Shown here in pieces: positions 1 to 50,756 of a stretch of DNA of 50,756 bases. The notes beneath the pieces were generated by a model that saw only the letters and a program-made list of their open reading frames with translations, searched no databases and had not been told where the DNA came from. This DNA is from Candidatus Eiseniibacteriota bacterium (GTDB lineage Bacteria > Eisenbacteria > RBG-16-71-46 > CAIMUX01 > WJJG01): NCBI GenBank assembly GCA_014729815.1, contig WJJG01000105.1:1-50756 (forward strand). The letters run 5' to 3'. Positions within the stretch are counted from its first letter, which is position 1, and each line of letters begins with the position of its first letter. The position numbers and the translations under genes were made by a program.

Positions 1-18
1 GAAGCGGAAGGAGGCGCA

Positions 19-447
19 ATGTCGAAGGTCAAGAGCGGAGATCGTGTGAAGGTGCATTTCACCGGTCGTCTGCCCGACGGATCGACCTTTGATAGCTCGC
101 GTGAGCGCGAGCCGTTGGAGTTCGAGGCCGGCGGAGAAGAGGTCATCCGCGGCTTCAGCGATGCCGTGATCGGCATGGAGAAGGGGGAGACCAAGACGGT
201 CACCGTAGCGCCCGCGGAGGGATTCGGTGAACGGCATACGGAGCTGGAGCACGAGGTGCCGCGCTCGGCGCTGCCCGATGGCATCAACGTGGGAGATCAG
301 CTCCAGGCGAAGGCCGGCGAGCGGGTGATCCCGATCTGGGTCAAGGACCTTGGGGAGGAGAAGGCCACCGTTGACGCCAACCATCCCCTGGCAGGCGTCG
401 AGCTGCAGTTCGAGATCGAGCTGCTCTCGATCGAGCCGGCGGCGTAG
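19..447 (+). CDS. FKBP-type peptidyl-prolyl cis-trans isomerase (SlyD/SlpA-like, with insert-in-flap domain)
   Basis: VKVHFTGRLPDGSTFDSS, GMEKGETKTVTV and VDANHPLAG motifs; GGAGG RBS; no His-rich SlyD tail. Confidence 0.93.
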   Translation: MSKVKSGDRVKVHFTGRLPDGSTFDSSREREPLEFEAGGEEVIRGFSDAVIGMEKGETKTVTVAPAEGFGERHTELEHEVPRSALPDGINVGDQLQAKAGERVIPIWVKDLGEEKATVDANHPLAGVELQFEIELLSIEPAA

Positions 448-539
448 AATCCGTCGGCCGTCGCATCCACACTCCGGCTTGGATGCGGCACCGGGACGAC
501 TTCCGGCGGCAGGCGATCGCAGGCACGAGGGTGACGCGG

Positions 540-2291
540 ATGGGTCGCAGGTCCGCGGATTCGAGCGGAGACCAGAGAAGCGCGCGCGGGGAGAGAGATC
601 GCAGGAGCGTGCGTGCCGGGCGGTCCGGGACGGACCCCGCGCGCGTGGACCGGATCTGGATCCTGGGCGCGGCGGCGCTGACCTTCGCTGCCGCGGCCGT
701 CCTCTCGGCGATGCTCTTTGGCCGGATGCCCCACGTGCAGGACTCGATCGCGCAGCTCTTCCAGGCACGCATCTTCGCGGGCGGCCGACTCTGGGCGCCT
801 GCCCCCCCGGTGCCGGAACTCACCGACTACGCCAATATGGTGATCGCCGAGGGCCGCTGGTATTCGCAGTATCCACCCGGGCACGCGCTCCTGCTCTCGC
901 TCGGGGTGATCGCGGGCCTGCCTTGGCTGATCAATCCGTTGCTCGGGGCGCTGAGCGTCCTGGTGATCGGGTTGCTGGCGCGTGAGCTCTGCGGGCGCAC
1001 GGTGGCGCGTCTGACCGTGCTGATGGCGGCCATCTCACCTTTCCTGCTGCTGATGTCGGCCGGTTTCATGAACCACGCCACCAGTCTGCTGGGAATCTCG
1101 TTGGGACTGCTTGGCTACTTCCGTCTGCTGCGCACCGGACGCCCTCGCGACGGCCTCCTGGCGGGCGGCGGGATCGCCCTGGCCCTGCTCGCGCGACCCT
1201 ACAGCGCCTTCGGCGCTCTGCTGCCAATCGCGCTGCACGCCGCATGGCGCTGGGGGTGCGAACGAGGACGTTTCACGCGCCCGATGATGGCCATGGGACT
1301 GGTCGCCGCGGCGGGTGGGGTGCTGCTGCTGCTGTACAACTGGGCGACCACGGGTGCGCCGCTGCGCTTCGGCTACTCGGTGGCCTGGGGCGCCGGGTTC
1401 GGCCTCGGTTTCGGTCAGGGCTTCCCCGAGGATCCCCACACACTCTCCGACGGGCTCGCCTACACATGGGACACCCTGCGGCGATTGAACGGCCGGCTGT
1501 TCGAATGGCCACTCACCTCGCTCTGGCCGCTGGTTCTGGGGCTGCTGATCACACTGCCGGGATGCCCGCGCAATCGGCGCTGGTTGCTGGCGAGCGTGCC
1601 TCTCGGACTGCTGCTCGTCTATCTCTTCTACTGGTACCATGACGGGAACGACTGCTTCGGTCCGCGCTACGTCTACGGCGCGCTCGGGCCGCTGCTGATC
1701 CTCTCCGCCGCGGGGCTCGCGGCGCTGGGCGGATGGGTCACGCGACTGTTCGGTGGCCAGGCGCCGCCGCTGCGCGACCGGAACGGGGCGCACCACTGGA
1801 CGCTGGCAATCGCCGGGGGGCTGATCCTCCTGCTCGGCGTCTGGGGCGGTCTGACGCGCTGGCCGGCGCTGGTCTGCGCCTCGCGAGACGTGGCGGAAGC
1901 GGATGCTCGCACGTCCGCGCGCAGCGCCTTCGACTGCTTCGGCCCCAACTACTGGGGCGTGAGCCCCGCTCTCGGCCGCGCGGTGGCCGAGCGGATCCCG
2001 GGCCGTGCGCTGATCTTCGTCGATACGCAGGTCGCCCGGCATCCGAATCCGCGCATGCGCCGCACCGCCCGCCACCTGCTCTTCGGCGCGGCCTTCGCGC
2101 ATCAGGAGCCGCAGCTGGAGCAGGCGCGCGTCGTCTACCTGCATGCCACGCCCCCGGACTGGCACCCGCAGACCGAGGATCCGGGCGCGGAGATCGGGGC
2201 GATCATGCGCGCCGCGGCCGCGCATTTCCCCGGGCGCCGGCCTTATCTCTATCGGCGAAGCTTCCCCGCCCCGCGTCCGCTCGATCTCTGA
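540..2291 (+). CDS. GT-C fold membrane glycosyltransferase (ArnT/PMT family 39-like)
   Basis: Polytopic membrane protein with early DS acidic loop, SQYPPG, LARP and FGPRY motifs; start chosen at ATG 540 (ORF open from 483). Confidence 0.75.
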   Translation: MGRRSADSSGDQRSARGERDRRSVRAGRSGTDPARVDRIWILGAAALTFAAAAVLSAMLFGRMPHVQDSIAQLFQARIFAGGRLWAPAPPVPELTDYANMVIAEGRWYSQYPPGHALLLSLGVIAGLPWLINPLLGALSVLVIGLLARELCGRTVARLTVLMAAISPFLLLMSAGFMNHATSLLGISLGLLGYFRLLRTGRPRDGLLAGGGIALALLARPYSAFGALLPIALHAAWRWGCERGRFTRPMMAMGLVAAAGGVLLLLYNWATTGAPLRFGYSVAWGAGFGLGFGQGFPEDPHTLSDGLAYTWDTLRRLNGRLFEWPLTSLWPLVLGLLITLPGCPRNRRWLLASVPLGLLLVYLFYWYHDGNDCFGPRYVYGALGPLLILSAAGLAALGGWVTRLFGGQAPPLRDRNGAHHWTLAIAGGLILLLGVWGGLTRWPALVCASRDVAEADARTSARSAFDCFGPNYWGVSPALGRAVAERIPGRALIFVDTQVARHPNPRMRRTARHLLFGAAFAHQEPQLEQARVVYLHATPPDWHPQTEDPGAEIGAIMRAAAAHFPGRRPYLYRRSFPAPRPLDL

Positions 2292-2590
2292 TCCGCGAGG
2301 CGCGATCCGTGGGGGGGTGAGGGCGAGCGGTCTGTCGTGCCGATCGCGAGATCCTGGAATCGGTCGCTCACAGAATCGGAACAGTACGAATCTCCCTGCG
2401 ACCGACTGTGCGCGGCAGACGGCTTGTGACCCGCGGCGCGATCGGTGACACTCGGAGCGGCCCCGCCCGAGGGGTCAGCGGATCGCATCGCGGCGGGTGG
2501 GCTGGTTTGTTGTGTCGCGGTGTGGCGCTGCGAGCGGGCTCAGCCCCTCTCGGGCGATCGGATCGGCAGCGCGGCAGGGGGAGAAGCAGC

Positions 2591-4435
2591 GTGCGACTAC
2601 ACGGGAAAGCCGGACGACGCGAGCTGATCGGAACCAAGATCGTAGCCACGCTCGGCCCGGCGCGCGCCGGGATCCACGATCCCGATGGATCCGAGTGTCG
2701 CGAACCCGTCGCGCAGGAGACCGCCTTGCGATGGTTTGCCGAGGCGGGGGCGGATCTCCTCCGCCTGAACATGGCCTACTTCGAGCCTCCCGGCGGCCTG
2801 CAGCGCGAGATCATCCAGATCCTGGATGCGCACCGCGCGGGCTGGGCGCGTCGATTGGCGCTGCTGGGGGACCTGCCCGGCCCCAAGATCCGCCTGCGGA
2901 TCCCCGCCGGCGGGGCGCTCGAGCTGACGCGCGGCATGACACTGCTCGTCGACGCCTCCGGCCGCTGGGCGGAGGGCGCCGCACCCGAAGCCGCCGTGTC
3001 GTCCGGCGCCGAGCCGCTCGTGCGCGTGGTCGCCTCGGGCGAGCCCTTCGATGCTGCCGTGACGGGCATCGATGGACAAGCCACCCTGGCCGACTACGTT
3101 CGCCAGGCCCGGCTGCGTGGCCAAGCGCCGGTCTTCTACATTGGTGACGGACCGGAACTTATTCTGCAAGCGATCGGCATCGCGGAGGGAAGCATCCGCT
3201 GCCGGGTCGAGGAGGGGGGACGGCTCGAAGAGAACAGCGCGTTCACGATCAAGTACGCCCGGGTCGACCTACCGTCGTTCCAGGAGGCCGATCGACGGGC
3301 GCTCGACTTCCTGCTCGAGGAGGCCGGCGACCTGCTGGCCTGCGTGGGGGTCTCGTTCGTGCGCGACAGCCAAGACATCATCCAGGTGCGCCGCCACATC
3401 GAGACCCACCTCTGCGCGCGGCGCAAGTGGGACGAGTCCCGGGCACGGCGGTGCAGCCCCGCGATCATCGCCAAGATCGAAACCGCCGACGCCTACCACC
3501 ACATCGACGAGATCCTCGATGTGGCCGACGGGATCATGGTCGCGCGCGGCGATCTCGGATTGCAGCTCGATCCCGAGGACGTTCCTCAGATCCAGAAGGA
3601 GATCATCCGCCGCTGCAATCTACGCGGCAAACCGGTGATCACGGCCACGCAGATGCTCAACTCGATGATCCAGGGGGATCGCACACAGCCGACGCGGGCC
3701 GAAGCGACGGATGTCTTCAATGCGATCCTCGATGGCAGCGATGCCGTGATGCTATCCGGGGAGACGTCCGTGGGACGTCACCCGATCGCCGCGATCCGCA
3801 TGCTGGGCCGCATCGCGCAGAAGGCCGAGGCCTACTTCCGGCAGGGCGGATTGGATGCGACGGCTCGTCGGCGCGGAACGATGAATCGCTTTCGCGACCT
3901 GCTGGGCGATTCGGATGCGCTGATCGATGCGACGACGCGTCGTCTCCAGGAGCGGGCCGTGGCGGCGATGGAGGCCGGCGACACCTGGCTGCAGGGCTTC
4001 TATCAGGAGAAGTTGCGCAAGATCCGCCGCCAGCGAACGACCGATGGCATCACCCATTCGGCCTGCATGCTCAGCGAGGGCAGCGCGGAGTATCAGGCGA
4101 TCGTCGCCGCCACGGCATCGGGCCGCACGCCGCGCATGCTGGCGCGCTACCGACCCAACGTGCGCATCATCGGGGCCGCGCACGACCCCTGCAACTTCCG
4201 CAAGCTGCTGATCAGCCACGGTGTCTATCCGGTGCTGATCGGACAGGACCAGCAGACCCACGCCGAACTGTTCCGCGATGCGGTGTCCGCCGCCACCGAA
4301 CCGGAATGCGTTGCCTGGGCGCCGCGCTTCCGTCTGCTGCGCCGCCAGGGCGAGGTGATCTTCACCGCCGGCACGCCGATGTTCACCCCGGGGACGACGA
4401 ACGTCATCCAGGTGCGCCCGCTCGGGGCCGCTTGA
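2591..4435 (+). CDS. pyk: Pyruvate kinase (atypical, with insertions)
   Basis: TKIVATLGPA, DLPGPKIR, IIAKIE, GIMVARGDLG, ITATQML and PTRAEATDVFNAILDGSDAVMLSGETS motifs; probable GTG start at 2591. Confidence 0.9.
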   Translation: MRLHGKAGRRELIGTKIVATLGPARAGIHDPDGSECREPVAQETALRWFAEAGADLLRLNMAYFEPPGGLQREIIQILDAHRAGWARRLALLGDLPGPKIRLRIPAGGALELTRGMTLLVDASGRWAEGAAPEAAVSSGAEPLVRVVASGEPFDAAVTGIDGQATLADYVRQARLRGQAPVFYIGDGPELILQAIGIAEGSIRCRVEEGGRLEENSAFTIKYARVDLPSFQEADRRALDFLLEEAGDLLACVGVSFVRDSQDIIQVRRHIETHLCARRKWDESRARRCSPAIIAKIETADAYHHIDEILDVADGIMVARGDLGLQLDPEDVPQIQKEIIRRCNLRGKPVITATQMLNSMIQGDRTQPTRAEATDVFNAILDGSDAVMLSGETSVGRHPIAAIRMLGRIAQKAEAYFRQGGLDATARRRGTMNRFRDLLGDSDALIDATTRRLQERAVAAMEAGDTWLQGFYQEKLRKIRRQRTTDGITHSACMLSEGSAEYQAIVAATASGRTPRMLARYRPNVRIIGAAHDPCNFRKLLISHGVYPVLIGQDQQTHAELFRDAVSAATEPECVAWAPRFRLLRRQGEVIFTAGTPMFTPGTTNVIQVRPLGAA

Positions 4436-4440
4436 GCGAC

Positions 4441-5313
4441 CTACGCCCCTTCTCCCCACGCCAGCCAGATCAGAACCAGGGGCCGATCGCCATCGTTGCG
4501 CATCTGATGGGTCACCTGCGGCGGGATGTAGTAGCTCTCGCCGGCGCGCACCGCACTCTCGGCATCCCCCACCCGCACGTGGCCCTCTCCCTCGAGTACG
4601 ATGTAGGCCTGCCGGTACGAGAAGGCATTGCCTCGCCCGTCGAGCTGCTCGCCGGGCTCGAGCTGGTGCCAGGCGCTGCGCATCCCGACCGCGAAGTAGA
4701 GCGGGATCGTCTGCGTGCCCTGAATGCGCCGCGCATGTTCGGCGCCCAGCGGAATCCGCTCGGGGCGGGACGGATTGAAGAAGCGTTGCAGGAACTCCAT
4801 CATCGTCTCGCGCATGTCCGGAACACGACTCGCGGCGGCCGTGGGACGGAACTCGAGCGGCGGCCGATCGGCGGCCGTCGCCTTGGCGATGGCGGTCGCG
4901 GCGGTCATGCGCCCTTCATCGATCGCGCGCAGCGTGCTATCGGACACCGCGAAGATGAACGCACTCTCGGCGTGTCCCCCCTCGAGCAGGCGGGGCGCTT
5001 GGCCCGGCCGAATCAGAAGGTGCCAGCGACCTTCCTCGGCCGCCGCCGGGGACCCCTCGGCCGCCATGGGGTCCCCCGCGTCCGCCACCCCCGCCGCGGA
5101 GGCGGTGGGCCGCACACGGAACTCGACCACCAGCGAGAGGCTCTCGGGCACCTCGGTCTGGTAGGCCTCGGTCCAGGCCGCGAGGATCGCGCCCGGCTCC
5201 TTCGAGGCCGAGGCCTCACAAGCGGTCGGGTGGAGTGTCGTGAGCAGCAGACAGGCCAGTAGCAGGAGCGGTGCCGGGGCGTCCGGGCGAGGCCGGATCG
5301 GTTTGCGGGCCAT
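4441..5313 (-). CDS. Secreted protein with possible SCP2-like N-terminal region and C-terminal cupin domain
   Basis: Signal peptide; cupin pattern YIVLEGEG...AGESYYIPPQVTHQMRN; the middle region resembles SCP2 (weak). Confidence 0.7.
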   Translation of the reverse strand: MARKPIRPRPDAPAPLLLLACLLLTTLHPTACEASASKEPGAILAAWTEAYQTEVPESLSLVVEFRVRPTASAAGVADAGDPMAAEGSPAAAEEGRWHLLIRPGQAPRLLEGGHAESAFIFAVSDSTLRAIDEGRMTAATAIAKATAADRPPLEFRPTAAASRVPDMRETMMEFLQRFFNPSRPERIPLGAEHARRIQGTQTIPLYFAVGMRSAWHQLEPGEQLDGRGNAFSYRQAYIVLEGEGHVRVGDAESAVRAGESYYIPPQVTHQMRNDGDRPLVLIWLAWGEGA

Positions 5314-5325
5314 CGGGGTTCCCCT

Positions 5326-5352
5326 CTAAGTCCATTGCCTATAAGGAGTTAG
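5326..5352. promoter_or_regulatory. Imperfect AT-rich dyad CTAAGTCC-N11-GGAGTTAG
   Basis: 7/8-matching inverted arms just upstream of the cupin gene start. Confidence 0.35.
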
Positions 5353-5375
5353 GGTCTGGTCACTTGCCGCCCGAG

Positions 5376-5530
5376 GGTTGTGGAACGAAGATTGGATCTC
5401 GCGCCGCCCTCCATCCTCGACCCGGTATTGTGATCGGCGGCGCCTGCCGCGTCCATCCCTGCATCTTCCCGCAGGATGCCTAGCGCCATGGGCCTGCCCG
5501 GGGACCCGCTCCAATCTTCGTTCCACAACC
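5376..5530. repeat. 155-bp element bounded by perfect 21-bp inverted repeats
   Basis: GGTTGTGGAACGAAGATTGGA (5376-5396) is the exact reverse complement of TCCAATCTTCGTTCCACAACC (5510-5530). Confidence 0.85.
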
Positions 5531-5615
5531 GTTGGGATGAACATTCCGGCAGGGGTAAGCGTCCTACTCGATGGAGGCTATGCAGTTCTGTCCCTGCTGA
5601 GTACGGGAGGCGAGC

Positions 5616-6194
5616 ATGTCCGTGCGCCGCGAGAGTCCGGGATCGCGCATGCCGATGCGCACCGGAGCGCGCCCGCGCCATGGCCGGTGTGTCCAGCCGT
5701 TTCGGCACTGGGCTCCGGGGCGTCGGCCTTGCTCGAACAGCCCCGCGTATCGCTGGCTGACGGGGGCGCTCCTGTACTCCCTCCTGTCCTGGGTCGTCCT
5801 TTTCCCCGTGTTCGCGTCCGCCTGCACTGTCGATGATGAGTCGCCAGCTCCCCCTCGACGCGGGGGACGCGACGCGGGGAAAGCTGTCTGTTCGGCTGTC
5901 CCGGCCGCCGAGGCGGCGACACCGGCGGCCGGTGCCGAAGAGATGGCGGCCATCTATGAATCCGCGGAGTCAGACGCCGGCGGGCTGCTCACCGACCCCC
6001 ACATAACCCGCACCCGGTCCGAGCGGTCCGCCGGGTCGGCTCCGGACTGGATCTGGAATGCACCCGAGCGTCTCCTGCGTCGCATCCCGGCGGCGCTGCG
6101 CGCCACGGTGCGCGCACAGGGCAGACTACTGCGTGCGATCGGAGAGACGGTGGAGATTCTCCTGCGCGCCGCGGTGGTGGGGATCCAGTCGTAG
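5616..6194 (+). CDS. Hypothetical membrane-anchored protein
   Basis: GGAGG RBS before ATG; hydrophobic segment WLTGALLYSLLSWVVLFPVFASA; overlaps the 3' end of the convergent gene by 69 bp. Confidence 0.45.
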   Translation: MSVRRESPGSRMPMRTGARPRHGRCVQPFRHWAPGRRPCSNSPAYRWLTGALLYSLLSWVVLFPVFASACTVDDESPAPPRRGGRDAGKAVCSAVPAAEAATPAAGAEEMAAIYESAESDAGGLLTDPHITRTRSERSAGSAPDWIWNAPERLLRRIPAALRATVRAQGRLLRAIGETVEILLRAAVVGIQS

Positions 6195-8033
6195 CACTTC
6201 GCGCCACTGCGCGGCCGCTTCCTCGTATCGTCCCAGGTTGGCCAGCGCCATGCCGAGATGATTCCGGTAGTCGGGTTGGCGAGGATTCAGCTCGACCGCC
6301 CGCTCCAAGGCCGGCACCGCCTGCGCATCGTTCCCGGCACGATGATAGGCTACGCCCAGGGCATAGTAGGTGATCGCCGAGCGTGGCATCCGTTCCAGCG
6401 CTTCCTGATAGGCGCGGATGGCTGCGGCATACTGATGCACCTGATAGTGGATGGTTCCCAGTCCGTGCCAGGCCTCGCCGAAGTCCGGCGAGAGTTCGGT
6501 CGCCCGGCGGTACCAGCGTAGCCCCTCGGCGAGATTCCCCTGCTGCATCTGTCGCAGACCGACCGTATAGGCATCGAAGGCGCGGGCGGCAGCCGCCGGG
6601 TAGCTGGGCGGCAGCAGATGCATCACCAGGATCGCGAGCGCCGCCGCTCCCGGCAGTAGCCAGCGCCGGGCGCGAATCTCCCGCACCGCAAAGGCGAGTC
6701 CGGCGCCCGCCAGTCCGATCATCGCCGGGTAGGCGACGATCCGGTAGCGGCCGGCCGCGAAGAAGAGGATCACCTGCAGCCAGACGATCCCGATCAGCGC
6801 CAAGTAGGGCGTCAGGCGGCTGCGTGACGCGGACGCGCGGCGACGCCAGAGCAGGACCGCCGCTAGACCCAACCCTAGGAGGGGCACGAGCCAGGCGGCG
6901 CGGACGAATGCCAGCCGCAAGGGCAGGGTGGTGGCCGAGAGCGCATCGTAGTTGTAGATCTGCGGGATCTCACGCGGGGCGAAGAAGAGCAGCGCCTTGC
7001 GCGCGAAGAGCCGTAGAGCCTGGAGTGGCTCGGTGCGGATGAAGTCGAGGCCGCGCCGCAGCCAGTGCCGGGAGGACTCGGCGAGGGTCAGCTCACGGCC
7101 GGCCTGGATCGAGGCCGCGCGGCGGGCCGTCAGGTCATCGTTCAGATCGATCTGGGGCGGATTGCTGAAGATGCCGCGGGCGTAAGGGTTGTTGCCGATG
7201 TAGAAGTTCAGCCCGCCGTTGAGCGTCAGCAGTTGCAGGTGCCCGGTGGTTCGCGTCTGATGCATGGCCTGCGGCAGAAGAGGCAGCAGCGCCCCCAGGA
7301 GGATCAGGGCCGGCGCCACCCAGCGCCGCCCGCCGCCGTGCGACGGCCGCCGCCCGCCCGCGGACCTCCATGCGATGACGATCCAGACCACCGCCGCGAT
7401 GGGAAGGAGCAGGAAGCTCGCCCGCCCGAGTGCCATCAGACCGGCGGCGAGTCCGAATCCCGCGGCGGGCAGCGGATGCCGCGCAGAGCCGAATCGCGGA
7501 TCGGTCCACGTCCAGAGCATGACGGTGGAGAGGAACAGCAGCAGCGACTCCATCAACACCACGTTCTCGATCGCCAGGATCGGTCCGGCGAGCACGAAGA
7601 GGGCCGCGGCGAGATGGCCGGCCAGCGAGCCGAAGCTGCGGCGCGTAGCCACGAAGAGCAGGCAGAGGCTGGCGAGTCCCAGCGCGGCCTGAGCGATCTG
7701 CACGGTGAGCGGCTGCGCGGGGGCGACGCGAAAGAGCCCCGAGAGGAGCGCGGGGTAGAGGGCGCCGAAGAAGAGCGGCGCATGGGGCCATCCTTGGCCC
7801 TCGCTCAGGCGGAGCGCCAGGTCGAAGTAGTGCCGCGAGTCGAGAACCGGATCGGTGATGTGCGGATCGCGGGCCAGCGCAGCCACGGTCCAGATGCGCA
7901 GGGCGGCGCCGGCGCCCAACCAGGGGAGCAAGGCGCCCAACGTGCCACCGCCGGTCGCGCCGCGCCCGGACTCCCGCGCGACGGCTGCACCGGCCCGGCC
8001 GCCCCGTCTGCCGGATGGATCCGATCGGCGCAT
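6126..8033 (-). CDS. ArnT/PMT-like glycosyltransferase with C-terminal TPR repeats
   Basis: DSRHY, GGLNFYIGNNP and GRYR motifs in the TM region; TPRs (AWHGLG..Y, TYYALGVAY, YRNHLGMAL); start at ATG 8033 (ORF open from 8090). Confidence 0.82.
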   Translation of the reverse strand: MRRSDPSGRRGGRAGAAVARESGRGATGGGTLGALLPWLGAGAALRIWTVAALARDPHITDPVLDSRHYFDLALRLSEGQGWPHAPLFFGALYPALLSGLFRVAPAQPLTVQIAQAALGLASLCLLFVATRRSFGSLAGHLAAALFVLAGPILAIENVVLMESLLLFLSTVMLWTWTDPRFGSARHPLPAAGFGLAAGLMALGRASFLLLPIAAVVWIVIAWRSAGGRRPSHGGGRRWVAPALILLGALLPLLPQAMHQTRTTGHLQLLTLNGGLNFYIGNNPYARGIFSNPPQIDLNDDLTARRAASIQAGRELTLAESSRHWLRRGLDFIRTEPLQALRLFARKALLFFAPREIPQIYNYDALSATTLPLRLAFVRAAWLVPLLGLGLAAVLLWRRRASASRSRLTPYLALIGIVWLQVILFFAAGRYRIVAYPAMIGLAGAGLAFAVREIRARRWLLPGAAALAILVMHLLPPSYPAAAARAFDAYTVGLRQMQQGNLAEGLRWYRRATELSPDFGEAWHGLGTIHYQVHQYAAAIRAYQEALERMPRSAITYYALGVAYHRAGNDAQAVPALERAVELNPRQPDYRNHLGMALANLGRYEEAAAQWREVLRLDPHHRGAQENLHRLSDRTQ

Positions 8034-8148
8034 GCCGAAGGAGTAGCCGAAGCGGGGGGCGGAGTCGAGTGCTGATGGCCGGCGGTCCACGGCCGGCCCC
8101 CCCGCACCGGCTCCATCGGGACCGTCCCCGCAGCAGGCGCGAGGTCTA

Positions 8149-9006
8149 TCAGAAGATGAACGAGATGCCGACCTTGTAGGTCTCGAGCATCAGTGCCGGC
8201 TCGGTGTCGAAGGGCCAGTTCATCTCTTCCGTGCGCAGCTCGTACCAGGCGTAGGCCAGAGCGTTCTTGAGAACGAAGTGGACGAGCGGCGCGGCCTTGG
8301 GCGAACGATCGTGGATCTCCTCGATGAATGCGTCGAGCGCCTCCTGAGCCGTGTGTTCCAGACCGGCACTGAGCAGCCACTTCCAGAACAGCCAGCGGCG
8401 AAAGACCGCCGTGCGCTCGTATCCGGCGCTCAGCTCGACCATCGGTCCGAAGCGCAGGCGCAAACCGCCTTCCATCTTCGAGCCGAAGCGGAACTCGTCC
8501 CGATAGAGATCGATCAGCGCCTGATCGGTCCTGCGATCCAGCGGCGCGTCGACCGTCAGCTGCGTGGCGTTGAGGCCCCAGCCGTAGTAGGGCGTGATCG
8601 CCGAGCCGCGGATGCGGTAGCCATATCCCGATGCGCCATCGAACCCGATGCGCCAGAATTCGCCGTCGATCGTGCCGGCCTCGGCCTGCTCGCTCAGTTC
8701 GGTCGAGAGACGCGCGAACGAGAGCGCCCCGTAGGTGTAGTCGGTGATGCCATTCTCGTTGAGCTCATAGTCCGAATAGCCGAGCGCCAGCTCGGCCTGT
8801 CCCAGCTCGGCAAAGTCGGTCTCCAGTCCATCCAGCGTGACATCGCAGAGACCGTAGCCGAGGCGGATGGTGGGCGCCTCGGCCAGCTCGGCGATGTCGA
8901 GCTCTTCCATCACGCGGATCTTGGCGCTGGCCGTCGTCAGCAGGCCGAAAAGCATGCAGAAGAGCAGCCCCGCAAGGACATGGGGTGTGCGATGGGGGCG
9001 AAGCAT
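8149..9006 (-). CDS. Putative outer-membrane beta-barrel protein
   Basis: AGGAGG RBS; signal peptide ending ASA; alternating beta-strand pattern; C-terminal YKVGISFIF with terminal Phe. Confidence 0.65.
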   Translation of the reverse strand: MLRPHRTPHVLAGLLFCMLFGLLTTASAKIRVMEELDIAELAEAPTIRLGYGLCDVTLDGLETDFAELGQAELALGYSDYELNENGITDYTYGALSFARLSTELSEQAEAGTIDGEFWRIGFDGASGYGYRIRGSAITPYYGWGLNATQLTVDAPLDRRTDQALIDLYRDEFRFGSKMEGGLRLRFGPMVELSAGYERTAVFRRWLFWKWLLSAGLEHTAQEALDAFIEEIHDRSPKAAPLVHFVLKNALAYAWYELRTEEMNWPFDTEPALMLETYKVGISFIF

Positions 9007-9094
9007 GGTACCTCCTGGTTTCGTTTTGCCGTCCTCGTTTCCTCTCTGCATTCCCTACGCTTCCCCGCCAGAGGAGGTTGCCACCGCCCGAAGG

Positions 9095-9186
9095 GCGGAA
9101 CCCCTGTGTGCGGAGGCTGCCGCCAGGGTGGACCGGCGGGACCCCTCTGTGCGGAGGCTGCCGCCAGGGTGGACCCGCGGAACCCC
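9095..9186. repeat. 41-bp tandem direct repeat (2 full copies plus a partial copy)
   Basis: GCGGAACCCCTGTGTGCGGAGGCTGCCGCCAGGGTGGACCG at 9095-9135, near-identical copy at 9136-9176, partial copy from 9177. Confidence 0.85.
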
Positions 9187-9369
9187 CCGCCGCACGCGAG
9201 GGGTGTGCGTAGCGTATGCGGCGCGGGACGGCGTCGTCCAGGGAAACCCGTCCATTGCGGGCAGTTGTCCACCGCGCCCGACTCCCGTACAGTCGAATCC
9301 GAACCGAAGACAGATCGTCTCGCAACACTCCCCGCCGTAGCGGCGCTGCCCACCGCTCGGAGGTGTCCG

Positions 9370-10785
9370 ATGCCAGCCCCTCTACAGTTCGCCCGCAGGC
9401 CCGTCGGACTGCCGGGTCGCGCGCACCGCCCTGTGATGGCGATCTTCGCCACGCTTCTCGCGCTGCTGGCTTGCTCATGCAGCGAGGATCTTCAGGACGT
9501 GGTCACCGAGACGGAGTTCGTCGCCGAGCTGAGCGTGGCGCAGAACCATCCACAGATCCGGATTGCCTCGGAGGATTCCGTGGCGGTCGAGACGCTCGAC
9601 TGCGCGCAGATCTGGGACGATCCGGAGGAGTCGCGTCTGGGCTGTCTTCTCGAGAAGCGCCGCTATGCGAGCGGCAACCGCTACCGCATCGCCGTGGGGT
9701 TGACCGACTACGATGCGGCCGACAGCCTGGTCGGCTACGTTGCGACCATCAACGCGCGCAACTTCTACTACGGCACGGTGGATTCCGGGTCGGTGGCCTG
9801 CGGCCAGGAGTCCGAACTGCCGATCGTCGAGCTCGAGATCGACATCGCCCCGGCCAGTCGGCTCTCTGCCCATCGCGCCGCGGCGGGGATCTCGGAGGTG
9901 CTGATCGATCTCGGAGCCGGCACGCGCTACGGCTGCCATTTCGACGCCGAGTCCGAGATCGAGGAGGAGTGGATCATCTTCTCGCTGCCCAGCAGCAGTC
10001 AATGCCGTCCGAGCGATCTGGGAAGCAGCTTCATCCCGGACGTCGGGGGGGAGTATCTCCTGGGATGGCGGCTGACCAGTCCGGCCGGATCGGATACCGA
10101 TTCGCTGCAGCTCGTGGCCACTGAAGAGCACCGCATCGAGTATCTCGCCGGCACGGTCCTGCCCGAGGGGCCGGGCATCTGGTGGGAGGATCCCGGCTTC
10201 TGGTACGTGGACACCGGCGGGCTACGCCAGGTGCGTGTGAGTGGCAGCGGCCTCGATTTCATCCCCTACCCGGTGGCCATCGACGATCCAGCGGGCATCT
10301 GCTCCCGCGGCGACGAGCTCTGGATCAGCGGCGGAGACGGGCTCGGCGGGATGCAGCTCTTCGCCATCGGCCGCGACGGGAGCCTGACGGACAACGTGCC
10401 GATCAGCGATCTGGGGGTCACGCGGGCGGTGCTGGCCTGCGACAGCACCCGGCTCTGGATCGGAGCCTGGCAGGGCACGGACGTGCAGATCATGGGATCC
10501 GATCAGCAGATCGTCGGCTCCTTCGAGGTTCCCGACTCGCTGGGGGTCATCACCGATCTGGCGTGCGACGGCGAGGCGCTGTGGGTCGCGGTCGAGGCGC
10601 TGGATGGCAGTCGCGGCGGCCTGCTGCGCCTGAGCGGCGCGGGCGACTTGTTGGCGACCTGGCCGCTGGAGTTCGTCCGTCCCATGGGGGTGGCCTTCGA
10701 CGGCACCACGCTCGTGGTCCTCGACGAAGCGTCGGGGGGCATCACTCCCGGCAGGCAGGTGGTGAAGCTGACGCTGCAGCGGTGA
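9370..10785 (+). CDS. Lipoprotein with C-terminal beta-propeller-like repeats
   Basis: GGAGG RBS; LLACSC lipobox-like signal; repeats GIWWE, GICSRGDELWIS, LACDGEALWVA and GVAFDGTTLVV. Confidence 0.7.
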   Translation: MPAPLQFARRPVGLPGRAHRPVMAIFATLLALLACSCSEDLQDVVTETEFVAELSVAQNHPQIRIASEDSVAVETLDCAQIWDDPEESRLGCLLEKRRYASGNRYRIAVGLTDYDAADSLVGYVATINARNFYYGTVDSGSVACGQESELPIVELEIDIAPASRLSAHRAAAGISEVLIDLGAGTRYGCHFDAESEIEEEWIIFSLPSSSQCRPSDLGSSFIPDVGGEYLLGWRLTSPAGSDTDSLQLVATEEHRIEYLAGTVLPEGPGIWWEDPGFWYVDTGGLRQVRVSGSGLDFIPYPVAIDDPAGICSRGDELWISGGDGLGGMQLFAIGRDGSLTDNVPISDLGVTRAVLACDSTRLWIGAWQGTDVQIMGSDQQIVGSFEVPDSLGVITDLACDGEALWVAVEALDGSRGGLLRLSGAGDLLATWPLEFVRPMGVAFDGTTLVVLDEASGGITPGRQVVKLTLQR

Positions 10786-11679
10786 GCGGGTCGTGAGTCC
10801 AGATCCGGACGCCCCCCTCGCCGTGGCGGCCAGGTGCCGCTCGGCAGACCGAGGGGGGGCGCTCCCGCAGGGGGAAGCTGATCGAGGCGCCCGTGTGCTC
10901 CCGTACGAACGTCTCGGTTCCGCCGCCGCGCCCCGCCCATGGGGCCCCGACGATCCGCGCCCGCTCGCGCCGCACCCCCAGCCGCATCTCCGGCAAGCGG
11001 TCGAGGATCGGCGCGAAGGACTTGACCAGCGAGAGATTGCGCGCCGCCACCTCGCGGGGGGCCAGCGGCGTCGATTGCGGTTCCCGTTGGCCGAGAAGGG
11101 CGAGGTACTCCGCAACTGGGCGATCGTGGATGGCAACGATCCGGTCGCCCGGACGCAGGGAGCAGGGATGGACGGGATAGGTCCTGACGACCCGCACCGT
11201 GCTGTCGGCGTCGCACGTGGCGGCAAAGCCCAGCCTGTAGAAGCCGTCGATCGGTCGGCGGGCCTCCGGAATCCGCCAGGCGAAGTGTCCGTCCGGGACC
11301 ATCGCACGCAGACTGCGCAGCTCTGTGATGAACGAAGCTGCCTTCCAGTCGATGCTGTCGGCATGCGCGCGGCGCTGCGCGAGGAACTCCGCACGCGACG
11401 AGGAACACTTTCGCTCGAAGTAGACACAGTCCGAGGCGATCGGATCGCACGCCTGCAGGTAGTCGGGGCGCAGGTCGGCTGCCGGCAGCGGTGCGGCCGG
11501 GGTTGCGGCCGGGGCTGCTCGACCTCCGCGCAGACGTGTGCCGCAAGAGGGATGGCAGCGATCGCGATGTGCGCGCGTCCGATCCTGCCGGGCGGGGTTC
11601 GAGGAGACGCTGGCAGGCACACAGAAGAGGCGCAAGCCGCGCGCCGGGCGAGCGTGTGCCTCAGGCTCGTAGAAGCCAA
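10742..11679 (-). pseudogene. Probable truncated, frameshifted S41-like peptidase (N-terminal helical and PDZ part only)
   Basis: LRAMVPDGHF followed by PDZ-like GDRIVAIHDRPV; the signal-like segment lies in a different frame; no catalytic domain. Confidence 0.45.
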
Positions 11680-11831
11680 ATGAGCTCCCGCGCTCGGCGC
11701 TCGGGGACGATCCTGTGCGTAGTCACGCCCAGCCACCAGAGGATGGCGCCGGATTCGGGGATGTCCGCCGGGTTGGCGTCCCTTCTGGCGATCTGCGGGA
11801 GAGCGGTGCACGACCGCTCGGGCTACCCACC

Positions 11832-12341
11832 TCACCCCGAGGGGTGCGTCACCGGAAGACCGGCCGACACCCAGGCGGCGAAGCTGCCATCGAGGCGGTA
11901 GACCTCGACGAATCCCAGATCTAGGAGCTGTTGTGCGGCGACGCGCGAGATCTCGTCATCGTGTGCGTAGATCAGATAGGGCCGCTCGGAATTCAGGCGC
12001 GGGGCTACGATCTCGAAGACACCCCCGGCGTAGCTGTAGTTGACCGCGCGGGGGATGAAGCCGGAGATGTACGCATCGGAGACATCGATGATGTAGAGAT
12101 CGGTGCGGTTCTCTGTCAGCGCGAACGCCTCGATGGGATCGAGATCTACGTATGTCGAGGGAGGTTGGAACGGCGTTCTGTCATCCGAGCTGCAACCGGC
12201 GATCCAGACCGCGGCAAGAAGCGCGGCCACCAGGGTCAGCATGCGCAGCGGCGCGCGGAGGGCCTTGCGCACCACGCGCGACGCCCGCATACGGCGCCGC
12301 ATCGCTCGAGCCAGCGGCTGTCTCGATCGCATCGCCTGCAT
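11832..12341 (-). CDS. Rhodanese-like domain lipoprotein (lacking the catalytic Cys)
   Basis: AGGAGG RBS; IAGC lipobox; IIDVS, GFIPRAVN and LGFVEVYRLDGSFAAW rhodanese motifs. Confidence 0.8.
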   Translation of the reverse strand: MQAMRSRQPLARAMRRRMRASRVVRKALRAPLRMLTLVAALLAAVWIAGCSSDDRTPFQPPSTYVDLDPIEAFALTENRTDLYIIDVSDAYISGFIPRAVNYSYAGGVFEIVAPRLNSERPYLIYAHDDEISRVAAQQLLDLGFVEVYRLDGSFAAWVSAGLPVTHPSG

Positions 12342-12943
12342 GATGGGCCTCCTACGTCTCTGCTGCTCTGGTTGCTGTCCCAGAGCGCGGCAGGCGAGCG
12401 ATGGTCGAGCCCGCCACGCCTCGTTGACTCAATGTGGTCACGGGGCGCCGCGATCCTTCGCGACGCCCCGCTCACTCCGCATGACCTCTCCTGCGCGTGC
12501 GCTGGAAAGTCACCTGCGATGAAACTGCTGGCTCGGCCTCTTCCTTTCCTTGGAGCCGGTCGCTCCAAAAGATTCTGCGGAACGGCAGCCCGCGTGTGGC
12601 AACTGAACTCCCCCATTCCGTGCCGACGAACCTCGGGTGCCGTCCCGCAAATCCATCGAATTTCTACTATATCTACAGACCCCGCCAAGACTGGTTCCCC
12701 AGAAGCGCCATCGAATGCCCCTCTTGTCCAAGTCTATGCGATATAGTTGATTCCGCACCTCCCGGCGGGGGGGATTGCGTCATGGGCCCCCAGTGGGATC
12801 GGTGCGAAGCCTGGGTGCCGCTCTCCCGACCCGCGCCCTCCCCGCCCACCCCTGCCCCTGGCGACGCGCGTTGTCCCGCCATCGCGCGGGCGCTACCATC
12901 AGCGCCGCACCCGCTCCGGCGCGTGAATCCTGGGAGGGATCGG

Positions 12944-13669
12944 ATGCTCCGCCGCCTGGTCTGGATCGCCCTGCTGCTCACCTCGCCGCTCCTTCTGGGG
13001 CCGCCGGTCGGCTGCTGCGCGGACACCGGAGAGCAGAGCTGGGCGGCGAAGCGGAACAAGATGGCCGCCGAGCTGCGAGCGTGGGGCATCGCCGACAGCT
13101 CGGTGCTCGGTGCCCTGAAGGCGGTGCCCCGGCATCTCTTTGTGCCCGAGGGGCATCGGGCTCGCGCCTACGAGGACACACCGCTTCCCATCGGCTTGCG
13201 GCAGACGATCTCGGCTCCCTCGATCGTGGCCCTGATGACCGAACTGGTCCGGCCGGAGCCGGGCGATCGCGTGTTGGACGTGGGCACCGGTTCCGGGTAC
13301 CAGGCCGCCGTGCTGGCGGAGCTGGTTGCCGAGGTTTGGAGCATCGAAATCCTCTGCCCCCTGGCCGAGGAGGCGCGCGAGAGGCTGGCCTCGCTGGGGT
13401 ACGAGAATATCGAGGTGCGCTGCGGCGACGGGTACCGCGGCTGGCCGGAGCAGGCGCCGTTCGACGCCATCATCCTGGCGGCGGCTCCCGATCATGTGCC
13501 TCCGGCCCTGATCGAGCAGCTCGCGCCCCGCGGCCGGCTGGTGCTGCCGGTGGGGGATCTCTATCAGGAGCTGATCTTGATCGAGAAGGACCGCAAGGGG
13601 AACGTGGCGCGGCGGTCTGTGCTGCCGGTTCGCTTCGTGCCGATGACCGGGGAAGCGCAGGAGAAGTGA
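12944..13669 (+). CDS. pcm: Protein-L-isoaspartate(D-aspartate) O-methyltransferase with N-terminal signal-like segment
   Basis: VPRHLFV, AYEDTPLPIG..QTISAP, VLDVGTGSGYQAA, GDGYRGWPEQAPFDAI and VRFVPM motifs. Confidence 0.93.
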   Translation: MLRRLVWIALLLTSPLLLGPPVGCCADTGEQSWAAKRNKMAAELRAWGIADSSVLGALKAVPRHLFVPEGHRARAYEDTPLPIGLRQTISAPSIVALMTELVRPEPGDRVLDVGTGSGYQAAVLAELVAEVWSIEILCPLAEEARERLASLGYENIEVRCGDGYRGWPEQAPFDAIILAAAPDHVPPALIEQLAPRGRLVLPVGDLYQELILIEKDRKGNVARRSVLPVRFVPMTGEAQEK

Positions 13670-13730
13670 CGCGCATCCTGCCGCTGCCGAGCCATGTTCC
13701 GCTCCTGGCCCGCGAGCTTCGGGAGGTCGT

Positions 13731-14495
13731 GTGAGCTACGTGCGGCTCAGTCGGAACGAGAAGCTGGCAACCGTGATCCTGGCTCGCGATGTGATCAACG
13801 CCGTCGATGCGCAGATGGTCGAGGAGCTGGCCGCAGCCTGCGCGGAGGTCGCCCGCGATCCGGATCTGCGGAGCTTGGTGCTCACCAGCGAGAGCGAGAA
13901 GTTCTTCTGCATCGGGTTCGATCTGCCGGCGCTGCTGCCGTTGCCCCGCGAGACGTTCCAGGCCTTCTATCAGGCCTTCAACCGGCTCTGCCTCGCGCTC
14001 TACACCCTTCCGAAGCCGACCATCGCCGCACTGCCGGGGCATGCCACCGGAGGCGGCTGCATTCTGGCGCTGTGCTGCGACTATCGTTTCATCGCCGAAG
14101 GGCGGCGACTGATCGGCATGCCCGAGCTCCAACTGGGCGTCCCCGTTCCCTATCCTTCGGTCTGCATGCTGCGCGACCTGGTGGGTTCCCGGATCGCGCG
14201 CACCATCATGGACGAAGGCGACTTCTACGAGCCCGAGCAATCGCTGACCTGGGGGCTGGTCGATCGCATCCTGCCCGCGGCGCAACTACGGAGCGAAGCT
14301 GCGGCTTGGGCGACGCGCCTCGGCGGGGCGCCCGGCAACAGCTTCGCGCGTATCAAGCGCAGTCGCACGCAGCGCATCGAGGCCGAGATCACGCGGGATC
14401 TGGCCGAGCGGGAACAGTGGTTCCTCGACTGCTGGTTTTCGTCCGAGAGCCGTCCCAAGCTGCAGGAGGCCGCTCAGCGCATCCAACGCGGCTAG
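13731..14495 (+). CDS. Enoyl-CoA hydratase/isomerase (crotonase) family protein, probably isomerase-type
   Basis: FCIGFDL, PKPTIAALPGHATGGG and GMPELQLG motifs; only one of the two hydratase glutamates is present. Confidence 0.85.
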   Translation: MSYVRLSRNEKLATVILARDVINAVDAQMVEELAAACAEVARDPDLRSLVLTSESEKFFCIGFDLPALLPLPRETFQAFYQAFNRLCLALYTLPKPTIAALPGHATGGGCILALCCDYRFIAEGRRLIGMPELQLGVPVPYPSVCMLRDLVGSRIARTIMDEGDFYEPEQSLTWGLVDRILPAAQLRSEAAAWATRLGGAPGNSFARIKRSRTQRIEAEITRDLAEREQWFLDCWFSSESRPKLQEAAQRIQRG

Positions 14496-14818
14496 GTCCG
14501 CTCGCGCAACTCCCGCGCGCGGCGGGCGGCGCAGGCGGCGGCATCCACCTGCGGGCAGGATGCAGACGGCCGCCGAGCGGGTCTCACGTAGCATCCTGCA
14601 CGGTGTAGCCTGCATTCTGAACGCGCCGCGCCCCTGCGGCGCCGGCATCGAGCCCCGGAGTTCCGCCCCGCCCTGCCCCCAGTGGTGCAGCGCAGCCACC
14701 GGCCTTGCGTCATCTCAGACGCTCGCCGCTTTGGCGTAGATGGGCGCTGGCGAGCACGCCCCGGCCGCCGATATCTGCTTGGGTACGTCGCAAGCACACC
14801 GTCACCAGGAGGTCCAAT

Positions 14819-15751
14819 ATGAGGCAAGCGTTCGTTGCTTTCGTACTCTCCGCTTTGCTCGGGATGACTGTCTGGGGTTGCTCGGAGACCATGGGACCCG
14901 TGGAAGACCACTCCTTGCCGCCGGCAACGCCGCGTACGGCGATCGTCGATGATCCCTGCGGCGAGATCTTCGAAACGGCTCTGCTTGCCGGGCAGCAGAT
15001 CGTCATCGGCCACATCGTGGTCAGCAACAACGAGACGACACTGCAGGTCGAGATCGTGGTCACGGAACCGGGATGGGTGATGAGCGAGACGCATGTCGGC
15101 ATCGAAGATACGTTCGAGGATCTGCCGATGACCGGTTCCGGAAATCCGAAGGTCGGCAAGTTCGAGTTCTCGACCGAGTACGATGAGCCGGTGATGATCT
15201 GGGCCTATGAGATCGATCTGGCCGAATACGGCTACGCGCCTCTGACACAGCTCTATGGCGCCGTTCACGCGGCCGTCGAGCTCCGCGATGAATACGGCAA
15301 CACGGTCCAGGAGGAGACCGCCTGGGCCGAGGGGCCCGAATTCCCGGGCAATAGCTGGGCGATGTACTTTGGGTACGTCGTGCAGGAATGCACCTTCGGC
15401 CCCGGCTTCGAAGTCACCTACCCGACCGCCGGCACGCAGATCTGGCCGGGAGACACAATCGAAGTGACGTGGAGCGAGGAGTTCTGGACGCCGGTGATGA
15501 TCGAGCTGCTCTATGACTCGGCGGTCATCGACAACATCACCTACGATCCCGAATGGGGCCTGCCCTTCATCATCCCCGAGGAGGGCATGTCGCTCTCGAG
15601 CTTCACCTGGAGCGTCGGGTGCTACGTCGAAGCCGAGAATCCGGATCTCTACCAGCTGCGCGTGACGGCGATCGCCGGCGAGGGGGAGGAGGAGAACATC
15701 TGGACCACCTCTGACTACTTCACCATCGTGCCCGATTGCGGCAGCGAGTAG
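14819..15751 (+). CDS. Secreted/lipoprotein hypothetical protein with C-terminal Ig-like (VTYP) domain
   Basis: AGGAGG RBS; VWGC lipobox-like motif; AGQ..IG, GNPKVGKF and TAWAEG..F.G..WAMYF motifs. Confidence 0.75.
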   Translation: MRQAFVAFVLSALLGMTVWGCSETMGPVEDHSLPPATPRTAIVDDPCGEIFETALLAGQQIVIGHIVVSNNETTLQVEIVVTEPGWVMSETHVGIEDTFEDLPMTGSGNPKVGKFEFSTEYDEPVMIWAYEIDLAEYGYAPLTQLYGAVHAAVELRDEYGNTVQEETAWAEGPEFPGNSWAMYFGYVVQECTFGPGFEVTYPTAGTQIWPGDTIEVTWSEEFWTPVMIELLYDSAVIDNITYDPEWGLPFIIPEEGMSLSSFTWSVGCYVEAENPDLYQLRVTAIAGEGEEENIWTTSDYFTIVPDCGSE

Positions 15752-15934
15752 CCGGCGGAATTGGCGATCGACCAGCCGCCAGACCACGTAGAAGGGGCCC
15801 GGCACGCGCTTGGGCGGCGCGCCCGGGCCCTGATCGCAACGCTCGTCTCTGCTGCGATTGGCACGCCTCAGCCACTCCGCCCGCCGCGGCACAGAACCTG
15901 CTCGCCTTGCGGCTACAAGGAAAGGAGGCCAGCC

Positions 15935-16831
15935 GTGCACAAGTCGCCAATCTTCTATGCCGCCGCGCTGCTGCTGGTCGTTGGGGCATGGGGATGCTCC
16001 GACTCCTCGACGCCCGCGACCGCGCCGGCAGCCTCGGATCCGTCGATCGGCGCTCCGGTCACCCTCTATCTGGAGGATCCCTGCGGAGAACCACTGGAGC
16101 TGGGGATGATCACTCGCCGGCAGGAGGAGCCGGGCCGGGTGACGGTGGCCAACGACACAGAACTGCTGCAGGTGACCTTCGATACGCGTGGGACCGGCTG
16201 GGTGATCGCCAAGAGCCGCCTCTTCGTGCGCACGCTGGCGCCGAGCGGCAAACATCTGCGCCCCGCCCGCACGCTGCGCCGTGGTGCCGGGGAGCGGCTA
16301 TCGGGACGTCACGATCCCCCGGTGACCCTCTACAGCTACGATCTCGCCCTCAGCGATCTGGGTGTGAGCGCCGGAGACCGGGTGGTCGTCTCGGCACGGG
16401 CCGTCGTCCAGATGCTCGATGAGGAAGGGCACCCGGTCCGTACAGCGGTCGCCTGGGCGGTCCTGCGGGAGACGCTACGCCCGCGCTGGTCCTTCCTCAC
16501 ACCCTACGAGATCCAGGCCTGCGAGGAGCCGGACCCCTGCAGCGTTGCGGTGACCTACCCGAACGGTGGAGAGTTCTTCTGCGTCGGGTGGCAGGTCGAG
16601 GTGCTCTGGGACAGCTCCCAGTGCGGAGCCGAGGTCATGATCGAGCTCCTCTGGGATGGGGAGCCTTGCACGACGATCGCCACGTCGGCGCCGAACAGCG
16701 GCAGCTACAGCTGGTACGCCGCGCCGTGTACGTGGGAGACAGAAGGCTATGCGATCCGGGTGACCGACCTCGAGAGCGGCGCCTACGACGACAGCGACCA
16801 GAGCTTCGTGATCGGGGAGTGCGGCGAGTAG
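15935..16831 (+). CDS. Paralogous lipoprotein with C-terminal Ig-like (VTYPNGGE) domain
   Basis: AAGGAGG RBS and GTG start; AWGC lipobox-like motif; colinear similarity to the upstream gene. Confidence 0.72.
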   Translation: MHKSPIFYAAALLLVVGAWGCSDSSTPATAPAASDPSIGAPVTLYLEDPCGEPLELGMITRRQEEPGRVTVANDTELLQVTFDTRGTGWVIAKSRLFVRTLAPSGKHLRPARTLRRGAGERLSGRHDPPVTLYSYDLALSDLGVSAGDRVVVSARAVVQMLDEEGHPVRTAVAWAVLRETLRPRWSFLTPYEIQACEEPDPCSVAVTYPNGGEFFCVGWQVEVLWDSSQCGAEVMIELLWDGEPCTTIATSAPNSGSYSWYAAPCTWETEGYAIRVTDLESGAYDDSDQSFVIGECGE

Positions 16832-16879
16832 CCCCGATCTGGAAGACGAGTTCCCGTTCCCCCCGGCAGCGCACGCGCG

Positions 16880-16932
16880 CCCCCGCGAGTCGGCCGGACG
16901 GTACGCGCACCGTCCGGCCGCACTCTTGGGGG
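16880..16932. other. Strong intergenic stem-loop
   Basis: Perfect 12-bp stem CGGCCGGACGGT/ACCGTCCGGCCG (16891-16920), extended by GAGT/ACTC and CCCCC/GGGGG; no U-tract. Confidence 0.5.
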
Positions 16933-17158
16933 TCACATGGTGCAAATGCGCCACCGGGGGCGAGCTCGCATCCGCGCGCCCGCGATTCACCGTCCGCGCC
17001 CGCGATTCGCCGGATCAACGCCCCCGTGCCCGCAAGCGATCCGTCGCGCTAAGCCTCTCCGCCGGACCGCCGATGCATCCTCCATAGGGAGCTCAGCCCA
17101 CCATCCTGCGCCGCATCGCGTGCTCTCTCTCACACGACCCGATGATGGGAGGTTCACG

Positions 17159-18793
17159 ATGCTCTGTCCGCTCTCCACCGGCGCAGCGCGGCGGGCTGGC
17201 GCCACGATCCCGCGTCTCCTGGCCGCCGTTGGCCTCTGCCTTCCCCTGCTGCTGTCGGGCTGCCTCGGCGGCGATGAGGCTTCGAACACGACTGGCCCGG
17301 GGGCCGAGGAAGAGAGTGCCCAAGAGGGGATGGCCGAGGCGGTGAGCGATGCCGATGGCATCGCCCTGGTCACCGGCAGCGATGGCACGGTGCAGTTCGA
17401 AGCCGAGCTGCTGGATCCCGATGGCGCTCCGCTCAGCGGTGTCCAGATCACCTACCTGGCGACGGCCCAGAACCCGGTGATCTGCTTGAACGACTCGGCC
17501 AGCGGGGATCCGTACGGCATGTTCGAACTGGTGCCGGGACTGGAGGTCATGTGCGGCGACACCGATCCGCGGGTGCCCGCGCATCCCCAGGGCGATGCAT
17601 CACACGAGGTCGGGGTTCTGATCCTCGAGCTCCTGGATCCGGCGTCCGGACACATCTACGATCCCGCACGCGACCATGGAGATCCGAACCGCACCAGTAC
17701 GCTCCAGACGATCAACCGGGTCGTGGACTTCGACGATCTGCTCTTCTTCATCGAGACGACCCCGGGCGTCGAGCACAGCGGGGAGTTCACCGCAGGCTCG
17801 ATTCGGGACCACTCCAAGACGTACGCGCGCTTCTTCGAAGCCTTCATCGATTCGGAGGATCCCGCACGGCAGGCCATCGCCCAGCGCATCGCATCCTACG
17901 CCAGCTTCGTCATCGGACAGCATGACAGCTACCGCTATCGCAGCTACCGGTATGACCCGAACGGCGACTGCGATGAGGATGACGATGCAGACTGCATCAA
18001 GATGGCGATTCCTCTCGGGGTCCAGGCGGCGATCACGATCGACAATCCGGTCGATGGCACCACCTACACGGATCCCGACGATCGGCTCCAGGAGCTGAGC
18101 GGAGCGATCAACCTGCCCCCCGATGTGATCACGCTGGATGGTGGGGGCGTCGAGCTCTACGCCAATGGCGTCCTGCTCACGGACGCCGTGGGTGTCGGCG
18201 GCGATGGGACGGGCGAGGGATCGCTCTTCTCCACCGGCGAGATGCAGCTCGCCGAAGGCCAGAACATGCTGCAGATGATCATCTACGTTTCAAACGTCAA
18301 CCGTGGCATGGAGAATGGCGACAACGGCGAAGCCGGCCAGGCCACCGTGACCGTCAGCTATGAACCCGGCGCGAGCGCCCCGACCGCCCCGGTGCTCAGC
18401 GACGTCAGCCACCCGACAACCTACGGATGTCCGAATGGCGTGGTGCCGGTTTCGTTTCACTTTTCCGACCCGGATGGAGACGTCGTGACGGTCTACGAGA
18501 GCTTCGTCTGGAACGTTGGCGGCGAGGACGGCAGTCGCAGCGGTAGCGTGCCGCTCGATGAGCTGCCGCACCTCTCCTGCCTGGGCGGCACCGCAGGCGA
18601 CTGCCAGGTGGACGTGGGCTACTATGGTCTCCACGACGGAGACTGGTTCACGTGGGAGTTCTGGGTCGAGGACGCCGAGGGCCTGCAGAGCAACCACATC
18701 GATCTGACGGTGACGATCACCGGGTGCGCGCCTCTGACGCAGCACGTGGCTCGGACGCTCACCGGCGGCCTGCTCGAGGTCCCTGGCGACTAA
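17159..18793 (+). CDS. Acidic multi-domain lipoprotein (Ig-like domains)
   Basis: GGGAGG RBS; LLSGC lipobox; Asp-rich loops YDPNGDCDEDDDADC and FSDPDGD. Confidence 0.7.
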   Translation: MLCPLSTGAARRAGATIPRLLAAVGLCLPLLLSGCLGGDEASNTTGPGAEEESAQEGMAEAVSDADGIALVTGSDGTVQFEAELLDPDGAPLSGVQITYLATAQNPVICLNDSASGDPYGMFELVPGLEVMCGDTDPRVPAHPQGDASHEVGVLILELLDPASGHIYDPARDHGDPNRTSTLQTINRVVDFDDLLFFIETTPGVEHSGEFTAGSIRDHSKTYARFFEAFIDSEDPARQAIAQRIASYASFVIGQHDSYRYRSYRYDPNGDCDEDDDADCIKMAIPLGVQAAITIDNPVDGTTYTDPDDRLQELSGAINLPPDVITLDGGGVELYANGVLLTDAVGVGGDGTGEGSLFSTGEMQLAEGQNMLQMIIYVSNVNRGMENGDNGEAGQATVTVSYEPGASAPTAPVLSDVSHPTTYGCPNGVVPVSFHFSDPDGDVVTVYESFVWNVGGEDGSRSGSVPLDELPHLSCLGGTAGDCQVDVGYYGLHDGDWFTWEFWVEDAEGLQSNHIDLTVTITGCAPLTQHVARTLTGGLLEVPGD

Positions 18794-18958
18794 ACGGCTT
18801 CGCGTCGCTGGGGGTGCGGCGCGGTGCCCGGCGCGGGAAAACGTCCTACGAGACGGGCGCCCCCTGCGTCCCCGCACGCGCCGCCCCGATCGGCTCCACG
18901 CATCCGTGAGCGAGGCGCGTCGACTTCGGGCCGATCTGCGGGAACCGCGTGAAGCCGC

Positions 18959-21808
18959 CTAGCGTGACATCCCGCCCCGACGCCCCCGGGGCGCTGCGGA
19001 TGGCCCGGCCGAGCCCTCGGCGTGCGCCTCCGCGTTCGCGAAGTCGCCGGCCCGGACGATCGAGATCTGCTCGAGATCGATGTGTCGCTGCACCGCGGCA
19101 TGGATCTCGGCGGGCGTCAGCTCGGCGATGCGCGCCTCGAGCGCCGCATCCCAGGCCATCGTGCGGTCGACGTAGGCCAGGGAGGCCAGGCGATGCGCCA
19201 GCTCCCGCCCCTGGCTGCGCGAGACGGTCTGGCGTTGCAGCCAGCCGGCGCGCGCCTCGGCGACCTCCTGCGCATGAAACCCCTCGGCGCGGATCCTCTC
19301 GATGACCTCACGAAAGGCGCGCAGCAGACGGGTGTCGTTCTGCGGGGCATAGATCGCGTAGGCGCCGAAGTAGCCGCTGCGATCCTGCGCATCGGCGTGG
19401 AACATCGAGCGCACCCCGTAGCTGAGCCCCTCCTCTCCCCGAATGCGCTCCGCCAGGCGGGAGTTGAGGAAGCCGCCCCCGGTCATCACGTTCGCCAGGA
19501 CGAGCGCCGGGTAGTCGGGATCCTCCTCGCTGATCTCGAGTCGCAGTCCGCCGGTGAAGACGGCGCTCTCCTTATCGGGCGTCTCGATCGACTCCAGAAT
19601 CGGCGGGCGCGCTTCATACCGTTCGACGATGCGCGCGTACGGGGTAGCGCCTGGCCAGTCTCCGAGAAGCTCCTCGATGAGGCCCCGCATCTGGGCCGGA
19701 TCGAAATCACCCACCAACGCGATCTCACCGGCGGAAGCGCCATAGAAGTCGTTGTGAAAGCGACGCAGATCCGCGAGCTCCACTTCCTGGGTCTCGGCGA
19801 TCTCTTCTTCTGGGGTAGCGTTGTAGCGCACGTCGTCGGGGTCATAGGGATAGAGATGACGCTGCAAGGCCGTGAAGGCACGGCTCCGTGGGTCGCTGCG
19901 CGCCTCTTCGAGTCGTGCCAGGTGTTGCTGCTTGAGCTGGGCGAACTCCTGGGCTGGGAAGGAGGGGTTGCGCAGCAAGTCGGCGAGAAGCCGAACGGCG
20001 TCAGGGAGATTCACACGCGTGACCTCCAGACGGCCGTAGACGCCCGTGGCCGATCCGTAGAGTCGCAGGCTGGCCTGCAAACGGTCCTCCTCGTCCGCGA
20101 TCTCCTCTCGGGTGCGGCTTCGTGTTCCGCGTGTCAGCATGCGTCCCGCCAAGTCTCCGGCCATGCCGCGCCCGCGCAGAGTCTCGCGGCTGCCGAAGTG
20201 CAGGCGCACGCTCATATCGACGGTCTCGCCACGGGTCTTGCGTGGCAGCATGACCAGCTTCAGTCCCACCGGCAACGTCTCGCGCAGGACGTGCGCTTCG
20301 ATGTTCTCCGGTGATGGGTCGAACGCTTCACCCTGCGCCATGCCGCGCCCGCCCGCATAATCCCCGATCGTTTCCTCCAGCGGCGGCGCGGGCGGAATCT
20401 CGGCCCGCTGCGGCGCATCGGTCGGGATGAAGAGGCCGACGGTGCGGTTGGCGGGGATCAGGTAGCGCTCGGCAACCGCCCGCACCTGCTCGGGCGTGAC
20501 CGCGTGCAGACGATCGCGGTGCACGAAGATCAGGCGCCAGTCCCCCATGGCGGCCCACTCGCTCAGGTTGATCGCCGCCCAAGAGGAGTTGCGCATGCGA
20601 GTCTCCCAGCGGCTGAGGAGGCTGGCGCGCGCACGCTCGACCTCCTCGGCCGTCGGCGGATCGGAAGCCGCGCTTTCGGCGATGCGCACGATCTCGTCCC
20701 GCACCTCCGCCAGTGGCTTCTCCTTCCGCACCTCGGCCGAGATATAGAAGAGCCCCGGGTCGCGGAAGCGATCGGCGCTGGCGCGCACCCGGGTGGCGCG
20801 CTCGGTTTCGACCAGCGCCTTGTGCAGGCGTCCGGAGGGCGTGTCTCCGAGCAGATGCGCTAGGACCGCCAGCGCGGGAAAGTCGGGATGTGGTCCGGCC
20901 GGCATGTGATAGGCGACGCCGATGGCCTGCGTATCGCCCACGCGCCGCAGGGTCACGCTGCGCTCGCCATCCTGGGCCGGCTCGTCTGTATACAGTGCGG
21001 GCGGTGGGATCTCGGGAGACTCGATCGGGCCGAACGTCTCGCTGACCAGTTCCAACGTCCGCAGCGGGTCGATCTTCCCCGAGACGACCAGCATGGCGTT
21101 GTCCGGCCGATACCAGGTGCGATAGAAGGCCTGCAAGCGCTCGATCGGAACGTTCTCGATGTCCGCCCGCGCCCCGATCGTCGTGTTGCCGTAGTTGTGC
21201 CACAGGAAGGCGGTCGAGTAGACGCGCTCCTCCAGGATTCGGCCGGGATTGTTCTCCCCGGCTTCGAACTCGTTGCGCACGACGGTCATCTCGGAGGCCA
21301 GGTCGTCGGCGGCGATGAAGCTGTTGACCATGCGATCGGCTTCCAGCGCGAGGGCCCAGGCCAGGTTCTCCTCGGTGGCGCGGAAGGTCTCGAAATAGTT
21401 GGTGCGGTCGAACCAGGTCGAGCCGTTGGGGCGGCAGCCATGATTGGTCAGCTCGTCGGGGATGTCGGGATGGTCGGGCGTCCCCTTGAACATGAGATGC
21501 TCGAGCAGATGGGCCATGCCGGTCTCGCCGTAGCCCTCGTGCAGGGAGCCGACGAAGTAGGTGATATTCACTGTGGCGGTCTGCGTCGCCGGATCAGGGA
21601 ACAGCAGGAGCTGCAGGCCGTTGTCCAAGCGGTACTCATGGATGTCCTCGACGGAGGTTACGTGGCGGAGGCCGTCGGGGAGGTCAGTGGTGGGGATCGC
21701 GTCCTCTGCACCGCAGGGCACGGCGCCGCCGGCGAGCAGCAGCAAACCGAGGACCGGGATGGACGGCCGCATGAACCGGGGTCGGGGAGCGGGATGGGCG
21801 AACTGCAT
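18959..21808 (-). CDS. M16 family (pitrilysin/PqqL-like) zinc peptidase, exported
   Basis: AHLLEHLMFKG inverted HxxEH motif; NGSTWFDRTNYF; VVRNE; RGEEGLSYG; signal peptide. Confidence 0.93.
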   Translation of the reverse strand: MQFAHPAPRPRFMRPSIPVLGLLLLAGGAVPCGAEDAIPTTDLPDGLRHVTSVEDIHEYRLDNGLQLLLFPDPATQTATVNITYFVGSLHEGYGETGMAHLLEHLMFKGTPDHPDIPDELTNHGCRPNGSTWFDRTNYFETFRATEENLAWALALEADRMVNSFIAADDLASEMTVVRNEFEAGENNPGRILEERVYSTAFLWHNYGNTTIGARADIENVPIERLQAFYRTWYRPDNAMLVVSGKIDPLRTLELVSETFGPIESPEIPPPALYTDEPAQDGERSVTLRRVGDTQAIGVAYHMPAGPHPDFPALAVLAHLLGDTPSGRLHKALVETERATRVRASADRFRDPGLFYISAEVRKEKPLAEVRDEIVRIAESAASDPPTAEEVERARASLLSRWETRMRNSSWAAINLSEWAAMGDWRLIFVHRDRLHAVTPEQVRAVAERYLIPANRTVGLFIPTDAPQRAEIPPAPPLEETIGDYAGGRGMAQGEAFDPSPENIEAHVLRETLPVGLKLVMLPRKTRGETVDMSVRLHFGSRETLRGRGMAGDLAGRMLTRGTRSRTREEIADEEDRLQASLRLYGSATGVYGRLEVTRVNLPDAVRLLADLLRNPSFPAQEFAQLKQQHLARLEEARSDPRSRAFTALQRHLYPYDPDDVRYNATPEEEIAETQEVELADLRRFHNDFYGASAGEIALVGDFDPAQMRGLIEELLGDWPGATPYARIVERYEARPPILESIETPDKESAVFTGGLRLEISEEDPDYPALVLANVMTGGGFLNSRLAERIRGEEGLSYGVRSMFHADAQDRSGYFGAYAIYAPQNDTRLLRAFREVIERIRAEGFHAQEVAEARAGWLQRQTVSRSQGRELAHRLASLAYVDRTMAWDAALEARIAELTPAEIHAAVQRHIDLEQISIVRAGDFANAEAHAEGSAGPSAAPRGRRGGMSR

Positions 21809-21911
21809 GAGATCCTCCATTCGTATCCGATCGTGACGGCGCCAAGCGACGGCGTCGCCGTAGCATTTGCTGTGGGGAGAGAGGGAGGATACCCGATCGG
21901 CCCCATCCCGA

Positions 21912-23219
21912 CTACCGCCCGAAGGCCGCCTTCACCGCCCCCCAGCTCGTGACCCGGGCCGGCGATCCTCCGCAGCCCACCGGCCAGGCGCCGATTCGGT
22001 CGCACTCGGGATTGGGCGGGGAGAAGGGCGCGCAGGGCGAGAGGCAGTCGATCTGGAAATCGCCCGCCTCCGGATCGCAGAAGAGCGGATCCTCGCAGAT
22101 GTTGCCGCGCTGGCCGAGCTGATCCTCGATCGCGCCCACCCAGTCCCCTCCCGCGTTTCCGAAAACGTCGCAGCAGGAGAGCTCGGCGTAGTCGTAGTGG
22201 GACGCCACGCCCGGACCCTCGGCGGCGAAGGCCACCACGCAGTTCTCCAGTACGAAGCGCTGATTGCCGGCGAGAACGGTTGCGTCGGGAGAGGCATTGC
22301 CCCAGAAGGTGCATCCGCGCACCTCCGTGTCGCTGATCTTCTCCGACCAGATCGCCGCGCCCTCGCCGGCGGAGCGGTTGCCGGTGAAGGTGCAGCTCTC
22401 GACCAGATTGGGACCCGAGAGCCAGAAGGTGAGTGCGGCACCGGAGGCAGAGGCAACGTTGTCGGCGAACCAGCAATCTTCGATTTGGGCCGTGCTGAAA
22501 TCCGTGCAGGTGACCGCGGCTTCGCGCCGCGCCGTGTTACCGATGAACTGGCAGTCGGTGAGTCCGACGTCTGCATCGTAGGCGAAGAGCGCTCCGGCGA
22601 CTGCTTCGGCGACGTTCTCCCGAAAGGTGCATCCGTCCAGAAGCAGCGTGCAGTGCTCGCCGTGCAACGCGCCTCCATAGAGGCCTTGGTTCGTGGTGAA
22701 GTCGCAATCGGTGAACCGGGGCGCCGATCCGTTGCCACAGGAAACGGCGCTGCCGGCACTCGTAGCGATCACACATCCGATGATCTGCGGAGCGCATCCA
22801 TCCCCGCAATGGATCGCGCTGCCGACCTGCGGGTGGGAGACCCAGCCGCCCCGGATCGTCACGTCCCGTAGCTGCGCGCCCTGCGGCTCACCGTTGCGGA
22901 ACTGCACGCCGCGATGCGGATCGGCCGCGCTGCCCTCGCAATCGATCACGCATGCGTCCGGATCCCCGCTCTGAGACAAAAGCAGGAGAGCCTTCCCCGC
23001 GTAGTCGAGATCGCGGTTCCCCTCGCCGGTGAAGAGTCCATCGGTCAGTTCGACCGTGTCTCCGTCGGCGGCGGCATCGATGGCCGCTTGGATGGTGGGG
23101 AAGTCGCCCGAGCCATCGGGGGCCACGACGTGGGTCGTCGCCGCAGCGGGGATCGACGCCAGGATCAGCGCTAGTGCAGTTGCCAGGCGGAGGATGCAAG
23201 AGAACTGGTGATCGCGCAT
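21912..23219 (-). CDS. Secreted right-handed parallel beta-helix protein with C-terminal SWGxxK tail
   Basis: Signal peptide; GDFPTIQAAIDAA cap; repeated C.F..N.A..GGA turns; DPLFCD; ends TSWGAVKAAFGR. Confidence 0.85.
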   Translation of the reverse strand: MRDHQFSCILRLATALALILASIPAAATTHVVAPDGSGDFPTIQAAIDAAADGDTVELTDGLFTGEGNRDLDYAGKALLLLSQSGDPDACVIDCEGSAADPHRGVQFRNGEPQGAQLRDVTIRGGWVSHPQVGSAIHCGDGCAPQIIGCVIATSAGSAVSCGNGSAPRFTDCDFTTNQGLYGGALHGEHCTLLLDGCTFRENVAEAVAGALFAYDADVGLTDCQFIGNTARREAAVTCTDFSTAQIEDCWFADNVASASGAALTFWLSGPNLVESCTFTGNRSAGEGAAIWSEKISDTEVRGCTFWGNASPDATVLAGNQRFVLENCVVAFAAEGPGVASHYDYAELSCCDVFGNAGGDWVGAIEDQLGQRGNICEDPLFCDPEAGDFQIDCLSPCAPFSPPNPECDRIGAWPVGCGGSPARVTSWGAVKAAFGR

Positions 23220-23498
23220 TCGGCCCTCCTTCCAGTGCGCGTCAGCGAACGAGCGTCTCTGGGGCCGGGGAAAACCCAAGGAATTCTAGCAGATCACGCC
23301 GCGGGTCGCCATCCACGTCCCCCGGGGCGGCAGTGCAGCCATGCGCACCGCGGCACGGACGCTCGGCGCGAGCACGCACCCGTGTCCGGACGCGTCGCGC
23401 CGGCACCCATCGTCGCGCTCGTCCGCCGCGCCGCGCGAGCACGCATCGTCAAACGCACGCGCCGCACGGTGTGCGAGACGCCGCCTGGCATCGCGGGA

Positions 23499-24839
23499 TC
23501 AATCCTGGTCCGCGTCGTCCTCCGCCGGCAGCAGTCCGGCCAGCCGATCGCGATGCACCATGGCGCTGAGCATTTTGAGGCGGATGTAGTCGCCCTGGAA
23601 GAAGTAGTAGCCCGCGTGCTCTCCCAGGCGGGAGCTGCGATTGCTGTCCTTGTCGAGGAACCAGTCTCCACCATCCAGCTGCAGGTAGCCGACCAGATGG
23701 AATCCGTGGTCGTCGGTGGTCGTGCGATTGTAGATGCGGAACTCCCGGCTGGCCTGATCGATGCAATCGCGGGGAATGTCGAAGCTCGGGACGACCGCCG
23801 CATCCTGCTTGCCGTCGACGCCCGGCTCACTCGTGTCACCGCCCACGCATACCGTATAGCCCTCCTGCACCGCCGAGCGGATCACGCCGTAGAAGCGCTC
23901 CAGCGGCAGATTGAGGTAGTCCTCACGGCGCCGCCAGTTGTCGTGGACGTCGAGCCGCATCCAGTCGCCGAACGGCTGGCGCATCGTGGAGCAGATCTCG
24001 AAGTAGTCGTCCATATCGAGTTCGAGGATGCTGCGCAGGAAGACGCGGGGCGTATAGGTGCGCTGGTTGTAATCGAAGAGCTGCGGCGGGATTCCCAGAT
24101 GCTCATCGAGGATGCCGCGCACGTAGTCGACCACCCGCTCCTCGAACCAGTAGTCATTCTCCTCGACCCAGTGGAGGTAGCGATGGATCTCCCTGCTCAT
24201 GAGGGTGTGATCGTGCCGTCCGTCCTCGCGCCGGTTTCCGGGATAGGCCTCGAGTGGAACGGCGCCGTATTGGCGATAGATCTCGCGCGTGGCGTGTAGC
24301 TGCGAGCCGGGGCCGAGGTTGGAGTGCCCGTATTCGCGGACGAAGCGCCGCACCTTCTCGACCCATTCCCAGTAGACGGTCCACATCTCGGAGAGGCGGA
24401 TCTGTTGCCCCGTGAGGCGATGCACCTCGGATTCGAAGAAGGAGGTCGTGGCGAACGCCCAGCAGGTGCCCGTAGCATGCTGGGGTTGAGGCGGGAAGTG
24501 GAACGCGCTGGCGAACGCAGCCGGATCCTCCGGCGTCTCGACCCCGCTCCAGTCGAGCCGCAGCCGCTGCTCCTCTGCTTCTTCGCGTTCGGCTTCCTCC
24601 TCGTAGCGTTCGTCGGCCAGTTTGCGCAAGGAGTCTCGCTCGGCCAACAGCGCCTTGCGCGCCTCGCGCAGCTCGTCGAGCACCGGATAGTCGTACTCGG
24701 GCCCGTAGACGGGGCAATCGGCCGGCGCGGCTTCATCGGCCCAGGGCGTTCCCACGCCGGGGAGCCCGAACAGCAGGCAAGCGGCGGTGCAGATCAGAAC
24801 GGCTGCGGCGCGGCGGCGCGACCCGTTGCGAGACGGCAT
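23499..24839 (-). CDS. C1 family (papain/aminopeptidase C-like) cysteine peptidase, exported
   Basis: QHATGTCWAF nucleophile motif; DDHGFHLVG catalytic His; signal peptide; AGGAGG RBS before ATG 24839. Confidence 0.85.
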   Translation of the reverse strand: MPSRNGSRRRAAAVLICTAACLLFGLPGVGTPWADEAAPADCPVYGPEYDYPVLDELREARKALLAERDSLRKLADERYEEEAEREEAEEQRLRLDWSGVETPEDPAAFASAFHFPPQPQHATGTCWAFATTSFFESEVHRLTGQQIRLSEMWTVYWEWVEKVRRFVREYGHSNLGPGSQLHATREIYRQYGAVPLEAYPGNRREDGRHDHTLMSREIHRYLHWVEENDYWFEERVVDYVRGILDEHLGIPPQLFDYNQRTYTPRVFLRSILELDMDDYFEICSTMRQPFGDWMRLDVHDNWRRREDYLNLPLERFYGVIRSAVQEGYTVCVGGDTSEPGVDGKQDAAVVPSFDIPRDCIDQASREFRIYNRTTTDDHGFHLVGYLQLDGGDWFLDKDSNRSSRLGEHAGYYFFQGDYIRLKMLSAMVHRDRLAGLLPAEDDADQD

Positions 24840-25109
24840 GCCATCCTCCTCTTCTCGTGTGCGACCCGGTGGACGTAGCCTCAGATTCGGTAGGCAATTG
24901 TAACGGCATCCGCGCAACACCGAAAGCGCCGCTTCGTAGGGATCAGATGAATACTCCTGGGAAGTGGGGGTAAGGACGGGTAGATTCGGGCGAGTGTGAC
25001 ACGCCGCGATCCCCCCGGATCGGCATCGATCGAGCGGCGCGAGCCAGCGGGACGGATCCGCGCGATCCGCTGCCAGCGGCCGCCGCGTGGGAATCGAAAG
25101 GAGATCAGG

Positions 25110-26381
25110 ATGAGCAACCCAAATGGTGTGCGACCCCCCCGGCTCGCAAGCCTCTGTGTCTTGGTGCTGCTGGCGACATTCCTCACCCCGCTCGCACGGG
25201 CGGGGGAGGAGGTCACGATGGATGGGGTGCCGCACATCAAGAACGGGACAACGCCGACGCAGGGGCACGAGATGATGGAGCTCGAGGAGCTGTGGAGTGC
25301 GGGGGGCGAGGATGATGAGGATGTCCTCTTCGGGCTGATCGCCCAAGCCCGCGTCGGGGATGATGGCAACATCTACCTGCTCGACCTGCAGCTCTCCGAG
25401 ATCCAGGTCTTCTCTCCCGACGGAGAGTATCTGACCTCGCTGAGCCGCGAGGGCGAGGGTCCGGGCGAGGTGCGCATGCCTCGCGACTTTGTCTTTCTCT
25501 CCGACGGCAGCATCGGCATCCTGCAGACCTTCCCGGGCAAGATCGTCAAGATCGGGCGCGATGGGATCCCCGCCGGAGAGGTCGTGCTCAGCACGGGAAA
25601 AAAGGGCGCGGGGGGGCAGATCGCGCTCCTCGACGCCGGCCTGCGTGGCGGCAACTTCGTCGTCGCCGGCGTGACGATCGAGCAGGCGCCCCCGGCGGGA
25701 CAGAACCGCCACCTCTTCCTCGCGCACTATAGCGAGGATGGCAAGGAGCAGAACCGCTACGCCGAGCACACGATCGAGATGGACTTCAGCAACTTCGATT
25801 TCCACGAACGCGAGCAGTACTTCGGGGCGCCCCAGCGCTGGGCGCTGGGGCCGGACGGCCGCGTCTACTTCCCGCCAAAGCGTGAAGCCTATGTCATCGA
25901 GGTCTATGCGCCCGATGGCACGTTGGAGCGGGTCATCGAGCGCGAGTTCACGACGCCCCAGCGGACCGCCGAGCGGATGGAGCTTCTCGAGTCGGCGCGC
26001 GATAGCCAGATCGAAGCCATGAAGGCGCAGGGGATGGACCCCAAGATCGGTCTCTGCGAGACCGAGCCGGCGATCTCGGGGATCCATGTAACCGAGGACG
26101 GCATGATCTGGGTGCTCACACCGGCGGGGACGCAGGATCAGCCCGAGGGTGTGATGGCGACCTACGATGTGTTCGATCCCGCAGGCCACTTCGTCAAGCA
26201 AGTCTCTGCCGGGTGTGAGGGTGACGGGGAGAACGACGCACTATTCCCGGCCGGAGAGGATCGCCTCATCAAGGTTACCGACATCATCGCCGCGGCCGTG
26301 GCCATGCAGGGCGGCCTGGGCGCCGAGGCGCAGGAAGAGTCGGAGCCGATGGAGGTCGTCTGCTACCGCATCGTGCAGTAG
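25110..26381 (+). CDS. Secreted 6-bladed beta-propeller protein
   Basis: Signal peptide; GNIYLLD..IQVFSPDGEY, REGEGPGE and YDVFDPAGHF motifs. Confidence 0.78.
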   Translation: MSNPNGVRPPRLASLCVLVLLATFLTPLARAGEEVTMDGVPHIKNGTTPTQGHEMMELEELWSAGGEDDEDVLFGLIAQARVGDDGNIYLLDLQLSEIQVFSPDGEYLTSLSREGEGPGEVRMPRDFVFLSDGSIGILQTFPGKIVKIGRDGIPAGEVVLSTGKKGAGGQIALLDAGLRGGNFVVAGVTIEQAPPAGQNRHLFLAHYSEDGKEQNRYAEHTIEMDFSNFDFHEREQYFGAPQRWALGPDGRVYFPPKREAYVIEVYAPDGTLERVIEREFTTPQRTAERMELLESARDSQIEAMKAQGMDPKIGLCETEPAISGIHVTEDGMIWVLTPAGTQDQPEGVMATYDVFDPAGHFVKQVSAGCEGDGENDALFPAGEDRLIKVTDIIAAAVAMQGGLGAEAQEESEPMEVVCYRIVQ

Positions 26382-26472
26382 GTACGGCGGCGCGGCAAAT
26401 GGGATCGGAAGCGGCGACGACGCCTCCTGCCTCGAGCGCGGTGGGGGGCGTTTCGTCTGCGGGGAGATCTAC

Positions 26473-27249
26473 ATGCACTCGAATCCGGTGATCGAGACGC
26501 TCCTGCGTCATGCCTCGGTGCGCAAGTTCCGTGATCGAATGCCCGATGAAGAGATGATCGCGACGGTCGTCCGCGCCGGCCAGCAGGCGCCCTTCGCCAT
26601 GCAGTTGGGCAGCGTGATCCTGCAGCGTGGGGGGGGCTTCGCCTGGGGGGCGCCGCTCAACTTCATCATCTGTGCGGATGCCCATCGCATCCGTCTCATC
26701 GCACGCCAGCGTGGGTGGGACATCGAGACCTGCGACCTCTCGCTACTGCTCTTCGCCATCCAGGATGCGGCCTACATGGCGCAGAACATGGTCGTGGCCG
26801 CGGAGTCGCTGGGTCTGGGAACCTGCTACATCGGTTCTGCACCGATGCTGGCGCCCAAGATCGTTGCCGAGTGCCACCTGCCGCCCAAGGTCTTTCCCCT
26901 GGTCATGCTGGTGATGGGCTATCCGGCCGAGTCGCCGCCCCCCCGGCCGCGCTACCCGCTCTCCTTCACTCTGTTCGAGGAACGCTACCCGTCGTTCAGC
27001 CAGGAGCAGCTCGACGAGGCGATGCGCGTCATGGACGAGGGCTACCTGGCGCAGGACTACTACAAGGCGGACGGTCTGAAGCTGCCGGTGCCCGAGGATC
27101 GCGAGGATCGCTACACCTTCGACGACTACTCCTGGACCGAGCACATCTCGCGCAAGATGCAGTGGGCGAAGTCGCCGGAGAAGCTGCTCGAGCATCTGCG
27201 GGCCTGTGGGTTCGAGCTGGGCGTCGGCACACCGCGATGGGAGCGATGA
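26473..27249 (+). CDS. NfsA/Frp-like nitroreductase (flavin oxidoreductase)
   Basis: RHASVRKF, QDAAYMAQNMVVAAESLGLGTCYIG and GYP...PRPRYP motifs. Confidence 0.88.
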   Translation: MHSNPVIETLLRHASVRKFRDRMPDEEMIATVVRAGQQAPFAMQLGSVILQRGGGFAWGAPLNFIICADAHRIRLIARQRGWDIETCDLSLLLFAIQDAAYMAQNMVVAAESLGLGTCYIGSAPMLAPKIVAECHLPPKVFPLVMLVMGYPAESPPPRPRYPLSFTLFEERYPSFSQEQLDEAMRVMDEGYLAQDYYKADGLKLPVPEDREDRYTFDDYSWTEHISRKMQWAKSPEKLLEHLRACGFELGVGTPRWER

Positions 27250-27330
27250 GCCTTCTCGGTCCGCGCCGGCATCGATCGATCACGCCATCGCGGAGAAGTG
27301 AGCCCGTGCTTGGATGAGGAGATCGGAGTG

Positions 27331-27508
27331 ATGACTATCAAGTACGAGACGGTTCCGGAGCACCTGCTGCCCAAGTGCCCCATTGCAGCAACCGCTCGAC
27401 CGAGTCTGGATCCTCCGCAGAGGTTCGGGGGTGATCGAGCAGCAGCAAGTGATCGTCTGTCCGAAGTGCGAATGCTTCCTGGGATACGGGTCGGTCAGCA
27501 AGTACTAG
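27331..27508 (+). pseudogene. Small zinc-ribbon protein, frameshifted (pseudogene or sequencing error)
   Basis: GGAG RBS + MTIKYETVPEHLLPKCP in one frame; QQPLDRVWILRRGSGVIEQQQVIVCPKCECFLGYGSVSKY* in another. Confidence 0.55.
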
Positions 27509-27692
27509 GTGCGCTCGCGTGACTTCGCAAAGAGTCCTCTGCGGCGCGTAGGCGCTCTTGAAGGTCAGGCGCAGCCGTTTGGATGTACGGGGCGGGCATT
27601 GGGTGCCTTGGGGACGCGCCGGTTCCCGACGCGCATCCAGGATGTCGTGCGGCTGGTACATCTCCGGCGATGCATAGCGCCATCCGATGGCC

Positions 27693-27704
27693 TAGAATCC
27701 GCGT
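27693..27704 (+). promoter_or_regulatory. -10 box TAGAAT 6 nt upstream of ATG (putative leaderless promoter)
   Basis: TAGAAT-ccgcgt-ATG with no Shine-Dalgarno sequence. Confidence 0.45.
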
Positions 27705-28466
27705 ATGCGCCCAACGGTCGTCCGCGAGGTCCACGCCAAGTCGATCCTCAATCGCTCGAAGATCCACGACTACTGCATCAACCCCTACACCGGCTGTGAA
27801 GTCGGCTGCGTCTATTGCTATGCGGCGCTCTTCATGCGTCGCTACAGCGGGCACAGTGAGCCGTGGGGGCAGTTCGTCGATGTGAAGATCAATGCGCCGG
27901 CCTTGTTGGCCCGGCAGATCCTGCGAGCCAAGCGCGGGTCGATCTGGATTGCATCGGTATGCGACCCGTATCAGCCGCTCGAGGAGCGCTACCGTCTGAC
28001 GCGCCGGATCCTGGAACTGCTTGCCGAGAGGGACTTCCCGATCGTCATCCAGACGAAATCGGCCCGCGTCCGCCACGACCTGGATGTCATTCGCCAGATC
28101 CCAGACGCGACGCTGGGACTTACGATTGCGACGGAGAACGAGGCGACCGCACGCCTCTTCGAACCCCATGCATCTCCGATTGCCGAACGCGTCGCCGTGT
28201 TGCGGGAGTTCAAGGCGGCGGGCGTAGCCACGTACGCCTTCGCGGGCCCGCTGCTTCCGGGCGATCCGGAGCACCTGGCAGCGCTGCTGGATGGCGCGGC
28301 CGACCGCGTGCTGATCGATCGCATGAACTACGTGCCGACCGTGCGGCGGTTCTATGCCCGCCATCGACTCCTGGATGCGCTTGGAGAGCCCTTCTTCAGA
28401 ACACAGGCGCGGAGGCTGGCGCTGGCTCTGCGGAAGAGAGGAGTCGCGGCGGACGTCGTCTTCTGA
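27705..28466 (+). CDS. Radical SAM protein, spore-photoproduct-lyase-like family
   Basis: INPYTGCEVGCVYCYA (CxxxCxxC), VDVKIN, DPYQPLE..YRLTR, IQTKS and FEP.AS motifs. Confidence 0.88.
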   Translation: MRPTVVREVHAKSILNRSKIHDYCINPYTGCEVGCVYCYAALFMRRYSGHSEPWGQFVDVKINAPALLARQILRAKRGSIWIASVCDPYQPLEERYRLTRRILELLAERDFPIVIQTKSARVRHDLDVIRQIPDATLGLTIATENEATARLFEPHASPIAERVAVLREFKAAGVATYAFAGPLLPGDPEHLAALLDGAADRVLIDRMNYVPTVRRFYARHRLLDALGEPFFRTQARRLALALRKRGVAADVVF

Positions 28467-28499
28467 ACCCACTCCGGCAAGAATCCACCTCCGGAGCCG

Positions 28500-29165
28500 T
28501 TTCGGTTCAGCCAGCGTCTTCTCCTGAGCCCCGCGGCCCGCCAGGAAGCACCCCAGGTTGCCAGGCGCCAGGCGCCTGGTGGTCGCGACCGCCGCGTACT
28601 CGCAGGTGCCATCGTCGGGAGAGAAGAGATCGAGCTGGCAGTTCTTGGTCGTGGGGAGGGAGATCTTCTTGCGATAGCAGACCGCGCGCAGCTTCACACC
28701 CCACTGCGCGCTGAGGGATGTCAAGGCTCCGGTGAATGACCGCTGACGGATCTTCAGGGTCGTGGGGAACGCCGAGACGCCTGGGGCCACCGGCTGCCAG
28801 CGTGTGCGCATCTGAGTCTGCTCCCGCAGCCCCAGCCACTGACACATCGGCACCTGGAGGGCGAACTCGCAGCCCCGCCGAAGCAGCCGGTGCAGAATCC
28901 TAGGCTGGAAGAAGCCTCCATCCATCCGCAACTCCAGAGCCATCTTCGATTCCAGGGAACGGCGCGGGTCTCGCCTCAGATCCTCGAGAAGGCGCACCGC
29001 GCGGCGGCCAGCGTGGATGTTCCCGGGCCGGTTCTTGCAGGCCAGGATCTGGCCGGTTTGTGCCCAGTGGGCCAGGACGGGATCGTAGCGGGGCAGGTTG
29101 CGTTGGTGGGGGGCATGGCCCCGGAAGGCCCAAGCGACCTGCAGGCTGGTGGAGATGACCGTGGC
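28500..29165 (-). mobile_element. IS1380-family transposase remnant
   Basis: QTGQIL..KNRPGNIH, LRMDGGFF, QLDLFSPDDG..EYAAVAT and GRGAQEKTLAE motifs; N- and C-termini missing; no clear terminal inverted repeats. Confidence 0.78.
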
Positions 29166-29441
29166 TGCTCTCGAAAAACCGCCCGGGAGAAATGCCGGAT
29201 TGGGGCTGAGCAACCGCGCGTGATTCCCGAGTGTGGCCAGACGCCGAGTGCGAGAACGTCGGACGGGGTGCACGCAGCGTGTCCGAGGGCCGTTCTGTTT
29301 CCGGCGCCAGGGGGATCGCGCGCTCCATCCGAGGCGCCATCGGCCGCCGATCGGTACGGGGCGCGACGCGCCCCATCGACCTTCTCCGCGCTCGGCAGCC
29401 GAGAGTGATCCTCCGCGCAATCATGCCGAGCCACTCGGTGC

Positions 29442-29478
29442 AAAAGCCCCGCCACCTCCGGGGGGAGATGGCGGGGCT
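29442..29478 (-). terminator. Rho-independent terminator of the C25 peptidase gene
   Basis: Minus strand: stem AGCCCCGCCATCTCC/GGAGGTGGCGGGGCT followed by a short T run, about 60 bp after the stop codon. Confidence 0.65.
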
Positions 29479-29536
29479 ATGGGCTCCGTGCTCGTCCGCA
29501 GCCGATCGCGCGACGAATCGGATCGCGCCGACGGCG

Positions 29537-32500
29537 CTACCTGGTCAGGATCAGCTTCCGCGTGACGTCGATCCCATCGGCCCGGAACTGGTAGAAGTAG
29601 ACGCCCGAGCCCAGAGCCACGCCGCGCGCATCGCGCCCGTCCCACGTGACTACGTAGCTCCCCGCATCGACGCTGCCGTCCTGCAACGTGCGCAGCAGGC
29701 GGCCGCTCGGATCGAAGATCTCCAGCCGCACGTCCGAGCGTGCGGGCAGGCGATAGCTGATCATCGTCTGGTTGCCGAACGGATTGGGCCGGTTCTGATC
29801 GATCGCCGGGCGCAGCACCAGGGGCGTCGCCTCCCCGCCGTCCGACGGATCGAGCTGCGTGCCCGAGAAGGAGACGTCATCGATGTACCAACCCTCGCGG
29901 GTGTCGGCGCCGTCACTGCCGAAGCGGAACCGGAAGCGCGCCTCGCCGGCATAGCCGACGAGCTCGAAGGTTGCCGCGGCCCAGTCGATGTTGCCCGAGT
30001 AGACGGGGGTTTCCGCCGGGAACGGTCCGGGTGTGCTGCCCTCCCGCACCAGGTAGGGATACCCGCCGACGGGTGTGATCTGCTCCCACGGAGCCCCATC
30101 GACCGACATCTCGACCAGGCCACCGTCGTAGCAGTAGTCCGGATAGGCACCGCTGGTCTCGGCCTCCATCCAGTGCCGGAAGCGCAGGTAACACTGATTG
30201 CGCAAGGCGACCGGCTCGGTCTCCAGCGCTCCATCGGCCAGATTGGTGTAATCGCCGCTGCCGGTGTCGCCGAACTTCCAGCTCGTCGCGCCGCCCGGCG
30301 TGTAGTTGCGCTGTGTCGACTGGTGCCACTGATCGACGAACCCGCCCGTGACGATGTAGTGGGTCCAGAGCCCGTAGCCGCTTTCCATATCGTCCCAGAA
30401 CCCGCCCACCGGCAGGTCGAAGGTCGGTGACGCCGTCTGCTCCCAGTCGGCATTGATCACCAGGCAGCCGCAGAGGATGTCCGGCTCGGGACACTCCGGG
30501 GCGATCGTGACCTCGAAGGCCGTGGCCGGGGGGGCCTCGCCCCCCGCCGGCAGCAGATCCAGCGTCGCCATGCCCTGGTCGATCGTCACGTACTGCGAGT
30601 AGACGTGCAGGTGGATCGCCAGGCCGGTGGCATCCTCGCTGCCCGTGTTGCAGAGCATCGGGAGGAGCTGCACCGTCTCGCCCGGCTCGGCCAGACCGTC
30701 GCCATCCCCGCCGGCCGCATCCATGACGCTCACCGCACCCAGTTCCAGGACCGGCGCCTCGACGAGCAGGTTGAACTCCTTCTCCCAGACCATCCGGTTG
30801 TCCGACTCGACCAGCACGTCGAAGGCCAGCAGGTGCCCGTCCGGACAGGCGGGGGAGATGTGGAACTCGAAGTCGTCGATACAGAATCCTTGCTCGTCCG
30901 GGGCGATGTCACCGTACTCCTCATAGGCATCGAGGATCTCGACGTGACCATCCTCACTGCTGATCGTGGCCCGCACGTTGGTGGCGGTCTCGATGCCCAC
31001 GTTGCGCAGGCCGAGCAGCAGCTCGAGCGTCTCGCCGGCATCGCAATCGCCGTCGGCATTGCCCGCGCTGTCGTCGGCCAGGTCGTCGTCGAGGATCCGA
31101 TCGCCGACCGAGATGTAGGGGCCGTCGGGCGGGATGATCGGGGTCTCCCCGTTGAAGGTCAGATAGTCGTGGGCCGTGACCTTCAGATAGAGCGTGCCGG
31201 GCTCCTGCGGCTCGACGAGCAGGGTCACCGCACCGGTGGCATCCGTGACCCCGGTCGCATAGACGCCGAAGTCCGCCGTGTAGGCCGTCACTCGCGCGCC
31301 GGCTACCGGGCCGCCGCCGCCATAGACCGTGACCTCGTACTCCGGCACGCCGATCAGGACGACATCCGGGTAGCTGACGTTCAGCGCCACCGGATCCTCG
31401 GTCCAGAGATGCATGGCCGGATCGCCGAAGAGGTTGAGCTGGTAGTAGCACCAGCGGTTGGCTCCGAAGTCGATGGCCCAGATGACGTCCATGCGCGAGT
31501 CGTCGTTGACGTCGGCCAGCGGGTAGATCTGCTCGTCGAAGATCGCATCGAAGAACTCGCGGTCGAAGTACTGCGACGAACCATTCGTGCCGCCGGGATC
31601 CCCCCAACCGTAGCGCGAGTTCATCACCAGCGCCGCCGCGCCGTCATCGTCGGTCTGGAACTCCTCGGCGAAGGAGTTCGAGTCGAAGGCGCCGCAGTAG
31701 CAGCCCTGACTGTAGACGAAATTGTAGCTGTGCTCGGTCCCGTCGTTGTCGAACGAGGGGATGTCGCTCAGGTACATCTTCATCGCGTAGTCGGTGTTGC
31801 AGTGGCCGAGATGATTGACGATGTTCAGGCCGCTCTCCATCATGTTGATCAGCGTGGTCTTCGACCAGGTGGCGTCGCGGTCGTAGAGCGTGCCGACGTT
31901 CATCGGGCCCGGGATGAAGCCGACCGTCGTATAGCCGTTCGCGCTGGATCCATCCTTGATCTCGTCCTTGTAGGTCCCGCCCCAGGTCAGCGGACTCGAC
32001 CAGAGCAGCTCGCCGACCATCAGCGCTTCGTCGCACTCGGCCACGATCGGTTCGTCCGTGTAGCGCAGCGTCTTGGTGATGAAGTTCTCCATCTCGCCCG
32101 CGTCGGTGACGCAGGCCCGTCCGACGCCGATCTCGAAGTAGAGATCGTCCTCGCCCTCCTCGCCCCAGCGGCCGTCGCCGTCATCGTTCCAGGTGCCGTC
32201 GAGGCAGCCGTAGTAGAGGTCGGCCGGGATGTTCGAGTCGGTCTCTCCGTAGGCGTAGGCGTAGAAGCCGCGGTGGGGAATGCCGCCGCTGTCGTTGGCG
32301 TCGCCGACCAGCAGGACGTATTCGACGTCCCAGGTCTGGTAGGCATCGATGATGAAGTCGCGGATCCGCCACTGATCGTCCTGCCCGGCCGGGTAGTTGC
32401 TGACGATCCAGGACCGGGAGAAGACGCCGGCCTTGTGGCCCCGCGCGGTCTGGAACTGGACCAGCGGATCGACCGCATCGACCCAGTCGTCGCCGGCGAT

Positions 32501-33229
32501 GATCAGGTAGGTGTAGGCCTCGGCCGGATCGAGTCGCGAATCCTCGTCGCGCAGGCGCAGGATCGGCTCGTAGGCTCCGATCCGCTCGGGGTTGTCGATC
32601 AAGGCCGCCACGCGGGCCTGAGTGCCTGCGTCGGTGCGGATCATCCGTGCCGTCTCACGCATCGCCGCGCCGCTCGGGGCGGTCGTGAGGACGACCTCCA
32701 GGCTGCGGTAGTAGGCCAGCGTCCCGGAGGCCGGGACGTACTCGACCGGATGCAGCGCCAGCGTCGCGATGCGATGGCCACGCATCATCCCGGTCTGCAC
32801 CGCATCGTGCAGGCGGCCGGGGTACGCGCGGTCGCTTTCGTAGATCTCCGGATCGGCCGGCACGGCGGCCACCGGGCCGGTGTGGCTCAGCGGCATCTGC
32901 GGCTGACCGACGGCCACGGCGTGGCTGCCCGGCAGCTCGATGCGCGCCCCGGGGATCACCTGCACATCGGTGACCGTCTCCCCCGGCGGCAGGAGGATCC
33001 GCGCGCCGGCGAGCGGCAAGACGGGCGCGCCCGGATCGCCATGGCTCCAGGCCTCCTCCATCTCGACCCGCACACTCCCGCCCGCGGCGGTGAGCGTGGG
33101 CGCGGTGAAGTCATAGGTGACGCGCGTGACGCCCGCCTGGGCGATCGCGGCGCCCAGGGTGATGCACGCCAGCAAGCACGTGATCTGCACGAGCGCGCCG
33201 GCGACCGGTCGACGGTTCCCTCTTCTCAT
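29537..33229 (-). CDS. C25 (gingipain-like) cysteine peptidase with propeptide, Ig-like and adhesin/InhA-like domains and FlgD-Ig/T9SS-like C-terminal domain
   Basis: GDPGAPVLP propeptide; YVLLVGD, ADLYY, VGRA, NHLGH and SQGCYCG motifs; FRFGSD..GWYIDDV; QNRPNPF...WDGRD...SGVYF tail. Confidence 0.88.
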   Translation of the reverse strand: MRRGNRRPVAGALVQITCLLACITLGAAIAQAGVTRVTYDFTAPTLTAAGGSVRVEMEEAWSHGDPGAPVLPLAGARILLPPGETVTDVQVIPGARIELPGSHAVAVGQPQMPLSHTGPVAAVPADPEIYESDRAYPGRLHDAVQTGMMRGHRIATLALHPVEYVPASGTLAYYRSLEVVLTTAPSGAAMRETARMIRTDAGTQARVAALIDNPERIGAYEPILRLRDEDSRLDPAEAYTYLIIAGDDWVDAVDPLVQFQTARGHKAGVFSRSWIVSNYPAGQDDQWRIRDFIIDAYQTWDVEYVLLVGDANDSGGIPHRGFYAYAYGETDSNIPADLYYGCLDGTWNDDGDGRWGEEGEDDLYFEIGVGRACVTDAGEMENFITKTLRYTDEPIVAECDEALMVGELLWSSPLTWGGTYKDEIKDGSSANGYTTVGFIPGPMNVGTLYDRDATWSKTTLINMMESGLNIVNHLGHCNTDYAMKMYLSDIPSFDNDGTEHSYNFVYSQGCYCGAFDSNSFAEEFQTDDDGAAALVMNSRYGWGDPGGTNGSSQYFDREFFDAIFDEQIYPLADVNDDSRMDVIWAIDFGANRWCYYQLNLFGDPAMHLWTEDPVALNVSYPDVVLIGVPEYEVTVYGGGGPVAGARVTAYTADFGVYATGVTDATGAVTLLVEPQEPGTLYLKVTAHDYLTFNGETPIIPPDGPYISVGDRILDDDLADDSAGNADGDCDAGETLELLLGLRNVGIETATNVRATISSEDGHVEILDAYEEYGDIAPDEQGFCIDDFEFHISPACPDGHLLAFDVLVESDNRMVWEKEFNLLVEAPVLELGAVSVMDAAGGDGDGLAEPGETVQLLPMLCNTGSEDATGLAIHLHVYSQYVTIDQGMATLDLLPAGGEAPPATAFEVTIAPECPEPDILCGCLVINADWEQTASPTFDLPVGGFWDDMESGYGLWTHYIVTGGFVDQWHQSTQRNYTPGGATSWKFGDTGSGDYTNLADGALETEPVALRNQCYLRFRHWMEAETSGAYPDYCYDGGLVEMSVDGAPWEQITPVGGYPYLVREGSTPGPFPAETPVYSGNIDWAAATFELVGYAGEARFRFRFGSDGADTREGWYIDDVSFSGTQLDPSDGGEATPLVLRPAIDQNRPNPFGNQTMISYRLPARSDVRLEIFDPSGRLLRTLQDGSVDAGSYVVTWDGRDARGVALGSGVYFYQFRADGIDVTRKLILTR

Positions 33230-33422
33230 CTCGAGACCTCCTCGATTGCTTGGGATCCATAGATGTGTGGAACGCCGCGCGGGCGTGTCCGAAACGGCAC
33301 CCCAGGAGCGTGACCTGTGCGCTCGATCCTCACCGCTCCCTTCCTCCAACGCGCGGACGCATGATGGCGGGGCGTTGCCAGGCCGCCCGCGCGCCGGCGA
33401 GCGAGCCTATGCAACACAATTG

Positions 33423-33451
33423 ATTCTATCACGCTGGGCGAGCGCGGTCAC
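33423..33451 (-). promoter_or_regulatory. Putative sigma70 promoter of the C25 peptidase gene
   Basis: Minus strand GTGACC-N17-TAGAAT with an extended -10 TG. Confidence 0.5.
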
Positions 33452-33706
33452 CCGCGCTGCTGCCTCGGGCAGGCGCCGACGTCGCGGCGGGTAGGGACGC
33501 GGCGTCACGACCAGCCGTGGCGAGGCCCATACGTGTATGCGGGACAATGGATTCGGTCCACCCGCAGCCCATCGCGGACCCCCGGCAGAGCACCAGGGCA
33601 CCACCGGCCGACCGCCGCAAACACCGCCCCCGTCGCCCGCACTGGTGCCCCTTGCTCTGGGGCGAGAGCCAAGGCAGACTCGCGCGGCGAAGAGTGGGGA
33701 GGGGGC

Positions 33707-34639
33707 ATGACACGCTTCGGTCTGGCGCTCGGCAGCGGCGGTGCTCGCGGACTGGCGCATCTCGGCGTGCTCGAGGTGCTCGAGGAAGCCGGTCTGGCCC
33801 CGCGCTACATCGCCGGGACCAGCATGGGCGCCATCATCGGCGCTCTGTTCGCCGAGCTGCAGGACGCGCAGGCGGTCATCGAGAAGACCGAACGCTACAC
33901 GGCCGATCCCCGCTTCCGCGAGAGCTGGGAGGCCTTCGTCCAGGAGCCTGCCGAGCAGGAACGCACTCTCTTCGACGAGCTGCGGCGCTCGATCCAGCGG
34001 CGGATCCTCACCCTGCGCGGCTTCACTTCGCCCTCGATGCAAAGCGCGCAGAGTCTGCTCGAGCCGCTGCAGCAGATCTACCGCGTGCGCCGCATCGAGG
34101 ATCTCGCGCTGCCGTTCGCCGCCGTGGCGATCGATCTCTACAGTGGCCAGCCGCGGATCTTCCGCCGCGGGGATCTGGTGCCGGCGATCTATGCCAGCAG
34201 CGCGATTCCGGCCGTCTTCCCGCCGCTCTCGCTCGACGGGCAGCTGCTAACCGACGGAGGCGGGCCCTATCGGGTGCCCGTGCAGGTCTGCCGCGACCTG
34301 GGGGCCGAGTTCGTCCTGGCCGTCGATATCCCCTCTTTCGCCGCCGAGGGCGGCGAGTTCCATCGGGGGATCGAGGTGCTTCTGCGCAGCGACCAGATCG
34401 CGCGCAATCGTCTCAACCAGTTCGTGCTCCGCGAAGCCGACTTCGTCGTGCAACCCCGGGTCGAGCGCTTCCACTGGGCCAGCTTCTGCTCCGCCGAAGA
34501 GATCCGCCAGGCCGGGGCGCACGCAATGCGCGCCGCCCTCTCCGACCTGCGCCGGCGCCTGCGACGCCGTGGATCGCCCCTCGGGCGCCTGAGCGCGTAC
34601 GCGCGGCGGCGGCTCGCACGCGAACGTCCTATAGGTTGA
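33707..34639 (+). CDS. Patatin-like phospholipase (NTE/RssA family)
   Basis: LALGSGGARGLAH, GTSMG, ASSAIP.VFPP and DGG motifs. Confidence 0.92.
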   Translation: MTRFGLALGSGGARGLAHLGVLEVLEEAGLAPRYIAGTSMGAIIGALFAELQDAQAVIEKTERYTADPRFRESWEAFVQEPAEQERTLFDELRRSIQRRILTLRGFTSPSMQSAQSLLEPLQQIYRVRRIEDLALPFAAVAIDLYSGQPRIFRRGDLVPAIYASSAIPAVFPPLSLDGQLLTDGGGPYRVPVQVCRDLGAEFVLAVDIPSFAAEGGEFHRGIEVLLRSDQIARNRLNQFVLREADFVVQPRVERFHWASFCSAEEIRQAGAHAMRAALSDLRRRLRRRGSPLGRLSAYARRRLARERPIG

Positions 34640-35543
34640 TCAGGATCAAGGCCACGACGGTCAGCAGGATCGCCAGGCGTTCGCGCCGCGTCGGCCGCTC
34701 CCGAAATGCGGTGACGCCCACCAGGTGGATGATCACGATCGTGCCGGCGCCGTAGGCCGGAAAGGCCACCGCGGCGGGAATCGTCTCCAGCGCGGCGATC
34801 AGAAAGAAAGACGAGAAGAGATTGGGAATCCCCACGGCGACGCCGGTCAGGAGTTCCGCTACGCGCACCGGACGGCGGCGGGCCACCGCCACCGAGCTGC
34901 TACACAAGAACGCGATGAAGAAGGTCACCAGCAGGAAGACCAACTTGTAGTCCTGCAGCGCGTACTTCTGGAAGATCTTGTTGCTGAACTCCGCCGTGCC
35001 TCCGAATAGGAAGAGCAGCAACAGGGCCACGCGAATCGCCGCGCGCCAGTTGCGTCCGGGGGGCCAGTGCACCAGCAGGATCGAGGCGATCGCCAGGGCG
35101 ATGCCCAGCCACTGGATCGCGCGCGGATACTCCTGCCACAGCAACAGCGAGAGTGACATCGGTACCAGGATGCCCAGCTTGGCAAAGGCGCCCGCCAGGC
35201 TCACGCCGTGCTCGCGCACGCTGATCTGGTAGTAGACGAACGCCAGGAAGAAGACCACGCCGGCGCCGAGTCCCACGAGCAGCGCCCAGGCGAAGCTGCC
35301 GGACGGTGAGAGGCGAGCGTCGCTCGCTCCCAGTGCCGAGGAGATTTCCACCAGATCAGCCGGCGGCGCGGGCGGGAGCCCGAGCGGTGGCGGGCGCAGC
35401 GCGAGCAACAGGATGCTGATCAGGCAGGCGGTCAGGTAGTTGGCGCTGGTGACCGCGTAGCGGTTCATGCCGGCTGTTTCGCTGCGCCGGAAGATCAGTG
35501 CGATCGACGCACTGCAGGCGATTGCCAGCCAGAGCACCCACAT
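34629..35543 (-). CDS. EamA/DMT family transporter
   Basis: About 10 TM helices in a two-repeat pattern; GIPNLFSSFFL and FRER motifs. Confidence 0.82.
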   Translation of the reverse strand: MWVLWLAIACSASIALIFRRSETAGMNRYAVTSANYLTACLISILLLALRPPPLGLPPAPPADLVEISSALGASDARLSPSGSFAWALLVGLGAGVVFFLAFVYYQISVREHGVSLAGAFAKLGILVPMSLSLLLWQEYPRAIQWLGIALAIASILLVHWPPGRNWRAAIRVALLLLFLFGGTAEFSNKIFQKYALQDYKLVFLLVTFFIAFLCSSSVAVARRRPVRVAELLTGVAVGIPNLFSSFFLIAALETIPAAVAFPAYGAGTIVIIHLVGVTAFRERPTRRERLAILLTVVALILINL

Positions 35544-35674
35544 GGCGCCGCAGCGTAGCAGTCGCCTGACGCCTCTGCTAGCATAGGCCCGCGACGTTCC
35601 CTGCCGCGGCGCGCGCCCGGCGGGCCGCGAGCGGTCGGACTGCGGTGCAGAGCATTCGCAGGGAGGAGGTCGAG

Positions 35675-37747
35675 GTGGCAGCGCGCAAGAGCAATCGGCG
35701 ACCGATTCGGATCGAAGACCTGCACGGGCTGAAGTTCATGCCGCCCGGGGCGCTGTCCCCCACGGGGGAGCGCTACGTCTTCCCGGTCAAGTCGGTGCGC
35801 GAGGATCGCAAGGGCTATGATACGCACTTGTATATGGCCGAGGTCCACGAGGGAGGCGTGCGGCAGCTCACCTTCGGCGAGCGCTCGGATGCCTCCCCGC
35901 ACTTCTCCCCGGATGGATCGCACCTGGCCTTTCTCGGCACGCGGGGTCGCCATCCCGGCATCCAGCTCCTGCCGATGGATGGGGGAGAGGCGCGCACGCT
36001 GGTCGAGCGGGACGGACAGTTCGCCGACCTGACCTTCTCCCCCCACGGTCGCCAGATCGCATGCACCTTCCGGCCCAACGATCCCCCCCAGACCCTCTCC
36101 AGCGAGGAGGGGCGAAAGGAGACCGCCCCGGAGCGCGGCGGCTCGGACGGTGAGGCCAGCCGAGCCGAGCGGCAGGCCAAGGAGCGCGCATCGAAGGTGC
36201 CGATCTACCGCCACATCGACCGGCTCTTCTACCGTCTGGATGGCCAGGGCTTCCTGCCCAAGGCCGAGCCGCAGATCTGGCTCTACGACGTCGAAACCGG
36301 TGAGGGCCGACAGCTCACGCGCGGGAAGCGGGGCTGCCATGCGCCGAGCTTCTCGCCCGACGGCCGGCGCATCGTCTACTTCTCGAACGTGCGTCCGGAT
36401 CCGGACCTGGAGATGGCCCGCACCGATCTCTTCGTGATCCCCACGCGCGGGGGGCGCGCGCGGCGCATCCCCACGCCCCCGGGTCCGGCCTACCTGCCGA
36501 CGTTCTCTCCGGACGGGAAGTCGATCGCCTATCTGGGCCACGACGACATCGATGCGCTCTGGTATGGAAACAACCGCGTCTGGATCGTGCCGGCCAGCGG
36601 ACGGGGCGCGGCGCGCTGCACCTGTCCCGGCTTCGATCAATCCGCCGAGGACCGCACGCTGGGCGATGTGGGCGGCGGATGGTTCCAGCTCCGTCCCACC
36701 TGGAGTCCGGATGGTCGCTGGATCTACTTCGTCTCGTCCCATCACGGTGCGACCCGCCTCTATCGGGTGACCGCACGCGGCGGCACTCCGCAGCCGCTGA
36801 CCCCGGATCGCCAGCATCTGATGAACGTCACGCTCTCGGCGGACGGGAGATCGGCCGCCGGTACGGTTTCGTCCGCCACACGGCCCCCGGAGGTCTTCCG
36901 CTACGATCTGCGCCGTCGCAGCGGCACGCCGCTCTCCCATCTCAATCGCGATTGGGCCGCCGGCCTCCAGATCCAGCGGCCGCGCCACGTGCGCGTGCGC
37001 TCGACCGAGAAGACGGTCGTGGATGCCTGGATCCTCAAGCCACCGCGCTTCTCGATGCGCCGGAAATACCCGGCGGTCGTCGAGGTGCACGGCGGGCCGC
37101 AGGGGCAGTACGGCTACACCTTCTTCCACGAGATGCAGCTTCTCGCGGCGCAGGGCTACGTCGTGATCTACAGCAATCCGCGCGGTTCCGGCGGATACGG
37201 CCGGGCCTTCTGCGAGGCGATCCGCGGTGCCTGGGGCACGCGCGACTTCGACGATGTCACGGCCGTGACCGACTACCTCGAGAAACTGCCGTACGTCGAT
37301 CGCAACCGCATCGGCATCACCGGGGGTTCCTACGGCGGCTACATGACCAACTGGGCGGTCGGCCACACGCGGCGCTACAAGGCGGCCGTCACCCAGCGAT
37401 CGGTGGTCGATCTGGTGCCCTTCTTCGGTTCCTCCGACATGGGCTTCTCGTTCCACCACACGTTCGATCACTATCCGTGGCAGGACCTGGAGGGCTACCG
37501 CCGACAATCGCCGCTGACCTACGCCAAGCAGATCCGCACGCCGCTCCTGATCATCCACTCGGAGAACGATCTGCGCTGCAACATCGAGCAGGCCGAGAAC
37601 CTCTTCGCCACGCTGAAGGTGCTCAAGCGGCGGGTGGAGTTCATCCGCTTCCCCGAAGAGCCGCATGGCCTCTCGCGCGGGGGACGGCCGGATCGCCGGC
37701 AGGTGCGGCTGGAGAGGATCCTCGACTGGTTCGAGCGATATCTGTAG
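35675..37747 (+). CDS. S9 family peptidase (acylaminoacyl/dipeptidyl peptidase) with TolB-like propeller
   Basis: Repeated FSPDG; VHGGP, NPRGS.GYG, GGSYGG, HSEND and EPHGLSR (Ser-Asp-His triad). Confidence 0.93.
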   Translation: MAARKSNRRPIRIEDLHGLKFMPPGALSPTGERYVFPVKSVREDRKGYDTHLYMAEVHEGGVRQLTFGERSDASPHFSPDGSHLAFLGTRGRHPGIQLLPMDGGEARTLVERDGQFADLTFSPHGRQIACTFRPNDPPQTLSSEEGRKETAPERGGSDGEASRAERQAKERASKVPIYRHIDRLFYRLDGQGFLPKAEPQIWLYDVETGEGRQLTRGKRGCHAPSFSPDGRRIVYFSNVRPDPDLEMARTDLFVIPTRGGRARRIPTPPGPAYLPTFSPDGKSIAYLGHDDIDALWYGNNRVWIVPASGRGAARCTCPGFDQSAEDRTLGDVGGGWFQLRPTWSPDGRWIYFVSSHHGATRLYRVTARGGTPQPLTPDRQHLMNVTLSADGRSAAGTVSSATRPPEVFRYDLRRRSGTPLSHLNRDWAAGLQIQRPRHVRVRSTEKTVVDAWILKPPRFSMRRKYPAVVEVHGGPQGQYGYTFFHEMQLLAAQGYVVIYSNPRGSGGYGRAFCEAIRGAWGTRDFDDVTAVTDYLEKLPYVDRNRIGITGGSYGGYMTNWAVGHTRRYKAAVTQRSVVDLVPFFGSSDMGFSFHHTFDHYPWQDLEGYRRQSPLTYAKQIRTPLLIIHSENDLRCNIEQAENLFATLKVLKRRVEFIRFPEEPHGLSRGGRPDRRQVRLERILDWFERYL

Positions 37748-37773
37748 CCGCCGGCGTGGGGCGATTGAAGCGC

Positions 37774-37840
37774 GGCGGGCTGGCGCGGCATCTACCGAGT
37801 GGCGGCCTTGCGCGGCGTCTACCGGGCGGCGGCCTTGCGC
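37774..37840. repeat. Degenerate 27-bp tandem repeat spanning a stop codon
   Basis: GGCGGGCTGGCGCGGCATCTACCGAGT / GGCGGCCTTGCGCGGCGTCTACCGGGC / GGCGGCCTTGCGC. Confidence 0.7.
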
Positions 37841-38475
37841 TGCTTCTTCTCGGCGGCTGCAACCTTGCGGCGGGCCTTGGCCGTGGCCTCGGCGGTGTCC
37901 TTCTCGGTGGCCATGCGGAAGTCGAGCTCCGGAAAAGAGCCGGCGATCACATCTGCGGCCTTGTGGATCGCAGAGATCCCGCGGCCGGAGAACTCGTTGC
38001 GCTGCATCTGTGAGAAGAGCAGCAGCTCGAAGGCCAGCGACTTCATCCAGTCGACGTCCACGCGGTATCCGCAGACGCCCAGCGCCCCGGTCTTGCGCAC
38101 GAAGCGCTGTAGCTTGCGCTTCTCGATTCCCAGCGTGCTGCACGAGGAGAACATCAGCACTCGGTCCTCGCACTTTCCCTCGAGCAGGCGCGCCATGCGG
38201 CTCAGCTTGTAGACCTTGCCCTGGATCTCGACTCCGCTCTCCATGCCGTGGCTGGCCAGGTACAGGATCGGGAAGGCGGCGTACCGCCTCTGAGTCCAGC
38301 GCTCGAGATAGAACTCCAGCTCCTCGCGCGTGGCATACTCGCGATGGATGTACTCGATGCCTTCGTGCAGGCGCAGCAGCTCGAGGATCGGGCGCACCGT
38401 GGAGGTCACGCGCAGATCCGGATCCCAGAGTCCTTCGATGCAGAAGATCCCCTTCTTCTGCTTCCGTTTGCGCAC
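37819..38475 (-). CDS. DUF6642-like protein with caspase/CHAT-like His-Cys motifs and Lys/Ala/Arg-rich tail
   Basis: IFCIEGLW, LYLASHG, FSSCSTL and GY..DVDW motifs; GGAGG RBS. Confidence 0.65.
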   Translation of the reverse strand: MRKRKQKKGIFCIEGLWDPDLRVTSTVRPILELLRLHEGIEYIHREYATREELEFYLERWTQRRYAAFPILYLASHGMESGVEIQGKVYKLSRMARLLEGKCEDRVLMFSSCSTLGIEKRKLQRFVRKTGALGVCGYRVDVDWMKSLAFELLLFSQMQRNEFSGRGISAIHKAADVIAGSFPELDFRMATEKDTAEATAKARRKVAAAEKKQRKAAAR

Positions 38476-38556
38476 ATATCCCTCCGCTGGCGATGCGCGT
38501 TGCGTGGGGGCGGTGCGAGCATCTCGCGCGCTGTCTTGCCGCTTGCGGACAACTGC

Positions 38557-40023
38557 CTATCGAATCCGGATCATCCTGCGGGTCTGCATGAAGTCGCCGG
38601 CCGTCAGGCGGTAGTAGTAGATGCCCGCCGGCACCGCCGCCCCGCGGCCATCGCGCCCGTCCCATTGCAGCGCATGCAGCCCGGCGCGGCGGCGGGCCCG
38701 CACCAGGGTGCGGATCGCGCGTCCCTGGGCATCGTAGAGCTGCAGGCGTACATCGGCGTCTCGGGCGAGTCGGTAGCTGAGCTCGGTATGCGAGCGGAAC
38801 GGGTTGGGGTAGTTGCCTTCCAGGATGCTGAAGCGCGGCGGATGCCGGTCCGGGGCGCCAGACCCCGTGAGGATCTGCTCGAGCACGGTCAGGAACGACT
38901 GCATCTCCTCGAGCGTGCCGGTGGAGACGCGCAGATGGTTCTGCATGCCCCATCCAGTGCGCACGTAGATCCCTTCGTCGGCCAGCGCCGCCGAGACGGG
39001 CCCGGCCGGCTGGCCCACGTCGACCATGAAGAAGTTCGTCTCTGAGGGGATGTAGTCGAGGCCCAGTGCATCGAATCCGTCGAAGCAGAGCTGTTTGGCC
39101 TGATCGTTGAGCGCCACGGTGTCGCTGATGTGCTGCGCGTCGGTCAGCGCCGCCCGGCCGCCCTCGAGGGCCAGACGCGAGACGGTGCCCCAGTTGTGCC
39201 ACATCGTCATCGAGCCGATCAGGCTCTGCTTGCCCACCGCGTAGCCGAGTCGCACGCCGGCCATCCCGAAGATCTTCGAGAAAGTACGGATGACCACGAC
39301 GTTCTTGCCCTGGCGCACGAGCTCCATGGCCGACTCGTAGGCCGGGTCGTGGATGTACTCGTGATAGGCCTCGTCGATGATCACGGTGACATGCTCGGGC
39401 AGCGCATCGACGAACGCGGCGATGTCGACCGCCGGCAGAACGGTGGCCGTGGGGTTGTTGGGGTTGGTGAGGCAGACCGCGGTCGTGTGCGCGTCGACCT
39501 GCGAAGCCATGTCGGCCAGATCGATGCGCCAGTCCTGATCGAGACCCGAGTGACGCACTTCGGCGCCCATGAAGGCGCAATCGGAGCCGAACTGCCCGTA
39601 GGAAGGAGTCGGTACGACGACGTTGCCCTCCGGGTCGGCAAAGGCGAAGGCCGCCAGGCGCAAGATCTCGGTGGCCCCGCAGCCGGCGATCGTCTGAGGA
39701 CGCTCGACCTGATGCAGGTCGGCGAGGTCTTCGCGCAGCGATTCGGCGTACCAGTCGCCGTAGCGATGGCCCATCGGCACGGCATCGACCATGGCGGCCT
39801 GCGCGAGGGGCGAGGGGCCCAGGGGATTCTCGTTGTAGCAGAGCCGGCCCACGTAGTCGTCGCGCACCGGCAGGTCGGCCGGCGCCGTCGCGCCGATGCG
39901 CGGCCCGCGCAGCAGGGCCAGGGCGGCCATGCCGGCGGTGGCGCCGAAGAAGGAGCGACGCGAGAGGCCCGAGGACCCCAAGCGATGGTCTCTGAGTGAA
40001 TTGCGAGTTCTGCGGAGTGCCAT
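38557..40023 (-). CDS. Tat-signal HisC-like class I/II PLP aminotransferase fused to FlgD-Ig/T9SS-like C-terminal domain
   Basis: SRRSFFG twin-arginine motif; NENPLG, NPNNPT, DEAY and RTFSKIFGMAGVRLGY; NYPNPF...WDGRD...AGIYYYRL tail. Confidence 0.85.
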   Translation of the reverse strand: MALRRTRNSLRDHRLGSSGLSRRSFFGATAGMAALALLRGPRIGATAPADLPVRDDYVGRLCYNENPLGPSPLAQAAMVDAVPMGHRYGDWYAESLREDLADLHQVERPQTIAGCGATEILRLAAFAFADPEGNVVVPTPSYGQFGSDCAFMGAEVRHSGLDQDWRIDLADMASQVDAHTTAVCLTNPNNPTATVLPAVDIAAFVDALPEHVTVIIDEAYHEYIHDPAYESAMELVRQGKNVVVIRTFSKIFGMAGVRLGYAVGKQSLIGSMTMWHNWGTVSRLALEGGRAALTDAQHISDTVALNDQAKQLCFDGFDALGLDYIPSETNFFMVDVGQPAGPVSAALADEGIYVRTGWGMQNHLRVSTGTLEEMQSFLTVLEQILTGSGAPDRHPPRFSILEGNYPNPFRSHTELSYRLARDADVRLQLYDAQGRAIRTLVRARRRAGLHALQWDGRDGRGAAVPAGIYYYRLTAGDFMQTRRMIRIR

Positions 40024-40247
40024 GGCGCACCTCGAGGGTGATCGGGATCCAGGTCGACGAACCACCCACAATGATACGTCATCTGCGGCGGCAGCGAAAC
40101 GTTCCCCTGCGCCGCCCGCGCGGCGGAGCCCCTCGCCTCATGGTGGGTGGTTCGTCGGGAGCCCGCGGGGCTCTCGATCACCGCATCCCCACCGGCAGTC
40201 CTCCGCACCCCCCGCCCGGGAGCGTGTGGGAGAGCCGGTGCGGCGGC

Positions 40248-41228
40248 TTAGCGTTCGCCGTCCGGCTCGACCTTGATGACGACCAGGGTGGCTTCGTCGG
40301 TCATCGGTTCGCCCTGCAGGAAGCCGCGCATCTCCTCCACGATGCCGCGCGCGATCGTTGCTGCGTCCTCCTCGCGCAGGCGCTGGAGGACTGCACGCAC
40401 CCGCGCGCGTCCGAACATCTCCTCGGCGGCTCCCATCGCCTCGGTGATGCCGTCGGAGTAGAGCGCCAGGACGTCACCGGGTTCGATCGGCACGCGCACG
40501 TCGTCGTAGGTCAGCTCGCGCGTCACACAGAGCAGAAGCTGGGTCTGGCTGAGATGGATGTATTCGCCATTGGCGCGGATCACGATCGGGGTCTCATGAC
40601 CGGCCGAGGCGTAGGTCAGCGTTCGGGCGATCGGATCGACGACGCAGTAGAGCGCGGTGACGAAGCGGCGGTGAGACTGACAGGCATCGATCAGACCCTG
40701 ATTGAGCGCCGATAGGACCTCCTCGGGACGATCGAGGTCGACCGGGCCGCGCCGGCTGGCCCACGACTCGCGCATCTCGGTGAAGCTCCGCTTGGCCAGC
40801 GCCTTGAGCCTCGTCGACTCCAGGCCGTGCCCCATGATGTCGTAGAGAAAAAGCCCCAGGGCCCGTCCGTCGCGCGGGCGCGTCAAGGGCACCGTGTCGA
40901 GGAAGTCGCCTCCGATCATCTCCATCGGCAGCGAGACGGCCGCCAGATCCAGCCCACGGGTCGATTGCAGGCGACGCAGGTCGAAGTCCTCGGGCACATG
41001 ATAGCTGACGTGCTCGGCGGCGATCGCCTCCTCTGCGGAACCGCGTAGCAGGAGCCGTTCGAGCTTGCGCAACTCCTCGAGCAGAATCGCGCGATGCTTG
41101 CGCTCCTCTTCGGCGAGCTGCAGAAGCAGAGCCTCGGACTCCGGCACGTGTGCCCGCGCCCGCGCCTTCTGATAGTAGTTGAAGGCGTCGGTCTCACGTT
41201 GGATCGCCTCGCGCAGGATTTGGCGCAT
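40248..41228 (-). CDS. Rubrerythrin/ferritin-like domain fused to SpoIIE/PP2C-family phosphatase
   Basis: N-terminal AIQRE...YY...LAEEERKH; then GGDFLD, DIMGHG, SAGH, LYSDGITEA and DEATLVV. Confidence 0.85.
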   Translation of the reverse strand: MRQILREAIQRETDAFNYYQKARARAHVPESEALLLQLAEEERKHRAILLEELRKLERLLLRGSAEEAIAAEHVSYHVPEDFDLRRLQSTRGLDLAAVSLPMEMIGGDFLDTVPLTRPRDGRALGLFLYDIMGHGLESTRLKALAKRSFTEMRESWASRRGPVDLDRPEEVLSALNQGLIDACQSHRRFVTALYCVVDPIARTLTYASAGHETPIVIRANGEYIHLSQTQLLLCVTRELTYDDVRVPIEPGDVLALYSDGITEAMGAAEEMFGRARVRAVLQRLREEDAATIARGIVEEMRGFLQGEPMTDEATLVVIKVEPDGER

Positions 41229-41378
41229 CGCCTCTCGGCGACGGGTGTGTGGCGCTGGTTCTCCCATGGGCGGCTCCCTTCAGCGGTCGACGAAGCGGCC
41301 ACGCGATCGCGCACTGCATCGTTGCAGAGACGATCCTACCCGAGGGCAGGATGGCGGTTCCGCGAGACGGGGCGCGTG

Positions 41379-41906
41379 TCACAGGAAGCGTTCGAAGCGC
41401 TCCTGCTTGGCCTTGCAGATCGGGCAACGCTCGGGCGGCCCGTCGCGCCCGCAGAGGTATCCACACACGCGACAGCGCCAAACGGGGGTCGGGAGCTTGG
41501 CCGATCCTGCGGCGGCAGCCGCTCCGGGTTCCGTCCGCGGCGCACGCGCCTGCGCGCGGTGCTCCTCGTCCGGACGCCGCTCGGGAATCGGCGCAACCTC
41601 CTTCTCTCCGCCCAGGACGCGCTCCGAAACGTAGAGCCCGCAGTAGCAGGCGTCGTACTCGTTCAGGTCGGCGTCGCGATAGTCGCAAGGACAGATGATA
41701 TCCAGATCCTCCTGCTTGCTTCCCGCGGCCAAACGACACGGACAGGCCCAGTACCCGTAGCGTCGCTCGTTGACCAGGAGTCCCTCGACCAGGTCACGGG
41801 TGAACTCCCGGTCCGGATTGAGATGGTAGCCGCCCTCCTCGGCCTCCCGAGCGAGACGCTCGTGGAGTCGCTCGATCTCCTCGGACGGGATCTCGGGTGC
41901 GCTCAT
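41379..41906 (-). CDS. Ferredoxin:thioredoxin reductase catalytic-subunit-like protein with C-terminal rubredoxin-like domain (FDR-like)
   Basis: [16 protein letters not shown] and CYCGLY motifs; WRCRVCGY...CPICKA. Confidence 0.9.
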
Positions 41907-42184
41907 GACTCCAACTCCTCGCGAATGCGCCGCTCGTCGTAGCCGCGGATGCAGATCTTCTCGTCGATGACCAGCGTGGGATAGGAAGCGCGCGGATTCC
42001 AGCGGCGCAGCTCCGCGACGGCCCGCGCCTTCTCCTCCCCTTCGAGGAGGTCGACATCGATGAACTCGTGGGCCACCCCCAACGCCTTGAGCAGTCGCTT
42101 GGTCTTCCTGCACCAAACGCAAGTGCTGATGGCGAACATGAAGACTTTGCCGCGATTCGTCCCAGGGACGTGCGTGGACTTCAT
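41903..42184 (-). CDS. Glutaredoxin/NrdH-like redoxin
   Basis: STCVWC active site, SYPT cis-Pro motif, IRGY; 4-bp overlaps with both neighbours. Confidence 0.88.
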
Positions 42185-42771
42185 CGAGAGGCTCCGTTGT
42201 TCCGCTCCGTCGTGGGGGCGGGATAGCGATTCTCGTACGCGAACTCCGCGAGCGCGCGGCGCGCGGGCCGTTGCCGCTCGCTGGTCCGCTGCTTCTCGTT
42301 GAGCTCCGAATCGATCTCCGCCGCGCGCGCGCCGATAACGACCAGTGTGATGACCCGCATATCCTCGGGGATTTCCAGGACCGCCTTGACCCGCGACTCG
42401 CGGAAGCCGGCGATTGGATGGGCGACCAGGCCGCGTTCGGTGGCGCGCAGGATCAGCAAGGCGGTGGCCATGCCGGTATCGAAGAGATAGTAGACGCGCT
42501 TCTTGACCACGCAGTCGAGATCGCGCCGGCTGGCGACGGCCACGATCAGCGAGGCCTTGCGCGCCCAGGCGTTTCCCGAGGAGAGCGCTTCATGGAGCCG
42601 GCGAAGCTGCCGCGGCTCGTAGGTGAAGACGAATCTCCAGGGCTGATGGTTGAAACAGGAAGCGGATAGGCCAGCGTGGGTCGCAAGATCCTCGACCAGC
42701 GCTTGATCGATCTCCAGCGGGGCCAGCGAGCGATAGGCGCGTCGCTCGCGGATGGCCTGGGATACATCCAT
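42181..42771 (-). CDS. Nitroreductase family protein
   Basis: [27 protein letters not shown] and [10 protein letters not shown] motifs. Confidence 0.88.
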
Positions 42772-42900
42772 GCGGGCCTCCTTGCACTCGAATCGGCGAG
42801 TGTGCCGGAGGTCCGGCGGCTACGCAAGGCCCCTCGCGATGCTCCCGAACCGCGCGAGGTCTTTGGCCTCCACAAAGTCCGGCGCGTTGCTTCCGTCCCG

Positions 42901-43938
42901 TCACGCACCCAGCTTCTGCAGATTGACATGTTCCTGCACCATTGTGGTGAGTCGCGCGATCTTGTCCGACTCCTCCTTGGTCAGCAGATGCTCGATGTCG
43001 TCGATGCGTTTGGCGACCTGATAGGTGTCCTCGGCCACCAGCAGCATCGGCACGCCCCGCTCGGCGACCTGCGAGATGATGTTGGCCGGTGGCATGACGT
43101 TGTTGGTCAGCACGATGCCCACCGTGTCGCCCTCCAGCGCGGCCAGGATCATGTCGCTGCGATCCCCGCTGGTGATGACCAGGCGCTGCTCCTCGGCGAA
43201 GCGTGGTTCCCGGCGTGCGGCGTCGGCGTCCATGGCGCCGACGAAGATGTGCTTGACCGTGCGGTCGAGCTGCCCCTCGCCGGAGAGGATCTTGGCGAAG
43301 AGCACGCCGGCCAGGAAGCCGACCGAAGGGTGCGTCAGCTCGGCATCGAAGGGAATCACGCCCAGCAGGGGAATGCCCAGCTCGTCGATGTGACGGCGGT
43401 AGGTGTTCTCGAAGTCGTCGGGATCCTTGACCTGATTGGCGATCGCTCCGATCAGAGGCACTCCGCGCAGGTCGATATGGTGCTTGAAGAACTGCAGATC
43501 GTCGAGGATCTCGTCCTCGGGCCCACTGGCCACCAGGAGCAGCTGCGCCTCGGCATGCTGCGCCACTGTGAGTGCATCCAGGTGCACCGAGCCGCCGAAG
43601 CCGAGATCCTTCCCGGCCTCGATGAAGACCAGCTGCTTGCCCTCTTCGATCTGCGCCAGCAGCTGGCCCAGCTTGGCGCGGGTCGACGCCTGGTCGTACA
43701 TGAATCGCAGCTTCGAATGATCGAAGCCGATACTCATCTCCTCCGGCTCGGAGTCGAGCCCCAGGATGTTGACCACCAGCGCCGAGTCGTAGTCCCACAG
43801 GCGCTTCTTGCGGTAGAGCAGCCGATCGCCGAACGGCTTCATGTATCCCACCGGCTTCTGCAGCGTGCGCGCCATCCCGATGATGGCGCTCGTCTTGCCG
43901 GCGCCCTCACGCGTCGAGGCAACGACCAGTCTAGGCAT
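42901..43938 (-). CDS. BioD-like P-loop + DRTGG domain protein (phosphotransacetylase N-terminal-like)
   Basis: STREGAGKTS, VGYMKPFG, VFIEAG, VGAM and ITSGDRSD motifs; no PTA catalytic domain. Confidence 0.85.
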   Translation of the reverse strand: MPRLVVASTREGAGKTSAIIGMARTLQKPVGYMKPFGDRLLYRKKRLWDYDSALVVNILGLDSEPEEMSIGFDHSKLRFMYDQASTRAKLGQLLAQIEEGKQLVFIEAGKDLGFGGSVHLDALTVAQHAEAQLLLVASGPEDEILDDLQFFKHHIDLRGVPLIGAIANQVKDPDDFENTYRRHIDELGIPLLGVIPFDAELTHPSVGFLAGVLFAKILSGEGQLDRTVKHIFVGAMDADAARREPRFAEEQRLVITSGDRSDMILAALEGDTVGIVLTNNVMPPANIISQVAERGVPMLLVAEDTYQVAKRIDDIEHLLTKEESDKIARLTTMVQEHVNLQKLGA

Positions 43939-46069
43939 CTGTACTCCCTCCGGCAGTCTCGGTGAGCAATACCCGCACATCGACCGCCTTGGCTCCGTGG
44001 CCCTGTTCGTAGGCCACCAGCGGGTTGACTTCGATATCGGAGATCTCCGGGCAGTGCCGGATGATCGTGGCGAGGCGGATGATCGCATCGGTGACGCTCT
44101 CGATGTCGCGGCGCTCCTCGCCACGCACACCGAGCAGCAGGGGATAGGCGCGGATCTCCTTCATCATCGCCAGCACTTCGCGCCGATCGAGCGGCGCCGC
44201 GCGGAAGGAGACATCCTTGAGCACCTCGACGTAGATCCCGCCCATGCCGAACATGACGATCGGCCCGAAGCTGGCATCGCGCCGCGCGCCGGCGATCAGC
44301 TCGACGCCCGAGGCGACCATCTCGGCGACCTCGATCCCCTGGATCCGCGCCTGCGGCATGCGCGTGCGGCAGTTGCGCATGATCGCCTGGTAGGCGTCGA
44401 TGACCTCCTCGCGGTCTTCCAGATCGAGCGCCACGCCGCCCACATCGCTCTTGTGCAGGATGTCGCGCGAGACGACCTTCAGCACCAGCGGGTAGCCGAT
44501 CTGCTCGGCGGCCTGTACGGCCTCGTCCAGATTGCGCACCACGCGACTGCGGGGCAGCGGGATGCCGATGGCGTCCATCAGCGCCTGCCCTTCATGCGCC
44601 AGCAGAAAGCTCCGCTTCTCCGACCGCGCACCGCGTACGATCCGGTCGATGGCGGCGGTGTCGATCTCGGTCTCGTCCGTCGCATCGCGGCGCTGCTGCA
44701 GGTAGCGCCCGTAGCTGTAGAGCCCGCCCATGCAGGCCACGGTCTCGTAGACGTCCCCGAAGACCGGCACGCGCTCCTTGGTGAGCGTATCGAGGCTCGT
44801 CTCGGTGTCGGCGCCGCCAAAGATCGAGAAGAGCAGCGGCTTGCCGCGCTCCTTGTACCGCGCGTAGTTGCGGCGGATCATCTTCATCAGGGACTCGGCG
44901 TCGAAGAGCGCCGTCTCGCAATAGAGCGCCAGGACAGAGTGGATCTTCTCGCTCGTGAGCGCCGCGTCGAGGGCTACGCGGTAGTGTTCGGCGCTGGCTT
45001 GGCCGGTCAGATCGATCGGATTCTTGGTCGAGCCGAAGTCGGGTGTGACCGGACTGAAGATCTCCTTGAGGGTCTGGGCATCATCATAGAGCGGCACGTC
45101 GTATTTCTCGCAGGCATCCGTGGCCAGCACGCCGATGCCGCCGCCGTTGGTGACGATGACGGCATGGCGGCCCGCGGGCGGAGGCGTCTCCGAGAGGAAC
45201 TTGCAGAGGTTGAAGGCTTCCTCCACGCTCTCGGCGCGCAGTACGCCCGCCTGGCGCATGACCGCCTCGAAAATCGCGTCCGACCCGGCCAGCGAGCCGG
45301 TGTGCGAGGCGGCCGCTACCGCGCCGCGCTTCGAGCGCCCCGACTTGATCGCCACGACCGGCTTCCGGCCGGTCGTCTCGCGCAGGACCTCGAGCAGCTC
45401 CTCGCCCTCGCGCACCCCTTCGATGTACATCAGGATCGTGCGCGTGTTGGCATCCTCCATCAGATAGCGCAGCAGGTCGGCCTCGTCGATGTCGGCCTTG
45501 TTGCCCACCGAGATCATGGCCGAGATGCCGACGTTCTCGACGGCCGTCTTGCCGATCATCGCCAGACCCAGGGCGCCGCTCTGCGTGATGATCGCCACGC
45601 TGCCGTGGCGGATCCCACCGGGCCCGAAGGTCGCATCCAGCGAAGCGGAGGCCGAGAACATGCCGAAGATGTTGGGCCCCAGGATGCGCATGCCGCGCTC
45701 GGTGGCGTAGCCGACGAGCTGGCGTTCCTCTTCGAGGTTGCCGACCTCGGAGAAGCCCGAGGTGATCACCAGATTGTACTTCGTGCCCCGATCAGCCAGA
45801 TCCTGCACCGCACCCAGTGCGTACTTGGCGGGCACGCAGGTGACCGCCAGGTCGATCTCGGTCGGGACGTCCGCGGCCCTGGCGTAGACCGGGCGGCCGA
45901 GGATCTCGCCCCCCTTGGGATTGACCGGGTAGATCTTGCCCCCGTAGCCGCCCTCGATGATGTTCTCGAGGATCGTGTGCCCGATCTTGCCCGGCGTGTG
46001 CGAGGCGCCGATCACCGCGACCGAGCGCGGCTCGAAGAGACGGCGAATGTGCGGTCCGTTACCCGGCAT
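43931..46069 (-). CDS. Acetate/acyl-CoA ligase (ADP-forming), fused alpha-beta
   Basis: PRSVAVIGAS, LGPNIFG, SVGNKAD, ASHTGSLAG (phospho-His), NPIDLTG, HKSDVGGV and FGPIVMFGMGG motifs. Confidence 0.92.
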   Translation of the reverse strand: MPGNGPHIRRLFEPRSVAVIGASHTPGKIGHTILENIIEGGYGGKIYPVNPKGGEILGRPVYARAADVPTEIDLAVTCVPAKYALGAVQDLADRGTKYNLVITSGFSEVGNLEEERQLVGYATERGMRILGPNIFGMFSASASLDATFGPGGIRHGSVAIITQSGALGLAMIGKTAVENVGISAMISVGNKADIDEADLLRYLMEDANTRTILMYIEGVREGEELLEVLRETTGRKPVVAIKSGRSKRGAVAAASHTGSLAGSDAIFEAVMRQAGVLRAESVEEAFNLCKFLSETPPPAGRHAVIVTNGGGIGVLATDACEKYDVPLYDDAQTLKEIFSPVTPDFGSTKNPIDLTGQASAEHYRVALDAALTSEKIHSVLALYCETALFDAESLMKMIRRNYARYKERGKPLLFSIFGGADTETSLDTLTKERVPVFGDVYETVACMGGLYSYGRYLQQRRDATDETEIDTAAIDRIVRGARSEKRSFLLAHEGQALMDAIGIPLPRSRVVRNLDEAVQAAEQIGYPLVLKVVSRDILHKSDVGGVALDLEDREEVIDAYQAIMRNCRTRMPQARIQGIEVAEMVASGVELIAGARRDASFGPIVMFGMGGIYVEVLKDVSFRAAPLDRREVLAMMKEIRAYPLLLGVRGEERRDIESVTDAIIRLATIIRHCPEISDIEVNPLVAYEQGHGAKAVDVRVLLTETAGGSTDA

Positions 46070-47978
46070 GATGTCCTCTGAAACGCATGCGCAGCTCCAC
46101 GACCCCTTCGGCCGTGCGGCGCTGGATGTCGAAACCCATCTTCTCGAAGAGACTCAGCATCGGGCGGTTCTCGATCAATACCTCGGCCGAGAAGCCCAGC
46201 AGGCCCTGCTTCTGGGCCAGCTGCGTCAGATAGGAGAGGATCTCCGTGCCGACCCCGTGTCCCTGGTAGTCGTCGCGCACCACGAGCGCCACCTCGGCGG
46301 TGTGCGTGTGTTCGTCGATGCCGTACTGCCCCACACCCAGGAGCTTTTCGCGCTCCTCGTCGGGCGCCTCGCCGGCTTCCACCGCCAGGATGACCATCTC
46401 CTTCGTGTAGTCGATGATCACGAACTCCTGCAGTCGCTCGTGGGGCATATCCAGCCGCTGCGAGATGAAGCGCTTGTAGATGCTCTGGTCCGAGAGCGAG
46501 TAGAAGAACTCCTTGAGAAGCGGCTCGTCGCTGATCTTGACCGGTCGCAGCTGCATGCTCAGACCCGAGCGCGTCGTGCGCACCACCTCGAGGTCCTCGG
46601 GGTACTCGCCGCGCTTGCCGGGGATGAAGGCCTGGTCCGTGTAGATCAGCTTGCGGCGCTTGGCCTCGGCGATCAAGTCGGAGCGGAACTTCGGGTGAGC
46701 GATCGCCACCAGGGCCATCGCCCGCTCGCGGATATTTTTGCCGTGCAAGTAGGCGATCCCGTATTCGGTGACGACGTAGTGCGTGTCGCCGCGATCGAGC
46801 GTCACACCGGCCCCCTTCTCGAGATAGGGGACGATGCGTGAGACCTCCCCGTCCCGCGCGGTGGAGGGCAGCGCCAGGATCGTCTTGCCGCCGGGCGCCA
46901 GCACCGCGCCGCGCATGAAATCGGCATGCCCGCCGATGCCGCTGAAGAAGGTCTCGCCGATCGAGTCGGCCGTGGCCTGTCCGGTCAGATCGATCTGCAG
47001 CGAAGAGTTGATGGCCGTCATGTTCTCGATGCGCGCGATCGTCAACGGGTTGTTCGTGTAGCTGATCTGGCGGAACTCCACGGCCGGGTTGTCGTCGAGG
47101 AACTCGTAGGTCTCGCGGCGGCCCATGCAGAAGGTGCCCACCGCCTTGCCGCGATCGATCGACTTGCGCGAGTTGTCGACCACGCCGCGCTTCATCAGCT
47201 CGACCAACCCGTCGCCGATCAGCTCGGTATGGATGCCCAGGCGCTTCTTGTCACGCAGGTTGCGGATCACTGCATTGGGAATGCTGCCGTAGCCGACCTG
47301 GATCGTATCGCCATCCTGGACGATGCGCGCCACATACCCGCCGATCCGCTCGGCGATCTCGTCGGGCGCGTCGTCCTTGTACTCGAGGATCGGCTCGTCG
47401 TGGGGCAGGAGGAAGTCGACGTCGCGCATGTGCACGAACGTATCGCCGTGCACGCGCGGGAAGTGGCTGTTGACCTGGGCGATCACCAGCGAGGCGTTGT
47501 CGACCGCGGCCTTGGTGATGTCCACGCTGACGCCCAGACTCATGTAGCCGTGCTCGTCGGGACGCGAGACCTGGATCAGGGCTACATCGACCGGCACCTG
47601 CCCGCGCTGCAGCAGATCGGGGATCTGCGAGAGGAAGACCGGCGAGTAGTCCGCCAGGCCCTCGTTGACCGCCTCGCGCGAGCTGTTGCTGATGAAGAAG
47701 GAGTTGTGACGGAAATTCCGCTGGAACTTCCGATCCGTGTAGGGCGCCACACCCAGTGTCCAGACGTGGAAGACCTCGGCGCCGAAGATCGCCTTGGGGT
47801 GATCGCGCACGTAGTCGATCAGGGCCTGCACGAGGTACTGCGGCTCGCCGCAGCCGGTGCTGATGAAGATCCGATCGCCGCGATGGATCCGCGCGAAGAT
47901 CTTCTCCTCGGGCGCGAACTTCTCCGGATACTGCTCGCGCAGCAACTCGAGGCTCTTCTGTGTCCGCTCGTCAGCCAT
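46059..47978 (-). CDS. Acetyl-CoA hydrolase/4-hydroxybutyrate CoA-transferase-like protein fused to C-terminal GNAT domain
   Basis: SLGVSVD, TIQVGYGSIP, GIHTE, SGIGGHADF and VTEYG motifs; GNAT AEVALVVRDDYQGHGVG and ENRPML..F.K.GF. Confidence 0.9.
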   Translation of the reverse strand: MADERTQKSLELLREQYPEKFAPEEKIFARIHRGDRIFISTGCGEPQYLVQALIDYVRDHPKAIFGAEVFHVWTLGVAPYTDRKFQRNFRHNSFFISNSSREAVNEGLADYSPVFLSQIPDLLQRGQVPVDVALIQVSRPDEHGYMSLGVSVDITKAAVDNASLVIAQVNSHFPRVHGDTFVHMRDVDFLLPHDEPILEYKDDAPDEIAERIGGYVARIVQDGDTIQVGYGSIPNAVIRNLRDKKRLGIHTELIGDGLVELMKRGVVDNSRKSIDRGKAVGTFCMGRRETYEFLDDNPAVEFRQISYTNNPLTIARIENMTAINSSLQIDLTGQATADSIGETFFSGIGGHADFMRGAVLAPGGKTILALPSTARDGEVSRIVPYLEKGAGVTLDRGDTHYVVTEYGIAYLHGKNIRERAMALVAIAHPKFRSDLIAEAKRRKLIYTDQAFIPGKRGEYPEDLEVVRTTRSGLSMQLRPVKISDEPLLKEFFYSLSDQSIYKRFISQRLDMPHERLQEFVIIDYTKEMVILAVEAGEAPDEEREKLLGVGQYGIDEHTHTAEVALVVRDDYQGHGVGTEILSYLTQLAQKQGLLGFSAEVLIENRPMLSLFEKMGFDIQRRTAEGVVELRMRFRGHHAG

Positions 47979-48176
47979 GGTCCGTTCCACCTTCCGCTCG
48001 CTGCGTAGCGGGCGCCGGCCCGCTCGAAGGAATCCAACATTCTGCTACCGCCCGGCCCCCGCGCGGAATGATATTTTGGCATCTCGATCATTCGATAGGA
48101 TGGTGCGCCCGACCAAGAGGCGTAGTCCACTGTGCTGCAAAGTGTTGCCAGGTCGAAGCGGCCTCGCCGCCGATCG

Positions 48177-48707
48177 CTAGCGCGCGATCGTCAGACGAAT
48201 GTCGTCGATCCAGACCGTTCCGGTGCCGGTGACGACCAGATTCAGCTTCACGTTGTCGGGGTTCTCGCCCTCCTTGAGGAAGAAGGGGATCTCCTGCGAG
48301 GTCCAATCGTTGGACCCGCTGAGCGCCGACTGCATTCCGCGCGAGAAGGCCTCCCCGATCCCCGGGAAGTGGCACCACATCTCCAGGTAGGTTTGCCCCT
48401 CGAGATCCTCGGTGCGCAGGCGCGCCTGGTAGTCGAGGCGTCCGTTCTCGACATCCAGATCCCCGGTCTCGAAGAGATTCACCACCAATGGCTCGGACGC
48501 GGTGATGCGCAGCGATCCACCTCCATCGGCGCTGATCTCGCCATCCAGCTCCACGTCTGAGGAGCGGATCACACCCTCGAGGCTATCGAGCGGGTAGTGC
48601 TTGAGCTCGGTCACCTCGGGGGGGCCGCTGCTACAGCCGGCGCACAGCAGCGCGGCGCAGCAGAGGCTGGCCCACACGAACGCCCAGACCCGGGAACGGT
48701 ACCTCAT
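48177..48707 (-). CDS. Lipoprotein with probable jelly-roll (carbohydrate-binding-like) fold
   Basis: GGAGG RBS; CAGC lipobox; SGSNDW and GTGTVWIDDIRL motifs. Confidence 0.72.
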   Translation of the reverse strand: MRYRSRVWAFVWASLCCAALLCAGCSSGPPEVTELKHYPLDSLEGVIRSSDVELDGEISADGGGSLRITASEPLVVNLFETGDLDVENGRLDYQARLRTEDLEGQTYLEMWCHFPGIGEAFSRGMQSALSGSNDWTSQEIPFFLKEGENPDNVKLNLVVTGTGTVWIDDIRLTIAR

Positions 48708-48735
48708 GGCGATGGCCTCCTCCTTCTCGGCGATC

Positions 48736-48981
48736 CTACGGCTCCTCTTCCTCAGACTCGTCCGACGGCACGGTTCGATAGGGCACGTCGATGACCTCCT
48801 CGGGCGGCAGCTTGACGCCCTGCGAGGAGCCCCGACGGCGCATCCGCTGCGGACCGGATGCGGGGCCCGCGCGGCGACGGGCATTGCGGCGCTGCAGCCA
48901 GGTGCCCAGCGCCCGCACGCCCGACATCACCAGGCTGAAAACCAGCACGGCCAGGATGGCCCGCAGCAAGAGCGCGATCAT
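48736..48981 (-). CDS. Small membrane protein
   Basis: N-terminal hydrophobic helix, basic linker, VIDVPY and acidic tail; GAGAGG RBS. Confidence 0.6.
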   Translation of the reverse strand: MIALLLRAILAVLVFSLVMSGVRALGTWLQRRNARRRAGPASGPQRMRRRGSSQGVKLPPEEVIDVPYRTVPSDESEEEEP

Positions 48982-49068
48982 GGTTCCCTCTCCGGGGGCG
49001 ACCGTAGCACAGCGCCCGAGGACAGGGAACCAGACCGCCAGCCTACGAACCGCGCTGGGCCCCGCGTA

Positions 49069-50112
49069 CTACCGGCGCCGCGGCGGCGGAGGCGGCGGCT
49101 TGCGACGGTGCCGCGGCGGGGGCGGCTTGCGTCCCGGACCCGCGTGGCGGCGAACGACGCGCCGATGGTGGAGCACCCGCTTGGCCAGCTTCGGGTGGCG
49201 ATAGTGGAAGCGCGCATGACGGCGCAGCAGCGGCTTGCGCGCGATCAGCAGACGATGGCCCCAGACACGCCGCGCCAGCGCCGGCCGGCGACCGAGCCAG
49301 ACGCGGCGGGACCAGAGAAGCCGGTGAATCCGCGGGGTCCGGGCAGCGCGCAGGCGATAGCGCCACCAGGTGCGCCAGAGCGCAGGCCGCGGGCGCCACC
49401 AGCGCCAGTGTGCGCGCAGGGCGCGCGCGATCGGCGGACGGGCCCGCACGTAGTGGTGCAGTCGCCACCAGGCCCGATAGAGGCCCGGGTGGGCACGCAG
49501 GTAGTCGACGAGCACAACGATCTGCGGATCGGATCCACTGTACGTGGGCGCGGCTTCACTGGCGAAGATCTCCTCGGCCAGATCCGCGTCACCCTGCACC
49601 TCGGCCACCGCCTCGGCGTGTGCCTCGAAGTCCTCGGCGTCTTCGGCGGCGGCCGTCTCGAACGCCTCCATGCGTTCGCCCAGATCCTCGTCGCTGGCCA
49701 TCAGGCTGTCGAAGGCCGCCATCTGGGATTCGGCCTCCGGATCGTCGGCCGCGGCCTCCTCGAGCTCCTGGGCGCGCTGGGCGAGCAGCGAGTCCTCGGC
49801 CAGCGCCTCGTAGTAGGCCGCTTCGTGCTCGGCCAGCTCCGGATGCGCGTCGACCGAATCCTGGTAGGCCAGGAAGCTCTCTTCGGCTTCCGGGTCTTCG
49901 GAGAGGGCGCCCTGCAGCGCCTCGATTTCCTCACGCTCCCCGGGGTTCTCGGCGAGCAGCTGATCGTAGTCCGAATCGGTGGACGGCTCCGCAGCCGATA
50001 TGCCGGGCGCGGCGAGCAGCGGGAGGACCAGCAATCCCAGCCGGAGCCCCCAGCGGGGCACGGACGTGGCGCGTCGGCGGCGGTTCGGCACACGAATCGA
50101 GGCAGCCATCAT
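49069..50112 (-). CDS. Secreted hypothetical protein with acidic N-terminal half and Arg/Trp/His-rich C-terminal half
   Basis: AGGAGG RBS; signal peptide; strongly bipolar composition; poly-Pro/Arg tail. Confidence 0.7.
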   Translation of the reverse strand: MMAASIRVPNRRRRATSVPRWGLRLGLLVLPLLAAPGISAAEPSTDSDYDQLLAENPGEREEIEALQGALSEDPEAEESFLAYQDSVDAHPELAEHEAAYYEALAEDSLLAQRAQELEEAAADDPEAESQMAAFDSLMASDEDLGERMEAFETAAAEDAEDFEAHAEAVAEVQGDADLAEEIFASEAAPTYSGSDPQIVVLVDYLRAHPGLYRAWWRLHHYVRARPPIARALRAHWRWWRPRPALWRTWWRYRLRAARTPRIHRLLWSRRVWLGRRPALARRVWGHRLLIARKPLLRRHARFHYRHPKLAKRVLHHRRVVRRHAGPGRKPPPPRHRRKPPPPPPRRR

Positions 50113-50511
50113 CGTTCCTCCTTGGCAAGCGAGTCGGTTCGGTTCCTCCTCCCTGCGGTGGGTGGGAAGCGATCTTCCGGGAACGGGCGCGGGTGCGTCT
50201 GCGGCGATGTGGGACCGTTCGCCTCCTGTCTATCCCGCTTGGCAGCCGCGGTCAAGCCGCCCGGGGCTCGGGGGCCGCCACTCGGCGCTCGGGGGGGCGT
50301 CGGACGGGGCCCCGGACGGGCCGAGGCGCCCCGGGGGTGTCGGAAGTGGCCTCGGGGGGTGCTCGAGACTGTACCCGGGGTGGCCGGGGTTGCCGCGCGA
50401 GTTCCAAACCCCGGGAGTGGAACCGGCCGGCGGCCAGGGCGTAGGATGGGATCCTGCAAGAGGCGCAAGGGACGTATGTCACCGGAAGCGAGGAGGTGCG
50501 GGATGCGTTCG

Positions 50512-50756
50512 ATGACAGTCTACCGTGGAAGGACGATCCTGATCGTCTTGCTCCTGCCGGCTCTGATCGGCTGGAGCGGCTGCGGCTCGCGCACCAAGAA
50601 GGGCGCCGGGATCGGCGCGGCGGCCGGTGCTGTGACCGGCGCGGTGATCGGGCATCAGAGCGGTCACAAGACGGAAGGCGCGGTCATCGGGGCCGTGGGC
50701 GCCCGCCTGGACAAGCAGGCCGAGGAGCTGGCGCAGATCGCCGAGACGCGCCGCAC
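50512..50756 (+). CDS. Glycine-zipper lipoprotein, probably OmpA/YiaD family (truncated by the window end)
   Basis: Translated by hand: MTVYRGRTILIVLLLPALIGWSGCGSRTKKGAGIGAAAGAVTGAVIG...LDKQAEEL. Confidence 0.75.
   Translation, partial: MTVYRGRTILIVLLLPALIGWSGCGSRTKKGAGIGAAAGAVTGAVIGHQSGHKTEGAVIGAVGARLDKQAEELAQIAETRR

Follow-up and report, generated by a model that had tools for sequence, protein, structure and literature searches.

Four genes follow one another on the minus strand between positions 42771 and 40248 of a 50,756-nucleotide stretch of DNA from a Candidatus Eiseniibacteriota bacterium (contig WJJG01000105.1; the whole stretch is referred to as the window), and the question they raise is whether they form one system. 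An earlier note had proposed an undescribed redox relay, in which a nitroreductase, a glutaredoxin and an FTR-rubredoxin protein constitute a disulfide-reduction chain wired to a phosphatase with a ferritin-like domain. All four genes proved to be genuine, and all lie on the minus strand. The first encodes a nitroreductase of 196 aa (42771-42181), the second a glutaredoxin-like (Grx-like) redoxin of 93 aa whose active site reads CVWC (42184-41903), and the third a ferredoxin:disulfide reductase (FDR) of 175 aa composed of an FTR catalytic (FTRc) domain and a C-terminal rubredoxin domain (41906-41379). These three are coupled by 4-bp ATGA overlaps, both of which are present in the sequence as the note had stated, one between the nitroreductase and Grx genes and one between the Grx and FDR genes. 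The fourth gene (41267-40248) encodes a protein of 339 aa that joins an N-terminal half-ferritin to a PP2C phosphatase domain of the SpoIIE/RsbU type. The gap in front of it, previously given as 150 bp, measures 111 bp (41268-41378) with the start codon M1 (41267); a start at M14 (41228) would give the figure of 150 bp. M1 is the better supported candidate, since it is preceded by an AAGGGAG Shine-Dalgarno sequence and residues 9-13, which lie upstream of M14, align with orthologues.

The FDR aligned from end to end with the solved structure 4tpu_A (E 2.5e-69). Its FTRc domain (residues 11-96, 41619..41876, minus strand; Pfam FeThRed_B 2.5e-22) carries the three cysteine pairs expected of this family in the motifs CPC, CPC and CYC, and all six cysteines align with those of 4tpu_A, which also has CYC. 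Likewise, the rubredoxin-like tail (residues 143-172, 41391..41480, minus strand; Pfam RUBY_RBDX 4.9e-14) possesses the two CxxC pairs of a rubredoxin, CRVC and CPIC, again aligned with 4tpu_A. The Grx-like protein (Pfam Glutaredoxin 6e-12) matched 3nzn_A (2.6e-28) and 5cax_A (6.7e-28), the latter of which we take to be methanoredoxin, and shares the STCVWC motif with both, in keeping with a glutaredoxin fold and a CVWC active site. Its position directly upstream of the FDR gene is widespread: the two genes are adjacent in this order in 76 of 80 FDR loci, drawn from numerous phyla of bacteria and archaea, with Methanosarcina among the hosts. The parallel that had been drawn between this FTR-rubredoxin and redoxin pairing and the Methanosarcina FDR is borne out by the occurrence of this gene pair at a locus of Methanosarcina (L033). 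Passages of PMC6262447 describe FDRs as Fe-S enzymes related to FTRc, and FDR is cited there as the reductant of a non-canonical thioredoxin and as serving the class III RNR of M. barkeri.

Comparison with the FDR system of Methanosarcina acetivorans (4tpu) revealed an identical order of the FTRc and rubredoxin domains, a full-length alignment in which the CPC..CPC..CYC and CxxC motifs are shared, and a CVWC redoxin of the 3nzn/5cax type directly upstream. The window differs from it in its bacterial host, in the additional coupled nitroreductase gene upstream and in that its pair is known from sequence. A further solved protein, 7pwe_A, is a natural Grx-FTRc fusion that matches both the Grx-like protein and the FDR, in the latter case with no match reported beyond residue 116. 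It holds both modules in the order Grx then FTRc within one chain, which suggests that the Grx and FDR genes of the window work together; unlike 7pwe, the window encodes them in separate overlapping genes and its FDR bears a rubredoxin tail. In analogy to the characterised Methanosarcina enzymes, reduced ferredoxin would donate electrons to the [4Fe-4S]/disulfide centre of FDR, which would reduce the CVWC disulfide of the Grx-like protein, and the latter would in turn reduce disulfides of target proteins. Judged by their sequences, the second and third genes are an already known FDR/methanoredoxin-type pair, a module with which anaerobes reduce disulfides at the expense of ferredoxin, and the label of an undescribed system had to be dropped for them.

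The first gene product is a predicted member of the nitroreductase family (PF00881; E 3.8e-15, 56.9 bits against a Pfam gathering cut-off of 23.5). Its best solved relative was the nitroreductase domain of 4eo3_A (E 3.6e-41), a fusion of a Bcp peroxiredoxin and a nitroreductase, which presumably stems from Thermotoga maritima. The peroxiredoxin domain of 4eo3 is absent from the window protein, and through this match the nitroreductase subfamily is tied to thiol-peroxidase systems only by association. A nitroreductase relative was found near Grx-FDR in 8 of the 80 FDR loci, and five metagenome-assembled genomes of Thermoplasmatota show the nitroreductase-Grx-FDR arrangement in the gene order of the window. 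The trio is thus common to the window and Thermoplasmatota; beyond this and the broad census of the pair, the Grx-FDR part adds nothing new. Membership of the nitroreductase in the disulfide-reduction chain is plausible, and it might act as an optional accessory flavoprotein of the Grx-FDR operon.

We then asked how the phosphatase relates to this module in other genomes, using two censuses: the 80 FDR loci, with neighbours within about 6 kb, and 48 other distinct loci of the phosphatase family, searched for FTRc and Grx within about 8 kb. A phosphatase resembling that of the window (P0002) occurred near none of the 80 FDR loci. Conversely, no FTRc or Grx-like gene was found near any of the 48 phosphatase loci, a set that leaves out the closest relatives P0005 and P0006 (70-71% identical), whose loci might share the FDR adjacency. 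Both the phosphatase family and FDR are present in 14 of 27 phosphatase-bearing genomes, where they lie apart, on one complete chromosome by about 52 kb. Within the phylum, the half-ferritin N-domain was detected in a single genome out of 206, that of the window itself. None of 40 relatives contained a full-length phosphatase orthologue, and three of them contained Grx-FDR without the nitroreductase, the phosphatase or the flanking genes of the window. The nearby ACS-DRTGG is retained in 11 of 12 same-family relatives, and the region downstream of it is variable; all four genes were absent from the 10 such regions examined, and these gave no sign of joint or separate arrival of the four genes.

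A phosphatase unlinked to the redox genes in other genomes had been set beforehand as one outcome that would speak against the four-gene relay, and it is what we observed (0/80 and 0/48 loci, 1/206 genomes). The neighbourhood is not conserved as a set of four, and a four-gene redox relay is not supported. The disulfide-reduction chain itself stands for Grx and FDR and is plausible for the nitroreductase, while its wiring to the phosphatase did not withstand this comparison. The phosphatase is probably a passenger unrelated to the Grx-FDR module, and its adjacency in this genome is better explained by the clustering of oxidative-stress genes, or by an insertion that happened to hit a variable spot, than by an electron relay.

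The spacer between FDR and phosphatase (41268..41378, minus strand) was inspected for signals of transcription. The TAGGAT that the note had placed at 41334-41339 as a possible promoter is found at 41338-41333 on the minus strand, one nucleotide off, and no recognisable promoter surrounds it; it belongs to an 8-bp hairpin, AUCCUGCC-CUCG-GGUAGGAU (41352-41333), of which it is the 3' arm. The AAGGGAG ribosome-binding site lies in the same spacer. Scanning of positions 40100-43100 returned no sigma-70-like site, compared with 0.2 expected from shuffles, and the intergenic fold was no better than that of shuffled sequences (z -0.68). The same interval gave no terminator-like site in the FDR-phosphatase spacer and a single match inside the phosphatase gene, which is within shuffle expectation. 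As no terminator was seen between FDR and phosphatase, co-transcription at this locus is possible. A search for an operator shared between two window spacers and the upstream regions of Fur, rubrerythrin and FprA on another contig of this genome (C318) yielded only 8-10-mers without clear meaning.

The AF2 model of the phosphatase reached a pLDDT of 93.6 and a pTM of 0.90. Foldseek matched its PP2C domain (residues about 105-333, 40269..40955, minus strand) to SiaA, RssB and Rv1364c with a probability of 1.00 (6k4e, 1.2e-13; also 3f79, 3ke6 and 5ucg), and Pfam assigned it to SpoIIE (1.5e-42). In an alignment of 46 family sequences sharing 33-71% identity, D121, D143, G146, H147, D272, G273 and D324 were invariant; we take the metal-binding motifs of PP2C enzymes to be those named GGD, DxxGHG, SDG and C-terminal D. 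Fold, family match and metal-binding aspartates all point to a PPM/SpoIIE-type phosphatase. A locus search with the single sequence retrieved one full-length relative, and the family was reached with an alignment of the N-domain; it comprises at least about 20 clusters at 50% identity among 1.84 billion representatives. Literature searches, one of them confined to the best 15 of 115 matches, found no description of a ferritin-like or rubrerythrin-domain PP2C. The half-ferritin PP2C proteins are a small unstudied family.

The description of the N-terminus as ferritin-like was correct for the type of helices and too generous for their number. Proteins of the ferritin-like superfamily contain four helices and two E...ExxH sets per chain; the phosphatase has a helix-loop-helix (residues 6-74, 41046..41252, minus strand) of two helices (6-37 and 42-74) with one set, E25 plus E55-x-x-H58, and is a half domain only. 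The Pfam Rubrerythrin match (2e-07) is accordingly limited to residues 17-71. E25, E54, E55, H58 and E65 were invariant in the 46 sequences as well as in a set of 26 diverse representatives. By sequence, the N-domain comes closest to COG1633-type ferritin-like/rubrerythrin-family proteins (145-180 aa; 2fzf, 2oh3, 1vjx), and the best 150 representatives listed were mostly two-stretch proteins of this type of about 130-210 aa. These proteins, often encoded beside the phosphatase, bear four helices and two E...ExxH sets per chain as opposed to one, and the N-domain profile matches both of their halves, as in 2fzf (1.6e-07). The profile further matched 1mft, a two-helix 'four-helix bundle model' (2.2e-4), and the encapsulated ferritins 5n5e, 2e0z and EncB, with the E and ExxH positions aligned. 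Encapsulated ferritins (EncFtn, EncB/EncC; 5n5e, 5da5, 7s5k) and the 1mft peptides share with it the helix-loop-helix, the Glu on helix 1 and the ExxH on helix 2 at equal spacing. By alignment it resembles an EncFtn half-site. In contrast to these relatives, the window domain forms part of an enzyme, and by family models it does not count as an encapsulin cargo: the NCBIfam scores for EncB_fam (23.5 bits, cut-off 90) and ferrit_encaps (22.8, cut-off 125) were below threshold, and none of the four proteins reached the cut-off of any NCBIfam family. A ferroxidase role of the half-ferritin domain is unlikely.

Homodimer prediction gave a score of 0.68, compared with 0.00 for the best of three controls. 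This passes the mark applied, which in the calibration was attained by 20 of 30 proteins whose structures show pairs of one chain, compared with 1 of 23 whose structures show a single chain; our prediction departed from the calibration in using a custom alignment and two riding Fe ions. Between runs, agreement of contacts was at least 84%, with a partner pLDDT of at least 78. The predicted interface is confined to residues 10-69, and its contacts 28-28, 54-54 and 54-58 would indicate an antiparallel bundle; the half-ferritin is thus predicted to form, as a homodimer, a four-helix bundle resembling that of encapsulated ferritins. The dimer score may echo solved structures that the model has learned, those of EncFtn or of de novo di-iron bundles, and the predicted dimer shows likeness, not binding. 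No confident PP2C-PP2C contact appeared. For RsbU-type PPM phosphatases, dimer-controlled activation by exchangeable N-terminal domains is presented as established in parts of PMC12143880. With RsbU, SpoIIE, SiaA and RssB the window protein has in common the PP2C fold, the metal-binding positions and a helical domain at the N-terminus for which dimerisation is predicted, but this domain is a half-ferritin and not an RsbU-N, PAS, GAF or receiver domain. Since an antiparallel bundle would place the PP2C domains at opposite ends, dimerisation through crossing linkers in the manner of RsbU is not simply transferable.

The note had supposed a redox or iron connection of the phosphatase, and this is supported by another route, namely the genes conserved beside it in other genomes. 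In 27 of the 48 other phosphatase loci, Fur/PerR, peroxiredoxin, rubrerythrin, ferritin, a COG1633 ferritin-like protein or FprA, or several of these, are encoded within 6 kb, the remaining 21 having no such neighbour; among the 33 loci flanked by 4 kb or more, oxidative-stress or iron neighbours occur in 19. A ferritin-like gene follows the phosphatase on the same strand by at most 150 bp in 12 loci. Rubrerythrin is encoded within 6 kb in nine loci, and in two of these (L167 and L170) it ends 14-17 bp upstream of the phosphatase, which there lies between rubrerythrin and FprA. In four loci a gene for a small rubredoxin-like protein is located divergently upstream. The FDR loci show a related trend, with a peroxiredoxin in 9, a COG1633 ferritin-like protein in 10 and a superoxide-reductase-like protein, so named from sequence, in 8 of 80.

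We consider it probable that the window contains two separate units, a coupled nitroreductase-Grx-FDR operon for disulfide reduction and a separately inherited sensor phosphatase with a half-ferritin domain. The best reading of the latter is that it may sense iron or oxidants. Two N-domains would pair in antiparallel orientation, and E25, E55 and H58 of each chain would together create a site for two iron (or other metal) ions that spans the interface, in the manner of encapsulated ferritins. The dimer could be altered when this site is loaded with metal or oxidised, and, as helix 2 (residues 42-74) runs straight into the catalytic domain, PP2C activity would change with it; the phosphatase would thereby report iron or oxidant status to a phosphoprotein substrate. 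One could object that the helical hairpin is a metal-free dimerisation or docking module of ferritin-like descent, through which a partner protein and not iron or oxidants regulates the phosphatase. Parts of PMC12143880 describe metal-free helical N-domains in RsbU-type phosphatases, and the ferritin-family scores are low (Rubrerythrin 31.9 bits, in addition to the EncB_fam score given above). However, the would-be ligands E25, E55 and H58, together with E54 and E65, are invariant down to 33% identity, which makes a purely structural helix pair hard to credit, and the genomic context is related to iron and oxidants. We regard this objection as unlikely to hold.

Direct electron transfer between the two units would make the thiol/ferredoxin redox state gate Ser/Thr dephosphorylation, with electrons from the nitroreductase and FDR reaching the di-iron site of the phosphatase via the rubredoxin domain. 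Rubredoxin domains are natural reductants of rubrerythrin di-iron sites, the four genes are adjacent on one strand with no terminator detected, and other genomes often encode a rubredoxin-bearing protein close to the phosphatase (rubrerythrin in nine loci, a rubredoxin-like protein in four). Moreover, contig C318 of the same genome holds a Fur-rubrerythrin-FprA cluster that lacks the phosphatase found between rubrerythrin and FprA in L167 and L170. Such a relay is nevertheless very improbable: linkage was nil in both censuses, the two genes lie apart in the 14 of 27 genomes that have both, the adjacency is unique to one of 206 phylum genomes, and the 111-bp gap with its own ribosome-binding site differs from the 4-bp coupling of the trio. 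A looser connection, in which the four genes are transcribed or induced jointly, for instance under oxidative stress, and act independently without electron transfer from the first unit to the phosphatase, would fit a spacer devoid of promoter-like and terminator-like sites and the recurrence of both modules in oxidative-stress neighbourhoods. Yet the spacer hairpin could be a terminator or an operator, and no operator motif was found to be common to the window spacers and the upstream regions of the C318 Fur-rubrerythrin cluster, so that co-regulation alone appears a minor possibility. Highly speculative, finally, is a redox sensor whose interface di-iron site is kept reduced by rubredoxin-type domains encoded alongside and which converts the balance of ferredoxin/rubredoxin supply and O2 or H2O2 into dephosphorylation. 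If it were true, the FDR tail in the window and rubrerythrin or small rubredoxin-like proteins in other genomes would be interchangeable donors, and the relay idea would be right in spirit.

Returning to the two-unit reading, iron and oxidant sensing in strict and facultative anaerobes is poorly known beyond PerR/Fur-type repressors, and the ways in which the many N-terminal domains of bacterial PP2C phosphatases translate signals into activity are under active study. A metal site that exists only in the dimer would, if true, offer a simple and testable link from metal or oxidant status to phosphatase control, and the half-ferritin PP2C would parallel, in nature, the designed two-helix di-iron proteins. 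The small family, the length of about 330 aa and the high-confidence prediction make it experimentally tractable.

Partners of the kind used in RsbU-RsbV-RsbW switching, for which a search had been recommended, did not emerge. The window contains no STAS, anti-sigma or kinase partner, in particular no RsbT, STAS or RsbW gene near the phosphatase, and the four STAS genes of the genome are located on other contigs (C8, C111, C66 and C247). No STAS, anti-sigma or kinase partner was seen among the recurrent neighbours of the phosphatase family either. In a subgroup from Zixibacteria and Ignavibacteria, the phosphatase adjoins pyrF and a PTS-EIIA-like gene in place of oxidative-stress neighbours.

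The four genes occupy the minus strand at 42771-40248 and encode, in this order, a nitroreductase-family protein (42771-42181, 196 aa), a glutaredoxin-like protein (Grx; 42184-41903, 93 aa, active site CVWC), a fusion of FTRc, the catalytic domain of ferredoxin:thioredoxin reductase, with a rubredoxin-like domain (ferredoxin:disulfide reductase, FDR; 41906-41379, 175 aa) and a phosphatase (41267-40248, 339 aa) with Rubrerythrin (residues 17-71, 2e-07) and SpoIIE/PP2C (1.5e-42) matches. ATGA overlaps join the first three genes, as the earlier note had read. Its 150-bp gap before the phosphatase matches a start at M14; the better-supported start M1, backed by an AAGGGAG ribosome-binding site and by residues 9-13 aligning with orthologues, gives a spacer of 111 bp. 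The TAGGAT at 41338-41333, formerly considered a possible phosphatase promoter, proved to be the 3' arm of an 8-bp hairpin. A site scan detected neither a sigma-70-like promoter nor a terminator in the spacer, the fold of which was ordinary (z -0.68).

The same note had proposed that nitroreductase, Grx and FDR form a disulfide-reduction chain wired to phospho-signalling through the phosphatase. FDR fusion relatives were encoded on at least 526 stretches in genome_contigs, and all of the best 80 of these loci lacked a phosphatase gene of this type. A search of metagenome and genome collections with an alignment of the phosphatase N-domain yielded 66 loci, in 59 of which the match continued into the PP2C domain. 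Merging of near-identical copies left 49 distinct groups, the window counted among them; the two closest relatives (70-71% identity) lie on contigs that the context comparison did not reach. None of the 48 other distinct loci contained FTRc or Grx within about 8 kb, and the three matches to the FDR query were confined to its rubredoxin part. An FDR-like gene was encoded in 14 of 27 phosphatase-family genomes, always elsewhere, and on one complete chromosome the two genes were about 52 kb apart. Within the window's own lineage, no full-length phosphatase orthologue was found in 40 relatives, and the N-domain occurred in 1 of 206 genomes of the phylum, that of the window. Grx-FDR was present in 3 of the 40 relatives, without nitroreductase, phosphatase or the flanks seen in the window. 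The gene pair upstream of the four genes (ADP-forming acetyl-CoA synthetase-like and DRTGG/AAA_26) was retained in 11 of 12 relatives of the same family, and all four genes were missing from the 10 examined regions downstream of it. In sequence identity the window's FDR is not nearer to its relatives: it shares 63-68% with their FDRs and up to 68% with FDRs from other phyla. Since linkage was absent from the FDR loci, phosphatase loci and relatives examined, the four-gene arrangement is particular to the window's genome. The proposed relay is thus not supported: its Grx-FDR part stands as a known module, while the connection to the phosphatase is not conserved. The interest of the locus lies in the phosphatase family rather than in the relay.

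The FDR aligned along its full length with the solved chain 4tpu_A (E 2.5e-69); the Cys pairs CPC, CPC and CYC lined up, as did the two CxxC pairs of the rubredoxin part. Grx matched 3nzn_A and 5cax_A (E about 1e-28), which share its STCVWC motif exactly. Both proteins matched 7pwe_A, a solved natural fusion of a glutaredoxin-like part followed by FTRc. The 80 best FDR loci came from many bacterial and archaeal phyla, Methanosarcina included, and 76 had a Grx relative upstream on the same strand; two of the remaining four have less than 150 bp of upstream sequence. PMC6262447 describes FDRs as relatives of FTRc among the Fe-S enzymes and cites work in which FDR acts as reductant of a non-canonical thioredoxin and serves the class III ribonucleotide reductase of M. 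barkeri. Grx plus FDR is a module already known as a kind, in which ferredoxin would reduce FDR, FDR the Grx-like protein and the latter its target disulfides. Neighbours in the 80 loci, with names assigned from sequence and not Pfam-checked, were subunits of 2-oxoacid:ferredoxin oxidoreductase (16 and 13 loci), NifS (15), NifU (10), a copper ATPase (11), COG1633 ferritin-like proteins (10), peroxiredoxin (9) and superoxide-reductase-like proteins (8). Nitroreductase relatives were found in 8 of the 80 by tblastn and in 9 by clustering. The best solved relative of the window's nitroreductase is 4eo3_A, a fusion with Bcp that it matches in the nitroreductase domain (E 3.6e-41). We therefore regard the nitroreductase as an occasional accessory, and its addition as a minor variant of the known module. 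Five Thermoplasmatota MAGs (L015, L042, L043, L053, L087) share the order nitroreductase-Grx-FDR (nitroreductase identity 46-54%, higher in L015 over a short second segment), suggesting that the trio moves between domains as one unit.

The AF2 model of the phosphatase (pLDDT 93.6, pTM 0.90) showed two long helices (6-37 and 42-74) leading directly into a PP2C fold. Structure comparison matched the PP2C part to SiaA, RssB, Rv1364c-RsbU and SpoIIE; of the solved chains listed as matches, none extended over the N-domain. Across 46 family members (33-71% identity), E25, E54, E55, H58 and E65 were invariant in the N-domain, as were D121, D143, G146, H147, D272, G273 and D324 in the catalytic domain. 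The N-domain profile matched 2fzf, a ferritin-like protein of COG1633, in each of that protein's halves (1.6e-07); further matches were the two-helix peptide 1mft ('four-helix bundle model', 2.2e-4) and encapsulated ferritins. As E25 and E55-x-x-H58 align with the Glu and ExxH of these proteins, the N-domain is, by sequence, a putative half of a ferritin-type di-iron site. The former designation 'ferritin-like phosphatase' holds for the aligned putative ligands and the PP2C domain, and has to be narrowed to two helices and half a site. Run against 1.84 billion representatives, the profile retrieved 1670 proteins with E-values no higher than 0.001. None of the 150 best exceeded 358 aa; 19 had 324-358 aa and all of these carried SpoIIE plus Rubrerythrin, the remainder being mostly ferritin-like proteins of about 130-210 aa matched in two stretches. 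No signalling output domain was detected in six others scanned from these 150. We found no description of a half-ferritin PP2C in the full-text literature, a body covering few subscription journals, and consider it a phosphatase of the known PPM kind whose putative sensor domain is new.

Homodimer prediction, run with two Fe ions riding along, scored 0.68, whereas the highest of 3 controls scored 0.00. In the calibration, 20 of 30 proteins with structures solved as pairs of one chain came up to the mark, as did 1 of 23 solved as single chains; it holds only roughly here because our own alignment was used. Runs agreed in at least 84% of contacts (pLDDT at least 78). The confident interface was confined to residues 10-69, and with dyad contacts 28-28 and 54-54 the predicted dimer is an antiparallel four-helix bundle; because similar bundles have already been solved, the prediction shows likeness rather than binding. 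Dimerisation would build a di-metal site at the interface, whose metal loading or oxidation could be relayed along helix 2 into the PP2C domain. The gating of RsbU-type PPM phosphatases by dimeric modules at the N-terminus is, as a general idea, established (PMC12143880). The predicted antiparallel geometry departs from the crossing-linker model of the RsbU type, which makes coupling the weakest part of the mechanism.

Phosphatase neighbours were identified by Pfam, with one representative per cluster. One or more oxidative-stress or iron genes lay within 6 kb in 27 of the 48 other distinct loci; where the flank reached 4 kb or more, this was so in 19 of 33. These neighbours comprised Fur/PerR-family regulators (11), peroxiredoxin (10), rubrerythrin (9), ferritin (8), FprA-type flavodiiron proteins (6) and COG1633 ferritin-like proteins. 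At 12 loci a ferritin-like gene of the same strand followed the phosphatase at a distance of up to 150 bp, and at two (L167, L170) the phosphatase stood between rubrerythrin and FprA. The Zixibacteria/Ignavibacteria subgroup of phosphatases instead had pyrF on one side (17 loci) and a PTS-EIIA-like gene on the other (18 loci), which looks like lineage synteny. STAS or anti-sigma partners, suggested previously as a search target, did not recur near the family in the 48 loci, and the four STAS genes of the window's genome are all on other contigs.

Four loci of the Zixibacteria/Ignavibacteria type (L161, L165, L191, L194) encode, divergently and about 280 bp upstream of the phosphatase, a protein of roughly 110 aa with an N-terminal rubredoxin-like CxxC...CxxC and a helical tail. 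In locus L183 of a complete Zixibacteria MAG chromosome (CP070839.1), the phosphatase match, at 8001-8372 of the locus, ends at residue 142; this gene may be broken or frameshifted. The window's genome carries a cluster of Fur/PerR-like, rubrerythrin and FprA-type flavodiiron genes and a further ferritin-like stretch (contig C318, 5400-8953), without the phosphatase. Upstream of its Fur-like gene, a promoter-like pair TTGACA...TATCTT is followed by the inverted repeat TGTTA-CTGA-TAACA, and the palindrome TTCCTAGGAA precedes both the Fur-like and rubrerythrin genes.

The DRTGG/AAA_26 ORF as listed (42901-44130, minus strand) overlaps the ADP-forming acetyl-CoA synthetase-like gene (43931-46069, minus strand) by 200 bp; because its relatives align only from about residue 33-64 onward, translation probably begins at the internal MPRLVV.... 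A class I/II aminotransferase (38557-40071, minus strand; Pfam 6e-53) unusually combines a C-terminal FlgD Ig-like domain (1.2e-11) with an N-terminus that by eye resembles a twin-arginine signal sequence (RRSFF). Near the synthetase–DRTGG pair in relatives, only its Ig-like tail recurs. Downstream of the aminotransferase lies a gene for a DUF6642-family protein (37819-38475, minus strand; Pfam 2.6e-27).
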